IMG/VR virus record: IMGVR_UViG_3300025065_000001
Location: 16,545 to 80,544 of that record
Length of the DNA stretch: 64,000 bases
Direction: 5' to 3' (one strand)
DNA from: a virus
Position numbers and translations under genes: made by a program. Under the pieces are notes generated by a model. It was not told where the DNA came from and searched no databases. It worked only from the letters and a program-made list of their open reading frames with translations. This document shows, piece by piece, positions 1-64,000 of the stretch (within the stretch, counting starts at the first letter, position 1; each line of letters opens with the position of its first letter).

Positions 1-792
1 TCTGTCGGGGCAGCTCCCAATCACGCGTACTGTTCTGAATGTGGTTTCGACTACATGGCCGAAGGCAACGAAATTAGTTTCTGGTTTCGTGAATGTGATA
101 ACGGCCATCGAATCGGTGAGAACGGAACCCACCTTCGCTTAACCGACCTCCGTGCTTGGAAAGAATTATCACTCGTGAACAAAGGCGCGAGTAATAAACC
201 GAAGATACTTGGCTCTGCCAAGCAACGTCTGGGCAAAGACGCATATAACCAGCTTGCCGCTTCAAGTTCTCCTGAAGCCGTACAGTTCAGTTATATGACT
301 TGCTCCCCCACTCAAAGTGAAACAACAGGTGAAACTATGGATTTATCAGCATTAACAAACCAAGTTTCTACGTTGTCCGCAGCTAACGGCAAGCTAGAAG
401 TTAAACTCGAATCGGCAGAGGCAGCGCTTACCGCTTCTCAGTCGGAAGTTGCCGCGCTGAAAGGACAAGTAGAAGAACTAAATACGAAGATTGAAAACGG
501 TTCTGAAACCAAACTTCAATCTGATCTTTCAGCCGCTCAAGCGCAACTTGAAACGGCGAATAAAATTGTCGGCGTGTTCGATGAACAAGTTAAGCTTGCC
601 GCAAAAATGGCGGGTTTGACGTTGGCTGAAGACGCCAGCGCGGACGACAAAATTGAGCTGTTAAAACAAGCTCAAATTAAACTGGCAGCAATCCCAAGGG
701 ATGGTGTTGGCAAAGGTGCGGATACACCGGTAGCTGACGACGTTCTGGTGCTTACTGCCGCGCATAACAGTGCGTTTGTTTCTAATCGATAA
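1..792 (+). CDS. Prohead protease/scaffold (5'-truncated)
   Basis: Frame 1 is open from base 1 (SVGAAPNHAYCSECGFDY...). SVG...CxxC segment followed by a long coiled-coil C-terminus; lies upstream of the decoration and capsid genes. Confidence 0.7.
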   Translation, partial: SVGAAPNHAYCSECGFDYMAEGNEISFWFRECDNGHRIGENGTHLRLTDLRAWKELSLVNKGASNKPKILGSAKQRLGKDAYNQLAASSSPEAVQFSYMTCSPTQSETTGETMDLSALTNQVSTLSAANGKLEVKLESAEAALTASQSEVAALKGQVEELNTKIENGSETKLQSDLSAAQAQLETANKIVGVFDEQVKLAAKMAGLTLAEDASADDKIELLKQAQIKLAAIPRDGVGKGADTPVADDVLVLTAAHNSAFVSNR

Positions 793-803
793 GGGGAAGA
801 GTC

Positions 804-1196
804 ATGCAAATTGGCGATTTACAACATCAGGGTATCCGCACTGAATCCGCGGCAGCGTCATTCTATTTGGATACCTCTATTACAGGCTTCGACGCCATTG
901 GTAAGCCTGTTTCTATTACCGGTAATTTTACGGTGGGTTTCGGATCAGCAGACGATGAGATTCTAGGTTATCTCGAGTCTTATGAAGACCGTGATGTAGA
1001 AAAAGTAAAAATGGGTGCGGTTTCTTGGCATATGTGTGCGGTTTTTGAATACGCCGGTACAGCGCCAACCGTAGGTGGCAATGTAGTATCAAATGGTGAT
1101 GGTAAGGTAAAGGTTGCCGGAGCTGGGGCGGGTCGCAACGTAGTTGTTACCGCTGTTGATACCACCAACAAAACGGTATCGGTAATCTTCCGTTAA
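804..1196 (+). CDS. Head decoration/cement protein
   Basis: 130-aa beta/Gly-rich protein between scaffold and major capsid protein; SD AGGGG. Confidence 0.6.
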   Translation: MQIGDLQHQGIRTESAAASFYLDTSITGFDAIGKPVSITGNFTVGFGSADDEILGYLESYEDRDVEKVKMGAVSWHMCAVFEYAGTAPTVGGNVVSNGDGKVKVAGAGAGRNVVVTAVDTTNKTVSVIFR

Positions 1197-1238
1197 TTCG
1201 GAAGATTCAAACCGCAAATAAAAATTTGGAGATTGACG

Positions 1239-2444
1239 ATGCAAGCAGCAAATCTTAGTCAGATTAAACGCGCCCCACTTAACGTGGTTTTAGCGGGTAT
1301 TAATAGTGAGCACAGCGACGAATCTATTCGCGCTGGCGTAAAGCTGGTACAAGCAGCAAAACAATACGGTATTAACGTTCGTGATTACCTAAACCTAGCA
1401 GTTGACGTTCGTGCGTCGAATGATGAAAAGGCTGGTAAAAACTTCCGTTTGGATAACGGTAACTTTATGACCGGCTACCAAGCCGCTATCGTAGAGTTGA
1501 ACCTTCCGTTCAAAAACGCTTTTGAGCAAGGCATTACCCTTCAAGCTGCAGCGGATACTTTCAGTGCACGCCCAGGCTCTCGCGCACTTTTCCCAGAAGT
1601 TATCGATGATATGCTTCAGTGGAATACGCGCCAAGATATGTTCGAATCAACGGCCCCTATGGTGGCGCAAACCCGAACTATCACTGGTAATGAACTTATT
1701 ACCACCGCAATTTTTGACGACCAAGGCCAGCTAAATACTTCGCCTATCGCGGAACTTGCGAACATTCCGATGCAGACTATCAAAAGCTCTGATAAGTCGG
1801 TTAAGTTCTTCAAACATGGTTCTGGTATCCGTACCTCATACGAATTCGAACGTCGTGTGAGCTTAGATATTCTTACCCCATATGCTGCCCGTATAGCGCG
1901 TAACAAAGAAATCAGCAAAGTGAAGATGGCTACCTCGCTATTGATCAATGGTGATGGTGTTCACGAAGCTGCAGAAGTGGTTCCAGCTTCTAATTATAAA
2001 GATTGGGATGCGGCTAAAGGCCTTAAAGGTAACTATGTTGCCTTAGCGGACTTCTTGGCGCAACGTGCGCGTAAAGGCGTACCGGTTGATACTATCGTAG
2101 GTAACTACGATATGTGGCTAGAACTGTTCCTAATGTTCTTACCAACTCAACCTAACGGTAAGTCTACCTCTGAAATTCTTCAGGAGAACGGTGGTCCTCG
2201 CGTGGCTCTGGCCATGGACTTCTTAAGCGGTGTCAACTTCCATATTTCAAGCTCAGCCCCTACGGGTAAGCTGATTTGTTATTCGAAGGCTGACACGCTG
2301 GAAGAACTTATCGAAGCCGGTTCTGTACTGTCTGAGTCTGAGACAGCAATCAAGAACCAGTCGATTACTTACGTGAAAACTGAGAACTCAGGCTATCGCC
2401 TAGTTTACGGTGATACTCGCGTAATCTTCGATACCACGGCCTAA
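1239..2444 (+). CDS. Major capsid protein (HK97 fold)
   Basis: ~400 aa, syntenic position, followed by a hairpin. ATG lies inside the box GGAGATTGACGATG. Confidence 0.8.
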   Translation: MQAANLSQIKRAPLNVVLAGINSEHSDESIRAGVKLVQAAKQYGINVRDYLNLAVDVRASNDEKAGKNFRLDNGNFMTGYQAAIVELNLPFKNAFEQGITLQAAADTFSARPGSRALFPEVIDDMLQWNTRQDMFESTAPMVAQTRTITGNELITTAIFDDQGQLNTSPIAELANIPMQTIKSSDKSVKFFKHGSGIRTSYEFERRVSLDILTPYAARIARNKEISKVKMATSLLINGDGVHEAAEVVPASNYKDWDAAKGLKGNYVALADFLAQRARKGVPVDTIVGNYDMWLELFLMFLPTQPNGKSTSEILQENGGPRVALAMDFLSGVNFHISSSAPTGKLICYSKADTLEELIEAGSVLSESETAIKNQSITYVKTENSGYRLVYGDTRVIFDTTA

Positions 2445-2455
2445 CCAACAATAAC

Positions 2456-2471
2456 CCCCTTAATTAAGGGG
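2456..2471 (+). terminator. Hairpin after capsid gene
   Basis: CCCCTTAATTAAGGGG palindrome. Confidence 0.5.
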
Positions 2472-2491
2472 GCTACTTGGAGAATCAACTA

Positions 2492-2929
2492 ATGAAAATG
2501 ATCTTAGCTAAAACCACTAAAAATTTTATGCTAATGACGCGTTTCGGAATTATTGAAGCGTTCCGCCCTTCGGTAATTGGCCATTGCACGGAAGTGGACC
2601 AGTTTGTTTCACAGCAGCAAATAAAGGTGCTGGATAACGACTTGCCAGATAACGCCACGGATGAAGAGTTCAAAAAGTTCTTTGACGATCACGATGGTGA
2701 CTGGGAAACCGCACTGGAAAATTTCAAGCTGAGTCTTGAAGGCATTGAAGAGAGTAAGGAAGACTCTGGCGAAGGTGATAAGGAAGACTCTGATAAAGAG
2801 ACTGGCGAAGGTGATAAGGAAGACTCTGATAAAGAGACTGGTGAAGGTGATACGGACAACTCACCAGAACCGGCACCGGCACCAGCCCCTAAGAAAACCA
2901 CGACTCGCACGACTAAAGCGAAGTCTTAA
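2492..2929 (+). CDS. Hypothetical protein with acidic repeat tail
   Basis: ORF with SD GGAG; GEGDKEDSDKET repeats, then Pro/Lys-rich end. Confidence 0.6.
   Translation: MKMILAKTTKNFMLMTRFGIIEAFRPSVIGHCTEVDQFVSQQQIKVLDNDLPDNATDEEFKKFFDDHDGDWETALENFKLSLEGIEESKEDSGEGDKEDSDKETGEGDKEDSDKETGEGDTDNSPEPAPAPAPKKTTTRTTKAKS
2768..2851 (+). repeat. 36-bp in-frame tandem repeat (2.3 copies)
   Basis: GGCGAAGGTGATAAGGAAGACTCTGATAAAGAGACT twice plus a partial copy. Confidence 0.9.
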
Positions 2930-2938
2930 GGAACAACC

Positions 2939-3625
2939 ATGTTAAGTGTCCCAAATAACGAAATGTTAATGCTGACCGAGTTTCAAATAGGTGACTACAC
3001 CTATTTGCCGGACTTTGGGACCGTAAGTGTCTCCCTCAAGGACCAAGAGGGCGTTGAGGTACATTCGGTGGATGTACCTTTTGATGCTGATTACAGCATC
3101 CCTCAAGATATCCTGAAAGTCAGCAGCAGTGATATCTTGAGCTTTTTTAAGTTGACGGTTAAGTTCACTAGCGAAAATCGCCAACGTATTTATACGGATA
3201 TTGTTCGGGTTCATATGGATTTTATGTTTACATCCACACCTTCGAATCTAAGAAGCCTTATCGGGCTATACGAAGAAGAACTTCCTGATAGTGATATTGA
3301 TTTTATTTACTCGTTCAATGAGCTGGTAAATGAACTTGGCCAAGGCCTACTTGAAGATACAAACGCTCGTATCAACAAGTTAATTTTGCTACATGAAGCT
3401 GTGCGCCACCTCCCTGCGTTAGGACTGAAAACTCTAAAGTCTAATGAAATTGACGACACTAAGAAGTCTCGACTATCAAATATTGATATAAAAGCCGTGC
3501 AGGACTCTATTACCTCTCAGTATTGGGCTCACAAATTAACGTTTGAGTCCGTGGCTGAATTCCCTCAACCTCCACTACTTGAGTTTGTGAGCCGAACCGA
3601 CCCATTCACAGGTGAGGACGCATGA
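2939..3625 (+). CDS. Putative head-tail adaptor
   Basis: Position and size only. Confidence 0.45.
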   Translation: MLSVPNNEMLMLTEFQIGDYTYLPDFGTVSVSLKDQEGVEVHSVDVPFDADYSIPQDILKVSSSDILSFFKLTVKFTSENRQRIYTDIVRVHMDFMFTSTPSNLRSLIGLYEEELPDSDIDFIYSFNELVNELGQGLLEDTNARINKLILLHEAVRHLPALGLKTLKSNEIDDTKKSRLSNIDIKAVQDSITSQYWAHKLTFESVAEFPQPPLLEFVSRTDPFTGEDA

Positions 3626-4104
3626 ATATCTTCACCAGATATACTTCAGGGAATCTTAATTTGGTTGCACGTACTACGCAGCCGAATGAGAGTTTCAGAA
3701 GTCTGGTACCTGTTAGGTCCATGGTGCATATACCAAAGCGATTCAGGGTTAAAGCAGGGGACATTATTCGTAAGAATGAACACACAGCGTTCCTACTGGC
3801 CGAACACCATGCTTACGGCTTAAATAACGTTTTCCTTGGATTGGCTATTAACGCTGAGGTTGATGTTACCTATTCTATTCGCGTCCGCCATCCTGTAACT
3901 GGGTTGGAGACCAATGGCTTTAGTACTGAAAGTGAAACCCTTTCTTGTGTACAGGAAATTGAAACCCCCGCTGAGGTAAAAGGTCTTACGGTCTCACAGG
4001 AGGTCTTTTACTTTGGTTCTGAAATCCCCAGGGATGCCAAGATAAATGGCCGAACCGTAACTAAGGTTATGCCTGTTTCAGGAATTTACCGCGTAGAGGT
4101 GTAG
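3622..4104 (+). CDS. Putative head closure protein
   Basis: Position; beta-rich; ATGA overlap with previous gene. Confidence 0.4.
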   Translation: MNIFTRYTSGNLNLVARTTQPNESFRSLVPVRSMVHIPKRFRVKAGDIIRKNEHTAFLLAEHHAYGLNNVFLGLAINAEVDVTYSIRVRHPVTGLETNGFSTESETLSCVQEIETPAEVKGLTVSQEVFYFGSEIPRDAKINGRTVTKVMPVSGIYRVEV

Positions 4105-4107
4105 GCC

Positions 4108-5016
4108 GTGTCGGTTACCGCTGATTTTCAAGCCCAGTTCGAAGCTCTAGTTACAGGTTTAACAGAAGGGGAAACCGCTTTTGTTCGAAGTGAAATAGAG
4201 TCGGCCACCGTTGCTTTTCTGAATAATGTTTTCACTTCGCTAGCTGCAATGATAAGCGCTATGTCGAAGGAGGCGGAGGTAATTGGTTACGCGCCGAATG
4301 CTTTTGGCTATGAGGGAACGAGTAAACGAATAACCTCACGATGGCAAATTCGCAAAAATATAGGCTTAGGTAAAAAGCCTTTAACTCAAGAGCCGATGTT
4401 GTTCAGGGGGCTCAGTGAGAAAAAAGGCAAGACTTCTCTAGTTCAGTTGCTAAGACGATTAGGCAGCAATAATGATGTTGGTGCAAAGCTTTATACGGGA
4501 CTTGGGGGGCTTTCGTTGTCTCCGGTTGCTACGGGTTCCTCAGCTTTAAAGCCTGGGCTCAAGTTTTCAAAATGGGCGGGTAAAGCTTATAACCCTAGAA
4601 CCCGAGAATATGTGGCGTGGAAAGATGCCGTGATCCCTGCGGTAAATCATTACTTGAGACAAGGTGCGGTTAGAACCAATACAGGTGCAAGATTAGGTCC
4701 CAACTCTAGAGTATCGGTTGAAGGAAGACGAGGCCAGATATCGGTACAACGTGCCTTAGTTGAGGGGTTGGCCAGTGCCGGTATCAACGTGAGCTTCCTA
4801 TCCAAACTCAACAGCTTTTTAGGTGCTAAATCGGACTTTGATGAACTGGCCGACATACTTGAAACGTTAGGCTTAATAGACCAAAAGGAGCGAAACAAGA
4901 TAGGTCATTTGCATAAGTACAAGCACGCTATTTTGTTACCTTACTTTGGCGCCTTACTTTCTAGCACAGGAAAAAATTCTTTAACCGCTTACCTACAACG
5001 AGAGGGTGTCCTTTAA
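4108..5016 (+). CDS. Basic virion morphogenesis/neck protein (putative)
   Basis: Position in the neck module. Confidence 0.35.
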   Translation: MSVTADFQAQFEALVTGLTEGETAFVRSEIESATVAFLNNVFTSLAAMISAMSKEAEVIGYAPNAFGYEGTSKRITSRWQIRKNIGLGKKPLTQEPMLFRGLSEKKGKTSLVQLLRRLGSNNDVGAKLYTGLGGLSLSPVATGSSALKPGLKFSKWAGKAYNPRTREYVAWKDAVIPAVNHYLRQGAVRTNTGARLGPNSRVSVEGRRGQISVQRALVEGLASAGINVSFLSKLNSFLGAKSDFDELADILETLGLIDQKERNKIGHLHKYKHAILLPYFGALLSSTGKNSLTAYLQREGVL

Positions 5017-5475
5017 ATGGCCCAGTATATAAATATCCAAGCCTCTCTACTTCGGTTCTGTAGTGATAATGCAAAACTATTGCGTGCGCTTGTCGGAACT
5101 GAATTTAAGAGCCTCAACCTCGATGCCTTTTCCAATGAAGATGAGTTACCGGAAGGGGACTTTATTGGTATTGAGGATTTAGCCGTACAGTCGGCCACGG
5201 ACGATATTCCGCTAGACACACTTTCTGCGGCAGTAACGATTAGTACGGTATCCGACACTAACAATATGCGACTAACAAAAGTCGTAGATCATATTTTTGA
5301 GTGTTTAAGGCCAACGAAAGCCTTTACGCTTTTTGATGAAACTACAGGGGCTAGAAGGGGAAATATTACGTGTATGAATATGACCCAAATTCTTCCTGTT
5401 CAGGACGGAAAAAACTCTCGGGTTATTCAGTCGATAATTTTTCAGGCCTCAGCTTTAGATGAATCGACAAAATGA
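5017..5475 (+). CDS. Putative tail terminator
   Basis: 152 aa, upstream of the tail tube gene. Confidence 0.45.
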   Translation: MAQYINIQASLLRFCSDNAKLLRALVGTEFKSLNLDAFSNEDELPEGDFIGIEDLAVQSATDDIPLDTLSAAVTISTVSDTNNMRLTKVVDHIFECLRPTKAFTLFDETTGARRGNITCMNMTQILPVQDGKNSRVIQSIIFQASALDESTK

Positions 5476-5783
5476 GTAAGTCCTAAGTCCTTCAAGCTGG
5501 CGCAAACAGCGATTTGAAAAGCTTGTTGACGGGTGTATAGTGTTCGTTGGCAGTACTGATCAAGACGATTCAAAACTTTTTTGGGTAGTCTTAAGGTAAA
5601 GCTTTTTGATGATGCCGACTTAGGAACAACACGCATATCGATTGGACTTAAGTTATTGTGTAAAAAGTGGTCTAATAAGACGCGCAACTTGTCCGCATCA
5701 GATTCACCCTCAATAGGTGCTCTGGCTGCGGTCTCAAAAATGTTCGTGGGTGTGATGATTGAAATTGGTGTAAGTTTTGCCAT
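5442..5783 (-). CDS. Ribbon-helix-helix (Arc/CopG-like) DNA-binding protein
   Basis: SFTLRLPKKVLNRLDQYCQRTLYTRQQAFQIAV fits the RHH pattern; strong SD AAGGAGG. Confidence 0.65.
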   Translation of the reverse strand: MAKLTPISIITPTNIFETAARAPIEGESDADKLRVLLDHFLHNNLSPIDMRVVPKSASSKSFTLRLPKKVLNRLDQYCQRTLYTRQQAFQIAVCASLKDLGLTHFVDSSKAEA

Positions 5784-5838
5784 GTTTCATCCTCCTTCAG
5801 CAAGGTATCAATAATAACCTAAAATTTGGAGATTGACG

Positions 5839-6669
5839 ATGGCTGGTGAAGCTAAAACAACTGATTTTATGTTGGGTACTGCCACTGTAATGATTGGTAA
5901 CCCAGAAGACCTCTACAAACTAAACCCAGAACAACATTCTGTGGGCCTAGTTAAGAATTTCACAATCGAAGCAACCAAGGAACGTTCTGACCTTACCCAA
6001 GGCCGAACTAACGATGTTGTTTTCACACTAACAACCGGTGCCACGACTCGAGGCACATTCGAAATGTATGAATACACCGAAAAGAACCTTGCTTACGCGT
6101 TAGGTCTAGACGGTGGGGAGTTGGTATCTCCTGAAGGTGATGCTCACGTAGTTAAGACTTCTGCTTCTTTCTCAGCCGGTTCGGTTACTCTAGCTCTCAA
6201 TGATGGTACAGGACAGGATATTGAGGTAGGTAGTTGGGTTAGTGTTCGCGACCCTATTTCAGAAAATATTGTTTTAGGTACCGTAAAAACTACTTCAGGA
6301 CTAACGGATGGTACAGCAGCAACCGCTACTATCGAAGTAGAAGTCCCTGACAGCACTATGGCTTGGGAAGTTCCGGCTGGCGCATATGTATCCCTAGTAA
6401 CGGTACTTGATGTGGGCTCAACGGATGTTGACCGAGACTTTGCCGCTAAGGTTCAAGGCCAGCTAGCTAACGGTAAGTGGATCACACTTCTTATTCCTAA
6501 GATGCGTGTTTCTTCAGGTCTTACTATGGCATTTGGTACCGACAACTTCGGTAATACACCGTTTGAGTTTACGCCACTTAAAGTTACACCTTCCGATACT
6601 TACTATGCACCTTTCAAAGGTACCTCTGGTAAGTTAGTTCATGACTCAGTACAAAGCGCATTGTCGTAA
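5839..6669 (+). CDS. Major tail tube protein
   Basis: Thr/Gly-rich, 276 aa, precedes chaperones and tape measure; followed by a terminator. Confidence 0.75.
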   Translation: MAGEAKTTDFMLGTATVMIGNPEDLYKLNPEQHSVGLVKNFTIEATKERSDLTQGRTNDVVFTLTTGATTRGTFEMYEYTEKNLAYALGLDGGELVSPEGDAHVVKTSASFSAGSVTLALNDGTGQDIEVGSWVSVRDPISENIVLGTVKTTSGLTDGTAATATIEVEVPDSTMAWEVPAGAYVSLVTVLDVGSTDVDRDFAAKVQGQLANGKWITLLIPKMRVSSGLTMAFGTDNFGNTPFEFTPLKVTPSDTYYAPFKGTSGKLVHDSVQSALS

Positions 6670-6695
6670 AAACCCTGGGTCTAAAAACTGTTTAG

Positions 6696-6719
6696 AAGGC
6701 CTCTTCGGAGGCCTTTTTT
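6696..6719 (+). terminator. Rho-independent terminator
   Basis: AAGGCCTC-TTCG-GAGGCCTT followed by a T run. Confidence 0.85.
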
Positions 6720-6732
6720 AAGGAAATTGACG

Positions 6733-7080
6733 ATGAGTGATAACCCTCCTGTAACCTTTACTATCAGCGTTAACGACGAAGATAAAGAAGTTTTCATGAG
6801 TTTTGCGCTACTCAATACCATCACAGGGTATTTTAGAACTGCGGATGAACTCGAACAAATCTTACTAAATCCAGACGTTCGGGCGAGTGTCATTACTGAA
6901 CTCCTATCTGAAAGAAATGAGACGGGCCGAATAACCCAGAATTTCGATATTAATACAATGAAGGCAGACCCAGACCAAATACTGGACTTGCTGGAATGGG
7001 TATCGGAGCACGTTGAGACTTTTTTTATGAAGGCTCTACAAAGAGCCAAGCAACGAATGAAGAAGAAGCAGACCACTTAG
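6733..7080 (+). CDS. Tail assembly chaperone (lambda G-like)
   Basis: Between tail tube and tape measure; contains slippery T TTT TTT at 7020-7026. Confidence 0.75.
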   Translation: MSDNPPVTFTISVNDEDKEVFMSFALLNTITGYFRTADELEQILLNPDVRASVITELLSERNETGRITQNFDINTMKADPDQILDLLEWVSEHVETFFMKALQRAKQRMKKKQTT

Positions 7081-7391
7081 AAGTCTTCAATTCTTGGTAC
7101 CTAAAACTGTCGTTTGAAGAGCAGTTGTGTTTTGTTTTCGAAACGGTACCCAGCCAGCTACAGAAGATATTTTGGTCACATAGTAACCAAGATATCAAAG
7201 TTAAAACCAAGCTAACACTTGGCTTAAAGACTGTCACAATGACCCAAGAGTATGTGACGTTATTGAATGCCGCAGGGACTATCTTCGGTAAAAAAGAAAG
7301 TGGTTCAGGCAAGCCCAGACGTAAAACTACGAGCACGGTACCAAAAGATGAAATAGAAGCTGAGGCCCGAGCAAGAGCCGTTTTTGGGTAA
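7020..7391 (+). CDS. Tail chaperone -1 frameshift extension (lambda T-like)
   Basis: The -1 frame is open from just before the heptamer (stop at 7014-7016) to 7391. Confidence 0.7.
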   Translation, partial: FFYEGSTKSQATNEEEADHLEVFNSWYLKLSFEEQLCFVFETVPSQLQKIFWSHSNQDIKVKTKLTLGLKTVTMTQEYVTLLNAAGTIFGKKESGSGKPRRKTTSTVPKDEIEAEARARAVFG

Positions 7392-7410
7392 CAATTAGGG
7401 GAAATTGACG

Positions 7411-10400
7411 ATGGCCGGCAGCACTGCATCCAATACAATTAGAAATACCTTACTTAATTTTACCGTCGATCCTAAATCCAAAAAGGTAATCGAGGAACTA
7501 ACTCGCGAGTTTGAAAAGCTAGAGCGGGTCACACAAGCCGCGAGTCAACAACTTCAAGCCAACATTAAGGCCATTAAGGACACCCCACAGGGGCGCTCTG
7601 AACTCGCCCAGAACGCTAAGAATGAAGTTAACACCCAACGCAAAATCTTAAGTGAGAACCAAAAGAATGCGCGTGCGTTACTAGATCAAATTGCCTTAAC
7701 CCTTGGGAAGGGACTTAACCCTCAACAGCAACAGCAGTTAGTGAAAGGTTTGAATCAAGCCTTTGGGGAAATTACAGGTCGCTTCACTAAACAGGCGCAA
7801 GCGCAAGCCAAGAAACAAGCAAAGGACCTTGCTGATTATTACGATCTTCAATTTCGTAAAAACCCCACCGTCCCAAAAGGTAGCCAGCTCTATAAATCTA
7901 GAGTAAACGCGTTAAACGAAAGTGAATTGCGCACAGGTATTCAAAGGCAAAAGCTTTTACGTAGTGGAGCCCAAAGTGCGCTTAACGATGCTATTCGTCT
8001 GGGGGATGTTAGCCTTGAGAAGAAAGCTCAAAGTGCACTTAAGAAACTTGAATCGGGTTTAGTCGCTGCAGAAGCACGACTAAAGAAGTTTACCGAGGCT
8101 TCTAAAAAAGCAGAAGTAGCACAAGACACCCAAGCTAGAACCGTAAGACGAACCCTTAAATCCTACAATGATGATGAGTTTCGATTAAACCCTACCGTAG
8201 CTAAAGGGCAAAAGGTTAAAGCGTCTCAAATCTCTACGTTGAACAGAACTCAACTAGAGGACGCTATTGCTCGGAATAAAGTTTACGAGAATGCTGCCCG
8301 TAAAGCGTTGAAGTCCAGTCTGGCGCCGGAGACGAGAAATAAAACGCTAGAGAATAACGCGGGTAAAGCGCTAAGAGAGCTTGAAGAATCAACCAAGCTT
8401 GCCAAAGCACGTTTAAAAGAATTCGCTGATGCTGCGGCCGAGGCCAAACGCGCTGAAAAAGCCGCACAGAAAGCCCAGCGACCTTCGACACAAGTGACCG
8501 AACAACAGCGTGTAGCTCGTCGTATTGAACAGATTAGACAATCTCAAACCAATCAGCGCTTAGATGGCGGAGCCCAGCTATTCAGAAACCAAGGGCAATT
8601 ACTTCGTAACTACGCTGTGATGGGCGCCGGTGTTGGTGGCCTTGCAACGTCCGCGACTTTCTCAACAGAGTTAGATAGACAGTTCAAACAACTACAATCC
8701 ATTGTGAACCTCACCAATGAGGAAATGGAAGAGCTATCTAAAAACCTTATTGATGTTTCGGAGAAAACTAAGTTTACAGCCACGGACGTAGCGGATGCGG
8801 CCATAACGCTTGGTCAGGCTGGCTTAGGTCAAAATGATATCCAAAATGCGATAGAGGGCGTTACGCTCTTTGCTACAGCGGTAGGTTCGGACTTAAAAAG
8901 TGCCGTTGACCTAGCCACATCAACATTAGGGGTATTTAATAAAGACAGTTCGCAGATGACCAACATCGTAGACAAAATGACTACGGCTGTGAACAGCTCC
9001 AAATTGAACCTAGATAAACTCGCCTTAGGTCTTCAGTACTCGGGTAACTTAGCGGCCCAGTCGAATGTGACTTTTGAAGAAACGGTCTCCGCACTTGGCG
9101 CAATGGCTAACTCGGGTATCCGAGCGGGTTCGACACTTGGTACCGGCCTTCGACAAATTATTATATCCCTGCAGAAACCGTCAGAGTCTTTTACCGAGAT
9201 TGTACACAACCTCGGGCTCTCAATGTCTGACCTAGATATTACGACTCACGGTTTAATACCGGTAATGAAAACACTGGCCGAGAGTGGCTTTACTGTCCGT
9301 GATGCTATGGAAAGTATGGAAGTACGTGCAGCATCCGCATACGGAGCGTTTGCAAACAACATTAGCGTAGCGGAAGACTTAAGCGAACAAATGCGTATTG
9401 GGGGTTCTGCGGCCCGTGCGAACGACACGCAGATGGAAGCCTTAGCTAACCAGCTAGACCGTTTAGGCTCTATCAGTAAATCGATTGTATATGAGTCAAT
9501 GGAGCCACTACTAGACACTATTACCAAGCTTACTGAAAAGACCGCTGACTTTCTTTCAGTGGTAAGAGACCTCGGGCCAATTTTAAGCGCTTTAGCAGTA
9601 CCAGCTTCCATACTAGGGGGCGTACTGGCCACAAGAAGCGTTCTTCGTCTGGGAGCGGGGTTACTTGGCGGCGTCGATATGCTAACCGGAGGAAAAGGTA
9701 AAGGTAGCACAATCTCTAGGCTTGCTAAGGTTGCCACTGGTAGAGGATTAGGTACGGCTGCGGGGTTCGCCGCTCGTGCAATACCTGGGGTTGGGCTTGC
9801 TACTGCCGTAGGTACCGCAGGGGTTTATGGGTACCAGTACCTCGATGGCCGAGCCCGAGCTAATGATCGTGTTGATAGTACGCAAGCGGCCTTAAACCGT
9901 GGTACCTCTGAAACTAAGGTTTATGAAGACCAGCTTAAGAAAGTTGGGTCGGCTATCGATACGCTTATCTTAAAGCAAAATGACCTTACAAATAACGAGT
10001 CCCTTCAGCGCGAGATACGTCGTCTTAACGATGAGTTTCGTCAGCAAGGGTTGTACATCGATGATTCGATAGACAGCTACGACAAGCTTATTACCAAGAT
10101 GAAGGAGTTTGAGGACGCTACTCGTGATGGGGTGGGGTACCTTCAAACCCAAAACCGAAATAACTTTGTTGATAACTCTGAGGCTAAATTAAATGAGCTG
10201 TTTTCAATCGGCTTTTTCGATTCATCTGAGCGCAGACTATTAGCCCAAGAGAAGGGAACGGATGTTAGCGTTGGTAGCGGTAAAACCGCGACCCAACGAG
10301 GCCGCTTTGCCAGCCGAGGAAATGTTTATAGAAGTCTGATAGATACCGCGCTGCCGAATTTCGGGGATGATCTTGCGAGTATCAACGAGCTTATCCGCAA

Positions 10401-12732
10401 CATTAACCCCCAAGAGGCCGGTGCTTATGGTCGTGCACAAGAGGCACGCACGCAAACACAAGCATTGCAAAGCCAGTTATTCAATATCCTAAACCAATCC
10501 CCGCAAGAACTAGATTCTCTCATGGCGCAATTTGGCTTATCGGGTGATGCACGGGATAAAGCCGAAGAGTATATAAACAACCTTGCTCAAGAAATGCTTA
10601 ACCGAGCGAACACGTTACTGGAAGTGGAGAACAACCAGAAACAATACGATTCGTTAGACCCGAGTATCAAAGAGGAAGAGCGAAAGATTGCCCAAGTGGT
10701 AATTAAAAACCGTCGCGAACTGTTGAATGATATCGCTGAGACCAGCGAGGAAATCAATGCGTTAACAGAGAAAAACAAAGACTACGAGACCAGTGACTAC
10801 TTAGGCACATTCAAGGACATAAACACACTGGTTCGTGATCAGATAAAAGCCTTGCTCGAAGATGAGAAAGAGGCCATTGCGGAATTGGAAGCGCAAGGGG
10901 TTTCTAACCCTAGACTTGTGCTTCAAGAGCAAGGTTATTACCAAGCTGCAGGGGAAGCGAGAGGTAAGCTTGAGCGCTCTCTACAATCGGCTGCGAAAGA
11001 TGCAAGGCCGGATGCTAATTTATATTACCCCGCACGACTGGCTGAGTTAGATAAAGAGCTGGATGTACTGCGTGATCAACTTCGCCAAGTTACAGACCGA
11101 GAAACTTCAGATGAAATAAAAACTAAGCTCAAAGAGCTTAATCTCGAGCGAGAACGTGTGGCCAATGAGCAAGATACGCTTTTCGCGGCCATTGATGGTA
11201 ACTCTCCTGTTTCTGTTGCCCAGCGAGACAGAGAGCTCAATGCTCGGGTTACCTTGGGCAACCAAGAATTCGATACGATACAAGCCAAGACTTTTGCCCG
11301 TAGTCGTTTAGAACGTTCCATTGGTCAACAACAAGACCTAGACGTCCGCGATTTTAAATTGCTTGGGGATGATGATGAGTTATCGCGCCTCTTAACGGAT
11401 GTTATCGGAACCGAGCGCGGTGAGATAAACAATGCCTTGGCCAAAGCACGACAAGAAGCTGAAAAACTTCGAACCCAAGCGGAAGATACCCGCTATGAGG
11501 CCCAGCGCTATATTGATATCTCAAACAACGAAGGTTACACCGACGAAACCCGAGAGCGTGCTGCGGGTATTGCTAATGATATTGAGAGCCAAGCAGTACA
11601 ACTTGAGAAAGAGGCTATCGCTTTAGAAGAACAAGCCGTTCGACAAGCGAAAGAAGCCTTAACTGAGTTTGCTAATTATCTGCAAGAAACCATTATTGAT
11701 AACCCCGCGCTAACGGATGGCCGCTCAAAAGCTAAAACAAGGAAGTCAGTTGAAGATCTTGAGACACAAAATATTGGGTTGGACGCTAATCTCGAAGACC
11801 TGTCACAAGCCTCTAAGGAAGCGGATAGAGGCCTACGTGAATTTAGAGACCAGATGGGAGACACGATACGCAAGATAAATCAGAGTATTTATGAAAGCGA
11901 CCAATTCCGTAGAACCCAAGCCGCGATTTATGGCACTAAATATTCACCTCTAGGGGAGCAAGGTGTTGATGAAACCTACGGTGGGCAGGGAGGCAAAGGT
12001 GTAGCTTCTCAGTTCGCAAACGCTGGCTCTTATATCGTTGATGAAGTCAATAATAGTTACGAAAACTTTGACGTCTTGACCCAAATGACCTTAGAAGCTA
12101 CGGACGCGGCCAAAGGTTTAGGGGATGCGTTTGGTGCAACGTTCGCGGATATTATAACGGGTGCGGCGGAGGGAGAGGACGCCTTTAGAGCCTTAGGTGC
12201 GACTGTACTGACGGAAATGGCCAATATCGCGACCCGCGCTCTCGCCAACCAAATGATCTCGTCAATATTCTCTGGTCTAGGCCTAATGGGTGGCGGCGGA
12301 GGTTTAGGTAGTTTATTCGGTGGAGCCGGAGCGATGTTTACCGGCGGCCCAGTAATAGCCGGTAGCTATAAGACTGGGGGATTAATTACCAGTGGAATGT
12401 CTACTCGAGATTCAACCTACGCCAAAGTAAGCAGAGGGGAATTTGTATTACGTAAAGCTGCGGTAGATGCCCTGGGTTTAGAGACAGTTAAGGCTTTAAA
12501 TTCTGCCGACCCCAGCAGCGTTTCAGATAAAGAAATGATGACAAGTAGCGCAGCCCAGTCTATGTCTACAACAAACAGTAAAGATTCAGGAACCGTAAAC
12601 GTTTATGTAGTAAGCGAGAAACAGTTACCTCCGATGGGGCCAAATGACGTAAAAGCAGTAATTGGAGACGATATCGCCCGAGACGGTGAACTTGCTTCAC
12701 TAATCGCATCTGTAGCAATGAGGACTAAGTAA
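7411..12732 (+). CDS. Tape measure protein
   Basis: 1773 aa, helical; TP901-type core (TKFTATDVADAAITLGQAG...GIRAGSTLGTGLR). Confidence 0.92.
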   Translation: MAGSTASNTIRNTLLNFTVDPKSKKVIEELTREFEKLERVTQAASQQLQANIKAIKDTPQGRSELAQNAKNEVNTQRKILSENQKNARALLDQIALTLGKGLNPQQQQQLVKGLNQAFGEITGRFTKQAQAQAKKQAKDLADYYDLQFRKNPTVPKGSQLYKSRVNALNESELRTGIQRQKLLRSGAQSALNDAIRLGDVSLEKKAQSALKKLESGLVAAEARLKKFTEASKKAEVAQDTQARTVRRTLKSYNDDEFRLNPTVAKGQKVKASQISTLNRTQLEDAIARNKVYENAARKALKSSLAPETRNKTLENNAGKALRELEESTKLAKARLKEFADAAAEAKRAEKAAQKAQRPSTQVTEQQRVARRIEQIRQSQTNQRLDGGAQLFRNQGQLLRNYAVMGAGVGGLATSATFSTELDRQFKQLQSIVNLTNEEMEELSKNLIDVSEKTKFTATDVADAAITLGQAGLGQNDIQNAIEGVTLFATAVGSDLKSAVDLATSTLGVFNKDSSQMTNIVDKMTTAVNSSKLNLDKLALGLQYSGNLAAQSNVTFEETVSALGAMANSGIRAGSTLGTGLRQIIISLQKPSESFTEIVHNLGLSMSDLDITTHGLIPVMKTLAESGFTVRDAMESMEVRAASAYGAFANNISVAEDLSEQMRIGGSAARANDTQMEALANQLDRLGSISKSIVYESMEPLLDTITKLTEKTADFLSVVRDLGPILSALAVPASILGGVLATRSVLRLGAGLLGGVDMLTGGKGKGSTISRLAKVATGRGLGTAAGFAARAIPGVGLATAVGTAGVYGYQYLDGRARANDRVDSTQAALNRGTSETKVYEDQLKKVGSAIDTLILKQNDLTNNESLQREIRRLNDEFRQQGLYIDDSIDSYDKLITKMKEFEDATRDGVGYLQTQNRNNFVDNSEAKLNELFSIGFFDSSERRLLAQEKGTDVSVGSGKTATQRGRFASRGNVYRSLIDTALPNFGDDLASINELIRNINPQEAGAYGRAQEARTQTQALQSQLFNILNQSPQELDSLMAQFGLSGDARDKAEEYINNLAQEMLNRANTLLEVENNQKQYDSLDPSIKEEERKIAQVVIKNRRELLNDIAETSEEINALTEKNKDYETSDYLGTFKDINTLVRDQIKALLEDEKEAIAELEAQGVSNPRLVLQEQGYYQAAGEARGKLERSLQSAAKDARPDANLYYPARLAELDKELDVLRDQLRQVTDRETSDEIKTKLKELNLERERVANEQDTLFAAIDGNSPVSVAQRDRELNARVTLGNQEFDTIQAKTFARSRLERSIGQQQDLDVRDFKLLGDDDELSRLLTDVIGTERGEINNALAKARQEAEKLRTQAEDTRYEAQRYIDISNNEGYTDETRERAAGIANDIESQAVQLEKEAIALEEQAVRQAKEALTEFANYLQETIIDNPALTDGRSKAKTRKSVEDLETQNIGLDANLEDLSQASKEADRGLREFRDQMGDTIRKINQSIYESDQFRRTQAAIYGTKYSPLGEQGVDETYGGQGGKGVASQFANAGSYIVDEVNNSYENFDVLTQMTLEATDAAKGLGDAFGATFADIITGAAEGEDAFRALGATVLTEMANIATRALANQMISSIFSGLGLMGGGGGLGSLFGGAGAMFTGGPVIAGSYKTGGLITSGMSTRDSTYAKVSRGEFVLRKAAVDALGLETVKALNSADPSSVSDKEMMTSSAAQSMSTTNSKDSGTVNVYVVSEKQLPPMGPNDVKAVIGDDIARDGELASLIASVAMRTK

Positions 12733-13118
12733 TGTCGTTGGAACAATTTAATTTTATTTACCATAAGGTCTCTCACCGCTATAGGGACCGGTCAACTAAA
12801 CTCTCATTAGGTAATCAATGGGATTATGTAACTAAACCTACAGCGCCCGTTAGTCGGATATTCACACTTAAATATTCAGTAATGAAATATTTTGAAAATC
12901 CCCAGCTTCTAGGGCCAAAGGAAAGACGTTATAGTGCAGATCATTTGGATGAGTTTTACCAACGTCACGAAACATGGAAAGAATTCCTTTTCCAACATCA
13001 TAAGTTTGGTAATGTTGTTGTTCGATTTGACCAAGCGCTAGAGTTACCAGAAGGGATTACTGGCGGAGACGGGGCGATAGAACCCTTTACGGTAGTGTTG
13101 CGTGAGGTAGCACTTTAA
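12732..13118 (+). CDS. Distal tail protein (lambda M-like)
   Basis: Follows the tape measure gene; 128 aa. Confidence 0.55.
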   Translation: MSLEQFNFIYHKVSHRYRDRSTKLSLGNQWDYVTKPTAPVSRIFTLKYSVMKYFENPQLLGPKERRYSADHLDEFYQRHETWKEFLFQHHKFGNVVVRFDQALELPEGITGGDGAIEPFTVVLREVAL

Positions 13119-13155
13119 TTAATAAAATATTTATTAATTAATTTAAACAATATTA

Positions 13156-13184
13156 TTGACAATAAAATTGTGTGTCCGTAATAT
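13156..13184 (+). promoter_or_regulatory. Sigma70-type promoter
   Basis: TTGACA (13156-61), 17-bp spacer, TAATAT (13179-84). An AT-only palindrome lies upstream at 13115-13141. Confidence 0.75.
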
Positions 13185-13190
13185 TGACCT

Positions 13191-13269
13191 CGGTTAGTAG
13201 TCCAAGTGGCTCCTAATTATCGTCAATTTCCAAATCAACGCCTCAGCCTTGCTGGGGTGTTCTGTTTTT
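13191..13269 (+). ncRNA. Putative trans-acting antisense sRNA (~80 nt)
   Basis: Lies between promoter and terminator; contains ATCGTCAATTTCCAAAT, the reverse complement of the start-associated box of 27 genes. Confidence 0.7.
13237..13269 (+). terminator. Intrinsic terminator of the putative sRNA
   Basis: AACGCCTCAGC-CTT-GCTGGGGTGTT, an 11-bp stem with 2 G.U pairs (valid only on the + strand), then CTGTTTTT. Confidence 0.7.
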
Positions 13270-13338
13270 GGGCGTTTGAAAAATATTCAATCTATTCCTC
13301 TTTTCGGTATACTAAGCGAAAATTGAGGGAAATTGACG

Positions 13339-13827
13339 ATGAAAGAACTTTCACAAGAAATTCAGTCTCAACGGCATTCGCTGACCCCTGAAGACTTAAC
13401 CACCTATCTAGAACTCATTATCGAAGACCCTGATGGTCAGCCGGTTATCATTCGTCTTACGGATAGAGAAACCCGTGAGTGGAAAGGTACCACATGGGTG
13501 CATTCTCCTTTTAAAGTGACTGGGGTTGGAAACAAATCCAGCGGTGAGAAAAATCGTCCTAGTTTATCCCTCCCCAATGAAGGGGGGCTTTATAGTTACT
13601 ACTTGAACCAAGGTCTTTTAGAGGACTCCGTGGTAACCCGTTATAAAGCTCTCCCGCATGAGAAGGGGGGAACCCTCACTTCCAAACACGTATTTTATGT
13701 TTCACATGCCAGTAATATCAGTGCCTCTATCCTAACTCTTCAGTTGCGAAGGCTTTCTGACGGTAACAAAACAAAATTCCCACCCCGCAGATATGTGCAG
13801 CCAGAGTTTAGAACGGTAATCGTATGA
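13339..13827 (+). CDS. Minor tail protein (lambda L-like)
   Basis: Position; WKGTTW...PFKVTG...RPSLSLPN pattern. Confidence 0.6.
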   Translation: MKELSQEIQSQRHSLTPEDLTTYLELIIEDPDGQPVIIRLTDRETREWKGTTWVHSPFKVTGVGNKSSGEKNRPSLSLPNEGGLYSYYLNQGLLEDSVVTRYKALPHEKGGTLTSKHVFYVSHASNISASILTLQLRRLSDGNKTKFPPRRYVQPEFRTVIV

Positions 13828-14321
13828 TCAAAGAATTAAATACCTTTTGCGGCCATGTGTATGAACAAGGCATTCAGGATTGTTATACCTTGGTTCGCGA
13901 TTTCTACAAGGTCCGTTACCAGATGGACCTTACTAATTACGCTAGACCTAACAACTGGATTCTCGACCCTAATTTAGATTTCTTTACCAACCTATTCCAG
14001 CGTGAAGGTTTTGAAGATACCAATAATTGCCCTCACAAAGTTAGGTTCGGCGATGTATTGATGATGCGAATTGTTGGAAGTGAAGTCGTAAACCACGTAG
14101 CAATTTATGTTGGCCGACAGAAAATACTTCACCACTTACAAGGCCGCGTAAGCGAAATCGTTGACTATGACGATAAATGGCGTTTCCGTGTGGTTCGTGT
14201 TGTAAGACACCCAGAAATTGAGAAAACGACGGATGCTGTAGCCCTTCACAATCTGCATAAAGGTTTACCCATTCACCTACGTGCAAAATTACGGAGTGCG
14301 AATAGTGAAAAAGTTGAGTAA
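13824..14321 (+). CDS. NlpC/P60 tail tip protein (lambda K C-terminal-like)
   Basis: QDCYTLVRDFY and NHVAIYVG...ILHH motifs. Confidence 0.8.
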   Translation: MIKELNTFCGHVYEQGIQDCYTLVRDFYKVRYQMDLTNYARPNNWILDPNLDFFTNLFQREGFEDTNNCPHKVRFGDVLMMRIVGSEVVNHVAIYVGRQKILHHLQGRVSEIVDYDDKWRFRVVRVVRHPEIEKTTDAVALHNLHKGLPIHLRAKLRSANSEKVE

Positions 14322-14640
14322 TTTGTGGAATGACACGGCTGAGCGCTGTGGCTTTATTCTTAAGTCCGGTGAAATTGTTGAGGTAGATAATATTGCCGAG
14401 GACCCTAAGAATGAATTTGAGGTCTCCGAGGCAGACTTTGAAAAGTATTATGCCAATGCCGTAGCGTCTTGGCATTCTCATACGGATGATTTCTCCAATC
14501 TAAGTTTATCTGATTATTATACATTCCTGTCTCTACCGGAGTGGGATCATTGGATAGTGTCTAAATACAAATCGGTAAAATTCTCCGTGAAATCCGAATG
14601 TGTAATTTTAGAAGAGGTAGTACCCCATGGTGACGATTAA
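14305..14640 (+). CDS. JAB/MPN-domain tail protein (lambda K N-terminal-like)
   Basis: ERCGFIL...WHSH...LSLSD motif; GTG start after GGAG. Confidence 0.75.
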   Translation: MKKLSNLWNDTAERCGFILKSGEIVEVDNIAEDPKNEFEVSEADFEKYYANAVASWHSHTDDFSNLSLSDYYTFLSLPEWDHWIVSKYKSVKFSVKSECVILEEVVPHGDD

Positions 14641-15391
14641 GTTGGTTGGGTTTAGCAATGCTATCCCTAAAGTTATTAAGACCGTTGCGGCAAATTATAG
14701 AGAGGCCCTTGAAGCACTGAAGCTACAAGAGGCTTTTAACCCTCGCAAGGCTAAAGTTAGATATGTCTGTGAAGTCGAAGGGCTTAATTCCACCTTGGAC
14801 TTAGACGAGCCGGTTATGGATGGGGTTATGACGTTACGCCGCAAGCAAACACTTAAGACACTTAAGGGCTTTCAGGGTAGTGGTGGTAACAACGGCTGGG
14901 TAAAAATAGTTGTTGGTATAATCTTGATCACCGTGGCGATATTAGCACCGCCGGTAGCCGCAGGGTTCGCGGCCTTAGGTTCGGCGGGTATGGTAAGCAT
15001 AAACCTTCTCGTGGCTAACTTAGGTTTAGCGCTTATTGTAGGCGGGTTAGCCCAAGAGCTGATGCCCACACCAGAGAATAATACTTCGGATGAAACGAGT
15101 AATACCGCTACCTCATACCCCAACACCATACGTTCAGGTACCCCCGTGGCGATGATTTTTGGGCGCCATAGATTCGGTGGCCATCTATTTCAGTTCAATA
15201 TTGAAAGTGTTGGTAGGTCGTCAGCAGATATTCGAAATTTTACTAACGTTGTTTGGGATGAAGTTAGTGACAACAGACGAGATTCTTGGTCTACTCTATA
15301 CTTCAATAGTGAGTCTCAAGAAGTAGGCCAAACTACTTCGACCCCCCGAGGGCGCGAGACTGATGGTATAAGAGCAACACAAGTTTTTTAA
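14627..15391 (+). CDS. Tail assembly protein (lambda I-like)
   Basis: GSGG followed by hydrophobic segments; NTIRSGTPVAMIFGRHRFGG. Confidence 0.75.
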   Translation: MVTIKLVGFSNAIPKVIKTVAANYREALEALKLQEAFNPRKAKVRYVCEVEGLNSTLDLDEPVMDGVMTLRRKQTLKTLKGFQGSGGNNGWVKIVVGIILITVAILAPPVAAGFAALGSAGMVSINLLVANLGLALIVGGLAQELMPTPENNTSDETSNTATSYPNTIRSGTPVAMIFGRHRFGGHLFQFNIESVGRSSADIRNFTNVVWDEVSDNRRDSWSTLYFNSESQEVGQTTSTPRGRETDGIRATQVF

Positions 15392-15423
15392 AATCTGGCT
15401 AAATTGACGATATTGGGGCTTCC

Positions 15424-18400
15424 GTGACGCATAACACGTTCAAGGGCCGCGGAGGGGGTAGTGGACCCTCGAATGACGCGGACAACCTATTTTCTACAGA
15501 CGCATTTGAGTTTGTCCTTGGGATATCCGAAGGGCCGATAGGCGGCGTTGTGGGAGATACCCCCGAAGAAAAGCTTCGCAATATCTTTATCGACGACACC
15601 CCAGTCTTTAACAGCCTCAATCAAACAAACTTTGATAACGCCAGCTTAATGCTGCGTTTCGAGCAAGGTACCTTAATTTCAGCTAAGGACGACCCCGAAG
15701 AAGGGCAGACCCCTATTTGGTTTGGTCTGGGTGGCCAGAACGTCATTCAGCAAGTGTCGGCAAACCTAGCATATCAGGCTCCAATAACTAGAGTTACTGT
15801 ACCCACTGTAGCGGGATTTGACGAAATTGAATTGCGGTTCACCGTGTCTCAGTTAGTCAAATATACGGATGATGGCTCTAAAAGGCATAGTGCGAATTTC
15901 AGAATCCAATACAAGAACCTATTGGATGATAACTGGAATACAAAAACTATGACCATTTCAGGTAAAACCACGGTTAGTCCTTTTGTGAAAGTTCACAATA
16001 TACGGATGGCCAGAACCAAGCCTGAAGACCAGTTTGAAATTAAAGTTACTCGTCTTACTGAAGATTCTAATGAGGAAGAAGTAGCGGCGATATCTTGGAC
16101 CAGTTATGAACTACTTACCAAATCTGGGGATGCCTACACCGACAATGGGGTTGAATATAGCGACCCCGATTTAGAGTACCACCCTGGACTTGCGATGATG
16201 CACGTTGTGGGTGTTCTCGGCCAGCAGCTCACCAGTATCCCTAACGTAAGCGCGAATTACGATGGTATTAAGTGTTCAGTTCCTTCGAACTATGACCCAA
16301 AGACTAAAACCTATGAAGAAAGCTCAGCATGGGATGGGCAATTTAAAGCTGAAAAGTCTACTACGGATAATCCTTTTTGGATTGCACACGAGCTGGTTAC
16401 TAATCCAGTGTGGGGTATTGTCAAAGCCAATCCACGGGTAAAGATAAATCGCTATAACGTCTATCGAATGGCGAAATATGCGGACGGTTATGACCTTCAA
16501 ACCAACGAAAAGAACTTAACTAATCCGATTACAGGTCAGGAGAAAGCCCCGCGCTACGCCTTCAATGCCGTATTAACTGAGCCTCAAAATGGTTGGGACG
16601 TTCTTCGTTATGTTTTAGGTAGTGCTTTCGCTAGGCCTATTGAAGAAGACTCGGGCGAAATAAAGTTTATCGCGGATTTGCCGGATCTTCCTGTTGCGTG
16701 GGTTACTCCTGAAATGTGCGTGGCCGAGACCGATGGCTCCCCGTTTTCTTATAATTTCTCTGCCTTATCTGAGCGTCACAATGCGGTGACTTCCAGTTAT
16801 ATCGACGCATCTTTGGACTACCAACAACAGTACGTTGCTGAGATACGTGATGAAGACTCCATTCTAAAATACGGGCTAAACACACATGAGTTTGATGCTA
16901 AAGGCGCGACTGATGTGTGGGAAGTGAAACGACGAATGACGTTTTACATATCATCCGTAACGACTGAAGTTAGAACGGTTTCGTTCTCTGCCCCTCAACT
17001 GGGGATGGAGTTTGAACCGATGGATATTATTAACATCGTAGATCCTGAAACAGGCCATGCCTATTCTGGTAGGGCTGTGAAGTTAGAGAGCAAGGCTGTC
17101 ACACTTCGAGACCCTGTGTATTTTGATGAAGGCGGCACCTATAACGTAAAAGTTATGGGTAAGTACGAGAATTTTGACTTCACTATCGATGTGCTGTCTT
17201 CGGATGTTGGCCGACCTATTTACCGGCTAAAACTAAAACAGCCAATGCCAGAGCTTACACTTTTTAATAAGTATGCACCGGTTGTTGTTTCGGCATCTAA
17301 GAATGGTCAGCTTATAGGTCTACCTAAGCCTTGGCGCATCATAAGTGTTACTGAAAACGACAGCGTACCCGAGCTCTACGATTTCTTTTGTCAGGAAGTA
17401 AACCTAAACAAGCATGGTGACGCTGACAACCTAATTATTTCTGAAGCTCCTAAATACTCGTTTCTTCTGAGACCACAAGTTCGCAAGGTTAAGAACCTTC
17501 GCGTTTTGGATGAAGAGCATATTCAGGTTCGTGGAGTAGAGCAGATAAACCTTTGGATTGGTTGGGAGCTAGAGGCCCCTTTACCGCCAGGGGGTTATTT
17601 TGAAGTTCGTATTACAGAACAATCGGTTAATGGCCGAGAGTACACCACGAAAACCAACAACCTTTATTTCGAGATTCAGAACGTAAAATTAGGCGATATC
17701 CAAATTGAGGTACGTAGTGCCCAAGGGGACAACGCTAGTCCATGGACCGTTCTGCAATGGTCTACAACTATGGTATCCGCTGAAGATTTGAGAGACGCGG
17801 GTATCACCCCAGAAATCACTATTCGCTATGAGAACTATGCCCTAACTATTGATAGTAAAGTAATGTTTGACTTTGGCTCTACAGAAGTTAACCGCGTTAA
17901 CTTACTTGAGACAAATGGTGTGTTGGGTATTCAGTTTAAGATATACGACGATGTGGACCCAGATAACCGCGTACACCTTTTGACCAAGACCGCAAAGTCT
18001 TCGCTAATTATCCCTAAAAGCGAGTTCGAGGTTGCTGTTGAAGGTAAGGAACTGCCTTCTGATTTATATATTACAGCACGCGTTGTGGATCTTGTCGGAG
18101 GCTTTTACCCCGACCTATTCCAAAGCCCTCTAGCATTCCAAGTAAGTAACCCCGCGCAAGAGATAACGAACTTAAGCTATCAATACGTTTTCTCTGATGA
18201 AGACCCGCATTTGGTAACGTGGGATGATAACAACTATGGGTATGAAATCACGCTTTATAAGCCGGATGGCCAGAGCGAGATTTCTAGTTACAAGATATAT
18301 GACAGTAGCCAAGTATTCGGGTTCTTACGAGCAGCCGAAGGTTATGTCGTAAAAGTTAAGGGTTTTACTAATACACTTAGCTACGGCAAGCCTAAGACGA

Positions 18401-19986
18401 TAACGTTCACGGTTACCGCACCACCAACCCCACCAGAAGAACCTACTATCACTAACGAAGGCGGCATTATCACGCTTACGCCTCCGAAAGTTGATAAGAC
18501 TTCTAGTTACTATGAGTTCAAATACCATAGCGAGAATGTGATCACGGAAGCGACGGACTACTCGAACGGAAGTACGATCACTCTTTATTCCTCTGCAGAA
18601 GGTCAAGTCTTCCATATTTGGTACCGCTTAGCCTCTAAAGAAGGTTTTGGCGCATGGGTACGTAAAGAGATTACGGCAACAGAAGCCTTCCAAGTAGACC
18701 TTGGGAGTGTTGTAAATGAGGTGCTTAACTACGAGGGCCCAGATTGGGGTAAATCCCTAAGCGACAGCATCACACAGATGCTTGCGGATATGACTATCTG
18801 GGATGAGAGAACCACAGCGTTAGGTGATACCTATGAGAACCTAATCCTAACTCAGTCAAGTCTTGACGATGCCAATAAGATTAACTCCCTCGATATTATG
18901 GCGCTAAGGGGTAAGGTCGGAGATAAAACCGTTCAGACCCAAATTGTCGAAAATAATATCGTCCAGATTGGCTATGAAGATGATGAAGGTAATTGGGTCA
19001 TGGGTGCACCATTGGCCCGTGCTTTCACTGAGCTAAAAATCAAAAATCTAGATGGTGATTCCGTCTCGGTAGTCAGCTACATGCAAGCGTTAGAAAACGC
19101 TATGGGTAACCTAGAAGCAACCTTTACCCTCGGTGTAGTTGATGAAGAACAAACGTTTACAGGTTTAGAGATTACAGGGGGCAGCGGGGTCAGCGCGATT
19201 AAGCTTTATATGGATAACCTAACGTTCGCCAATAAAGCCGGAAAAGACTTTTTTACCTACGACTCTGCTTCTCAGAAGCTCGTAATGACTGCGGATGTTG
19301 AGGTTAGAGGAACGTTAGTTTCAACCCGAAAAATTACGGTTACACCAAATGTTATGGAGATTGAAGACCCTAATGGCTTTGGTCCAGATAATCTTTGGAT
19401 ATGGAAAGGTACCCCAATTCTCAACGGTTCTGACCCTAATTACAGTGCCCTTACAAAACAGAACGCATCCCTAGGCTGGCGAGACCTTAACGGTAACGAA
19501 TATTTCGGTGGTTCTGTGACTACCGGCCAGTTGATAAATGGGGGGGATAGTACCTTATTGTCTCTCAACCCTTCGGTTGAAGTCGGTCCATTTACTACTA
19601 ATGGTAACCCTAAATTGGTGAGCTGTAGCTTAAACTGGCGCGGGACTTACTCATGGGACGAAGCGTGCCCAACTAATCAAGGGTTTGTTCCTGAAGCAAC
19701 GATCATTTTAGAGCGTAGTTTAGGGGGTGGGGGGTGGTCAGAGCTTCAACGCCAAGTCTTGACAGGGACAGTCACATACCGCGAGTTTGATGATCCTGAA
19801 CACGGCGTTACAACCTGTACCATGGCTGAAGTTTCTGGGGGCTCATTTACCTTCACAGATACTAGCACCTCCCTTGCAACATTCACTTATAGGCTACGAG
19901 TGACAAACCAGCAGCGTGCATTACTACAACAATTTATAGACTTACAGCGTTTGAGTCTCGTTAGTGTAGAAGAGAGACCCGCCTAA
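15424..19986 (+). CDS. Central tail fibre/tip attachment protein (lambda J-like)
   Basis: ISEGPIGG and WDGQFK...TDNPFW motifs, FN3-like region; 1520 aa. Confidence 0.88.
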   Translation: MTHNTFKGRGGGSGPSNDADNLFSTDAFEFVLGISEGPIGGVVGDTPEEKLRNIFIDDTPVFNSLNQTNFDNASLMLRFEQGTLISAKDDPEEGQTPIWFGLGGQNVIQQVSANLAYQAPITRVTVPTVAGFDEIELRFTVSQLVKYTDDGSKRHSANFRIQYKNLLDDNWNTKTMTISGKTTVSPFVKVHNIRMARTKPEDQFEIKVTRLTEDSNEEEVAAISWTSYELLTKSGDAYTDNGVEYSDPDLEYHPGLAMMHVVGVLGQQLTSIPNVSANYDGIKCSVPSNYDPKTKTYEESSAWDGQFKAEKSTTDNPFWIAHELVTNPVWGIVKANPRVKINRYNVYRMAKYADGYDLQTNEKNLTNPITGQEKAPRYAFNAVLTEPQNGWDVLRYVLGSAFARPIEEDSGEIKFIADLPDLPVAWVTPEMCVAETDGSPFSYNFSALSERHNAVTSSYIDASLDYQQQYVAEIRDEDSILKYGLNTHEFDAKGATDVWEVKRRMTFYISSVTTEVRTVSFSAPQLGMEFEPMDIINIVDPETGHAYSGRAVKLESKAVTLRDPVYFDEGGTYNVKVMGKYENFDFTIDVLSSDVGRPIYRLKLKQPMPELTLFNKYAPVVVSASKNGQLIGLPKPWRIISVTENDSVPELYDFFCQEVNLNKHGDADNLIISEAPKYSFLLRPQVRKVKNLRVLDEEHIQVRGVEQINLWIGWELEAPLPPGGYFEVRITEQSVNGREYTTKTNNLYFEIQNVKLGDIQIEVRSAQGDNASPWTVLQWSTTMVSAEDLRDAGITPEITIRYENYALTIDSKVMFDFGSTEVNRVNLLETNGVLGIQFKIYDDVDPDNRVHLLTKTAKSSLIIPKSEFEVAVEGKELPSDLYITARVVDLVGGFYPDLFQSPLAFQVSNPAQEITNLSYQYVFSDEDPHLVTWDDNNYGYEITLYKPDGQSEISSYKIYDSSQVFGFLRAAEGYVVKVKGFTNTLSYGKPKTITFTVTAPPTPPEEPTITNEGGIITLTPPKVDKTSSYYEFKYHSENVITEATDYSNGSTITLYSSAEGQVFHIWYRLASKEGFGAWVRKEITATEAFQVDLGSVVNEVLNYEGPDWGKSLSDSITQMLADMTIWDERTTALGDTYENLILTQSSLDDANKINSLDIMALRGKVGDKTVQTQIVENNIVQIGYEDDEGNWVMGAPLARAFTELKIKNLDGDSVSVVSYMQALENAMGNLEATFTLGVVDEEQTFTGLEITGGSGVSAIKLYMDNLTFANKAGKDFFTYDSASQKLVMTADVEVRGTLVSTRKITVTPNVMEIEDPNGFGPDNLWIWKGTPILNGSDPNYSALTKQNASLGWRDLNGNEYFGGSVTTGQLINGGDSTLLSLNPSVEVGPFTTNGNPKLVSCSLNWRGTYSWDEACPTNQGFVPEATIILERSLGGGGWSELQRQVLTGTVTYREFDDPEHGVTTCTMAEVSGGSFTFTDTSTSLATFTYRLRVTNQQRALLQQFIDLQRLSLVSVEERPA

Positions 19987-21269
19987 TGAACTATCTCCGA
20001 AATTTTACCTCCGTCTCTATAAATACGAATGAAAACGTTGTTCAAATTAATGACAACGTTTCAAACTTTGCGATTAAAACAAATAGTCAGTTATTTATAG
20101 AAGGATATTCCATACCCGTTACGGTGGAGAGCTCTAACACTCAGGATAGAACGCTAACACTTACAGCGCCTTGGCCAAACGCTAACGTTGTAGAAAAAAC
20201 CGCAAAGATAATCCCGTTAGGGGACGCCGACGTTTATTTAAGTGCCGTTGAAGCTAACAGAGCTGCTTACGACGCATTAATTGAGGCTATAAATAATCCT
20301 GCGGGGGATTTGCAACCCGCGGTGGAGGCAGCGCTTAATTATTTATACACGCAAGTGGCCCAGAGCGCTCCGGTTGAGAAAGAAGAAAATCTATCTCATC
20401 GATTGATTGATTACCCAACATATAAACCTACAGAAGAGTTGCCAACCGAATCCCCCAACGATAAACGGCTTATGCTGTTTGATAATGTGCGAGGTTTATT
20501 CCATGTGGCTTTTACAGACCGTTGGTTCACGGTACCAACTAATCTAGAAAGTCGAAGGTTCGCGGTATTTTACAGGGGACTAATTCTTCGATTTAAAAAT
20601 AACAGTTCCTACACTGGCACTATAAAGATGCGTGTATATCCGATGGGGGTTGGTGGCTTAGGCTTACCAAATAACCCGACTTTGGCGAACCATCAATGGC
20701 ATGTATATGAAACTACCGTTACTGAGCTTTATAAAATCGGTGAGTTTGGGAGCCAGTATTTCGAGGGGATCATTGACTATGTTCAGCTCGAGACAGGGTG
20801 GCAAACCTTCGACACAGATATGTCTGACTGCAGCTCATTAAATGCTAGCTTTGATACCGCGTTCGGTACGCTCAAAAGCCCCTTTAAACAATTTCACCGT
20901 CGAGCGGATGGCTTTTGGTATAGCGAAGATATGATGCCAACTACACCGAATGCTATGGGCGCAAGCTGGGCTCAAGACCCGAATAACCCTCGCGTGTTTA
21001 CGGTAACGGGTGCTACGAGTGGAACTGACGCTTTACGTTTCTTCGGAGACGCATTCGATGAATTCCAATTTGAACTTATCTTAGACGTATCTTACGTCAG
21101 TGGCACCCTCGCACTAACAGTCTCCAACAGTGACCCGAACAAGGTTTATTACCCTGGACCTGCAAGATTTATAACCGATGAAAGAATTTACTTTAAAAGA
21201 GCCGGTTCAGAAGTTACCGCAGCTCTGACCGTAGAGTCCATTAAAATGAGAATACCCCATTATGAATAG
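19986..21269 (+). CDS. Putative tail fibre/receptor-binding protein
   Basis: Follows J; N-terminal fibre-attachment-like segment, beta-rich C-terminus. Confidence 0.5.
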   Translation: MNYLRNFTSVSINTNENVVQINDNVSNFAIKTNSQLFIEGYSIPVTVESSNTQDRTLTLTAPWPNANVVEKTAKIIPLGDADVYLSAVEANRAAYDALIEAINNPAGDLQPAVEAALNYLYTQVAQSAPVEKEENLSHRLIDYPTYKPTEELPTESPNDKRLMLFDNVRGLFHVAFTDRWFTVPTNLESRRFAVFYRGLILRFKNNSSYTGTIKMRVYPMGVGGLGLPNNPTLANHQWHVYETTVTELYKIGEFGSQYFEGIIDYVQLETGWQTFDTDMSDCSSLNASFDTAFGTLKSPFKQFHRRADGFWYSEDMMPTTPNAMGASWAQDPNNPRVFTVTGATSGTDALRFFGDAFDEFQFELILDVSYVSGTLALTVSNSDPNKVYYPGPARFITDERIYFKRAGSEVTAALTVESIKMRIPHYE

Positions 21270-24174
21270 ATTGTTCGACGTTAACTTAAACAAAGCTGCA
21301 GAATGGACCGATGGTGAAGAATGGGATAACTGTAACCCTGCTCAAGACCTAGAGGAAATTTATAAACGTATCTATTCAACCAGCGACTACAACGACCCAG
21401 ACTATCGTGTAGACCCTGGGGATAATTTTTATATTGGCGCTAAAGCTGAACAGGTACGTAACTGGACGCCAAGAACTCTCCCCTGGAACCTTAACCTAAC
21501 CAAAGGCCAGAATGGTAACCCCTTATCATTCTACTTTGGGTTACAGGTTGGCGAGAGAGAAATAGATACCAACCTCAATTCTCATAGCCCATGGATTCAG
21601 TTCGTGAGTGGGGAGTTAATTGTCCTAGGTGGTAATTATCATCGTTTCTTTGGGATAAAACTAAAGGACTCTGATCCTTTCATCACCCTTGAAAAAGATA
21701 ATAAAGGTAGCGAGATTCACGGCGCGGTACTTAAAAATGCTGGGTTAATTGCCACCAATGGCTTTTCTATGACCGACTGGATATTGAGGGATTTGACCTT
21801 TATCGAGACCCCTTTTAAAGCTTTAGATATCCCTATCGGTTCATCAAATGTAAGTATTCAGGACTTCAATGTCTCTGGTTTTGGGGATTGTGGGGTAGCT
21901 ATTCGTTCCGGCCATACAGGGATTGAGGTGATTGGTGGAAAAATAAAAAACGAAAACCACTACTTCAGCCAGAACGAGACCTTACTACATGGACTGGTTT
22001 TAGAGTCTGGGTCAAAGGCTCTCGTAAGATATGTGAAAACGATGGGCTTCAGCGGCAACGGGTTTAGGTTCGATTGCCCTGTAGACGTTAGGAATTTGAC
22101 TTCCGAATACGATGGCGCGGGTATTGAATTTGAAGAAGAATCCAGTGCTAGAAATTGTATGGTCTCGTGGACGCGTCAGAAAGCGGGGGATAGTTTTGCT
22201 TATTATCTTCACAAAGGCGGGGAGCTAAACAACTGTGGTTGTAATTTGGAGGAAACGAGCGGTTTAGGTGTAGTCGTCGTTGGCCCTAATGCCACGCTAA
22301 CGATTAATGGGGGAGATTACCGAGCTCACGCGCCGTTACCTTTTGCCTCGGCTCAAGGCCCATGCACGATTGTCTTGAACAACGTAATGATGAATGGAGT
22401 TCTATATAACGAAACCTTAGAGCTTCTAGAAGGGGAATCTTGGCGTGGGGAAAAAGCTGAGGTAACGATAGACACCTTAGAGGTTTATGCCAATAAGACA
22501 CTAAACCTACCATACATGCACATCCCGAATCTCAATGATGCAATATCAATACAAGGTACTGAAAGACCCTTCCAGAGTGTAGTAACCCTGCCAAGTGGGG
22601 CAAGGATTTTGGCAACCGAAGAAGGTTCACTTCGCTATATGCCTGCCGAGGCTTGGCTTCATTTAGACCCTGGGGAAACAGCAATTGATTACTTTAGGTA
22701 TTCCACCGAAAGCATCATTTATATGCACAAGTTTATTATCAATCCTTCACCGGAGGTGGGGCCTAAGGTTGTTCAGCCTAATAGTTTTTCGGGCTCTGGG
22801 TGGTCTAGGAATGGTAATACTTATAGCACGCTAGGTACCAGTAACTCTCTAACAGCTTCATATAATTTTGAAGAAGGTGAGATATACCAAATCTACTTAA
22901 AGCTAAGGGAAAAGCAAAGTGGTTGGGTTAAGCCCAAGCTGGGCAGTGTTTTAGGCCAATATAGCCATAGCTTAGAAGGTAGCGAGGTTTGGTTAATCCG
23001 TGCACCGGCAAATGCCACACAGATTGAAATAACGGCTAGTGGCTATAAAGGTCTTCTTGAAAATATTTACGTTCGTAAATTGCTTAGAACGGAAACCCCT
23101 GCAGTTCCTACACTCACAGGCGAAGTCTCAGGGGCCACCGTGAATCTTTCGTGGAAACTGCCGCCAATCGATAGATTAAAAAATAGATACACAGCGGACG
23201 TTCATATTCAAAACCAAGAGTTGGCACAGAACTCTGCGGATGGATACCGCAGTAGTAATTCAGATCGTCACTACTTATTTGAGAACGTATGGGTACAGAA
23301 CCGAAGAAACGGTGTAAACCTACGTGGATGTGAGTCGGTTGAAATTGACGGTATGGATTTTGTTGGGGGATACACAGGGCAGTACGATACTTGGCAAACC
23401 GCGATGGTTTCAGAGTACCGCAATCCTTACACCAAAATCCAGCAGATTGGTAACGTAACTGCTGACTTGTTACTTGAATCGAATAGAGGTAACTACAACG
23501 CTCAGTTTGGTAACAGTGACATATTTGTCATTAACGCTCCGTACTGGGGAGCAGGTAGTTGGGGTACACCAACAGAAATTTACACAGCCCACATCTATAA
23601 CTTTGAGGGTAGAAACTCTTCAGACGCAATCATTGACTGTAAGCGTATTACTGAGGTCAATAACGGTAGATTCGAAGGCTCATGTAAAGTCGTCCGTACT
23701 CACAGACGCGGTGCAGCAATGCTTAACAACAGCGAGTTTATTTCGACATTTGGTACCCGCGAAACTTTCGCACCCAATCACTCACCGGCATACCAAGAAA
23801 TTTGGAACTGTGTTGCAGACGGCGTGCGATGCGTTACCAAAGAGCAAATGCGCAACCAGAAGAAAAACGGAGACTATTACTTCTCTGGTAGAAGTCTTCT
23901 GGCGGGATTCCAAGCCTCAGTCGAAATTCTAAAAACCTACCCGACTATCGACGACCTCAATCGTTTCGCTATGACAGATATGCAGTTTGAAGTGTCTAGT
24001 AACGGTGGTTCTAGCTGGTCACCTTTAACCGTTCCGAACGTTGAACTTCCTGGGGTTATAGGCTGTTTCAAACGTTCACTTTCTTTTACTTCAGGCACAT
24101 ACAAGATCAGATGCCGATGCCTCAACGGTGCGTTAGTTGGTACTTGGTCTAACACAATTTCAATTACAGTATAG
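21262..24174 (+). CDS. Parallel beta-helix (pectin-lyase-like) tailspike/depolymerase candidate
   Basis: Two regions with beta-helix-like periodicity and a terminal FN3-like segment (YKIRCRCLNG...WSNTISITV). Confidence 0.5.
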   Translation: MNRLFDVNLNKAAEWTDGEEWDNCNPAQDLEEIYKRIYSTSDYNDPDYRVDPGDNFYIGAKAEQVRNWTPRTLPWNLNLTKGQNGNPLSFYFGLQVGEREIDTNLNSHSPWIQFVSGELIVLGGNYHRFFGIKLKDSDPFITLEKDNKGSEIHGAVLKNAGLIATNGFSMTDWILRDLTFIETPFKALDIPIGSSNVSIQDFNVSGFGDCGVAIRSGHTGIEVIGGKIKNENHYFSQNETLLHGLVLESGSKALVRYVKTMGFSGNGFRFDCPVDVRNLTSEYDGAGIEFEEESSARNCMVSWTRQKAGDSFAYYLHKGGELNNCGCNLEETSGLGVVVVGPNATLTINGGDYRAHAPLPFASAQGPCTIVLNNVMMNGVLYNETLELLEGESWRGEKAEVTIDTLEVYANKTLNLPYMHIPNLNDAISIQGTERPFQSVVTLPSGARILATEEGSLRYMPAEAWLHLDPGETAIDYFRYSTESIIYMHKFIINPSPEVGPKVVQPNSFSGSGWSRNGNTYSTLGTSNSLTASYNFEEGEIYQIYLKLREKQSGWVKPKLGSVLGQYSHSLEGSEVWLIRAPANATQIEITASGYKGLLENIYVRKLLRTETPAVPTLTGEVSGATVNLSWKLPPIDRLKNRYTADVHIQNQELAQNSADGYRSSNSDRHYLFENVWVQNRRNGVNLRGCESVEIDGMDFVGGYTGQYDTWQTAMVSEYRNPYTKIQQIGNVTADLLLESNRGNYNAQFGNSDIFVINAPYWGAGSWGTPTEIYTAHIYNFEGRNSSDAIIDCKRITEVNNGRFEGSCKVVRTHRRGAAMLNNSEFISTFGTRETFAPNHSPAYQEIWNCVADGVRCVTKEQMRNQKKNGDYYFSGRSLLAGFQASVEILKTYPTIDDLNRFAMTDMQFEVSSNGGSSWSPLTVPNVELPGVIGCFKRSLSFTSGTYKIRCRCLNGALVGTWSNTISITV

Positions 24175-24185
24175 AGAGAATAAAA

Positions 24186-25004
24186 ATGGCTTTACAGTTT
24201 AAAGGTTCAAGTTCTTTAGTGTTACCAGATATAGTTATATCTGGGGATTTTACAATTAACCTTCCAACCATTCACTACACACCTTCACCTACGGGCGACC
24301 CTCAAGTAATTATATCAACTGTTGCTTCTAATAGTGTCGTAGTAGGTATTTATGATGGGGGGAATGCCTACATAAACGCGGGAGGAAGCTCAGCAACAAT
24401 TCCTACAGGTTTTCAGGATGGTGATTTAATTGAAGGGGTTAAAGTACAAAGAGTCGGTGACACTATAACAATCACCTACAATAACGGTACAGAAACACTT
24501 TCTAATTCTGTTACAGCCAACTTAGGGTTTACACTTTTAAGGATTGGTAACGATAAAAATAACGGCAGACCTTTACACTCTACTGTGTCAGGGGTGCTAG
24601 AAATAATTCGTAGTAACGATACCAATGTTACTTATGACTTCGATACTGAAGTAACCCCTAATGTATTAACCGATACTACATCAGGATTAGACGGTACTTA
24701 CGGAGACTCAGTGGCAGAATTTGTGGAACTAGGTGTAGTAATTAAGCAAATTACATTTGACTTACCCTCGCAAATGCAAGGCGTAAGCGGGTTATACTAC
24801 CTTGTTACTTCCGTACCGTTAGGGGCTTCTATTTTAAACGGTGAAAATTTAGATACCTCCGAATCCACCCTTAACATGAGTCTAACTAGCGTAGAAGGTA
24901 TAGCTGTAGGAATGCCTCTAATGCTAGTAGCTACTGATAAATTAGAAGCTACGGATGCTAGCGACATTATAGGCTGGTCAGTAGCCACAGTCACAGGGGA
25001 ATAA
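24186..25004 (+). CDS. Beta-sandwich (lectin-like) virion protein, putative
   Basis: Thr/Val/Gly-rich composition; lies in the receptor-binding block. Confidence 0.4.
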   Translation: MALQFKGSSSLVLPDIVISGDFTINLPTIHYTPSPTGDPQVIISTVASNSVVVGIYDGGNAYINAGGSSATIPTGFQDGDLIEGVKVQRVGDTITITYNNGTETLSNSVTANLGFTLLRIGNDKNNGRPLHSTVSGVLEIIRSNDTNVTYDFDTEVTPNVLTDTTSGLDGTYGDSVAEFVELGVVIKQITFDLPSQMQGVSGLYYLVTSVPLGASILNGENLDTSESTLNMSLTSVEGIAVGMPLMLVATDKLEATDASDIIGWSVATVTGE

Positions 25005-25006
25005 CC

Positions 25007-27388
25007 ATGGCGAATTCAGCGTTATTTAGTGAAGGTTCTTCTTATTTTGAAGAGTCAGCAGGACTTTACACTGTGAATGAGGGGCTTACCCACAACAAAT
25101 GCTACGCTCGAACTACGGAATTTGGTGGCTTATTTGGTAAAGGTCAAGCTACGGTTTCTGTGGCAATTACCACTGGTGCAGCGTCAGCGTCCTATCGTTT
25201 AGTTGATGAAGACGGAACAACGCCTGTAGGTGATGGCTCTTATACCACTTTTAGTAGCGGGGAAGCCTTCAACCTGGTCATTCCTGCAAATGCTCAGTGG
25301 TATAAGCTTCAACTGCTATTAGATGGTGAAACAGTCACACACTCTAGTCGATTTGGTTGTGGTGGTGTGACAATGATGAACGGTCAATCTCTTATTCAAA
25401 GAGTAATTACCGTGCCAGAAAGCAACACGATTACTGCAACGAGTTTAGGTATAGTTGCCACGCCATTTCACACAACCTTTCTTAGTACAAACACATTAGA
25501 CGCTCAATGGCTGCAACAAGCTGATGATGGTGTTATTCAGTCGGCATTTATTGCTGAGTATGTAAACAGAAAAGTTGAAGAAACTGGCGTCATGTGGGCT
25601 ATCTGTGGTCACGCAAAAGGTGGCGAGGTTATAGGAAACTTTATTCCTAACGGCTCAGAATGGCCCAAAATGGAAATCGTATATGCTGAGACTGACTGGC
25701 ATGAATGGATATGGTTTCAAGGTCACTCTGATGTAAATACAACATCGTCTACCTACACAAGTCGTTTAGAGCTTCTTAACAACGAAGTGGACCAAAGAAA
25801 TAATCTACAAGCCGTTAAGCTTATTGGTTCTATACCCAACATAAACAATACTGGGGCCAATAGCGGTTATGATGAAAGACTGAACAAGATCAGGCTTGCG
25901 CAAAAAGCTTACTGTGATGCAAACGGTATTGCTTACACGCAACCTAATGATTTAAAAACAGTAGATGATGGTGTTCATCCTACTGAAGCTGCTAACGTAG
26001 TTATGGCTCACCATTTTCTACGTGGACTTAAAGGAACTGATTTAGGGCCATTGCTCACTGGTTTTACACGTAATGGGGCAGAGTTAACACTTTATTTTAA
26101 TTTTGCGGATGGTAGTGACCAATTTGAAATATCTGGTGACATAAGTGATGTGATAAAAGTAGCTCGTTCCACCACTAGGTTTTCATACTTACCAATACAG
26201 TCAACATCGGTAAGTGGAAATACTATAGTTATTACATTGGTTGATGACCCTGCAACCGATGACCTAGTTATTTGGACGGGCTCTACAAACACCAATGACG
26301 GTAGTTCGTATATTCGCGATAACTACACGTATGATGGTTATGGTACGGGTCGCTCCATGGTTAGCACCATAGATATCGTTGACGGTGAAATGGTCTACTC
26401 TGAGACTGAGGCTCGCGTCATAGACACTACGTCCCCAGTTGTTATAAATAACGGTCCGAGCACGGTAACTATTTATGTTGGAGACAGTTATACCCCAAAC
26501 TTCAGTACCAACGAAGGGACGCTTTCAATTGATAACCCTGTAGATACTAGTACTGCCGGAACCTACACCGTAACTGCAACGGCAACAGACGCGGCAGGGA
26601 ACACAGGTTCTGCGACTCAAACCGTTATTGTCGAGGAAGTCCCTGTGATTACACCACCAACCGTGGTTCTAGGACCAAACCAGTCCGTCGAGTCTGGGCA
26701 AACTGTGTATTTAGATGCCACACAAAGTACGGCGGGTTCTCATCCGATTGCCAGCTATGAATGGACGCAGACCGCGGGGGATACTGTAACTTTAGTCAAC
26801 GGTAATACTGCCAGCCCGAGCTTCATCGCGCCAAGCGAGAATGACGCACAAACAATTACGTTTAGTGTCGTGGGCATCGACACAGAGGGAACCCGAAGCA
26901 CTGCTAAAACGGTTTCAATTGCCGTGGCCGCGTTCAACTTCGACGGTAGTATCTTGGAGTTAATCGACTCGGTAGCCTTTGAGTTGATCACAGATGGTAA
27001 CTTAATGATTTACCCTGGCAGAGCGAACCGTGAGATTATCAAACTTCGTCCGAGTAGCGAGTTAGGTTTGGTAGTTGATGATGATGGTTGTATAGACTTC
27101 GAAGCCACCGCTAACACAATTAGCAAGCTAGAAGTAATCATATATAACACTTCTGAAAAAGCGCGAATCGACTCAGACACCACCGCTATTGTTTTCGAAG
27201 GCACAGAAGCCCATTGCCGCTTTGGAGACTTCCAACCTAAGAGCGCGAGAGAACCTTTTGATGTTGCAGTAGTTCTCTACATTGAGGGTGATGGAAGAGG
27301 CGTTGTTGTCTACTCAACCAGTGAAGCGTTATCGACGCAGGGAGCCTCACCAATAAGCGCTTATGTGCAAGCTAACTTAGGTGCATAA
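25007..27388 (+). CDS. SGNH/SASA-type carbohydrate esterase with Ig/PKD-like domains
   Basis: GQS, FQGHSD and DGVHP catalytic blocks; DTSTAGTYTVTATATDAAGN (Ig-like) and SYEWTQTAG (PKD-like). Confidence 0.7.
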   Translation: MANSALFSEGSSYFEESAGLYTVNEGLTHNKCYARTTEFGGLFGKGQATVSVAITTGAASASYRLVDEDGTTPVGDGSYTTFSSGEAFNLVIPANAQWYKLQLLLDGETVTHSSRFGCGGVTMMNGQSLIQRVITVPESNTITATSLGIVATPFHTTFLSTNTLDAQWLQQADDGVIQSAFIAEYVNRKVEETGVMWAICGHAKGGEVIGNFIPNGSEWPKMEIVYAETDWHEWIWFQGHSDVNTTSSTYTSRLELLNNEVDQRNNLQAVKLIGSIPNINNTGANSGYDERLNKIRLAQKAYCDANGIAYTQPNDLKTVDDGVHPTEAANVVMAHHFLRGLKGTDLGPLLTGFTRNGAELTLYFNFADGSDQFEISGDISDVIKVARSTTRFSYLPIQSTSVSGNTIVITLVDDPATDDLVIWTGSTNTNDGSSYIRDNYTYDGYGTGRSMVSTIDIVDGEMVYSETEARVIDTTSPVVINNGPSTVTIYVGDSYTPNFSTNEGTLSIDNPVDTSTAGTYTVTATATDAAGNTGSATQTVIVEEVPVITPPTVVLGPNQSVESGQTVYLDATQSTAGSHPIASYEWTQTAGDTVTLVNGNTASPSFIAPSENDAQTITFSVVGIDTEGTRSTAKTVSIAVAAFNFDGSILELIDSVAFELITDGNLMIYPGRANREIIKLRPSSELGLVVDDDGCIDFEATANTISKLEVIIYNTSEKARIDSDTTAIVFEGTEAHCRFGDFQPKSAREPFDVAVVLYIEGDGRGVVVYSTSEALSTQGASPISAYVQANLGA

Positions 27389-27390
27389 TT

Positions 27391-27414
27391 ACAATGGCCA
27401 AGGATGGCCATTGT
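27391..27414. terminator. Hairpin before lysis module
   Basis: ACAATGGCCA-AGGA-TGGCCATTGT. Confidence 0.5.
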
Positions 27415-27487
27415 TCATTTACAGTCTTGCTTAAGGGTAGTATGCTTGATTGAAAATTAGGCTAATTGACGATACTTAGGCGGCAAG

Positions 27488-27880
27488 ATGGGCATACTCG
27501 ATCCCTCTAAGCTCAATATAAAAGTTGAGCAAATCCCTACCGAAAGTGAAGTTATTAAAATCTTCAATGAACGACATAAACTTGTCGCTCTATTTATCTG
27601 TTCGCCTATGGCCGTTAAGAAAGGCCGATACACTTTTACTTCAGTGCTTCTAGACGTTAGTTATGAGGATAGTGTCTGCCAGATACTCAACTCATTTCTA
27701 GCTGCGGAAAAGAGTGGAGATTATCGCAAGTTCTTAAACTTCAAAACGCGGTCCTCCGATGTATCTTATTTTTCTATAAATACCCTTCGCTTAAAGCTCT
27801 CATACTTTGGCGTCTGGGTGCTAATTATCTTGAGTTCACTTGGTATTAATCTCGGTTTAATGAAGTATTTGGGGCACTAA
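27488..27880 (+). CDS. Membrane-anchored hypothetical protein
   Basis: C-terminal hydrophobic helix; box upstream. Confidence 0.5.
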   Translation: MGILDPSKLNIKVEQIPTESEVIKIFNERHKLVALFICSPMAVKKGRYTFTSVLLDVSYEDSVCQILNSFLAAEKSGDYRKFLNFKTRSSDVSYFSINTLRLKLSYFGVWVLIILSSLGINLGLMKYLGH

Positions 27881-27881
27881 G

Positions 27882-28340
27882 ATGGACTCAACAACCTTGC
27901 TAGCACTCTTAGGGGTGATGGCCACTATTAGTGGTGTAGCGGTAACAATCGCGCTATTTATCATATCGGGAATAAAATCTGATATGAAAAGCGCACATGA
28001 AAGTTTTTCACAAAGTAATAAAAACCTGTGGGAAACCGTAAATAAAAATCACGCCACGGCAAACTCCTTAGCCACAAAAATCGCGGGAGAACTCGCAGCA
28101 TTCAAAGAGCACGTTGCATTAGCTCACCCGAGGGAAGAACGCGTTAATGAAAAGCTTGAATTCAACAAGCAGCATATCGACCAAGCCCTCTCAGGTATAA
28201 ACCACCGTCTTTCGAAACTGGAATCTGACCAAAGTATCGTCATTCAGCATATGACCCAGATCAGTAACCAGCAATCACAAACAATGTCCTATTTAAAAGA
28301 ACTGGTTAAAAACAAAAATTCTGAGGCTAAAAATGGCTAA
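27882..28340 (+). CDS. Putative holin/lysis membrane protein
   Basis: N-terminal TM helix plus coiled coil, directly before the endolysin. Confidence 0.45.
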   Translation: MDSTTLLALLGVMATISGVAVTIALFIISGIKSDMKSAHESFSQSNKNLWETVNKNHATANSLATKIAGELAAFKEHVALAHPREERVNEKLEFNKQHIDQALSGINHRLSKLESDQSIVIQHMTQISNQQSQTMSYLKELVKNKNSEAKNG

Positions 28341-28902
28341 CTACTCCGCAGACCCAAGAGTTCAGGCTTATATCGCGCAAATTGTGAAACTAGAAGCGGG
28401 GTACGTAGATAATCCTCGCGATAAAGGTGGGCCTACGAACTGGGGAATTACTGAAAAGGTTGCACGCGCTCACGGTTACACTGGCGCTATGAAAGATATG
28501 CCGCAATCCAAAGCCCGAGAAATCTACTTACAGACCTATTGGTTTGGCCCTCGTATCTCGGAGCTGGCTTCGGTAAGCCCTGAGATAGCGTGGGAGGTGT
28601 TTGAAGCTGGGGTGAATCTTGGTACCGGTACAGGGATTAAGTTTCTGCAGCGTGCGTTGAATGCCTTTAATAAGATGCAAACCATCTACATCGATATAAA
28701 GGTGGATGGGATATTTGGTAGCAAAACTCTAAAGGCCCTGCAGCTTTACTTTGCTTATCGTAAAGGCTTGGCCGAACCGGTTCTATTGAAAGCGCTCAAT
28801 TGTTTACAAGGGGCCTATTATTTAGAACTGGCCGAATCCCGAGAGACAGATGAAACGTTTGTCTTTGGTTGGATAAATAAGCGCATAGCGCTAAGAGATT
28901 GA
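28333..28902 (+). CDS. Endolysin, glycoside hydrolase family 108 with peptidoglycan-binding domain
   Basis: EAGYVDNPRDKGGPTNWGIT; LQRALN...VDGIFGSKT; FVFGWINKRI. Confidence 0.9.
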   Translation: MANYSADPRVQAYIAQIVKLEAGYVDNPRDKGGPTNWGITEKVARAHGYTGAMKDMPQSKAREIYLQTYWFGPRISELASVSPEIAWEVFEAGVNLGTGTGIKFLQRALNAFNKMQTIYIDIKVDGIFGSKTLKALQLYFAYRKGLAEPVLLKALNCLQGAYYLELAESRETDETFVFGWINKRIALRD

Positions 28903-28921
28903 CGATAATTGGAGCTACAAC

Positions 28922-29266
28922 ATGAAAGCCGCATTAATACTTCTTTTTAGAAACTTTGGTGCCGCATTGCTGACACGACATATGGTTTTGTTGTTGTTAA
29001 GGCTAGCGGCAAAATTCACTGAAAACAAAATCGACGACAATGTTGTTGGTTTGATCGACGCAGGGTTTAAAAACGATATCAACTCAATGCAGTGGTATAT
29101 TGAAGCGATATCTGACCAAATAGAAATCGAGCTGAGGAAAAGGCGAGAGGCTGAAGAAGCTGAGGCCGAGGCCAAGAGGAAGAAAGCTGAAGCTGAGAAA
29201 CCTGTACCTAGACCTGATAACCCTGTCCCCGAACCTGAACCTCGAGAACCAACTAAACAAAAGTAA
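28922..29266 (+). CDS. Lysis-module protein with Pro-rich tail
   Basis: Hydrophobic N-terminus, TENKIDD, charged/Pro-rich C-terminus. Confidence 0.5.
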   Translation: MKAALILLFRNFGAALLTRHMVLLLLRLAAKFTENKIDDNVVGLIDAGFKNDINSMQWYIEAISDQIEIELRKRREAEEAEAEAKRKKAEAEKPVPRPDNPVPEPEPREPTKQK

Positions 29267-29281
29267 CTAAACCCTAGAAAC

Positions 29282-29310
29282 AAAAAAGCCACTCTAAGAG
29301 TGGCTTTTTT
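29282..29310. terminator. Bidirectional terminator between the genome arms
   Basis: AAAAAAGCCACTC-TAA-GAGTGGCTTTTTT. Confidence 0.85.
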
Positions 29311-29345
29311 ATGGGTTTCACTTAATTTGTGTCACGAAACTAAAC

Positions 29346-29549
29346 TCGTGTCGTACTCGTGTCATTTCGTGTCCCTTTCGTGTCACCTTTCGGTACTGGT
29401 AAAAGAGGTAAGTTGTTGATTTGTACCCTCTTTGTACCTTCTTGTTTGGTGGAGCTGGCGGGATTTGAACCCGCGTCGATTATTTCCTAAATAGCTGATA
29501 AGCTTGGTTTTTTATTCGTGCCATTGGTATCTCGTGCCGCACTCGTGTC
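29346..29549. mobile_element. attP region with integrase arm-type repeats and IHF site
   Basis: TCGTGTC at 29346, 29357, 29367 and 29378; TCGTG(C/T)C at 29516, 29532 and 29543; IHF consensus AATCAACAACTTA on - at 29409-29421. Confidence 0.75.
29447..29477 (-). other. att core: 3' end of tmRNA (ssrA fragment)
   Basis: GACGCGGGTTCAAATCCCGCCAGCTCCACCA, the T-arm/acceptor end typical of gammaproteobacterial tmRNA; no full gene present. Confidence 0.85.
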
Positions 29550-30725
29550 ATTTTGGATTTTTTTCTCGTAATCCTCGATGAATTTACCGTAGTGTCGAAA
29601 TAGCATTTCTGGCGAAGAGTGGCCCATCCAATTTGCCAACTGCCACAAGTTAATTCCCTCACTAATATGTCGAGTCGCGAAAGTGTGACGCATTTGATAC
29701 GGGTACCGGTATCTTACTTTTGCAGCGGTAAGAATTCGACTCCATTTGTGTTTACGAAATGAGTCTGGGTTTATCCGGTTCAACTCCCCCTCTGGCAGTT
29801 CCATTCCAAACTTTAAGTTTTTAGGGAACACAAAACCGCGACCCAGATAGGAAAGTTCTCTTTGCCGGTTAAGGGCATTCATCGCGCTTTCATTTAAAGG
29901 TATGGCACGTTTACCGGCTTTTGATTTTGGACCCTTGATCTCGTTATGCACAATGGCCGCTTTTACGACTAAGGTGTTGTGAATGAAATCGACTTCGTTC
30001 CACTTAAGCGCCGACCATTCACTAGGCCGCATCCCCGTATTGAAAACCAGCTCAACAATATTTAGCTCTTCCGGTCTGCAATGCTCATAGATTGCTTCGA
30101 CTTCTTGTGGTGTGAACGGGTCGATATCATCGTGGCCACCGTCTAAATCTACCTTGTTATCTTTTTCTACGTAGTTAGAAAGCTTCACACCATCAATCGG
30201 ATTGGTTGGTACCAGTCCGTCAGTCACAGCTTCGGCCAGTGCAGTACGTAAAAAGCTGAACTTGTTTCGCAGTGTTTTAGGTGAGTTCCCAGACTTGAGA
30301 ACAAAGCTTTTCAAAACTTGCGGCGAGAGCTCGGTCACAGGGATAGGGTGGAGTTCCTTAACCGAGGTCTTCAGTTTTTCGTAGCCTTTAATAGTAGAAG
30401 GTGAGAGCCCCCGTTTCTTGACGCTCTCAATATATTCCTCCAAGTACGCTTCAACAGTCTTGCCCCACGCTACAGCGCCACCGAATATTTTTAGCTTTGG
30501 TGAGCTGGGGAAGTAGTCCGCGTATCGGAAAGTTTCACGCTCAATTTTATTTAATATCTCACCGCGTAAGTTACCCGCGTATTTGATATTTGATTTGTTG
30601 ACTGGAACCTTAAGGAGTTCGCGGCAGCGAACCCCTTTATATTCGAAGTTAATTTGAATACGGTCTTCTTTGGCCCCAGGCCTAATAGTTACCCCGCGAG
30701 GGAGTTGCCCCCATTTCTTATCCAT
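29487..30725 (-). CDS. int: Tyrosine integrase
   Basis: TGMRPSE, RHTFAT, MGH and HYG catalytic motifs; N-terminal arm-binding domain; adjacent to att. Confidence 0.95.
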   Translation of the reverse strand: MDKKWGQLPRGVTIRPGAKEDRIQINFEYKGVRCRELLKVPVNKSNIKYAGNLRGEILNKIERETFRYADYFPSSPKLKIFGGAVAWGKTVEAYLEEYIESVKKRGLSPSTIKGYEKLKTSVKELHPIPVTELSPQVLKSFVLKSGNSPKTLRNKFSFLRTALAEAVTDGLVPTNPIDGVKLSNYVEKDNKVDLDGGHDDIDPFTPQEVEAIYEHCRPEELNIVELVFNTGMRPSEWSALKWNEVDFIHNTLVVKAAIVHNEIKGPKSKAGKRAIPLNESAMNALNRQRELSYLGRGFVFPKNLKFGMELPEGELNRINPDSFRKHKWSRILTAAKVRYRYPYQMRHTFATRHISEGINLWQLANWMGHSSPEMLFRHYGKFIEDYEKKIQNDTSAARDTNGTNKKPSLSAI

Positions 30726-30937
30726 TGTTCTACCGCTTCTAAGTCAATCCAAAGTTCGCGAATATGGGGTGGCTTAATAGCATGTACGCCTTTTACCCAG
30801 TGTCCGCGTTTAATTCTCTGTCGTACCGTTTCTATGTCTTCACCAGACAGTTCACAATATTTAGTGAGTGGTACGGTTCTTAGGCTAGTAGTCACATTAA
30901 TAGCAACAGGGTAGTTATCATTAGCTGAGTTCGTCAT
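30689..30937 (-). CDS. xis: Excisionase
   Basis: VPLTKYCELSGE...RIKRGHWVKGVH...LWIDLEAVEQW; overlaps the int start. Confidence 0.8.
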   Translation of the reverse strand: MTNSANDNYPVAINVTTSLRTVPLTKYCELSGEDIETVRQRIKRGHWVKGVHAIKPPHIRELWIDLEAVEQWIRNGGNSLAG

Positions 30938-30962
30938 ATCGTCAATTTCCAAATTTTAAAAG

Positions 30963-31151
30963 TTAGATTCCAAAGGGTTTAGGGTCTCTTGCGTGATATT
31001 TACAAAGAAACTCGTATTTTACTTCAGGACCAAACATTGTAAGGGGTTCGTCACTCACAACATCCGGAGGAAGAAATTTTTTCACCGTCGCATACTCATT
31101 ACAGTATTTACAGTAGCGGACTTTGAAGTGAGGTTTATCTTTCATAACCAC
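30963..31151 (-). CDS. Small Cys/His (Zn-finger-like) protein
   Basis: YCKYCNEYATV...CKYH. Confidence 0.55.
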   Translation of the reverse strand: MVMKDKPHFKVRYCKYCNEYATVKKFLPPDVVSDEPLTMFGPEVKYEFLCKYHARDPKPFGI

Positions 31152-31363
31152 AAATCCCTAGAACATGCGAGGTTATCGAATCTGAAGGTTAAAGCATCGT
31201 GAGCGTTTCTAACGTGGTCAAAACAAACGCTCTCAAAAACAACAGCATCGTCGTTTTTAGTTATCTTTTCGAAAGGCCCTCGGATTGGTGCTTGCTGAGT
31301 TACCGTCGCATACTCATGGCAGTATTTACAGTAAGGGACTTTAAATCGTGGTTTCTCTATCAT
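31142..31363 (-). CDS. Small Cys/His protein, paralogue of the previous gene
   Basis: YCKYCHEYATV...CFDH. Confidence 0.55.
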   Translation of the reverse strand: MIEKPRFKVPYCKYCHEYATVTQQAPIRGPFEKITKNDDAVVFESVCFDHVRNAHDALTFRFDNLACSRDLWL

Positions 31364-31410
31364 AAAATCAATTCCCAAATCAAAGGCTGGCTTTCACCAG
31401 CCTATAAAAG

Positions 31411-33435
31411 TTAAACAGCTACGCGGTTCTCGGCATCTAGTTCTTTATGTGATGCCTGTAAAACCTGTCCGATATGAGGCGTGATACGTTGGATACATTG
31501 CCATGTGAAGCTGGCTCGTGTGTCGTCCATCGCGCTATCAATCTCGTCTAACATCATTAAAGGTAATACACGGTGAGTCAAAATACGACCTAAACCTATG
31601 CGTAGCGTTAAATTAGCAAGGTCTTTACCCGAACCTGATAGCGTTCTTAGCGGCTGGCCATCAACAACAACCTCGAAATCCTGTCCCACTTCAACGGACT
31701 GGAATTCGCCACCGGTCATTTCACTCATAAGCATCGAGGCCACTTTATTAAGCGAAGGCAATAGGTGACTCTGAACCTTAGCTTTCACCACTTTAAGTGC
31801 TTCACGGGCCCGAGACAGTTCCGATAAACGCTCTTCCTCGGCAGCTACACCATCAATACTTTTATTATAGGTGGCCAAAGCCTGTTCGTACTGCCCCGAA
31901 AGGTGCTCGTAGTTCGCCCATTCTTGACGGGCCGACTCTAGTTGGCTAATAACATTACGTAAGGTCGCTTCAGTATTCTCAGGGAATTGCTGTGTAATAC
32001 TGTTAAGCGTTTCTTGCGCTTGGTCATACCTAGCTGTAGCCTCAGCATAAGCTTGCATTAAACCTTCAAAATGCGTTGCTTGACTGTCATACATCCGCAT
32101 CTGGTTATCATACTGGTCTTTTATCCGCTTACAGGTACCTTCCCAGTTCTTAATTTGCTGGTCATTCATCTGAGAAATATTCGATACATGGCTCTTATAG
32201 TCCTTGTTCTCTTTCTCAAACTGCAGTATTGCAGACTTAGCCGTGCGAACTTCATGAAGCGCGGTTCTCAAATCATCAATATTTAAGCTCTGCAGCTCTT
32301 CTAATACCGTGTCATGCCTCTTGTTTATTTCAATTTGGGCAGCGATATCATTCCATTGCTTAATGGTTAAGCTCGGTGCCTTTTCCCTTAAACGTAATTT
32401 TTCCAGTTCTGCAATCTCTGCCGACAAATGGAAGTGATGGTTACATTTAGGACACTCAATCGTGTGTGAAGCCTTGAGCTCTTGGATACGAGTATAACGC
32501 TCGTGTTCGGCCCAAGCTTCATAAAGCTCTCCTATTTCGGGCCACTCGGCGTTAGGTTCACAAGGCTTGTACTGTGCCTCGAGACGCAAGAACTCAGCTT
32601 CAACCTTCACCGCTTTATCAAGGTTATTCTGAAGGTTCAGTTCCACGGTGGTTAACTGGGATACTGTGCTTGGCATACCGTTAGTTAACGTCGGGAACTC
32701 AGGGGCTTTCATCGTAGGCGATAGAAGCTGTGGTTTTTCTGGGTAAATCGGCTCTTCGGGTTGTACAGGTTTTGTTGGCTCCGTTGGTACCGAGACCGCT
32801 TTTGCCGTTAACCAGTTCTCAAGACTTGTTTTATACGTTGCTAGCGCATTCTCGATATCGGCCTTAGGAGTTTGAGGTTGAGTCGGCGCCACAGGTTCTA
32901 CCAAGTTCTTTTTGTGAGTGTCGATAACCGCACGCAGTTCTCTAATCTCTCCGGCCATATTATTAGCAAGCCCATCCATCTGTGTAAGGCCAGCTACCGA
33001 ATCAATCATTTGTTTACGTTCAGTTGGGCGCATATCCGCAAGCGCTTGGATATCACCTTGAGCGCACCAGTGAGCAATACGGAATACATCAAAGCCATAA
33101 CCCAGGGTTCTAACTACCCACTGATTTACAGGCTTGGTACCACTTACGATAGGCTCATTTTTATGGAAGACTTCAGACTTAGATTTGGTACGGTTGATAG
33201 TGTACGTCTCGCCATTGATAGCAATAACAACCTCTACCTTCATTCGCTTGTAATCGCCAGCAATGCCGCGTAGTGCTTTGTTACCGAAGAGGGCAAAGCC
33301 TACCATTTCAAAGTTAAGTGATTTACCTTTGCCGTTCGCTCCGGTGATCAAGGTCGAACCCGCATTTAGTTCCAACTCGTTTTTAATTGTTTTGCCGTTC
33401 GAGAACGTTAAGTCATATTTAATTAAAGAAAGCAT
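31411..33435 (-). CDS. SbcC/Rad50-like SMC ATPase
   Basis: Walker A GANGKGKS, zinc hook CPKC, signature LSGSG, Walker B MMLDE. Confidence 0.9.
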   Translation of the reverse strand: MLSLIKYDLTFSNGKTIKNELELNAGSTLITGANGKGKSLNFEMVGFALFGNKALRGIAGDYKRMKVEVVIAINGETYTINRTKSKSEVFHKNEPIVSGTKPVNQWVVRTLGYGFDVFRIAHWCAQGDIQALADMRPTERKQMIDSVAGLTQMDGLANNMAGEIRELRAVIDTHKKNLVEPVAPTQPQTPKADIENALATYKTSLENWLTAKAVSVPTEPTKPVQPEEPIYPEKPQLLSPTMKAPEFPTLTNGMPSTVSQLTTVELNLQNNLDKAVKVEAEFLRLEAQYKPCEPNAEWPEIGELYEAWAEHERYTRIQELKASHTIECPKCNHHFHLSAEIAELEKLRLREKAPSLTIKQWNDIAAQIEINKRHDTVLEELQSLNIDDLRTALHEVRTAKSAILQFEKENKDYKSHVSNISQMNDQQIKNWEGTCKRIKDQYDNQMRMYDSQATHFEGLMQAYAEATARYDQAQETLNSITQQFPENTEATLRNVISQLESARQEWANYEHLSGQYEQALATYNKSIDGVAAEEERLSELSRAREALKVVKAKVQSHLLPSLNKVASMLMSEMTGGEFQSVEVGQDFEVVVDGQPLRTLSGSGKDLANLTLRIGLGRILTHRVLPLMMLDEIDSAMDDTRASFTWQCIQRITPHIGQVLQASHKELDAENRVAV

Positions 33436-34460
33436 TATTCCGCCTCCGCGCTTAGGTCCATAAACTGGCCCCAAAGTTGATTCGTAGTTTCAGTTGAAAC
33501 GTCGTGTTCCGCCATTGTCGATTTGAAGATGCCTTCTAAGTCGAAGCTATCGAGGTTAACTTCCAGTTCGTCGTCTTTATTTTCCGACACGCGTTTGAAA
33601 GTCAGGCTCAAACAATCCACTTCGGCAATCGGGGCCTCCGTTGGTAGAAGCGTGATTCGAAGGTTCATGTTTTTGAACTTATCAGGGTCAGCTTCTAAGG
33701 CCGTGGTTGCTTCTTGAAGAGAGAGCGTTATGTAGAGCTGGTTATTTGGGTCCTCGGCATGCGAGTAGGGTTGCATAGAGCCGGTAACCCAGACTGGCGT
33801 ATCACCTTCCATAAAAATACGGGGTGTATGATAGTGGCCAGTGATAACCGCAAGTGCGGTTTGCATTTCTTCAAACGGGATCAAGTTATCTGTCGCTGAG
33901 CTATCTTCACTAAAAGCAAGAATGTCCCAATGGCCAAAGGCGAAGAACCCTACCGGTGGCTTAATCTCGGCAGCAATTTCTTTCGCAGTTTTAAAGGGGT
34001 GCCACGGGTAGAAAACAAAATGCTCTTTCTCAATGGTTAGGTAAAGGGCCTTTTCTGCAACTACGTGAATATTTGGCACATGAGCCACAAGCTGTGTAAA
34101 TACATCAAACGAGCTCTTGAACTGGGTGTCCCTCGAGGCATCATGGTTGCCGCGAATTATCACGAACTGACGGTCACGGTAAGTGCTGGCCGCGAGACGA
34201 TAAACGTCGGCCGCAAATAAAATATCTTCTTCAGGAACGCGAAACTTATCAAACAAGTCTCCCATACAAACGTGAAGCTTATACCCTGGCGCATTTACAA
34301 TGCCGGCAAAGGTATCTTTCACCATTTCTTCGCGCTCACCTTTGCGGTGTGTAGGCACGCCAGTATTGAATTTACGTGCTAGGTGAGGGTCACCTAACGT
34401 CTGAACAAAAGAGGGGAGTTTAATTAAATCGTTTAGCGATTCGATTGGTAACATTTGCAT
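33435..34460 (-). CDS. SbcD/Mre11-like metallophosphoesterase nuclease
   Basis: GDPH, GDLFD, GNHD and GHYH motifs. Confidence 0.9.
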   Translation of the reverse strand: MQMLPIESLNDLIKLPSFVQTLGDPHLARKFNTGVPTHRKGEREEMVKDTFAGIVNAPGYKLHVCMGDLFDKFRVPEEDILFAADVYRLAASTYRDRQFVIIRGNHDASRDTQFKSSFDVFTQLVAHVPNIHVVAEKALYLTIEKEHFVFYPWHPFKTAKEIAAEIKPPVGFFAFGHWDILAFSEDSSATDNLIPFEEMQTALAVITGHYHTPRIFMEGDTPVWVTGSMQPYSHAEDPNNQLYITLSLQEATTALEADPDKFKNMNLRITLLPTEAPIAEVDCLSLTFKRVSENKDDELEVNLDSFDLEGIFKSTMAEHDVSTETTNQLWGQFMDLSAEAE

Positions 34461-34470
34461 CGTCAATTTC

Positions 34471-34845
34471 CTAAATAATAATTGAGGGGACTTGGCCCTC
34501 AGTAAAGTTAACTCTAATTTTCCAGTTTAAATCTGGGCTAAAATACGGCCAGTATTCGAGTACAAATCTTTTAATATCTGGATAGACACTAACAGCGTGT
34601 CCCAGCACAGCAAAGCATAAAACTCGGTAAGCCGCATTAGGGTTCCTAAGTTCATTGAAGTCCTCAAACTCTTCGGATTCTTCATCTGGTTCCCAAGGTT
34701 GAACAATTCGGGGTAAAAAGTTCTGGTCTGTTATATGTCCTCTTCGCCACAACAAAACCAGCTTTGCCAGCCTAGCATTCCTCCAAATTAAAGTATTAAT
34801 TTCAGTTTCAGCGTGTAAGGCCCATCCACAAGTAACCTCAAGCAT
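34471..34845 (-). CDS. Hypothetical protein
   Basis: ORF filling the operon gap; start uncertain. Confidence 0.45.
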   Translation of the reverse strand: MLEVTCGWALHAETEINTLIWRNARLAKLVLLWRRGHITDQNFLPRIVQPWEPDEESEEFEDFNELRNPNAAYRVLCFAVLGHAVSVYPDIKRFVLEYWPYFSPDLNWKIRVNFTEGQVPSIII

Positions 34846-34849
34846 AGGT

Positions 34850-35257
34850 TTATCTCCACGTAAATTGAAACTGCGTGAGTTCTTCAAAACGCATAGACTT
34901 CTTAGGCCAGCTTAGAATTAGGGATGCTGGTACTTTAAACCAGCCATCAATACTTATGAAATGGAGGTAGAAATAGTAGAGGCCCCCAGCTTTGGTTACC
35001 TTGGTTGCTTCGCGCCATTGACGTTTCTCAATTCGAGAGAAATCAAAGCGTGAACTTTCAGCAATACTTTTTACTTCCGCGTAGGCCGTTAAACCTTTTT
35101 CGGTAACAAGATAGTCTGAGGGTTTTGATGAAACGATACGTTTGCGAACGCGAGACTTGTTTACATCAGCATGGTCTTCGAAGCGATATACATGAGCGCC
35201 CAGCGCTTTCATATTCTCTTCGAAGATATCTTCGGAGGGTTTACCAGTGTTTTGCAT
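34850..35257 (-). CDS. PD-(D/E)xK Holliday junction resolvase (RecU-like)
   Basis: GKPSE...PSDY...AEVKS...Q motif. Confidence 0.7.
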   Translation of the reverse strand: MQNTGKPSEDIFEENMKALGAHVYRFEDHADVNKSRVRKRIVSSKPSDYLVTEKGLTAYAEVKSIAESSRFDFSRIEKRQWREATKVTKAGGLYYFYLHFISIDGWFKVPASLILSWPKKSMRFEELTQFQFTWR

Positions 35258-35282
35258 CGTCAATTTCCTAATTGTATAAAAC

Positions 35283-35789
35283 TTATTTTGTTTTATTTAG
35301 AGTTAATACTCTTTTAGGTTTATCACCTTTATCATCTGATGTTGACTGGCGTGTGCCGCGTCCCACTTTCTGATTTATGATAATCCCTTGCTTCTTGTTC
35401 TTACGTCGAGAGCGTAAGTACATAGAATGTAGTTCAACCATTCTCTTACGAGCATGGTCTGCTTCGGATTCGGTTACTCTACCGTCAGGCTTTCCCCAGA
35501 GGTTAAAGCGCTGGGCACCAGTACGAATACGATTGAGGTATTTTATAGAATTAACGTGAAAGCCTATCGCATCGTATAGTTCTCTTGAGCTGACTTTCTT
35601 AGGAGAAATAACCGCACGAAGTTGCTCATAAATATCCCTACTTAACGGTTTGTTAGTTAAGATTCGGAATTTATTTTTACGACAATAGGTGACCACCCAA
35701 AGCCAGCAATGGATAGGTTTTTCAAATTGTAATTTTTTAGAATTATATTTAAGGCTTACACCTTCAATTCCAAAAGTGGCGTTATCCAT
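35283..35789 (-). CDS. ProQ/FinO-domain RNA chaperone
   Basis: KPLSRDIYEQL...SSRELYDAIGFHVNSIKYLNRIRTGAQRFNLWGKPDGRVTESEADHARKRM follows the FinO-domain pattern (PL..GI...L; Y L; G..R.DL.G...G.V....A.HA); basic C-terminal tail. Confidence 0.8.
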   Translation of the reverse strand: MDNATFGIEGVSLKYNSKKLQFEKPIHCWLWVVTYCRKNKFRILTNKPLSRDIYEQLRAVISPKKVSSRELYDAIGFHVNSIKYLNRIRTGAQRFNLWGKPDGRVTESEADHARKRMVELHSMYLRSRRKNKKQGIIINQKVGRGTRQSTSDDKGDKPKRVLTLNKTK

Positions 35790-35813
35790 GCTCAACTCGT
35801 CAATTCATATTTT

Positions 35814-35837
35814 AAAAAGGCTCCTAGTGGAGCCTTT
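35814..35837 (-). terminator. Hairpin terminator
   Basis: AAAGGCTCC-TAGT-GGAGCCTTT, with a T tract on the - strand. Confidence 0.6.
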
Positions 35838-35883
35838 ATAATTATTATATTAATTAATAGGTATTATGCTTAATAATACAGCG

Positions 35884-38800
35884 TTATGCAACGTTAGTAG
35901 TAACGACAAACAATTTATTATTAAGTAAGTTGATAAGTCGGTTTTGAATTTCTGGATGTAATTTAGAAATATATGGATGTAATTCAGAAACTTGCGGAGA
36001 CCCAGCCAAAGCTTGAAATACATAGGCTTTCAAATTTCCTGGCACTTCTTCAAGACCTGTGAACATCGTACTGTGGGAGAGCTCTTTAGCCCTTCTCACA
36101 TCCTCAACCCAGCGATTAAAACGTTCATCATCTAAATAATATTTATAAACTGAACGGACACCTACACGTTTCTTTTCTCTACGATATTTCATACCAAACG
36201 AAGTAAGAACGCGGCGAACGAACTCATGACGCTTCTTGTCGGTATCACATAAAGGCATGCGGATACCTTGAAGGATTTCTAAATCCCTTGCATGGGCTAA
36301 TAGAAAATCAAAAGCGCGGTCTTTTTCTAAATCCGTTATTTCACGGCCATCGTAGGTGGGGATATCATTTAGAAATATCACACCTAAATGGTAGAAGAAG
36401 CCACGGCCCAAGCCTTGGTGATCTGCAAACGCCGTTTTATCTTTATCGTGTCGCTTAGTATCAAAGCGGTTAATCATATCGATAAGGAACAGGTCGTCAT
36501 TGTTAGCACCCAGCATCAAACCCTTGCGTCTACCATTGAGAGCCTGTGTTGACATAGTAACTACATCGTTCAGTTCATCCCCAGCCTCGAGGCCAAAGAG
36601 TCGCGCTTGGCGTTTCTTAAGTAGCTGGCGTTGTTCCTCTGCGTTTTTCAAAGTCTGGTTATCTAAAATTTCAAATTCTTCGTCCGTTAACAGCTCAGTA
36701 TCCCTAAGCTTTTGTTTTTCAACTTCTCGAATCTGATCTGTTAGTTCATCCATCAACATTTTCAAATTGTAGCCCTCATCCGAGGCCAGCGTATAAAGCG
36801 TGTTAATGTTGTAACCTTCATTTTCTAAAGCGTTTATCAAATTTTTAGAAAAGTGATTGAGTTTATTATTTTCAAAACTCTTAAGTTGGCCATACCAGTC
36901 TGACCAACCATGGTCGTTTATTTTCAAACGTTCTGTTGCATAATCATATTCAGAAATAAACTGCACGCAGAGTTTGTTATCTATAGTGTTACGGTTCCCG
37001 TATATCTCTTTTTGAACGATTTCTAAAGGCGCGGTTGGATAACGTCTCGCGTTATCGAGGTACATAACATGGTAGTCGGTACATTCACGAACGCGGCTCA
37101 TATGCTGCAAACAATCCGAAGGTAAATTACCCGCCATCTTTGTGAAAAACGCGAACGTCTTTTTAAAACGCGCTCCGGCTGCGGTAGCATCGATGGAGTG
37201 ACCGGTACCCATAGAAGGTGAAGACATAAAAATATCATCGTCTCTCAGATTGCCATTCAAGTCTCGAATAAAGGCTTGTACTTCTGGGGTCTGGGAATTG
37301 TTACTCGTTATTGTGATAACGCGACGACCATTAATCTCCGTCATGAAGTGTTCGTGCTCTAGCTGGCTATCTCCACCCATTTCCTCAATAATTGTGGCCG
37401 CTTTCTTAAGTACGTCCACTTTAGAATTTGAAGCATAGAATAGGCCTGTAGTCTTGGCCTCACACATCAAAGCTTCTACGAACGCTGAAGTATCCCCTTT
37501 ACCATCGGTATCTTGGTACAGCGTCACTTGGCGCTGTTGCTCCTTTGCGGGACGGTACTTATTAACGATAACGTTAATCGTGCGGTCTTCAGGAAGGATA
37601 CCAAATTGCGGGTCTCTCATTAGGTCCACGAACTCTTTGTTTAAGTCAGCATCCATACAGATTACGAACTTGGCCCCAGCGATAATCTCACGTAAGACTT
37701 TTAAACATGCGGCCGGTTTATCAACGGTTGTTGCTTTAATCGCACGCACAAGCTGACAAACCTCATCCATGATCACAATGTCGTAGTTCTGACCTTGCAG
37801 CTTGTATATCGAGTTAAGACAAATACCTAAGCGCTTCTGCATACGTAACGAGTGCAGCCGTTCGCTTTCGATTTCGTTATAGTCTGCAAGATTGAACTGC
37901 TTAGAGAGTGAGTTAACCAACGAGATTAGCTGGCTGATAGCGATAACTCGACCATCAAAGTCTTGTACTTGTTGCTTCAACATATAAGTCTTACCGGTAC
38001 CTTTCTCACTTTTTACCAGTGTAATACCTGGTCGTAGTCGTAGCTCCGGTAGATAGCGTTGGTCTATTACCATAGCTTTATTATCAAATTCTTCCAGTCT
38101 AGATTCGGTGGCCTCGGTCTTACTCATAAAGGTTTCAATAGACTCACGCAGCTCAAAGTTTCGCTCCCCCTCCACAAACGAGTGAATCGTAGGATTGTAG
38201 TCACCGTAGCGGCCAGCGTTAGCGTAGAACTTGGCTTTTGAATAACCTTTCTCAGGGCGTAGTGGGTCTTGTAACTGAGCGCCATCATAAAGCGTTGGAT
38301 TTAAGAACGCTTCAAGCACACTGGTAATACGACCATCTTCAAACTCAAGAATATCGGCAGGGTGAAGTATTTTGTTCTCATGTGCCTTAACAATCTTCAT
38401 GGCCTCGTCACGAGAAAGCGGCATCTGAGTATAATGTGTCGTGTTCACCATTCGCTGAACTTTGATTTCTCTGAATTCAGAGACACGGTTTATAACATCC
38501 TCAGATTGCTTTTCCAGCTCAACCACACGACGGAATTCTTTATCTTGGGTTGGGGTGTAGTCTTTGAGTAGTGTGGTTTTTAACGAGCGCTTACCTCTTC
38601 GGTTAATCTCACCTTTTGGTAACTTCTGGTAGAACGATTCTTTTAGTTTGATGAAGGCACCGGCTTCGAAACATAGACGTTCAGGCTGGAAAACCGAGGT
38701 ATCAAAAATCGTTCTTGGTAGTCGTCCACCGCTAGCACTTACTTTAATGTGGCCTAACCCAGCCATCCAGCAGCGCTTCTCAAGCATTTTACCAAACCGA

Positions 38801-39387
38801 GCAATATCTTCCCCTTTATCAACGAGCATATAAATGTGGAAGCCATCCGCAGGGCGAATTACTTTATTGGTTTCTTTGTCAAACAATGACGTTGAAGTAC
38901 TGTAAGTTCTGATATAGTCCGTGTTGTTTAGTTCTAATTCTGGAACCGCACTATTCAGATGAGTTAGGAAATCTTCAGGATTGGTGATTTTTAGCTTAGC
39001 GTGCTCGTCTTTATCATAATCGAATAGGATTAGACTTGGACCTTTTGTGATCATAGATTTCGAAGAACGTGTGCCATACACACCGGTTTCATCTACGTGC
39101 ACTGGGTATTCATAGCCACGGCGCTCAAACTCGTTACTGGTTAGGACCTCTACAAACTCGTGGTCCGTATCCATAACGCCAGGGGTAAAACACTGGTTAG
39201 GCTCTAAGCTTTTTATAAAATCGGGTAACTGTGAGAGTGTTAGCTGCACTCGTTTTGCTGTACCTGTCACCATCTTAGGTGCATCACTTACAATTTTACC
39301 ATGCTCCATTCGTAGCTCTTTGGTGAGCACTCCGGTGGAGTTCGTAAAAAGTGTCAGGTAAAACGGTTGTTCTACTTGGTTAGCCAT
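35884..39387 (-). CDS. Replication origin-binding helicase with N-terminal primase-like region
   Basis: Walker A SEKGTGKT, MDEVCQL, SPSMGTGHSID, QHMSRVR (UL9/CyRepA1-like SF2); N-terminal DYD...GFHIY. Confidence 0.7.
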   Translation of the reverse strand: MANQVEQPFYLTLFTNSTGVLTKELRMEHGKIVSDAPKMVTGTAKRVQLTLSQLPDFIKSLEPNQCFTPGVMDTDHEFVEVLTSNEFERRGYEYPVHVDETGVYGTRSSKSMITKGPSLILFDYDKDEHAKLKITNPEDFLTHLNSAVPELELNNTDYIRTYSTSTSLFDKETNKVIRPADGFHIYMLVDKGEDIARFGKMLEKRCWMAGLGHIKVSASGGRLPRTIFDTSVFQPERLCFEAGAFIKLKESFYQKLPKGEINRRGKRSLKTTLLKDYTPTQDKEFRRVVELEKQSEDVINRVSEFREIKVQRMVNTTHYTQMPLSRDEAMKIVKAHENKILHPADILEFEDGRITSVLEAFLNPTLYDGAQLQDPLRPEKGYSKAKFYANAGRYGDYNPTIHSFVEGERNFELRESIETFMSKTEATESRLEEFDNKAMVIDQRYLPELRLRPGITLVKSEKGTGKTYMLKQQVQDFDGRVIAISQLISLVNSLSKQFNLADYNEIESERLHSLRMQKRLGICLNSIYKLQGQNYDIVIMDEVCQLVRAIKATTVDKPAACLKVLREIIAGAKFVICMDADLNKEFVDLMRDPQFGILPEDRTINVIVNKYRPAKEQQRQVTLYQDTDGKGDTSAFVEALMCEAKTTGLFYASNSKVDVLKKAATIIEEMGGDSQLEHEHFMTEINGRRVITITSNNSQTPEVQAFIRDLNGNLRDDDIFMSSPSMGTGHSIDATAAGARFKKTFAFFTKMAGNLPSDCLQHMSRVRECTDYHVMYLDNARRYPTAPLEIVQKEIYGNRNTIDNKLCVQFISEYDYATERLKINDHGWSDWYGQLKSFENNKLNHFSKNLINALENEGYNINTLYTLASDEGYNLKMLMDELTDQIREVEKQKLRDTELLTDEEFEILDNQTLKNAEEQRQLLKKRQARLFGLEAGDELNDVVTMSTQALNGRRKGLMLGANNDDLFLIDMINRFDTKRHDKDKTAFADHQGLGRGFFYHLGVIFLNDIPTYDGREITDLEKDRAFDFLLAHARDLEILQGIRMPLCDTDKKRHEFVRRVLTSFGMKYRREKKRVGVRSVYKYYLDDERFNRWVEDVRRAKELSHSTMFTGLEEVPGNLKAYVFQALAGSPQVSELHPYISKLHPEIQNRLINLLNNKLFVVTTNVA

Positions 39388-39437
39388 CGTCAATTCAATC
39401 CAAATTGTAGCGGCCCTCTAAGTGAGGGCCGACTTCA

Positions 39438-40046
39438 TCAAAGTTTACTTAGGTCTGCAGGGGTGTAATCAACAGACTTAAGCACTTTGCCAGCAGCATA
39501 GCTTTTACCATCTTTATCGGTACTCTCTTTTTTGACCTTAACGGCCCAGAGCGCGGTACCTTCATTTTTATTTTTATTGGTAAGTTTTACAGGTTTTGCT
39601 TCAACACTAACACCCAAGGTGGTGTAGTGGTCGAGTGTCGCTTGCACGTTATCATCGTTACATAGCTTACTCATATTCGAGTGATGGACAATATCCCAAG
39701 CTTTTAGGATATCGAAGTTTATTTCTTCGGAAGCCGATAGAAGTGTTTCTATGATGTTTAGTTCCCAAGCAGGCATGTGATTTAGGGTATGGTAGGACTG
39801 AACATACTTACCAAACAACACATATAGACTATCTACAATAGCATCTATTTTATCTACTCGGGTTTCTGCGCTGAAAAGCTCACGCATTTCCTCGCGGTAG
39901 AGGTCGAAGTGTAAGTTTAAAGATTCCGTGGTGAATCCAACATCAATAGGTAAGTCAAAAGCGGTTCTAAAATCTACAATATTCGCAAAGAACTTCTCGA
40001 AAATTTCAGCCGTTAAAAAGTTATATTTAATACCATGAAGTAGCAT
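39438..40046 (-). CDS. MazG-like nucleotide pyrophosphohydrolase
   Basis: EEMREL...DAIVDSLYV...VHHSNMSK...GKVLK. Confidence 0.8.
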   Translation of the reverse strand: MLLHGIKYNFLTAEIFEKFFANIVDFRTAFDLPIDVGFTTESLNLHFDLYREEMRELFSAETRVDKIDAIVDSLYVLFGKYVQSYHTLNHMPAWELNIIETLLSASEEINFDILKAWDIVHHSNMSKLCNDDNVQATLDHYTTLGVSVEAKPVKLTNKNKNEGTALWAVKVKKESTDKDGKSYAAGKVLKSVDYTPADLSKL

Positions 40047-40135
40047 CGTCAATTTCCTTTAATTTTTAAGTATGAGACCAGCATTATAAAAAGTAATCAA
40101 GTGAGTTGCTGGCAAACTAACTGGATTTTTATTAA

Positions 40136-40357
40136 TCAGATTAGTCTTCCTGAATCGTTTTTCTCAATGGTTGTAAGGTCGTTCTCCGGTTTTGGTTCTT
40201 GAAACGGTTCATAAGGTTCTGAACCTAGAGCCATTTTCTTAGATTTAGCGATTCGCTCTCGTATATAGCGGGGGATAATATAGAGCGCTGTAATTAACAG
40301 CGCTACCCATAAACCCCAAACGTAAAACTCTAGTTCGGTATTCAAAATTCTCTCCAA
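40136..40357 (-). CDS. Small single-TM protein
   Basis: Hydrophobic helix FYVWGLWVALLITALYII. Confidence 0.5.
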   Translation of the reverse strand: MERILNTELEFYVWGLWVALLITALYIIPRYIRERIAKSKKMALGSEPYEPFQEPKPENDLTTIEKNDSGRLI

Positions 40358-41028
40358 GGTTCTGCGTCCGGCATATCAACTTCTTCCCACTGCGGGTCGT
40401 CAAACTCCGGTCCTAGTTCCTCAAACTCGGGTTCGTTAGCGGAAACCACGAATTCAGACATTATCTTGTGCACCAAATCATAAGTTAGGTCACAATCAGC
40501 AACGGCGCGATGTAGCGTTCCTTTGGGCGTAATGCCTTCTAGTGCTGCGGCATCTACAAGCTTAAAGCTGCGGTTGCGACCATGAAGGTGATTGTAGATA
40601 CGCGCTCGTCTCGAGTACTCGGTCATAGCACAGAAGTACTCTTTAGCACCAAAGTAACCGTTACAGTTAATATTCCACGCCGCATTGGTTTGCACTAGCA
40701 TTTGGATATCGAAGTTCGCGTTATAAATGATCACGGTCTTTCCCTTTACCGCTTCCATCAGCTTATAGCGAACCTCCGGCCAAGTAGGTGCCAAAGCACA
40801 AGACTGAAGGCTAATGCCGTGAACAGCTTGTGCTTTAGGGTCGATATCCCGAGTAGGGCGTACCAGCGTATCGAGTAATACTTTTCCGGTTAGGCCATCT
40901 TTTACCGCAATTTCTACGATTTGATGGCCATGGCCTATACCTGTCGTTTCAGTATCTAGCGTGCACCAGTGTTTTCCAAGTAGATACGAAAACGGAGCTG
41001 GTAAATTATTTCCGGTTGCTGGGGCCAT
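40342..41028 (-). CDS. DEDDh 3'-5' exonuclease (DnaQ-like)
   Basis: LDTETTG, YNANFD, HRAVAD. Confidence 0.9.
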   Translation of the reverse strand: MAPATGNNLPAPFSYLLGKHWCTLDTETTGIGHGHQIVEIAVKDGLTGKVLLDTLVRPTRDIDPKAQAVHGISLQSCALAPTWPEVRYKLMEAVKGKTVIIYNANFDIQMLVQTNAAWNINCNGYFGAKEYFCAMTEYSRRARIYNHLHGRNRSFKLVDAAALEGITPKGTLHRAVADCDLTYDLVHKIMSEFVVSANEPEFEELGPEFDDPQWEEVDMPDAEPWREF

Positions 41029-41209
41029 GTGTGTCTCTCAGTAAAGGATGTTGCGGGTTTAGTTCCCGCAACGCATGTTCAAGTAATAAGGCGCGTTCTA
41101 TCTGGCTACTTATTTGTGTGATAAGTCGAGACTTATCACACAAAGAACCACAACAGAATTCAGCCTCAGGGGTAAGCTGTACTATCACCCCAGGAATATG
41201 CGAACTCAT
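41006..41209 (-). CDS. Hypothetical protein
   Basis: Short ORF overlapping both neighbours. Confidence 0.4.
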   Translation of the reverse strand: MSSHIPGVIVQLTPEAEFCCGSLCDKSRLITQISSQIERALLLEHALRELNPQHPLLRDTHGPSNRK

Positions 41210-44082
41210 GCGGCCACCTCCACAGGAACTACAGGTTCGTGTCCCATTAGATAAGCAACAACATTATGTCGGTATTCCGTGGTGAGCTTAGTATCTTTCA
41301 GTTCCTTTGGAATATACCCTTCAAGCTCCGGTGCTTCGTCTAGTTCGACTTGACCGAACGGGGCCTTCGTTGGGTGATACGGCTCGAGCGTGCGACCAAC
41401 TGAAACGGTACCATCTAGTTTCAGCCAGCTCACTAAGTCAGGGTGACTACACATCACTTCGAGTATGCGTTGACCAAAATCAACAGCTTGGTCCCATCGT
41501 ACACTAAATACTAATTCGTCGTGAATAGGCATTACGATATCTGCGTCCCATTTTGTATCTGGGGCATTAATCTCGTGCCATAGTTTGAGCATCGAGCGCT
41601 TAGCTAACGTTGCACAACCACCTTGAATTTTAGCATTTACCGCTTGGTTCCCAGCTCGGCGTTGAATCTTCTTAGCGATAAACGCCCCGAACTGTGACAA
41701 TACCGGATCGTTATACGCATCCCACTTGGCCGTGAAGTGATAGAACCAATCGTTGGTACCTTCGTATTTATAACGTCTGTGACCATCGAAGATATCAACG
41801 TAACCTTGTACTTCAATCTCGCGCTGGGTGTTTATTCTCCATTGCTCTGCAACAGGGAAGGTATCTCGATAGTTGTCGGTACCCGCCCACATTTCATCCG
41901 ACGTCCAACCTAGCTTATCCTGTACCGTCATTAGAGAGCCCGAGTACCAGTAACCGAAGTTAGAAGGTTTACCGGCTGAACCACGCCACCATTTAGCCAC
42001 TTCATAAGGTTCAAGCGCTGCGTTTTTAACTGGGTCAATAAGCACTCGAGAGTACTGCAGTTTGAACGCTTCTAATTCTTGGCCCTCGAGGTTCTTAATA
42101 CTAGCCAACATACCCGAAGTAAAATCAGGGTAGAAAACCTTGATTGCTGAGGTTGCCGCGCCTAAATGCAAATCATCATAAGGTATCTGGCCATAAGCCT
42201 TCTGGAAGTTAGGGTCTTTACTTAACTCCCCAATCAACACAAGTTCTACCTGAGACCAATCCACAGCAACCAATAAATGGTCGTCACGATGTGGTAAGAA
42301 GAACCCCCGAATATAGGTAGATTCACCACGTTTACTTAGCTGCATCGGGTTAGGGTTCTCAGCGGCCATCCGGCGCGTGTTAAGTCGCGAACTAATAATC
42401 GGGTACATACGGTCTGTCTCAGGGTCCGTAAGTAGCAAATAGTTCGTGATATACAACTTCATTCGCTGTTCTATCTGAGCCAGCTTATTAATTGCTGTTA
42501 TTACTTGCTTAGCTGTCTCAGTCGGATACTGATCACAACACTGTTGCGCAAGAACTTGTAACGTTTCTTCCGGCAGCTCAGCTAACTGGCCATAGCGTTT
42601 CCATTCCTTAACCCAAAGCGCGGGGTCAGAGCCTAAACGTTCAGCAAACTCAATCAGCTTACCGCGTGCCTCGGCATCCGTTTTGATATCACCTTTGATA
42701 TAAACGAACGGCAGATACAGTAAGTCGTGAAATAACGTGCGCTGTACCATGTAATGCGAGAAGTTACCGCGTAAGTCGAGTTCCTTCTTCTTGAGCTTGA
42801 ACTTTTCTTCTTCCATCCAGGGTATTGAAACCGGTCCTGAGGTTAGCGTGGCAAAATCGAAGTCTTCAACGGGGGCGTCGTGTACTTCGTGGGCTAACAT
42901 AAAGTCCGCATAACCATCTTTTAGAAACAATATCTTGTCACGATAGCGCTGGTACGAAATACCTTCCTTTCCAACATACCATTTAGGTTGTTTCTGATAG
43001 AGACGCGGGGCAGGGGCCTCGGGGAACTCTAAGGTTTGAAGTAGTTCGCCTAGCTCTTTAATTACTTCGATGTAGTTGGAGCGTTCCGTTTCACGGCGGG
43101 AAAGAACCGCGTCTTTGTTAACCCGCCAACCTTTTACCCAGCAATCCGAGTAAACGTAACACATTGGGTTTTCTTGCTCGAAGAACGTGCGTAACACTTC
43201 AGGATTCGTGTTCTGCATGAATTGGCAAAGCCAATCGTAAAGACGTACACACCAGTAAGCATCGTCCGCACCGTAATGAAGGACTTCTTCACCGGTGAGT
43301 AACCCCATATGGGATTTACCCTGAAGCGCATCTTTAAATGACGTCTGCTTGTAGCCAAAGATACGTTCTGTGATCTGCTTTAGGTTGTACCCGTAGTTAA
43401 TCGACTTCACATACCCATTGTAGCTATGGTCGGCCTTCGACTCTTTGGCCAATACCTTTTGCATAAGTTCTTGCTGAGCGGTATCTAACTTTCTAAAGTC
43501 TTGAACCCCCGCGAAGGTACGGCGTATTTGAGGGATAAGTTTCTTAATCCCTAGTAGGTCCGACTGGCGGAACACTTCAATATCATACTGGTCCGAATTA
43601 TAGGCCGATACCGCCATTTGAAGCGTATCTACATAGTTCCAACCTAAGTCTATACCTAAGCTTTTAAAGCACATCGTCCGTTCAAAGGGATAGTTATGAA
43701 TTATCTTCAACGGGTGATCTGCCATATATTGAACAAAGCTACGGATAATATCTGGCGGTATACGATTGTCTGCATCAGCGTGGGCGGCGTTTGCATAATA
43801 AACGGTAGTATCCCCTCGGATATACAGAGAAAAGCCCGTCACCGTTGTTCTGTTGATATCAAAGACCAGCTTCTTAGGGTTGCGATAGTCCTCATCATCT
43901 TTGTTTAACTTCATGAATTGGTTCAGGCCTTCATGCCTGTCAGCATCATGGGTTTCAATATCGAAACCCACAGGCTGTCCCATCTGGTTAATTTTGGCTT
44001 TGATTTCCTCGAGAACATGGACATTACGAGCATCAACCAATTGCTCGACTAGTCCAGTTCTCTCGTTAATTTGCGAGTACAT
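41206..44082 (-). CDS. Family A DNA polymerase
   Basis: Exonuclease FDIET/HNYPFE/YGADD; motif A DWSQVEL, motif B KPSNFGYWY, motif C IHDEL. Confidence 0.93.
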   Translation of the reverse strand: MYSQINERTGLVEQLVDARNVHVLEEIKAKINQMGQPVGFDIETHDADRHEGLNQFMKLNKDDEDYRNPKKLVFDINRTTVTGFSLYIRGDTTVYYANAAHADADNRIPPDIIRSFVQYMADHPLKIIHNYPFERTMCFKSLGIDLGWNYVDTLQMAVSAYNSDQYDIEVFRQSDLLGIKKLIPQIRRTFAGVQDFRKLDTAQQELMQKVLAKESKADHSYNGYVKSINYGYNLKQITERIFGYKQTSFKDALQGKSHMGLLTGEEVLHYGADDAYWCVRLYDWLCQFMQNTNPEVLRTFFEQENPMCYVYSDCWVKGWRVNKDAVLSRRETERSNYIEVIKELGELLQTLEFPEAPAPRLYQKQPKWYVGKEGISYQRYRDKILFLKDGYADFMLAHEVHDAPVEDFDFATLTSGPVSIPWMEEEKFKLKKKELDLRGNFSHYMVQRTLFHDLLYLPFVYIKGDIKTDAEARGKLIEFAERLGSDPALWVKEWKRYGQLAELPEETLQVLAQQCCDQYPTETAKQVITAINKLAQIEQRMKLYITNYLLLTDPETDRMYPIISSRLNTRRMAAENPNPMQLSKRGESTYIRGFFLPHRDDHLLVAVDWSQVELVLIGELSKDPNFQKAYGQIPYDDLHLGAATSAIKVFYPDFTSGMLASIKNLEGQELEAFKLQYSRVLIDPVKNAALEPYEVAKWWRGSAGKPSNFGYWYSGSLMTVQDKLGWTSDEMWAGTDNYRDTFPVAEQWRINTQREIEVQGYVDIFDGHRRYKYEGTNDWFYHFTAKWDAYNDPVLSQFGAFIAKKIQRRAGNQAVNAKIQGGCATLAKRSMLKLWHEINAPDTKWDADIVMPIHDELVFSVRWDQAVDFGQRILEVMCSHPDLVSWLKLDGTVSVGRTLEPYHPTKAPFGQVELDEAPELEGYIPKELKDTKLTTEYRHNVVAYLMGHEPVVPVEVAA

Positions 44083-44508
44083 TTACTGCCACTCTTGGTC
44101 TTCTTCTTCAGAAGACCTCACAGGTATAGCCGATTCATCAAACAACTTGCCTAACTCGGCCATAACGCGCTGTATGCCGCCTTCATTATGTTTTGCTGCA
44201 AAGTATGCGTCTTTAAGTGCAATAACTTGTTTGGGATTAAGATACCCTAGCTCGGCAAGAGCTATCTGCACCCCTTGGTCATGTAATTTAACGATTCGTC
44301 TTGATATCTCTTGGAATACTGAGTAGTTCTCTGAGGATATACTCGACTGCTCAATAATATCTTTATTGAATTGGGTTTTTACCCTAACGGTATTTTCATA
44401 GTCTTTAGGTTCTACAACCAGAGGCCTACCAACTTCCGGCATTGGTGTACCTGAACTTGCTTCTGGTAAAACTTCATCAACTTTTTGCATTGGTGGAACA
44501 AATGGCAT
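44083..44508 (-). CDS. Hypothetical protein
   Basis: ORF with box at its start. Confidence 0.6.
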   Translation of the reverse strand: MPFVPPMQKVDEVLPEASSGTPMPEVGRPLVVEPKDYENTVRVKTQFNKDIIEQSSISSENYSVFQEISRRIVKLHDQGVQIALAELGYLNPKQVIALKDAYFAAKHNEGGIQRVMAELGKLFDESAIPVRSSEEEDQEWQ

Positions 44509-44519
44509 CGTCAATCTCC

Positions 44520-45407
44520 TTACTCTTCGTTATTCAAATTAAACGCCGCTTTAAGGTCCAGCGCTAACGATAGAAGTGCACTGGCTCCGAGATAGATTTC
44601 TGAATCGAGACGCGCTTCCTGTTGGTCCTTAGGAATATCGTCGCTTTCTTCAATCAAGCGGTCTGAATACTTGATACGCTTAACAGAACCATCTTCACAG
44701 AGCATAGCGGTCAATTGGTCGTCATAACTGACAGCAAGTTTCTGAACGAGCTTGCCTGAGTCTAAACACAGTTGAATTTCTTCTGAGTCGAGTTCTTGAT
44801 TTTTTGCACGGATAACCGCTTTGGTCTCATCTGTGGCTTGAAGCTCAGTCTCTTCGAGCAATTCAAATTTGTCAGGGTGGCCATTAACAATCCAGCTTGT
44901 TAGGTCTGAAGCGAGAGACCGTCTTGCGAATGGAACTACGGGTAAACTACCTAGCGCTTTACGAAGTACCGCAAGGAAGATTTCGGCCTCACCATCTGAA
45001 GAGGCATTCACTAACACTAGTTTATGCTCTGGGATGATTGTGCCAATAGTTGAGGTTTGGTCTGTGAACGCACGCGGCGTTAGGTGCGTAACTATTTCTT
45101 CTTTTAAGTCTTGACGCTGTTTTTTCCCAACCGGTGATCCCGTTTCCGCTTCAACAAGCTTAACTTTTTCTTCTAACTCACGGTTGATAACTCGCGCAGG
45201 GAGTATCTTGCTTTCTTTCAAAAGCTTAACCGTGTAAATACCTTGAACCTCATGAGCCAGTAAAGAACCAATGATAGGTGCAAAACCTAGAGAGGCTAGG
45301 GTATGTGAACCGCAAGGGTGGAAGGGGATTGCCTCTAGCGCTGGCACTAGGTTAGACAAGTCTACATTTTGAGTGAGTGAATAAATCTTTGCGTTTTTAA
45401 AATACAT
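44520..45407 (-). CDS. rdgC: Recombination-associated protein RdgC
   Basis: MYFKNAKIYSL...FHPCGS...ESKILPARVI...LRKALGSLPVVP...GKLVQKLA. Confidence 0.92.
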   Translation of the reverse strand: MYFKNAKIYSLTQNVDLSNLVPALEAIPFHPCGSHTLASLGFAPIIGSLLAHEVQGIYTVKLLKESKILPARVINRELEEKVKLVEAETGSPVGKKQRQDLKEEIVTHLTPRAFTDQTSTIGTIIPEHKLVLVNASSDGEAEIFLAVLRKALGSLPVVPFARRSLASDLTSWIVNGHPDKFELLEETELQATDETKAVIRAKNQELDSEEIQLCLDSGKLVQKLAVSYDDQLTAMLCEDGSVKRIKYSDRLIEESDDIPKDQQEARLDSEIYLGASALLSLALDLKAAFNLNNEE

Positions 45408-45431
45408 CGTCAATTTCCTGTTTTTAGTTAG

Positions 45432-45587
45432 TTAAGCTGGTAGTTGCTGTTTCATTTCTTCAACATCGGCCATAGCATCACCACAACAATCTCTAAGGCA
45501 TGGCTTCCAATGTCGTTCCGCGAATTCTTGAACAATCTCTAGGGCCTTCGCAACTTCCTCAAGAGACTCTTTAGTTTCCTTTGACAT
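45432..45587 (-). CDS. Small hypothetical protein (51 aa, not in the ORF track)
   Basis: Hand-translated MSKETKESLEEVAKALEIVQEF...KQQLPA; fills the operon gap. Confidence 0.5.
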   Translation of the reverse strand: MSKETKESLEEVAKALEIVQEFAERHWKPCLRDCCGDAMADVEEMKQQLPA

Positions 45588-45589
45588 AA

Positions 45590-45748
45590 TTAAAAGCCTT
45601 TCGAAGGATCATACACACCCCTAGGCTCTCGGCTCGGGAGGTCTTTTAAACGCATCCCTGCGGTACTATCACGCTTCGTAAAACTTGTAACTGGTAAGCG
45701 GTTCTCTTTGTTCTGAGACTCTTTAAAACGGTTGAATTCTTTACCCAT
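45590..45748 (-). CDS. Small hypothetical protein
   Basis: ATG after AAGGAG in the junction repeat. Confidence 0.5.
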   Translation of the reverse strand: MGKEFNRFKESQNKENRLPVTSFTKRDSTAGMRLKDLPSREPRGVYDPSKGF

Positions 45749-46028
45749 GCTCGTGCTCCTTGCGTAGTTGTTCAAGCATAGGTTTGAGCCCTATAACCTG
45801 GTCACCTTCAACCACCAATCGATACAGCATGGCAATATTCTGAGTGATTTCTTGTTTCAAATTTGAGTAAGACTGACGCCCTTCAGCGCAATGAACGGCA
45901 TCCTTAACAACCTCGCCACTTTCTTCTGCAACTTTGCAAACAACGTAATTTGGCTGTGGAAATTTTGACATTGCCTTTTCAGCCTCGGTAACCGCATCAA
46001 GAATTATTTGTTCAAACAGTTTATTCAC
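45741..46028 (-). CDS. Small MazG-like protein
   Basis: KVAEESGEVVKDA...EITQ. Confidence 0.55.
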   Translation of the reverse strand: MNKLFEQIILDAVTEAEKAMSKFPQPNYVVCKVAEESGEVVKDAVHCAEGRQSYSNLKQEITQNIAMLYRLVVEGDQVIGLKPMLEQLRKEHEHG

Positions 46029-46389
46029 TGGCTTGCTCCTTGCGTAGTTGTTCTATTTCCCAATTGCAAGCATCGGAGACAACATCATAACTAGTCTCGT
46101 AAGCAACCTTCTTCAGCGCTTCAATCTTCTTCTCTATGGCGAATTTTTTTAAAAGCTTTTCACCTAAAGCCCAAGTTGATTCTCGCCCTGTAGCAAGTGT
46201 TAACATTGACAGCTCATCTTCGAGTTCACTGACTCGCTCCTTAGCCTTTGACAACCTATTAGGCATATCTACGAGGCTACTCCTATCGAACAAATTGGAA
46301 CAAAAATGAGTTACAGCCTTTATTTGTGATGCTGTCAGGTCTTCAGGGAGAAAATTCATCATTTCCTCAATAAATTTAGCTTTGTCCAT
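46021..46389 (-). CDS. Hypothetical protein
   Basis: Coupled ORF ending QLRKEQASE. Confidence 0.6.
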   Translation of the reverse strand: MDKAKFIEEMMNFLPEDLTASQIKAVTHFCSNLFDRSSLVDMPNRLSKAKERVSELEDELSMLTLATGRESTWALGEKLLKKFAIEKKIEALKKVAYETSYDVVSDACNWEIEQLRKEQASE

Positions 46390-46648
46390 GCGCTTTCTCC
46401 TTACGCGTCAGTTTCTTTTGCCACACGAAGGGATGCCAGTCTCTCGAGTAAGCAAAGTGGGTTCTCATGGGGTAACTGAAGGGGTCTCGGATTGAAAACC
46501 GACCCAGCGAATAAAGCTTCCAAGTGCCGTACTGGCGCAAATTGTTTAAAAGCTGTACGTTAAAGCGCCAAAACTTACTAGATTTATTGTCGATAATTCG
46601 AGGTCTAAACTTCATAATGTAAAATATATAAATTGCTCTAACCATCAC
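46376..46648 (-). CDS. Hypothetical basic protein
   Basis: Start follows the junction repeat; exact start uncertain. Confidence 0.45.
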   Translation of the reverse strand: MMVRAIYIFYIMKFRPRIIDNKSSKFWRFNVQLLNNLRQYGTWKLYSLGRFSIRDPFSYPMRTHFAYSRDWHPFVWQKKLTRKEKAHGQS

Positions 46649-46929
46649 TCTTGCTCCTTGCGTAGTTGTGGAGCCCATTGGGCCTTAGGCTTATGTTCAG
46701 TTAACTTCCCACTTATATTCTGCTCATACAAAACAAAAACAGTATTATTGTGCTTTGCGCTTTGCCCCGTCTCTTTTGCTTCATCTATTGCGCCTTGACA
46801 AGTGCTGCCTGTAATATTTACGTCAATACCGTAATGAGAAAAAAGTGCGTTGCTTATAACCTCTAAAACTTCGCTTTTTCCTGAGCCAGTTTTTCCGCTT
46901 ACCGTTATTTCTATAATGTTACTTTTCAT
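46645..46929 (-). CDS. Small protein with P-loop-like motif
   Basis: ITVSGKTGSGKS; ends QLRKEQE. Confidence 0.55.
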   Translation of the reverse strand: MKSNIIEITVSGKTGSGKSEVLEVISNALFSHYGIDVNITGSTCQGAIDEAKETGQSAKHNNTVFVLYEQNISGKLTEHKPKAQWAPQLRKEQE

Positions 46930-46931
46930 CA

Positions 46932-47105
46932 CTATTGCTCCAACTCTTGAACCCATGAATCCATCACATCCGAGCGGTACTCATTAATTAAGTCCTTCTG
47001 TTCCTGCTCCGACATTGCATCCCATTGCTCTTTGGTAACGTCTAAGTCCGTACTACACTCAGAACCCTCGGCGTTTGTTCTTACAAAGAAGTGCATGGTT
47101 TTCAT
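46932..47105 (-). CDS. Small acidic protein (57 aa, not in the ORF track)
   Basis: Hand-translated MKTMHFFVRTNAEGSECSTDL...WVQELEQ. Confidence 0.55.
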   Translation of the reverse strand: MKTMHFFVRTNAEGSECSTDLDVTKEQWDAMSEQEQKDLINEYRSDVMDSWVQELEQ

Positions 47106-47109
47106 AATC

Positions 47110-47316
47110 CTATACCCTCATCCAAGTTTGATAATCGGCTTCAGTAAGCCTTTGTTCTTGCTCTGCTTCTCGCTTCTCATGTTGAGCTAAGTCGCTCTTA
47201 TGCTCAGAACAAGCGAACGTACTAGCAAAGCCATTCTCACGATAAACCGCTCTTTCAGTTTTAGGGGCGCAGAACGAGCACCACGGGCCGAGCTGATTAG
47301 CTTTTAGTTTTTTCAT
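47110..47316 (-). CDS. Small Cys/His protein
   Basis: WCSFC...ACSEH; ATG after AAGGAG. Confidence 0.55.
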   Translation of the reverse strand: MKKLKANQLGPWCSFCAPKTERAVYRENGFASTFACSEHKSDLAQHEKREAEQEQRLTEADYQTWMRV

Positions 47317-47803
47317 GGTCTTGCTCCTTTCGTAGTTGCCTAGCGGTAACCCCAACAATATTAAAAATTTTGTCCCCTAAAACATCAGGATTTATCTTAA
47401 CCTCGTTGTCTAACTCGTTAATACATGATTCATAGACCAGTGAAGCCAGAGCCTTTACTTTATTTCTAAGTTCGGACACTTCTCTTGTAAGCTTGTGGTT
47501 TCTATCAATAACCGACACGTTTTGACGCATACGAACGTGAGCCCTTTCGCATAACCCTTGAATCTCGGTGTTATCCGTTAAGTGCTTAACTCGGATAAAC
47601 TCATCAAGCAAAAGGTCGTTTTGGTCAGTTGATAAAGTAAGCTCTTTCTCCAAAACAGCAAATTCCTCTAATAAGTTCTTATAATCCTCTTTGCCCTTAC
47701 TTAGCTCCCCGTCCATTTCGTTCAGAGCTTCTACAACGCTAGTCATTGGCATCCTAAAACCGTTGCAATAAATGAAGCCATTATTAAATTTGTATTTGCT
47801 CAC
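47297..47803 (-). CDS. Coiled-coil hypothetical protein
   Basis: Ends QLRKEQDHEKTKS. Confidence 0.6.
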   Translation of the reverse strand: MSKYKFNNGFIYCNGFRMPMTSVVEALNEMDGELSKGKEDYKNLLEEFAVLEKELTLSTDQNDLLLDEFIRVKHLTDNTEIQGLCERAHVRMRQNVSVIDRNHKLTREVSELRNKVKALASLVYESCINELDNEVKINPDVLGDKIFNIVGVTARQLRKEQDHEKTKS

Positions 47804-48318
47804 GCTACTTTCTCCTTCTCAAGCTGGTCATTCTCCCACTTTGAGAGGTAGTCGAACGCGCCGAGGTTTTCGTAAATTTTGCCGAGGGTCTCGAGGTCGA
47901 GGTTTTCCGTTTCATCTATAACCGGAATAGCGACCCAGGCCATCGTGATAACATGAAGTGGGTTCTGTTTTTCTTTGAATGCCACATGAACATCAATGAG
48001 ATATTTATTTAAACGCTCGTCTGATTGGCGGTAACGCGATTGGAAATAATGGGGCTCACTTACGACGTACTCTTTTCCGTTCTGGTCACGACAGACCACA
48101 GAGCATTCGTAATACCAATTGAAACAACCTTTCTCAACGCTCTCGGCCACATCCACCGTTACGTTAAGCTCCTCACCCGTCTTATAGTCAATAAGCGTGC
48201 AATACTTCGTTTCACCCAACACCATCGCGATAGCAAAGTTCTTCACTTTGTCGCGAACCACAAGGTCTAGGTACTTTCTAGGGTTGTATTTCTTATTACG
48301 CTTGGCTTTCTTTTTCAT
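47800..48318 (-). CDS. Hypothetical phage protein
   Basis: KRNKKYNPRK N-terminus; variant box GGAAATTGACTGATG. Confidence 0.6.
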   Translation of the reverse strand: MKKKAKRNKKYNPRKYLDLVVRDKVKNFAIAMVLGETKYCTLIDYKTGEELNVTVDVAESVEKGCFNWYYECSVVCRDQNGKEYVVSEPHYFQSRYRQSDERLNKYLIDVHVAFKEKQNPLHVITMAWVAIPVIDETENLDLETLGKIYENLGAFDYLSKWENDQLEKEKVA

Positions 48319-48922
48319 CAGTCAATTTCCGGTTGTCTATCTTCTTGCTGCGACGCTTTTTAGGCTTCTCCCAGTTAAGGCGCCCAACGTTCGAGTCTAC
48401 GAGTAAAATCCCTGTAGGGTCCCAGCAGAACCACGCATACTCGCAGCTATCACCACCCCCACCACTAAAGTCAGGGCGAGGTACCGCGACAATAATTTTA
48501 TCGGGCGGATTATCAGCCCAGAACTGTTCACGCTTCTTTGTCCCTAAAGCGTTAATACGCATTAAGAAGCATACAAACCCGTGGTCCGCGGCCTCACTGC
48601 GTGCTTTGGTGACAAACTCTTCGAAAAGCGAGAATGGGGGATTAGTTACGATAATATCGAAGTGTAATGGGCTAAGGTCTGTCTCTAGGTAGTTCAAACC
48701 TTCCTGAATTTCGCAGTAATACTTTTCAAAGTCCTGTGGTACCAAGTCGTAGATATTTCTTTTCAGACCACGACACGGCTCTAGGAACCTAGCTGGCCGG
48801 TTGTCGTAGGACGCAAAGTGCCTAAGTGCATCCCAGTCAATATACTTGAATAAGGCTTCGACAAGTTCTCGCGGGGTAGGGTAGTCTTCGAACTCAGCGA
48901 CCTTTTTATTTGTGCTACTCAT
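48296..48922 (-). CDS. DNA amino-methyltransferase (N6A/N4C)
   Basis: YPTP, LEPC, TNPPFS, EYAWFCW. Confidence 0.8.
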   Translation of the reverse strand: MSSTNKKVAEFEDYPTPRELVEALFKYIDWDALRHFASYDNRPARFLEPCRGLKRNIYDLVPQDFEKYYCEIQEGLNYLETDLSPLHFDIIVTNPPFSLFEEFVTKARSEAADHGFVCFLMRINALGTKKREQFWADNPPDKIIVAVPRPDFSGGGGDSCEYAWFCWDPTGILLVDSNVGRLNWEKPKKRRSKKIDNRKLTDEKESQA

Positions 48923-48953
48923 AATCGTTCTCGAGGGGCCGAAGCCCCAGCCA

Positions 48954-49757
48954 CTATAAGTTGATAGGAATTGCTAAAGCGTCGAAGACAGCTTTGGCCG
49001 CTACGGTGTCTTGCTTACCGATAATCGTACCAGCGTGAATTTCGCTTTGTGGTACGTGGAAGAAACCGATGATCTTCCAGAACTTCTTCAGCTCATCACG
49101 ACTCTCAACAAATCGAGTAGCCATCGCTTTAGTGAAACCCGCTTCAGCTTCAACTTGCTCCGCTGTGATAGGGTCGTCACTCTGCAGAGCATCTTCTAAG
49201 AAGCACTTGGCTGAGTCACTTAGCTTTTGGTATGTACCGTGACCAAAACGTGAGAGGCCGGTAATGGCATCCGATTTATCACCTACCAGGGTTTTGTAAA
49301 GGCGCATATCATCGGGCTTGAATTCTTTAAGCTTCTCACTAACGTATTCCATGGTTACCGTGTCGCTGAGTAGCTGGCGATAATCTTGGTCGTTACTGTC
49401 AATAAAGATTTCAGTCTCAGGGGATTTAGTATTTACCAGCTCGGCAATAACATCATCCGCTTCTCGGCCTTGGCATCTAATCTGGATGCAGCCAGAGTGA
49501 GTAAGCAATTCACGGAACTTATCCATGAAAAGGTAAAATTCGTCTGTAGAATCTGAGCTGGCTTTATATGCTGGGTGGATATCTTGGCGAGGCTTCTTAG
49601 CGTTCTCACCATCCCAAACCCAGATCAACGAGCCATAAGGAGAGTTATTTGCACAGGCCTGAACATAGGCATGAATAGCCCAGTTAGGACCATCGCTTTC
49701 AAACTTGCGGCGAAGAAGGTTATTACCATCACAAATGTGTAGTTTTAGCTTTGTCAT
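48954..49757 (-). CDS. 5'-3' exonuclease (flap endonuclease family)
   Basis: DGNN, WDG, YKA, EADDVIA, SNDQDYRQL, LVGDKSD. Confidence 0.88.
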   Translation of the reverse strand: MTKLKLHICDGNNLLRRKFESDGPNWAIHAYVQACANNSPYGSLIWVWDGENAKKPRQDIHPAYKASSDSTDEFYLFMDKFRELLTHSGCIQIRCQGREADDVIAELVNTKSPETEIFIDSNDQDYRQLLSDTVTMEYVSEKLKEFKPDDMRLYKTLVGDKSDAITGLSRFGHGTYQKLSDSAKCFLEDALQSDDPITAEQVEAEAGFTKAMATRFVESRDELKKFWKIIGFFHVPQSEIHAGTIIGKQDTVAAKAVFDALAIPINL

Positions 49758-49776
49758 ATCGTCAATTTCCGAGAGT

Positions 49777-49805
49777 AAAAGGGCCGGACTAGCCGACCCT
49801 TTTTT
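49777..49805. terminator. Hairpin terminator
   Basis: AAAAGGGCCGG-ACTAG-CCGACCCTTTT (imperfect stem, flanked by A and T tracts). Confidence 0.6.
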
Positions 49806-49820
49806 AAGTTAATTAAAAGG

Positions 49821-50921
49821 TTATTGTGCTGCGATTTGGCCTTGTGCCGGACCAATCAGTTTGAATTCCAAGGTACCCCACTTGTAAGTGATACCTTTAG
49901 GAGCAACCGGTTGGTTAGACACTTCAACAATCACTTTCTGACCTAATAAACCAGCTTGCTTACACGCATTGTGGAAGTTCTGCCAGTTCTGCCATCCCGT
50001 CTTAGCCGTAGTATGACCAATCATAATACCTGCTTGGGCAATTACCGTGCCTTGTTGGTCAGCAATGTCGTTGATTAAACGCATTGGTAACTGAACACTT
50101 GGGAACGGTACGTTAGGTTTTTTCGGGTCTGTGGTGGTGTGGTAGGCTGTCATTACCGCATTCGCCCAAGGTTGACCATCTGAACCAATCAAACCATCGT
50201 ATGTGTGGACATAGTTGGTTTGATCACCTGTAGCCCCTGCTACGGTCCAGCGAACCATTTGGCACAACATATAGCCCACGTTCTCAGTCATATCAATCTC
50301 AACCTGGAAGGGGTTAAGAAGTGTTGACGGAGCACTACCTAAAACCATACCGTGGTAGCTTGGCTTCAGCCAATCTTGAACCAACAGGTCAGAGTTAGAC
50401 ATGGTATCCATCGACATTTCGCGCTGACCAATAAACTTAGCCAACTCTGGCGGTAAGTTCGCTGGTAGGTCCATGCCGGTGTTTCCAACTGGGTTCACAG
50501 CCATAGGCGTTTGCTGAACCTGAGCCGTTTGCTGAGCTTGAGCCGTTTGCTGCGATTGCTGGGCTTGCGCTGCTTGTTGTGCTTGTAACTGTTGTTGTAA
50601 GTGCTGTGGAATAGCACTTGTTTGCTGCGTATTAACCGGCGTGGTATTAGCTTGCTGGTTAACAACTTGGGGGTTAGCTTGGTTCGTGGTTTGTTGTGGT
50701 GTGGCTTCCGCAGTCTGAGTATAAGTCTCAGTCTGGTTAACAACCTGAGGGTTAGCTTGAGCCTGTGTAGCTTGCTGCTGCGTAGTCTCGGCTTGAGCGG
50801 TGTTAGCTTGCTGGTAGTCTTGACCTACGGCTTGCTGGGTAACTTGAGTTTCTTGCTGAGTAGTAGCGGCTTGAGCTGCGTTATTTTGAGCAGCGGCGAT
50901 CATTTGTTCGATATTGTTCAT
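49821..50921 (-). CDS. Gln-rich protein, possible ssDNA-binding protein
   Basis: ~140-aa Q/T/A low-complexity N-terminus plus a globular domain; lies in the replication cluster. Confidence 0.45.
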   Translation of the reverse strand: MNNIEQMIAAAQNNAAQAATTQQETQVTQQAVGQDYQQANTAQAETTQQQATQAQANPQVVNQTETYTQTAEATPQQTTNQANPQVVNQQANTTPVNTQQTSAIPQHLQQQLQAQQAAQAQQSQQTAQAQQTAQVQQTPMAVNPVGNTGMDLPANLPPELAKFIGQREMSMDTMSNSDLLVQDWLKPSYHGMVLGSAPSTLLNPFQVEIDMTENVGYMLCQMVRWTVAGATGDQTNYVHTYDGLIGSDGQPWANAVMTAYHTTTDPKKPNVPFPSVQLPMRLINDIADQQGTVIAQAGIMIGHTTAKTGWQNWQNFHNACKQAGLLGQKVIVEVSNQPVAPKGITYKWGTLEFKLIGPAQGQIAAQ

Positions 50922-51054
50922 CGTCAATTTCCTGATTGTAGATTAATTACATTTTGATTAATTACTGTTTGTGCGGCTTTCGCCCTTCGCTTTTCTCCGA
51001 AGTCCAGCTATAGCGCAGTTTAATGCGGTATAGATGGTAACCTTAGCTTATTAA

Positions 51055-51324
51055 TTAACCTTCGTCAACTAATGTTGCTAATTCTTTTTCAGCGTCGTCT
51101 AAGACCATTCTTATTGTCGCTAAATTATTCTTTGCTTCTGCAAGGAACGTTGCTAATTCCTCACCTTCAAGAGTTTGAAGCGTGTTTTGCATTTTTAGTA
51201 TCCCATACTCCATTAGATGCTCTGCTTTGTCCGAAGGGTTTTTCATCGACTTAGATAAAAAATCTAACTGGGACTTCAGAAGCGTGGGAAGTAACATAAC
51301 CTCAGTCGGCTTAAACTTCGGCAT
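51055..51324 (-). CDS. Hypothetical protein
   Basis: ATG after GGAG. Confidence 0.5.
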   Translation of the reverse strand: MPKFKPTEVMLLPTLLKSQLDFLSKSMKNPSDKAEHLMEYGILKMQNTLQTLEGEELATFLAEAKNNLATIRMVLDDAEKELATLVDEG

Positions 51325-51414
51325 TTTTATTCTCCATAACGGTTTGATGGAATGCGTCTGTATACAGCGCGAGTTGTACAGCGAGTGCAACTTTTGTCTT
51401 TTTCATAATGGTCC

Positions 51415-52893
51415 TTAAGCGGCTTGCATTATTGGGGTTACAAGGTCAACCGTTACACCTTCTTCAACTTGTGTACGGTCATTCGATTTATTCAGCAGTT
51501 TCTTAGCTACGTGAAGCTCTAGGCCACCACGATAGACAAGCAAGGTAATTCGCACGGCTTTCTCTCGAACACCCCGAAGCGCTCTTCGATAGTTCTGGAT
51601 GAATGTCGTGTCTTGCCAGTCGAAAGAGGTAAATATCATGTGGTCTACATGACCCCAGTTAAAACCAACACCAGCTACTTCAGGGCTACAAATCAACACA
51701 TCAATTTCACCTTGGCGAAACTTGTGGTCTATTTCTCCGCGTCGGCTGGTTATGCTGCCGTTTATATACTCAGCACGTAGCCCCATTTTTTCGCATATCT
51801 TCTTATAGCGTGCATGGGCCGCAACAACCGTTTCGAAGATAATCAAAGGTTCTTCGTTGAACTTGTGCGTCTCAAGGTGCTGCATAAGGTGTGCGTCTTT
51901 ACCATCAGAGTCGTTATGCTTTAAACCGTACTCCTCAGGGCATTGCATGATCTTAAAGCATCGCTGCAGCGTTACCGCTTCGTTCTCAGCTTCTAAGAAA
52001 TCATCTTCTAGTTCAGTAATACCTTTTTGCTTAATGTCATTGAACGCTTTTGCCTGAGACGGTGACATAGTGCACATTTCGGCAACGATGATTTTCTTTT
52101 CCTTGCCGTAAGCTTGCTCATATGTAACCCGACGACTGTGCTTATCGATAAGCGCTTGCAACCTGTCATGATTCTTCCACATGAAAGGCTTTCCATACTC
52201 ATCCAACATGGCGTGCCACATCATGAAGTTGTTGTACGTTGGATAGTACAGGGGATTAATTAACTTCAAACCTGGATACGCTGAGCACAACCGGCCATTG
52301 ATAAAGGTTCCCGTCATGATCAACAAGTCACCCCCGCGCTTCATGTACTGGTACATTTTGTGGGTGCGCTGGGGACCAATGAACGTATTGGGTTTTCTGT
52401 AATGAGGTTCGCCATGGGTGCTAAAGCCCAAGTGCCACTCATCACCACATAGGTGATAGGTGTCAGGGTATCGTTCAACAATCTCCTTGTGATTGTTAGC
52501 AAAGGCATCGAACCCCATCATAAATACTTTGGTTTCTTTGTTCGCGAACTGTTTAGCGCGTTGAGCTGGCGTACCATCTATCACCATAATTTGGTGAGGC
52601 TCTAAGTCTGACCACAACAATAATTCATGGTAGTTCTTTACGAGCAGAGATTTAGGCATCGTCCAAATAACGCGGCCATCTTTAGAGTGATGGTAAACCC
52701 AGAGGCAACCGGCCGGAGTTTTACCGGTACCGGCCTCGGATAAGTCCATAGAACGAGAGTTCGCCAGTGAAAAACCTAAATGCTCGATTTGATAGGGGCG
52801 CAATGACAGTGAATCTCTTCTGTCATACACATCATTCATATCGAACCAGATTTCGTTAGCTGGCTGCTTTGGTATCTTTTGAATGCTGGTCAT
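51415..52893 (-). CDS. SF2 (SNF2/DEXH-like) helicase
   Basis: LRPYQ, AGTGKT, DEWH, MTGT, VAGVGFN. Confidence 0.85.
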   Translation of the reverse strand: MTSIQKIPKQPANEIWFDMNDVYDRRDSLSLRPYQIEHLGFSLANSRSMDLSEAGTGKTPAGCLWVYHHSKDGRVIWTMPKSLLVKNYHELLLWSDLEPHQIMVIDGTPAQRAKQFANKETKVFMMGFDAFANNHKEIVERYPDTYHLCGDEWHLGFSTHGEPHYRKPNTFIGPQRTHKMYQYMKRGGDLLIMTGTFINGRLCSAYPGLKLINPLYYPTYNNFMMWHAMLDEYGKPFMWKNHDRLQALIDKHSRRVTYEQAYGKEKKIIVAEMCTMSPSQAKAFNDIKQKGITELEDDFLEAENEAVTLQRCFKIMQCPEEYGLKHNDSDGKDAHLMQHLETHKFNEEPLIIFETVVAAHARYKKICEKMGLRAEYINGSITSRRGEIDHKFRQGEIDVLICSPEVAGVGFNWGHVDHMIFTSFDWQDTTFIQNYRRALRGVREKAVRITLLVYRGGLELHVAKKLLNKSNDRTQVEEGVTVDLVTPIMQAA

Positions 52894-53197
52894 AATGGTT
52901 AGTTAATTTCATCAAATTAAGTAAATTAGTCGTGGCCTGTTGACTGGCCCCCTTCTCAAGTAACGTTACAATTTCTTGTAAATCGTTTCTCAGGTCTGGG
53001 AACACTCTCTCGATTGGGAACTCAGATTGAAGAAGTATCTCGAGTAAAAATTCCATTGGGACCTCTTTAGTCCCAGAAAGAGCTAAAGAAACTTTGGCTT
53101 GATTGCTACCTAGCGAGTCAGCAAGATCTTTCTGTTTGAGGCCTTTTTCTCGTATCGCATTCTTCAAAAGCGCGAGTCTTTCTGAAAATTTCAACAT
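52856..53197 (-). CDS. XRE-family HTH regulator
   Basis: IREKGLKQKDLADSLGSNQAKVSLALSG. Confidence 0.75.
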   Translation of the reverse strand: MLKFSERLALLKNAIREKGLKQKDLADSLGSNQAKVSLALSGTKEVPMEFLLEILLQSEFPIERVFPDLRNDLQEIVTLLEKGASQQATTNLLNLMKLTNHYDQHSKDTKAAS

Positions 53198-53227
53198 GGC
53201 TATCGTGTCTCTTATCGTCAATTATTC

Positions 53228-53920
53228 TTATGCTACTTTGTCAAACGAACGGGTACCTTTGCAGTACTCGGATAATACGTAACTTCCCAAGTGTTCTAGG
53301 GGCAAGCTGATTAAATCTCTTAGTGGTATAAGTTTACTAAGATTCGTTTCTAAACGCTGAACGTGCTTTGGAAGCACAATTGAAGAGTCACCACAAAAGA
53401 TAACCGTTCTTGGAGACGTCTTTGCAGCCGTAGCCAGCTTTATCACGGATTCGTTGTCTGTGTTCTTTAAATCAACAAACACCATTGGGTGAATGTTTGT
53501 TTTATCAATATGTTTGATAGCGTGGTTCATGCCCACAACGAACAAAGGCTTTACCCACGTATGAAGTGGAGAGTTCAACCGTTCTAAACACGCAAGCCAT
53601 ACCGCAGCATCTGGAAGTTGTTCTTCGTCTAGGAAGTAAGTTTTTCCATTAGGTATTGGTAACATAGCTTGAACGAGCGGGTCGGCTATAAGGTTGTTGA
53701 ACTTACTTAAGTGGACCTTACTTAGCTTACGTGTAGCTAAATTCACATTGATATTATGTGAGCACTGGTTTCTCAGTGGTTTAACCGTAAGATTTGATTT
53801 GGTGCTTAGGCCTATAAAGTTCCAGCCATAGGGACAAGTATCTTGGTAGATATAGCTAACACCCTCGTCCTCGTGAATACCATAGTGCCCAAGGGGGGTG
53901 GGTTTTTTTTGCTGTTGCAT
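53228..53920 (-). CDS. Hypothetical protein
   Basis: ORF with box at its start. Confidence 0.55.
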   Translation of the reverse strand: MQQQKKPTPLGHYGIHEDEGVSYIYQDTCPYGWNFIGLSTKSNLTVKPLRNQCSHNINVNLATRKLSKVHLSKFNNLIADPLVQAMLPIPNGKTYFLDEEQLPDAAVWLACLERLNSPLHTWVKPLFVVGMNHAIKHIDKTNIHPMVFVDLKNTDNESVIKLATAAKTSPRTVIFCGDSSIVLPKHVQRLETNLSKLIPLRDLISLPLEHLGSYVLSEYCKGTRSFDKVA

Positions 53921-53946
53921 CGTCAATTTCCTGATTGTCTGAGTAA

Positions 53947-54225
53947 TTAAAAATTAGATTTGATAATATTTATTACCCTAGTGTTAAAGAATTCTGCCAG
54001 ATTTTGTAAGTCTGTCAAAGTTATTTCTTTGGTCCCCCGTCTTAAGCGACTGAAACTACTTTCAGCCATTCCGAGTTTCTTCCTTAACGCCTCACCATCA
54101 TCATCAAACGTAAACGTGGTGTGGAAGTCTATTCGCATCCCAATAGCCTTGTGCAGGGGGGATACAACCTCAAGTTGGAGCGATACCTGCTCCAACTTGG
54201 GTTGGTTTTTAGTGTTTAACGACAT
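53947..54225 (-). CDS. XRE-family HTH protein
   Basis: LRKKLGMAESSFSRLRRGTKEITLTDLQNLAEFF. Confidence 0.7.
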   Translation of the reverse strand: MSLNTKNQPKLEQVSLQLEVVSPLHKAIGMRIDFHTTFTFDDDGEALRKKLGMAESSFSRLRRGTKEITLTDLQNLAEFFNTRVINIIKSNF

Positions 54226-54481
54226 TAGAAAGATTCGGGACGTCTAATCCCGTTTGCTGATAACGCGTTAAACGGTCTTGCATGGCCTCAATTTCACTCA
54301 CTAAGGAGTCGGGATAAGGTTGCTTAATCCCGAGCGTATCGGCCATTTTGTTAGCGGACTCAATATCCTTCAACAAAGCTTTAAAGTTAGCACTCGAACC
54401 TAGGTTACGAAGCTGGGACAACTCAGCTTGCACTTTCTTTAGCTTTACAAAGTAATCCGCTTGTAAGTTTTGTGGCATATT
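54209..54481 (-). CDS. Hypothetical protein
   Basis: ATG after GGAGG. Confidence 0.5.
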   Translation of the reverse strand, partial: NMPQNLQADYFVKLKKVQAELSQLRNLGSSANFKALLKDIESANKMADTLGIKQPYPDSLVSEIEAMQDRLTRYQQTGLDVPNLSNVVKH

Positions 54482-54498
54482 GTTTAGGTCCTCCAAAG

Positions 54499-55134
54499 TC
54501 AATAAAGCGCTAGGATAGTTTTTAAATCGTGGTGTCTTGCCTGAACTCTCGTTCCTGTTACCGCTTCAAAATGGTTTAAGGGTAAACGGTACTTCCTAGC
54601 AAAGTACTGGCAATATTCACTACGCTTAACAAGATACTTTTGGTAACGGTCACCTTTAATCTCTTCATGCCTACGCTCTCCATAGACACTTTCAAAGTAA
54701 CTATAAACGTGTGCCGGAAGATGCCAATATCGTGAGGGGTAGTGAAACATAGGGTTCGCCCAATTCAGCGTTTCACTATCCATCGTCTTTTGTTTTCCTG
54801 GGGGCCAGAGCGGATAAGTTATCAATAAGTAATCAGGATAAAGTAAACACCACATCATTTTACTTACCTGAATATTTATCTTTTGGCCTTTCACATCGAT
54901 AATTAGACGAGACTTTTCAAGCCTCGTCTCTAGGTTCCCCCAAGTCTTCACATGCCAGAAGTCTTCTCGCGCTAACTTCAGTTCCTCATCCCAGTCTAAA
55001 TCTGGGAACTTATTTTCAACATACGCTTTCAGCTTTTTGTAAATAAGGTGAACGAAAGGCGCATCGAAAGACTTATCCCAATAGAACAAGCTACGCTGTA
55101 ATCGAAAAACATTATCACGACGTAGCTGGGCCAT
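54499..55134 (-). CDS. Hypothetical protein
   Basis: Translationally coupled to the ligase gene (TAATG). Confidence 0.55.
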   Translation of the reverse strand: MAQLRRDNVFRLQRSLFYWDKSFDAPFVHLIYKKLKAYVENKFPDLDWDEELKLAREDFWHVKTWGNLETRLEKSRLIIDVKGQKINIQVSKMMWCLLYPDYLLITYPLWPPGKQKTMDSETLNWANPMFHYPSRYWHLPAHVYSYFESVYGERRHEEIKGDRYQKYLVKRSEYCQYFARKYRLPLNHFEAVTGTRVQARHHDLKTILALY

Positions 55135-56309
55135 TACAGGTCCTCACGAATACGAGAATTAGTGATATGGCAGGGCTTACCTTCTTTAGTGTATCCATAT
55201 GAGAACACGGTGAGTTTCTTGCCGATATTCTTATGCCCGTTCATAGCATGATCGTGTTTCTCATTCGCATCACCTGGCGCCGTAACATCAAAGGTCTTGC
55301 CATCTGCCGTTTGACAGACATATATACCTACCTCGGTACCTAGGCGCTTATTAGGCTTACCTTTGCGAATCCCGATAATCTCAAACTCCGCGTCTTCTTC
55401 GTCCTTACGCTTCATCAAAGATGCGCTGCGTTTATCCGTTTCGTAAGGGGCATCCCCTTGGCGAACCATCGTACCTTCATAACCGTTAGAGGTCCAAGAA
55501 GCATGGTAGTTGTCGATACCCGCCTGATCATTAACTTTGTAACAGGCCGTTAAACACAGGGTGGGGTAGGAGCTTTCAGTTATACGAGAGTCCAAGTAAT
55601 CAAATCTATCAGCGTAAGGAAGATCAAGAACAACGTCATAAATATTGTACGACAGGTATTTACTGTCTTCTTGTGGCTTCTTGATGAGGCTAGAAATATT
55701 TTCAAAGGCTTTACCATGGCAGTAAAGCTCACCATCCAAGGTTGTGCCATCCCAAATACCTCTGTCATAAAGAAACTGTAAGCGTTCCATGATGTGAACA
55801 ACCGTGATTGGCTTCCCGCCACGAGAGTAAAGGAACACCTTTTCTTCTTGTATGGTGGCAAGACAGCGGTGGCCATCCATTTTAGGCTGAACAAATATAG
55901 GGAATTCCCAGTCTTTTACTTTATCAATTGGCTGGGCCAACATAGGTTTTACCAAGCCTAAGGCATTGGTGACCGCTGCACCTTCCTCAGGTTGCTCTTC
56001 AACATAGCCTTTATCCAGTTGTTTTTTGACTTTGCTTTGCGCTTCAAACACGGCTTGCATAATTGGCGTGGTTTCATTACTGCGGCCAATGTTCTTGCCT
56101 TCAGTGTAATCCGTTGCGGTTTCAACGCCTTTACCACCTAAGACCTTGCGAGAGGTAACAAGCGTGCTAGCGGTATCGTCGGGGTTAAGCGTAACCTTGA
56201 TATGCCAAGAACCTACTTTTCCGCCCGAATGGACTTTAAATAGTGTTTGTTCAAAGCGAACGTCGGCATCTAAAGAAGTAGTGCTAGAGGTATTAGCAGG
56301 GATATTCAT
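55134..56309 (-). CDS. ATP-dependent DNA ligase
   Basis: PMLA, QPKMDGHRC, LDGELY, YEGTMVR, MKRK. Confidence 0.92.
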   Translation of the reverse strand: MNIPANTSSTTSLDADVRFEQTLFKVHSGGKVGSWHIKVTLNPDDTASTLVTSRKVLGGKGVETATDYTEGKNIGRSNETTPIMQAVFEAQSKVKKQLDKGYVEEQPEEGAAVTNALGLVKPMLAQPIDKVKDWEFPIFVQPKMDGHRCLATIQEEKVFLYSRGGKPITVVHIMERLQFLYDRGIWDGTTLDGELYCHGKAFENISSLIKKPQEDSKYLSYNIYDVVLDLPYADRFDYLDSRITESSYPTLCLTACYKVNDQAGIDNYHASWTSNGYEGTMVRQGDAPYETDKRSASLMKRKDEEDAEFEIIGIRKGKPNKRLGTEVGIYVCQTADGKTFDVTAPGDANEKHDHAMNGHKNIGKKLTVFSYGYTKEGKPCHITNSRIREDL

Positions 56310-56539
56310 ATCGTCAATTTCCAAATTTTAAAGTTAAGCCAGTAGGCAAAGTTAAAACTACGCTTTCAACTTTTGTATATCAAGTTAAAAACGAAGTCCG
56401 TCTACAAAAACACAATTTATTTGTGTTTTTAATATTTATTAAAAAAATATGCTTTCTTTAATTTATTTAATTGGTTAGAATTTGTTCGTTTTGTTTTGTA
56501 GTAAAAGATTTACATTATGGCCTTGATGGAGTACTCGCC

Positions 56540-56860
56540 GTGTCTAAGAAAATTGACGATAATATAGAACCACCATGGGAGCTAGAGCGCCGTAGGCGAA
56601 TAGCTCGAAAATTTAAAAATATGCGCCAGAATTATCGATTGACGCAAGAAGAACTCGCTATTGCTGCGGACGTTCACAAGAATACTATTTCAAATGCTGA
56701 GCGATACGGCAAAATCTCCACTGAAGAATTCTACAAATATCAACAAATTGCAAAACGCGCTCACATGAAGAAGGGACTCGGTGCGGTAGTGAGTAAAATT
56801 ACCTTATCGGATATCCCATTCTCGGATTTTAAAAGATTCTTAGCGACGTTTTGGGAGTAA
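56540..56860 (+). CDS. XRE-family HTH regulator
   Basis: MRQNYRLTQEELAIAADVHKNTISNAERYG; likely GTG start at 56540 after GGAG. Confidence 0.8.
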   Translation: MSKKIDDNIEPPWELERRRRIARKFKNMRQNYRLTQEELAIAADVHKNTISNAERYGKISTEEFYKYQQIAKRAHMKKGLGAVVSKITLSDIPFSDFKRFLATFWE

Positions 56861-56863
56861 TTT

Positions 56864-57622
56864 ATGTATCGTCACTTCTTTAAAACTTATGGTTTACGGT
56901 TCGCGCTATTCGTTTCAGCATTGCTAATTTTCACGGCTGTTCTAAACAATTTTCTAGTTGAGGGCAAATGGCAACTAAACTCACTGTCCGATATGCTCAG
57001 CTACTACGCGGTGATGTTTTCATGCGTTATCTTAGCTGGCGTAATGGTTAAGGGTTTCAATAATCGTATCGTTTTGGCTTTGATCATAATTGCTTCAATC
57101 TCTGAACAGGCGATTGCCAGCCTAATGTTTACGCTAAGTCCTACACTCCATACCGCTATTGCCATGATTTATGTGCCAGGTATTCTAACCATGGTGATGT
57201 ACCAGTATCGGGTTAAGTTCCAGTTTTGGGTGGCAAACAGACTCATCAAGTCTGAGCGCTTTCGTGACACCGGCTTTAATTTGCTAGAAAAGACCGAGGA
57301 CACGAATCTAGGTACATGGTTGTGTATGGTGTATAAGCTGTGCTGGTTTATCTGTTTTGCTATTGCGGTTTACTACCACATATTCACGATACATTTTGGT
57401 ATTCATGAAACAGGCCCACTACTTTATGGTTATCGTCTCGTTGATATTGAGTACGCGCTACACTTACCTAGCTTCTATTTTCTGTTTAATATCGTCTTTA
57501 TTACTCAGACTGTTATGTTGCTTATGCTGTTGTTCCACGCAAGTATTCAAGAGTTCTACGTTAAAGATCTTGCTGGGGCTATACCTAAGAAATTGGAAGT
57601 ACTATTTAAAAGAGCGGCTTAG
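56864..57622 (+). CDS. Multi-pass (~6 TM) membrane protein
   Basis: Several long hydrophobic helices; starts 3 bp after the HTH gene. Confidence 0.8.
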   Translation: MYRHFFKTYGLRFALFVSALLIFTAVLNNFLVEGKWQLNSLSDMLSYYAVMFSCVILAGVMVKGFNNRIVLALIIIASISEQAIASLMFTLSPTLHTAIAMIYVPGILTMVMYQYRVKFQFWVANRLIKSERFRDTGFNLLEKTEDTNLGTWLCMVYKLCWFICFAIAVYYHIFTIHFGIHETGPLLYGYRLVDIEYALHLPSFYFLFNIVFITQTVMLLMLLFHASIQEFYVKDLAGAIPKKLEVLFKRAA

Positions 57623-57632
57623 CCGCTCTTTT
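57608..57632. terminator. Bidirectional terminator
   Basis: AAAAGAGCGGC-TTA-GCCGCTCTTTT. Confidence 0.85.
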
Positions 57633-57643
57633 AGTTTCTAGAC

Positions 57644-57796
57644 TTAAAAACCAACCGTAGGCTTTTTAGGCTTGAGTGATTCGGTTTTAGGGTTGTCCGC
57701 TGGCTTAGGGACAACAACGTTGCTATCAACCTCAGCCATAGCCATTGTTGAACCCATACCAAGTACTAGCGCGATTGCAAATCCTAATTTTTTCAT
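57644..57796 (-). CDS. 50-aa secreted peptide precursor (not in the ORF track)
   Basis: MKKLGFAIALVLGMGSTMAMA/EVDSNVVVPKPADNPKTESLKPKKPTVGF; Sec signal with A-X-A site; SD GGAG 7 nt upstream. Confidence 0.8.
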   Translation of the reverse strand: MKKLGFAIALVLGMGSTMAMAEVDSNVVVPKPADNPKTESLKPKKPTVGF

Positions 57797-57912
57797 TGTG
57801 TTTCTCCATAAGAGGTTTGGTTGTTTTCTATGGAGTCAATTGCAAAGCCTGTGCCCAACCGAAAGACTAGGGGTTTTAGACAGTTTCAGGCTGTAAGAAG
57901 TGATATACGAGG

Positions 57913-57943
57913 CGAAATGTTGCCTAACTGCGGCAACATTTCG
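57913..57943. terminator. Inverted repeat (terminator or operator) upstream of the peptide gene
   Basis: CGAAATGTTGCC-N7-GGCAACATTTCG. Confidence 0.55.
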
Positions 57944-57949
57944 ATATCA

Positions 57950-58789
57950 CTATAACAGTATTGGTAGTTCTGTTGCCAGTTCCCGACGTTTTAGCAGTGG
58001 GACTTGGTTTTTTATCCAAGTCTTAATTTTTTGAATCCGACTGCCAGCACGCTCTTTTTTATGGTTCGCTACTATCGATAAAGCTTCTAATAACGCCCAT
58101 CCTTCACCGTCAGGGCCAACGTAACCCCAGCAAGAATCATCAATGTCGTGACCTTCGATAACATAACCATACACATCCCCTTCTAGATACGCTGCATAGG
58201 TTTTAACTTCGCTATCTAAGTATTCATAGACCTTTTGAATGCGTGCTTTTGTTAACCGCTTAAAACCATACTCTTCACGAGCTTTCTCTTTGGTAACGTA
58301 GATAAAACCGACTTGGCCAGAGTCCCAAGAACACGAGAAACCCCCTGTATTCATCGTTATTCCAGAATGGTCGTACAGGTAGAGTGGGAGGATGAGGTAG
58401 TATTTATCAAGTCGCGCTTCAATCTTCTTCTCAACCAGTTCTTGGTAATCTTTAGTCCCTTGGGCATCCCAATTTGTTGAAGGCCAGTTATGTTCTAGTC
58501 TTTCCAACATCGCCTCAAATCCTGGCTCAACTTCTTCTACCATACCGATACGATAGTCTTGGTAGCTTACTGAAGGTTGTTCGTCACCTAAATTGTATCT
58601 ACTATGCCAGCACACCATTGTGCCCACGTTATCCCACTCACGAGGGCTTTCAGCATCCCCATCACGCTCGATTTTAATTGTTATATCTTTTATCTGAGTT
58701 TCAGACTCACCAATTAAATCAAGGGTGTTAAAATCTAGGTTTAATTTCTGGCAGTTTGCCTTCAGTTGTTTTGATAGTTCAGGGTGCAT
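57950..58789 (-). CDS. Conserved phage hypothetical protein
   Basis: SPREWDN...LPLYLYDHSG...WDSGQVG...DSCWGY motifs. Confidence 0.65.
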   Translation of the reverse strand: MHPELSKQLKANCQKLNLDFNTLDLIGESETQIKDITIKIERDGDAESPREWDNVGTMVCWHSRYNLGDEQPSVSYQDYRIGMVEEVEPGFEAMLERLEHNWPSTNWDAQGTKDYQELVEKKIEARLDKYYLILPLYLYDHSGITMNTGGFSCSWDSGQVGFIYVTKEKAREEYGFKRLTKARIQKVYEYLDSEVKTYAAYLEGDVYGYVIEGHDIDDSCWGYVGPDGEGWALLEALSIVANHKKERAGSRIQKIKTWIKNQVPLLKRRELATELPILL

Positions 58790-58846
58790 CGTCAATCTCC
58801 AACAAGTTAATTTCAAGAGGGGGAGAACATTCCCCCTTTCAGGGTT

Positions 58847-59197
58847 TTAAATTTCGCAACTGGGCTGGGCGTCATGCCAAGCTTCAAAAACGCGTAAACG
58901 AATCGCTTCAGGTATTTCTATCTTGTCCGCACAGCTCGTTATATATGAGACTGCTCTCATGTTTTCAGTGAACACGAACAAGGTAGGCTTCAACGAGTTT
59001 CGAGCTCTAGACGCTGCCCCCATATCAATATTGTTATCAATAAAAACCACTTGGGGGTCTATTTCATTGAGGTGAGCTTCAATGAACTCTTTCAGGCTAG
59101 GGTTAATCAAGCTCATGTAAGCTCGAACGCAATGGCCTATAAAAGCACTGTTGATCTCTTCAAGAATTGCTTTAGTGTCTGCGGTACTAATTTGCAT
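58847..59197 (-). CDS. Hypothetical protein
   Basis: Box at its start. Confidence 0.55.
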   Translation of the reverse strand: MQISTADTKAILEEINSAFIGHCVRAYMSLINPSLKEFIEAHLNEIDPQVVFIDNNIDMGAASRARNSLKPTLFVFTENMRAVSYITSCADKIEIPEAIRLRVFEAWHDAQPSCEI

Positions 59198-59399
59198 CGT
59201 CAATTTCCTTCTGTGATCGAGTGAAGAACTCTTCACTCGTTAAATTACGGATATCTACAATTTGTTGTTGTAGTCTCTGTATGGCTTCGTTCTTAGCACG
59301 GTTTAGTGTTTTCTCCCCCGTCTCATAAGGTCGAGGAATAAAGTAACCAGCAAGAATTTCTTTTGTCCGAAGCAGGGTGCCTAGGTCTTTACCACTCAT
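59187..59399 (-). CDS. Hypothetical protein
   Basis: Coupled short ORF. Confidence 0.45.
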   Translation of the reverse strand: MSGKDLGTLLRTKEILAGYFIPRPYETGEKTLNRAKNEAIQRLQQQIVDIRNLTSEEFFTRSQKEIDDAN

Positions 59400-59842
59400 T
59401 CGCTGTCCCATCCCCAGTTACGCGCTTCAGGGCAGACTTCTTCTCGGGTTACTGCACTGTCCGTGTAATTACTGAACCACTCAGATAAAGCCGTTTCGTC
59501 GAGTTCGGCTAACGTGTCCCACTCATAGACAGTGGTGCTTTCCTGCTCGAGGTAGAAACCGTTCTCTTTGATATACTCTTTGCAGTGTTCAATCCATTCG
59601 TCCCAGTCTGAAATCCAGTCCATTTCTTCAACATTAAGATACGCATTACCAAAAGGACGTCCGTTAGTATCATTGAAAGACTTTTTCCAAAACTCTTCAC
59701 TATCCCCGACGCCACCTTCTAATTCAGCAATCGTCGCTTTTAAAACACGAATAATCTCGCTCTTCATCTTAGTCGTGTCGTCGGTAGCCTCTCCTGCATG
59801 GGAGACTGATAATTCAAAATCAAAATTACTTATACGTGTCAT
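59396..59842 (-). CDS. Acidic hypothetical protein
   Basis: Box at its start. Confidence 0.55.
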   Translation of the reverse strand: MTRISNFDFELSVSHAGEATDDTTKMKSEIIRVLKATIAELEGGVGDSEEFWKKSFNDTNGRPFGNAYLNVEEMDWISDWDEWIEHCKEYIKENGFYLEQESTTVYEWDTLAELDETALSEWFSNYTDSAVTREEVCPEARNWGWDSE

Positions 59843-59893
59843 CGTCAATTTCCAACAAGTTAATTAAAAGGGGAGAACATTCCCCCCTAAGAT

Positions 59894-60085
59894 TTAAACC
59901 AATACCCAGTGGCCGTAATAAAGTTCGGCACCAAATTCGGTTTCTACTCGGCCCTCCATGTGCTCATCACAAATGTAATTTGTGATTTCGGGTAAGCATC
60001 GGCATGTGAGTAGTCGGTCAACATCCGCAGCTACCTTTCTTTTAGGATGTTTCTTCATCACCCACTCAACTTTTAAAATAGCCAT
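59894..60085 (-). CDS. Hypothetical protein
   Basis: Short ORF within the operon. Confidence 0.45.
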   Translation of the reverse strand: MAILKVEWVMKKHPKRKVAADVDRLLTCRCLPEITNYICDEHMEGRVETEFGAELYYGHWVLV

Positions 60086-60087
60086 GG

Positions 60088-60705
60088 CTAACCCTCATAC
60101 CGCACGATTTTCGTGAACACCTTACAGGTGCTAAACGTGTCGCTGGGTAACGTCTCGACTTCCTCATAACTGGGGTGGTCGAACGACGTTGGTACCACCG
60201 CAACAAGTACCCCTGTGAAGCGGAGTAACTTGCGTGCGGCCTCCATATGCTGTTTCACCTGTTTGAACGGGGGGTTCATTATGATCTTTTCATAACGATA
60301 CCCTGCGTTGTAACGAGCCTCGGCCCAGCTAAGGAAGTCTTCGTGATGCACCAAGGGGACAGCCCCCTCGCAATCGGCACTACAAAAACGCTGTAACAAA
60401 GCTTCAACCAACGAATACTCACGTTCGACAATCGTAATAAGGTCAGCATCATGCCCCTCGGCTTTAACAGCCTGAACCAAATTACCGGTACCCCCCGAAG
60501 GTTCTAGAACACGATCGTCTGATTCCAACTCCAACAGCTCGACCATACGCTCAGCTATCGCCGGAGGCGTAACGTGGCATTCAGTTGAAGCATGAACCAC
60601 GACAGGCTTTGGGGCCTCAGAGAACTCGATAGGCTCGAGTTCTACTTTTTCCGGTGCCTTAACATGCTTGGGTTTATTGGGTCTTACATACACTGATGAA
60701 TCCAT
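60088..60705 (-). CDS. DNA adenine methyltransferase-like protein
   Basis: TPP, VLEPSGGTGNL, IMNPPF. Confidence 0.8.
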   Translation of the reverse strand: MDSSVYVRPNKPKHVKAPEKVELEPIEFSEAPKPVVVHASTECHVTPPAIAERMVELLELESDDRVLEPSGGTGNLVQAVKAEGHDADLITIVEREYSLVEALLQRFCSADCEGAVPLVHHEDFLSWAEARYNAGYRYEKIIMNPPFKQVKQHMEAARKLLRFTGVLVAVVPTSFDHPSYEEVETLPSDTFSTCKVFTKIVRYEG

Positions 60706-62090
60706 TAGGCTGTCTCCACTTCTACATACTCAAGAGCCGTTGAATTCGGCGCGGCGTGCGTCTTTGAGTCTGTTAGGTAAACCGCAGCCCATTCGCCTTT
60801 CCAAAAATCCTGGCCTTTTGGAACAATTCGACAAACTTTTACTCTGAACTGGCCACAGATACTCGGCTTCACGCCACGCTGCTCACTATGGGTAGTTGAA
60901 TACTCCGCTTTCGTCATTGAGACGATAGGATACTTGTTCACGTTGCCCCACATTTTCACCGTCACGCTTTTTACTTCTTCCGGTGAAAGGTTAAGAATAG
61001 GTGGGGCCTTAGGCTTAGGGACCGGCACTTCATAGCCCACCTCATACATCAGGTCGCGCCATTCCAGTTCTTCCAGTTCCAGTGTCGAACCCTCACCAAT
61101 GTGGATAGGTAAGTCGTTGTCACACTCCGCAATCCAACCAACGTCAGATTTTGTCGCTTTAGGTTTATCAGCGCCATGCGTTCTAAGGAACGTCTGCAAT
61201 ACAGGGGCGGTAAGCTTACCGGTAAAGTATTCAACTTCCCCTAACTGAGCCCGTTCGTAAGTAAGACGGTTCAAGATATGGTTTATCTTGCGGTGTAAGT
61301 TTTGGTCGTTCTTACGCTTGGTACCTAGCTCAATATTCGCGTCGATAATTTCGCTTAAAGGTTTCTTATCTTCCTTAATGTCGCGATAACTATCTGAAAT
61401 GCAGATATCCCAACGATAATTTGCAATCATTAAAGCAAACTCTTTTTGCTTCTCGGAATCCTCCATACCTTTGCAGCGTTCCCAAAGAGAAAGGCAATCA
61501 CCAGCAGCGTGCAAATAACGCTGTTGCTTTCGCAAGTCCGTAAGTAACGTTTTAATACGTCTATAAATAACGTCAGGGCGATTTTTGTGGTTGGCGTGAG
61601 CAATGGTACCCATCATGCGCCAGTTCCAATAGCGGACCGCTGAGCTAGCTTCTTTGGCGCGTTCTTCGTTACGCTCTTGGGCTTCTTGCGCTTTCTGCAT
61701 TTTACGCTGGCTGTGGTGGCCCAAAAGAATAGGTTGATCACCATATTCCATACTGTTCGCCGCAGCACTAAAACCTCGCGCTTGGTCAGCACGCTTTTCA
61801 GCAAGCGCTTTTAAGCGTTCGGCTTTCGCTTCTGCACGCTCGGCCATCGTCGTGTCTTCAGGTTCAATCGTACCGGCCAAGCGAATACATAAGTCTTCCG
61901 CTTCAGGGGACCATGAAGGTTTTACGAAAAGCTCTTGTTTTGGCGCCCAACCAAAGCCGAGTGCTTTTAGCTCATCATAAAGGTCTTTATCTAAGCGGTG
62001 GAGAGGGTAGATACGCAACTTGTTATCTTCAGGGGAGTAAGTAGCGCGTTCGATATCTTCGTGTTTTGTAGCAACAGTTTGATTATTCAT
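60705..62090 (-). CDS. DUF3560-like protein
   Basis: ATYSPEDNKLR...WAPKQELF...GDQPILLGHHSQRK. Confidence 0.7.
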   Translation of the reverse strand: MNNQTVATKHEDIERATYSPEDNKLRIYPLHRLDKDLYDELKALGFGWAPKQELFVKPSWSPEAEDLCIRLAGTIEPEDTTMAERAEAKAERLKALAEKRADQARGFSAAANSMEYGDQPILLGHHSQRKMQKAQEAQERNEERAKEASSAVRYWNWRMMGTIAHANHKNRPDVIYRRIKTLLTDLRKQQRYLHAAGDCLSLWERCKGMEDSEKQKEFALMIANYRWDICISDSYRDIKEDKKPLSEIIDANIELGTKRKNDQNLHRKINHILNRLTYERAQLGEVEYFTGKLTAPVLQTFLRTHGADKPKATKSDVGWIAECDNDLPIHIGEGSTLELEELEWRDLMYEVGYEVPVPKPKAPPILNLSPEEVKSVTVKMWGNVNKYPIVSMTKAEYSTTHSEQRGVKPSICGQFRVKVCRIVPKGQDFWKGEWAAVYLTDSKTHAAPNSTALEYVEVETA

Positions 62091-62224
62091 AATCGTCAAT
62101 TTCCAAATTGTAAAAGTTAATTGAAGGGGGGAGAACATTCCCCCCAGGTTAAACGGCTGCAGCAATCGCTTTTGCTTCAGCCAGGACTTTTTCTTCTTCC
62201 GCAAGCTCTTGTTCCGCTAGGTCT

Positions 62225-63028
62225 TCATGCGGCCACCTGTTTAGTTCGGCCATACGTTTTATGGCGTAGTTCTCGATAACCGTGACTGCTCAAGATATTT
62301 CTAGTCTCGGAAGTGATAGACCATGTAGAACAGAACTCAGTTCGTAGCCCGATACCTTGATAGTCTTTGCGCTGATCACCCGTATTTATCATTCGGTCAA
62401 CAACCAATAAGTCGTGTGGATACCCCTTCACGAACCATTCTATTTTATTGCCGAACTCGGTTAATACGTCTTCAAAAAACATCATGCCTGTGTCGTAGGC
62501 CAGCGTGTCTTTGGCAATAACGAAACTATATAGCGCGGCCAGAAAGATATCGGCATTGGCAATATCGCCACCCCAACGCCAGTCATGATCTGGGTGGGTC
62601 GGGGTTCGAGACTGACTTAAAATTATTCGGTGAGGTTGGGCGCTTAACATCAAGTCAGTTAAAGCTTTCGATAAACTCACACCGCGAGGGACAATAAATT
62701 TCTTACTGCTTTGGTGAAGCTTTACGCGCCATTTGTGAGCCGTGCGGTTACCTAGGTCGATAAGCTTCTCACTCATCATTTGTAACTTTTCTTCCCAGCT
62801 CAAAACTGAATACTGTTCAGAATACACACTTATGGCTTGCTTAAGCTGAAAATCAAATAGTTGGCGTAGCTTGTCGTGAAGCTCTTCAACGGTACCCGTA
62901 CCATCTGAGCCAAATCGAGAGGTATTATCTTCTAAGAACTTTACGAAGCGCGGTTGTGTAATCGCGTCAGCAATTACAAATAGCATCGTGGCCGTAGCCT
63001 GTTTATTGATACGTTTAACATCAGTCAT
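62225..63028 (-). CDS. Hypothetical protein
   Basis: Box at its start. Confidence 0.55.
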   Translation of the reverse strand: MTDVKRINKQATATMLFVIADAITQPRFVKFLEDNTSRFGSDGTGTVEELHDKLRQLFDFQLKQAISVYSEQYSVLSWEEKLQMMSEKLIDLGNRTAHKWRVKLHQSSKKFIVPRGVSLSKALTDLMLSAQPHRIILSQSRTPTHPDHDWRWGGDIANADIFLAALYSFVIAKDTLAYDTGMMFFEDVLTEFGNKIEWFVKGYPHDLLVVDRMINTGDQRKDYQGIGLRTEFCSTWSITSETRNILSSHGYRELRHKTYGRTKQVAA

Positions 63029-63086
63029 ATCGTCAATTTCCAATTTTAAAAGTTAATTAAGAGGGGGGAATATTCTCCCCCGAGCG

Positions 63087-63365
63087 TTACGACTTTTCAG
63101 GTCGTTCGAACTTCTCACCACAATAGCAGCAATGGCTTGCTAGTATCGTTATTGAATCTTTCTTAAGATTCTTTTGCGGGGTACCGTCTCGCTTCATAGG
63201 CCGATACTCGTAGTCAATTTTAGGACTGGTTGGAGCATACTGACCTTCCGCAAGGATATAAGCTCGGCCCTGCCATTCGGCTTTAAATTCTTCCACGTTG
63301 TCCGGCAATTGCTCTTTAATATGCTCGGTTACTTTTTCCATCGTTTCTTCAAAACAATTACACAT
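63087..63365 (-). CDS. Cys-rich hypothetical protein
   Basis: MCNC...HCCYCGEK. Confidence 0.6.
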   Translation of the reverse strand: MCNCFEETMEKVTEHIKEQLPDNVEEFKAEWQGRAYILAEGQYAPTSPKIDYEYRPMKRDGTPQKNLKKDSITILASHCCYCGEKFERPEKS

Positions 63366-63376
63366 CGTCAATTTCC

Positions 63377-63619
63377 TTAGCTTGCAGCCCGTATAGGGCT
63401 ATGGGGTGTTACTTCATACCAATCATAGAGCTTCATAGTCTCTCGACTATAATCTCGCTCCCACGTTCGGCCATTTGCATCTACTAAACAGTAAGGCACT
63501 TTACGTCGCTCACACATGCTATCTGCGTGCTCTTTTGCTTTCTCAGGATTCGGAGCAAAGAACTCTTGCATACGGCGCTCATGCGTAAACCTGTCGTGAT
63601 ACACCAGTTCGTACTTCAC
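63377..63619 (-). CDS. Hypothetical protein
   Basis: ORF within the operon. Confidence 0.5.
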   Translation of the reverse strand: MKYELVYHDRFTHERRMQEFFAPNPEKAKEHADSMCERRKVPYCLVDANGRTWERDYSRETMKLYDWYEVTPHSPIRAAS

Positions 63620-64000
63620 TTAAGCCACCTTGTCTAATTTTTTACTTTGTTGAAAATAGCGGAACAACTCGCCGCCTACCCATTCACCTTTCGGCACTGA
63701 CACACCATTACCAATCTGGCGATATGCCGATGTAGCCGAGACAGGGAACGTAAACCAGTCTGGTACACCCTGCAGCCTCGCATACTCACGCACTGAGTAA
63801 GGACGAACACCCATTGGGAATCGCTTGTCAGCAACCAAGCGCGTCGATTTATCCTTGGCGTAGTGAGCAACACAAGTCGGCGCTATATCTCCTTTGCGGG
63901 GGTCGCTGATTATTGGGAGGTCACGGTACTTACCCGACATTCGCGCTTTAATAGCGCTGGGCAAGGTTACTTCTGGGTCATGCTCGACAATTTCAGCCAG
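63620..64000 (-). CDS. DNA cytosine-5 methyltransferase (C-terminal part, truncated by the window)
   Basis: RPYSVREYARLQGVPDWF...YRQIGNGV (motifs IX-X). Confidence 0.85.
   Translation of the reverse strand: MAEIVEHDPEVTLPSAIKARMSGKYRDLPIISDPRKGDIAPTCVAHYAKDKSTRLVADKRFPMGVRPYSVREYARLQGVPDWFTFPVSATSAYRQIGNGVSVPKGEWVGGELFRYFQQSKKLDKVA

What the first reader, a model, noticed from the sequence alone, without database searches (positions are those of the whole stretch)
56540..57796. HTH + membrane protein + convergent secreted peptide: possible peptide-signalling cassette in a Gram-negative phage
Seen: a + strand two-gene unit (XRE HTH, ~6-TM protein) inserted in the - strand early region. It converges at a perfect bidirectional terminator on an unannotated 50-codon gene with a good SD, a classical signal peptide (MKK, hydrophobic core, AMA) and a 29-aa Pro/Lys-rich mature part ending PTVGF. 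Known: arbitrium (AimP/AimR) of Bacillus phages uses a secreted peptide and a cytoplasmic RRNPP receptor; no such receptor is present here. Inference: the peptide is exported and sensed by the membrane protein, which controls the HTH, giving a non-arbitrium communication or lysis-lysogeny switch. Superinfection exclusion or a toxin/immunity pair are alternatives. The HTH mRNA also carries the sRNA box, which would link the two systems.
Basis: partly seen in the sequence, partly recalled or inferred. Interest (0 to 1): 0.82.

Follow-up and report, generated by a model that had tools for sequence, protein, structure and literature searches.

The report
Phage repressor plus membrane-protein/exported-peptide add-on
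A temperate marine phage carries, behind a repressor-like gene, an add-on pair of unknown genes (a six-helix inner-membrane protein and a small exported peptide with its own sigma-54-type promoter); the pair is real, conserved and transcribed in the sea, but nothing shows that it is a phage communication system.

Summary
All three genes exist and are under strong purifying selection (omega 0.02-0.11). The shared terminator hairpin is invariant in seven related phages.

- **Lifestyle and host:** the phage has 80.5 kb and an integrase. Relatives sit in 128-194 kb bacterial contigs. The host is probably Alteromonas.
- **The pair is an add-on:** two sister phages keep the HTH gene (69% identity) in the same place but lack both the membrane protein and the peptide. 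The pair is a 1.09-kb module; the HTH belongs to the phage backbone and does not need it.
- **Regulation:** the peptide gene has a conserved sigma-54-type -24/-12 element, with an inverted repeat about 100 bp upstream. The membrane gene starts 3 nt after the HTH stop.
- **Expression:** in four marine metatranscriptomes, RNA contigs cover the cassette while the flanking early genes are nearly blank.
- **Homology:** the membrane protein and peptide match no family or fold.

Best reading (confidence 0.45): a repressor-like HTH with a hitch-hiking envelope module that acts within the lysogen (exclusion/defence, or toxin-immunity).

Signalling in the manner of Bacillus SdpC/SdpI/SdpR remains possible (about 0.17). 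Arbitrium-like communication is unlikely.

This scan noted the same cassette before, on sister genomes. Two tools (look-up of encoding contigs, complex prediction) were closed.

The parts
56406..56430 (.). AT-rich perfect palindrome (10-bp arms, 5-nt loop) with T-runs on both strands. It is a terminator-like insulator on the left of the cassette.
   Evidence: -8.9 / -8.8 kcal/mol, z about -3.3. The stem is conserved and the loop varies in relatives. A second copy lies at genome 9575-9606, behind an 835-aa gene.
56476..56481 (+). -10-like hexamer TAGAAT of the HTH/membrane operon. It has a poor -35 and AT-rich DNA upstream.
   Evidence: Read from the sequence. RNA contigs begin just downstream: at 56492 (adapter-flanked fragment end, X16) and at 56503 (X15, X17). 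The consensus promoter scan did not list it, so it is inferred.
56501..56513 (+). Palindrome GTAAA-AGA-TTTAC in the HTH leader; a candidate autoregulatory operator.
   Evidence: Unique in the 80.5-kb genome and invariant in five phages. Function is inferred only.
56540..56860 (+). XRE/Cro-C1-type HTH protein, 106 aa. It is a backbone regulator and probably the lysogeny repressor.
   Evidence: Pfam HTH_3 E 9e-5; PHROG 7950 'transcriptional repressor' E 2.7e-5; PDB C.BclI E 5e-4. Omega about 0.02. Kept at 69% identity in sister phages that lack the next two genes.
56552..56560 (+). Copy of the genome-wide start-associated box ATTGACGAT, inside HTH codons 5-7.
   Evidence: By my own letter-by-letter comparison, 14 contiguous bases (56549-56562) are complementary to the candidate sRNA printed. 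The box is absent from the sister-phage HTH gene.
56864..57622 (+). Orphan inner-membrane protein, 252 aa, six helices, N-in/C-in. It is co-transcribed with the HTH.
   Evidence: No hit in Pfam, PHROGs, PADLOC, NCBIfam or PDB sequences. No fold match. Only 3 distant homologues among 1.84 billion representatives. Omega about 0.05. Topology and conservation by side.
57607..57633 (.). Bidirectional intrinsic-terminator hairpin shared by the membrane gene and the peptide gene. The membrane gene's stop codon lies in the loop.
   Evidence: An X17 RNA contig ends at 57627.
57644..57796 (-). 50-aa pre-peptide: a Sec-type signal peptide (residues 1-21, A-x-A) and a 29-aa Pro/Lys-rich mature part.
   Evidence: Homologues occur only in this phage clade. 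RNA contigs cover it in 3 of 4 runs.
57841..57855 (-). Sigma-54-type -24/-12 element GGCAC-N5-TTGCA. The predicted start is near 57830.
   Evidence: It is the only match in the 64-kb window and lies 45-59 nt upstream of the peptide ATG. GG and TTGCA are invariant and the spacer varies in seven phages. The phage encodes no sigma-54 activator.
57900..57950 (-). Strong inverted repeat (12-bp inner arms, 7-nt spacer) directly after the 288-aa gene. It is a terminator or RNA stabiliser of the upstream operon and possibly an activator-binding site, centred about -98 from the predicted sigma-54 start.
   Evidence: -23.3 kcal/mol, z -6.5. The arms are invariant and the spacer varies. An RNA contig ends at 57915.
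56861..57949 (.). Extent of the accessory module (membrane gene, terminator, peptide gene, its promoter and the inverted repeat). It is missing from sister phages L030/L031.
   Evidence: tblastn and junction sequence. In the sister phages the HTH stop and the stop of the 288-aa gene are 2 nt apart.

Best explanation
The locus is two things joined together.

(1) The 106-aa HTH is a backbone regulator of this temperate phage. It is transcribed against the early arm from its own weak promoter and is probably the lysogeny (immunity) repressor.

(2) The 252-aa membrane protein and the 50-aa pre-peptide form a 1.09-kb accessory module of the moron kind, lodged between the HTH gene and the end of the upstream early operon.

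- The membrane gene rides on the repressor transcript, as rexA-rexB ride on cI in lambda.
- The peptide gene is its own small unit with a host sigma-54-type promoter and terminators on both sides.
- The membrane protein inserts in the inner membrane with both ends, and its most conserved motifs, in the cytoplasm.
- The peptide is Sec-exported, cleaved after A-M-A and stays in the periplasm.
- Together they change the envelope of the lysogen itself. The most likely role is to exclude or abort other phages, in the way T4 Imm plus Sp or P22 SieA do. A toxin/immunity role is the close second.

Shown: the genes, selection on them, the add-on nature of the pair, the regulatory motifs, and RNA presence. 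Inferred: repressor role, export, periplasmic retention, exclusion function.
For: - Temperate lifestyle: integrase at 29487-30725, PHROG 1, E 3e-60. Relatives lie in bacterial contigs of 128-194 kb.
- The HTH-membrane unit is the only convincing + strand genes in the long minus-strand arm.
- No LexA-like or other CI candidate was found among about 50 ORFs scanned.
- Sister phages L030/L031 (ligase 82%, HTH 69%, 288-aa gene 68% identity) keep the HTH in place but have neither the membrane gene nor the peptide gene. The two stop codons there are 2 nt apart.
- All seven phages that have the membrane gene also have the peptide gene.
- The module has its own signals: the 57607-57633 terminator, the 57900-57950 hairpin, and the sigma-54-type element. 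That element is the only match in the window and is conserved with a variable spacer.
- RNA contigs of four metatranscriptome runs from four studies cover 56492-57808 or 56492-58225 at depth 11-45. The ligase gene and the region 58346-60350 are at or near zero.
- Morons are defined by presence/absence between relatives, own promoter/terminator, and prophage expression; HK97 gp15 and P22 SieA are inner-membrane exclusion proteins (PMC3594210, PMC10883804).
Against: - No homology or fold links either protein to any known exclusion, defence or immunity protein.
- The runs were chosen because they hold this stretch. Contigs cannot give strand or level, so 'prophage-state expression' is only suggested.
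- GC and GC3 of the module do not differ from the backbone.
- No repeated operator ties the HTH to other early promoters. Two other small HTH genes (53953-54138 and 52856-53221, minus strand) could hold the switch instead.
- A hydrophilic, proline-rich, nearly neutral peptide is not what known pore-forming toxins look like.
- Why a separate sigma-54 promoter is used is not explained.
Confidence: 0.45

Rival explanations
1. Sdp-like three-protein circuit. The exported peptide binds the periplasmic face of the membrane protein. The protein's conserved cytoplasmic motifs then capture the HTH. This lifts repression of the HTH-membrane operon and, if the HTH is the prophage repressor, shifts the lysis-lysogeny balance. 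Host sigma-54 signalling would set the peptide level.
For: - The architecture is that of sdpRI/sdpC: the regulator lies 3 nt upstream of a six-helix membrane protein, convergent on the peptide gene (PMC2910880).
- The membrane protein and the peptide are gained or lost together.
- Residues invariant across all eight homologues cluster on the cytoplasmic side: GFNN, E-x-TN and E-x-Y-x-KDL-x-G motifs, 23% against 7%.
- All three genes are recovered in the same RNA samples.
- Peptide E39/K39 goes with K35 or Q35 in periplasmic loop 1 of the membrane protein in the loci where both genes are read (window and L009/L010 against L011/L012), but this is one evolutionary event.
Against: - The HTH, with the same conserved C-terminal tail, works without the pair in sister phages.
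- There is no SdpI, ArsR or RRNPP homology.
- The last 11 residues of the peptide are invariant.
- The outer membrane blocks cell-to-cell passage of a 3-kDa peptide, so at best the circuit is cell-autonomous (inference).
Confidence: 0.17
2. Toxin/immunity (or addiction) pair. The peptide harms the envelope of cells that lack the membrane protein. The lysogen is protected because the immunity gene is made constitutively from the repressor transcript, while the toxin is made only under a sigma-54-activating condition.
For: - The pair is inherited together, on opposite strands with separate control.
- A small exported peptide next to a multi-pass membrane protein is the usual bacteriocin/immunity layout (general knowledge; SdpC/SdpI in PMC2910880).
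Against: - The peptide is hydrophilic, proline-rich, non-amphipathic and has net charge about +1, unlike membrane-active toxins.
- Sec export alone does not release it from a Gram-negative cell.
- There is no export, maturation or lysis partner in the module.
Confidence: 0.15
3. Type II toxin-antitoxin or abortive-infection pair. The HTH is the antitoxin and autorepressor, and the membrane protein is a membrane-damaging effector. The peptide is an unrelated neighbour.
For: - The HTH gene is followed 3 nt later by the membrane gene.
- Weak HTH hits are to antitoxin families: HipB/Y4mF E 1.7e-5, MqsA 2e-4.
- A unique palindrome lies in the HTH's own leader.
Against: - The HTH persists alone in sister phages with no partner.
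- The membrane protein always travels with the peptide, not only with the HTH.
- There is no PADLOC hit.
Confidence: 0.08
4. Arbitrium-like phage-to-phage communication: a diffusible peptide counts previous infections and sets lysogeny.
For: Only the presence of a small exported peptide in a temperate phage next to a regulator.
Against: - No TPR/RRNPP receptor was found in the roughly 50 ORFs scanned.
- The peptide has 29 residues and does not diversify.
- The host has an outer membrane.
- The promoter depends on a host activator rather than on infection.
- The module is dispensable in sister phages.
Confidence: 0.04

Closest known systems
Lambda cI-rexA-rexB immunity operon (own knowledge), and prophage morons such as HK97 gp15 (PMC3594210)
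   Same: - An accessory membrane-protein gene is placed directly behind the repressor-like gene and shares its transcript.
- The module is present or absent between otherwise syntenic relatives.
- It carries its own terminators.
- RNA is recovered while the flanking early genes are blank.
   Different: - No sequence or fold similarity to RexB, gp15 or any PHROG.
- The module has a second, convergent gene for an exported peptide with a sigma-54-type promoter.
- No GC deviation from the backbone.
SdpC / SdpI / SdpR of Bacillus subtilis (PMC2910880)
   Same: - Autorepressor-type regulator about 3 nt upstream of a six-helix membrane protein.
- The operon is convergent on the gene of an exported peptide.
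- The membrane protein has conserved motifs on the cytoplasmic side.
   Different: - Gram-negative phage rather than a Firmicute chromosome.
- XRE-type regulator, not ArsR-type.
- No SdpI-family hit.
- No SdpA/B-like maturation genes.
- The regulator occurs without the membrane protein in sister phages.
- Sequestration is untested.
T4 Imm + Sp, and P22 SieA superinfection exclusion (own knowledge; PMC10883804)
   Same: An inner-membrane protein, here paired with a small periplasm-facing protein, made by a resident phage and acting on the cell's own envelope.
   Different: - No homology.
- Imm and Sp are not a fixed gene pair.
- The exclusion phenotype is untested here.
Arbitrium AimP/AimR/AimX of Bacillus phages
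   Same: A temperate phage encodes a small peptide with a signal sequence near a regulator.
   Different: - No RRNPP receptor.
- No short mature peptide.
- No peptide diversification.
- Host with an outer membrane.
- The module is dispensable.

Membership tests
XRE / Cro-C1-type HTH regulators | Helix-turn-helix domain recognised by family profiles | tested here: met
   Residues about 20-66 match in four libraries: Pfam HTH_3 E 9e-5 (22.8 bits, 0.2 below the curated cut-off), PHROG 7950 E 2.7e-5, PADLOC HTH_VI 1.2e-4, PDB C.BclI 5e-4. The hits are weak but consistent.
Prophage master repressor (CI-like) | Binds repeated operators at early promoters and maintains lysogeny | tested here: inconclusive
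   Orientation against the early arm, RNA presence and retention in sister phages fit. No repeated operator was found, and two other small HTH genes exist.
Sec (type I) signal peptide | Basic n-region, hydrophobic h-region, small residues at -3/-1, no lipobox Cys | tested here: met
   MKK; residues 4-21 have mean KD 1.84; A19-M20-A21; no Cys. The n-region, most of the core and the A-x-A site are invariant in 11 variants; positions 6, 14 and 18 vary conservatively. This is a rule-based call, because SignalP was not available.
Sigma-54 promoter | GG and GC elements 10 nt apart (TGGCAC-N5-TTGCW), upstream of the gene, needing an activator | tested here: met
   The sequence feature is met. GGCAC-N5-TTGCA at 57841-57855 is the only match in 64 kb (0.41 expected anywhere). 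It has the right strand and place, and is conserved with a variable spacer in seven phages. Activity, start site and activator are untested. RNA contigs stop at 57808, 22 nt short of the predicted start.
Moron (prophage accessory transcription unit) | Present/absent between syntenic relatives | tested here: met
   L030/L031 lack 56861-57949.
Moron (prophage accessory transcription unit) | Own promoter and terminator; expressed from the repressed prophage; deviating GC | tested here: inconclusive
   The peptide gene has its own promoter motif and terminators, whereas the membrane gene borrows the HTH promoter. RNA contigs fit prophage expression but the runs were pre-selected. GC does not deviate.
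SdpI family immunity/signal proteins | Sequence membership (Pfam SdpI/YhfL) | tested here: not met
   No Pfam or NCBIfam hit at E 0.1 or below for the window protein or three distant homologues.
SdpI family immunity/signal proteins | Regulator just upstream in one operon, convergent on the peptide gene | tested here: met
   3-nt gap and a shared terminator, compared with PMC2910880.
SdpI family immunity/signal proteins | The membrane protein binds the peptide and sequesters the regulator | not testable with these tools
This needs two-hybrid or pull-down tests.
Arbitrium (AimR/AimP) | Cytoplasmic TPR/RRNPP receptor next to the peptide gene | tested here: not met
   No such domain in the cassette or in about 50 other ORFs scanned.
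Arbitrium (AimR/AimP) | Mature peptide differs between related phages | tested here: not met
   The last 11 residues are identical in 11 variants whose membrane proteins differ by up to 27%.
Known superinfection-exclusion or defence proteins | Sequence or fold similarity to SieA, gp15, Imm, Sp, RexB or PADLOC models | tested here: not met
   There was no sequence match: PHROGs and PADLOC gave no hit. Fold comparison is inconclusive: Foldseek gave nothing at E 0.001 or below, and VIA-align gave only generic helical bundles at Z 9 or below.

The most novel reading that the evidence does not exclude
In a Gram-negative temperate phage, a host sigma-54 signal drives a periplasmic peptide. The peptide binds an orphan six-helix membrane receptor, which in turn captures the prophage repressor. 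The result would be an Sdp-like, cell-autonomous relay from the envelope to the lysis-lysogeny switch, acquired as a plug-in module behind the repressor gene.
Probability: 0.13. Interest if true: 0.85.

Novelty: new variant of a known kind. Interest (0 to 1): 0.5.

Why it matters
- If the pair is an exclusion or immunity module, it adds two protein families with no known relatives to the prophage accessory functions of Alteromonas, an abundant marine heterotroph. It would also be a rare case of a phage gene under a host sigma-54 promoter.
- If the Sdp-like reading is right, it would be the first peptide-to-membrane-to-repressor relay in a phage of a Gram-negative host.
- Either way, the module is small and cleanly delimited by natural plus and minus sister phages. 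It is also visibly transcribed in seawater, which makes it easy to test.

Tried and rejected
- **Gene context of the three distant membrane-protein homologues** (P0010, P0012, P0013; 30-39% identity).
- **Wider homologue searches:** the word-based search found nothing beyond the clade for the membrane protein or the peptide. The full HMMER search added only the three distant membrane-protein homologues above, a fragment and one weak repeat-protein hit.
- **Family and structure searches:**
  - The ESM Atlas gave only chance-level scores, 0.80 or below.
  - Foldseek against PDB and BFVD, VIA-align wide and PDB sequence search gave no meaningful match.
  - The AF2 model of the HTH was of low confidence (pLDDT 64) and was not searched.
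- **Rfam:** only a sub-threshold STnc540 hit over the terminator, rejected.
- **Sigma-70 promoter for the peptide:** the -35-like TTGACT is not conserved (TTAACT in four relatives), so it was rejected.
- **CAAX/Abi protease idea for the membrane protein:** rejected, because the invariant residues include no paired His/Glu motifs inside the membrane.
- **RNA contig ends at 57808 and 56503:** these recur in two studies each, but they may be assembly breaks at strain-variable sites. They are not taken as transcript ends.
- **Duplex energy of the candidate sRNA with the HTH leader:** not distinguishable from shuffles with the routine used. Only the 14-nt direct complementarity is reported.
- **GenBank phages:** no DNA match to the window and no protein match to the HTH or the membrane protein.
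Full report
**Setting**

The window is bases 16545-80544 of an 80,544-bp IMG/VR phage record with 127-bp terminal repeats.
- Structural and lysis genes lie on the + strand.
- A long arm of early and replication genes lies on the - strand. It holds DNA polymerase, primase-helicase, SbcCD, ligase and helicase, and it ends with a tyrosine integrase at 29487-30725 (PHROG 1, E 3e-60).
- Close relatives of the cassette proteins sit on bacterial contigs of 128-194 kb, so the phage is temperate.
- The host is probably Alteromonas, by inference. The capsid is closest to Pseudoalteromonas phage KB12-38 (58%) and the ligase to Alteromonas phages (53%).
- The two 'Tenacibaculum' isolates that carry relatives have 7.6-7.9 Mb assemblies. 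This looks like an Alteromonas plus Tenacibaculum mixture (PMC10112130).

Yes.
- *HTH.* The ORF is 56540-56860 (+): GTG start, GGAG 8 nt upstream, 106 aa. A 1-nt deletion in two relatives breaks the longer upstream frame, which fixes the start. It gives weak but consistent XRE-type hits.
- *Membrane protein.* Three bases after the HTH stop begins a 252-aa ORF (56864-57622).
  - Hydropathy and the AF2 helices agree with the six-helix layout I assigned.
  - On that layout K+R is 16 cytoplasmic against 2 periplasmic, which gives N-in/C-in.
- *Peptide.* The ORF is 57644-57796 (-): a good Shine-Dalgarno sequence, an MKK n-region, a hydrophobic core, A-M-A and no cysteine. The mature part has 29 residues and ends in PTVGF.
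- *Selection.* Across five phages, Nei-Gojobori omega is 0.02-0.11 for the peptide, about 0.05 for the membrane protein and about 0.02 for the HTH, with synonymous sites near saturation. The 50-codon frame is therefore a real gene. The ORF on the opposite strand changes length between relatives.
- *Terminator.* The two gene ends meet at a 13-bp hairpin (57607-57633). It folds at -18 kcal/mol on either strand and is invariant in all relatives.
- *Box.* ATTGACGAT occurs 28 times in the window against 0.45 expected. One copy lies in HTH codons 5-7. By my own comparison, 14 contiguous bases there are complementary to the candidate sRNA printed.

**The key new result: the pair is an add-on**

A search with the neighbouring ligase found two sister phages, L030 and L031.
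- They share the backbone: ligase 82%, 211-aa gene 69%, 288-aa gene 68% identity.
- They keep an HTH orthologue (69%, same length, same C-terminal tail) in the same place and orientation.
- They have neither the membrane gene nor the peptide gene. The HTH stop and the stop of the 288-aa gene are 2 nt apart.
- Every phage that has the membrane gene also has the peptide gene (seven loci).

So 56861-57949 is a 1.09-kb module that comes and goes as a whole. The HTH belongs to the phage backbone and works without it.

**Regulatory anatomy**

*Left side.*
- An AT-rich perfect palindrome (56406-56430) with T-runs on both strands insulates the cassette. A near copy follows another gene at genome 9575-9606.
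- A TAGAAT -10 hexamer (56476-56481) with a poor -35 precedes the HTH.
- A palindrome unique in the genome (GTAAA-AGA-TTTAC, 56501-56513) lies in the leader.

*Peptide gene.*
- It has a sigma-54-type element, GGCAC-N5-TTGCA, at 57841-57855 (-).
- This is the only match in the 64-kb window.
- GG and TTGCA are invariant and the spacer varies in seven phages, whereas the nearby -35-like TTGACT is not conserved.
- A 12-bp-arm inverted repeat (57913-57943) lies directly after the 288-aa gene. It is centred about 98 bp upstream of the predicted start and folds at -23 kcal/mol.
- It can serve as the terminator of the upstream operon, as an activator site, or both.
- The phage encodes no sigma-54 activator, so a host activator would be needed.
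- The sigma-54 lead came from note e1-5889632. The sequence evidence is confirmed here; activity is untested.

**Expression**

Six metatranscriptome runs hold part of the stretch. Contigs of four of them, from four studies, were laid on 52000-62000.
- They cover 56492 or 56503 up to 57478, 57627, 57808 or 58225, at depth 11-45.
- They show a second spot at 53577-54151.
- They leave the ligase gene and 58346-60350 at or near zero.
- The blank flanks argue against DNA carry-over.
- One contig starts at 56492 directly behind an adapter, about 11 nt after the -10 hexamer.
- The peptide gene is covered in three of the four runs.

Caveats: the runs were selected for holding this stretch. Contigs give neither strand nor level, and recurrent contig ends may be assembly breaks. 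The pattern fits a cassette that is on while the neighbouring early genes are off, as in a lysogen, but it does not prove that.

**What the proteins are**

- The membrane protein and the peptide hit nothing in Pfam, PHROGs, PADLOC, NCBIfam or PDB sequences.
- A full HMMER pass over 1.84 billion representatives found only the clade, one 84-residue fragment and three distant homologues at 30-39% identity.
- The AF2 model (pLDDT 68) has no significant structural neighbour.
- Across the eight homologues, invariant residues lie mainly on the cytoplasmic side (23%, against 7% periplasmic and 7% in-membrane). They form GFNN, E-x-TN and E-x-Y-x-KDL-x-G motifs.
- Within the close clade, periplasmic loop 3 is also well kept (81%).
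- The last 11 residues of the peptide are identical in 11 variants.

**Interpretation**

The add-on nature of the pair, its position immediately behind a repressor-like gene, its own terminators and promoter, and the RNA pattern make a prophage accessory (moron-type) envelope module the best reading. The layout recalls lambda cI-rexAB. The likely function is that of exclusion proteins such as HK97 gp15, P22 SieA or T4 Imm/Sp (PMC3594210, PMC10883804; lambda and T4 from my own knowledge).

A toxin/immunity pair is the close second. The composition of the peptide (hydrophilic, proline-rich, nearly neutral) speaks against a membrane-active toxin.

- For it: the architecture matches strikingly, and cytoplasmic motifs could hold the HTH.
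- Against it: the HTH does not need the pair, there is no homology, and a Sec-exported 3-kDa peptide has no evident path between Gram-negative cells.

Arbitrium-type communication fails two defining features that could be tested: the receptor and peptide diversification.

**Limits**

- No function is demonstrated.
- The same cassette was noted earlier by this scan on two sister genomes (e1-5889632, e1-5889641), with similar verdicts.

Noticed in passing
window 53953-54138 (-): An unlisted 61-aa Cro/C1-type HTH gene (Pfam HTH_26, 22.7 bits, above the cut-off) lies in what looks like a 280-bp gap. It sits inside the second RNA hotspot (contigs 53577-54151 in all four runs) and may be part of the real genetic switch.
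   Followed up: partly
window, 28 sites (e.g. 56310-56318, 56552-56560): The 9-mer ATTGACGAT occurs 28 times against 0.45 expected, almost always at gene starts. The sister-phage HTH gene lacks it.
   Followed up: partly
genome 9575-9606 (outside the window) and window 56402-56432: Two copies of the same AT-rich palindrome (CTACAAAAACACAAT...ATTGTGT). Both are in terminator-like positions on the minus arm.
   Followed up: partly
genome 12536-12550 (-), outside the window: A second sigma-54-like match (GGCAT-N5-TTGCA) lies inside the 164-aa early gene. It may be chance.
   Followed up: no
L029:3518-4374 (IMGVR_UViG_2895532408_000002): The orthologue of the 288-aa gene is split into two overlapping pieces in this prophage, so it is probably frameshifted.
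   Followed up: no
peptide residue 39 and membrane-protein residue 35 (periplasmic loop 1): Peptides with E39 go with K35 in the membrane protein (window, L009, L010). Peptides with K39 go with Q35 (L011, L012). This is a possible salt-bridge swap, but it rests on a single split in the tree.
   Followed up: partly
mature peptide residues 22-30 (window 57704-57730, -): The mature N-terminus (acidic residue, then S-N-V-V/F/L-V-P) loosely recalls TonB-box pentapeptides such as ETLTV of colicin M (PMC11658791). The rest is Lys-Pro-rich like the TonB spacer (my own memory). A periplasmic TonB-box decoy is an untested idea.
   Followed up: no
protein P0007 (ENA contig, 2.5 kb): The first 146 residues of the membrane protein are fused to an SMC-like C-terminus. 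This is most likely an assembly chimera.
   Followed up: no
GenBank assemblies of strains KUL113 / KUL118: Assemblies labelled Tenacibaculum have 7.6-7.9 Mb at 39% GC, next to 4.5-Mb Alteromonas assemblies from the same study. They are probably mixed cultures, so the host label of the prophage relatives is unreliable (PMC10112130).
   Followed up: partly
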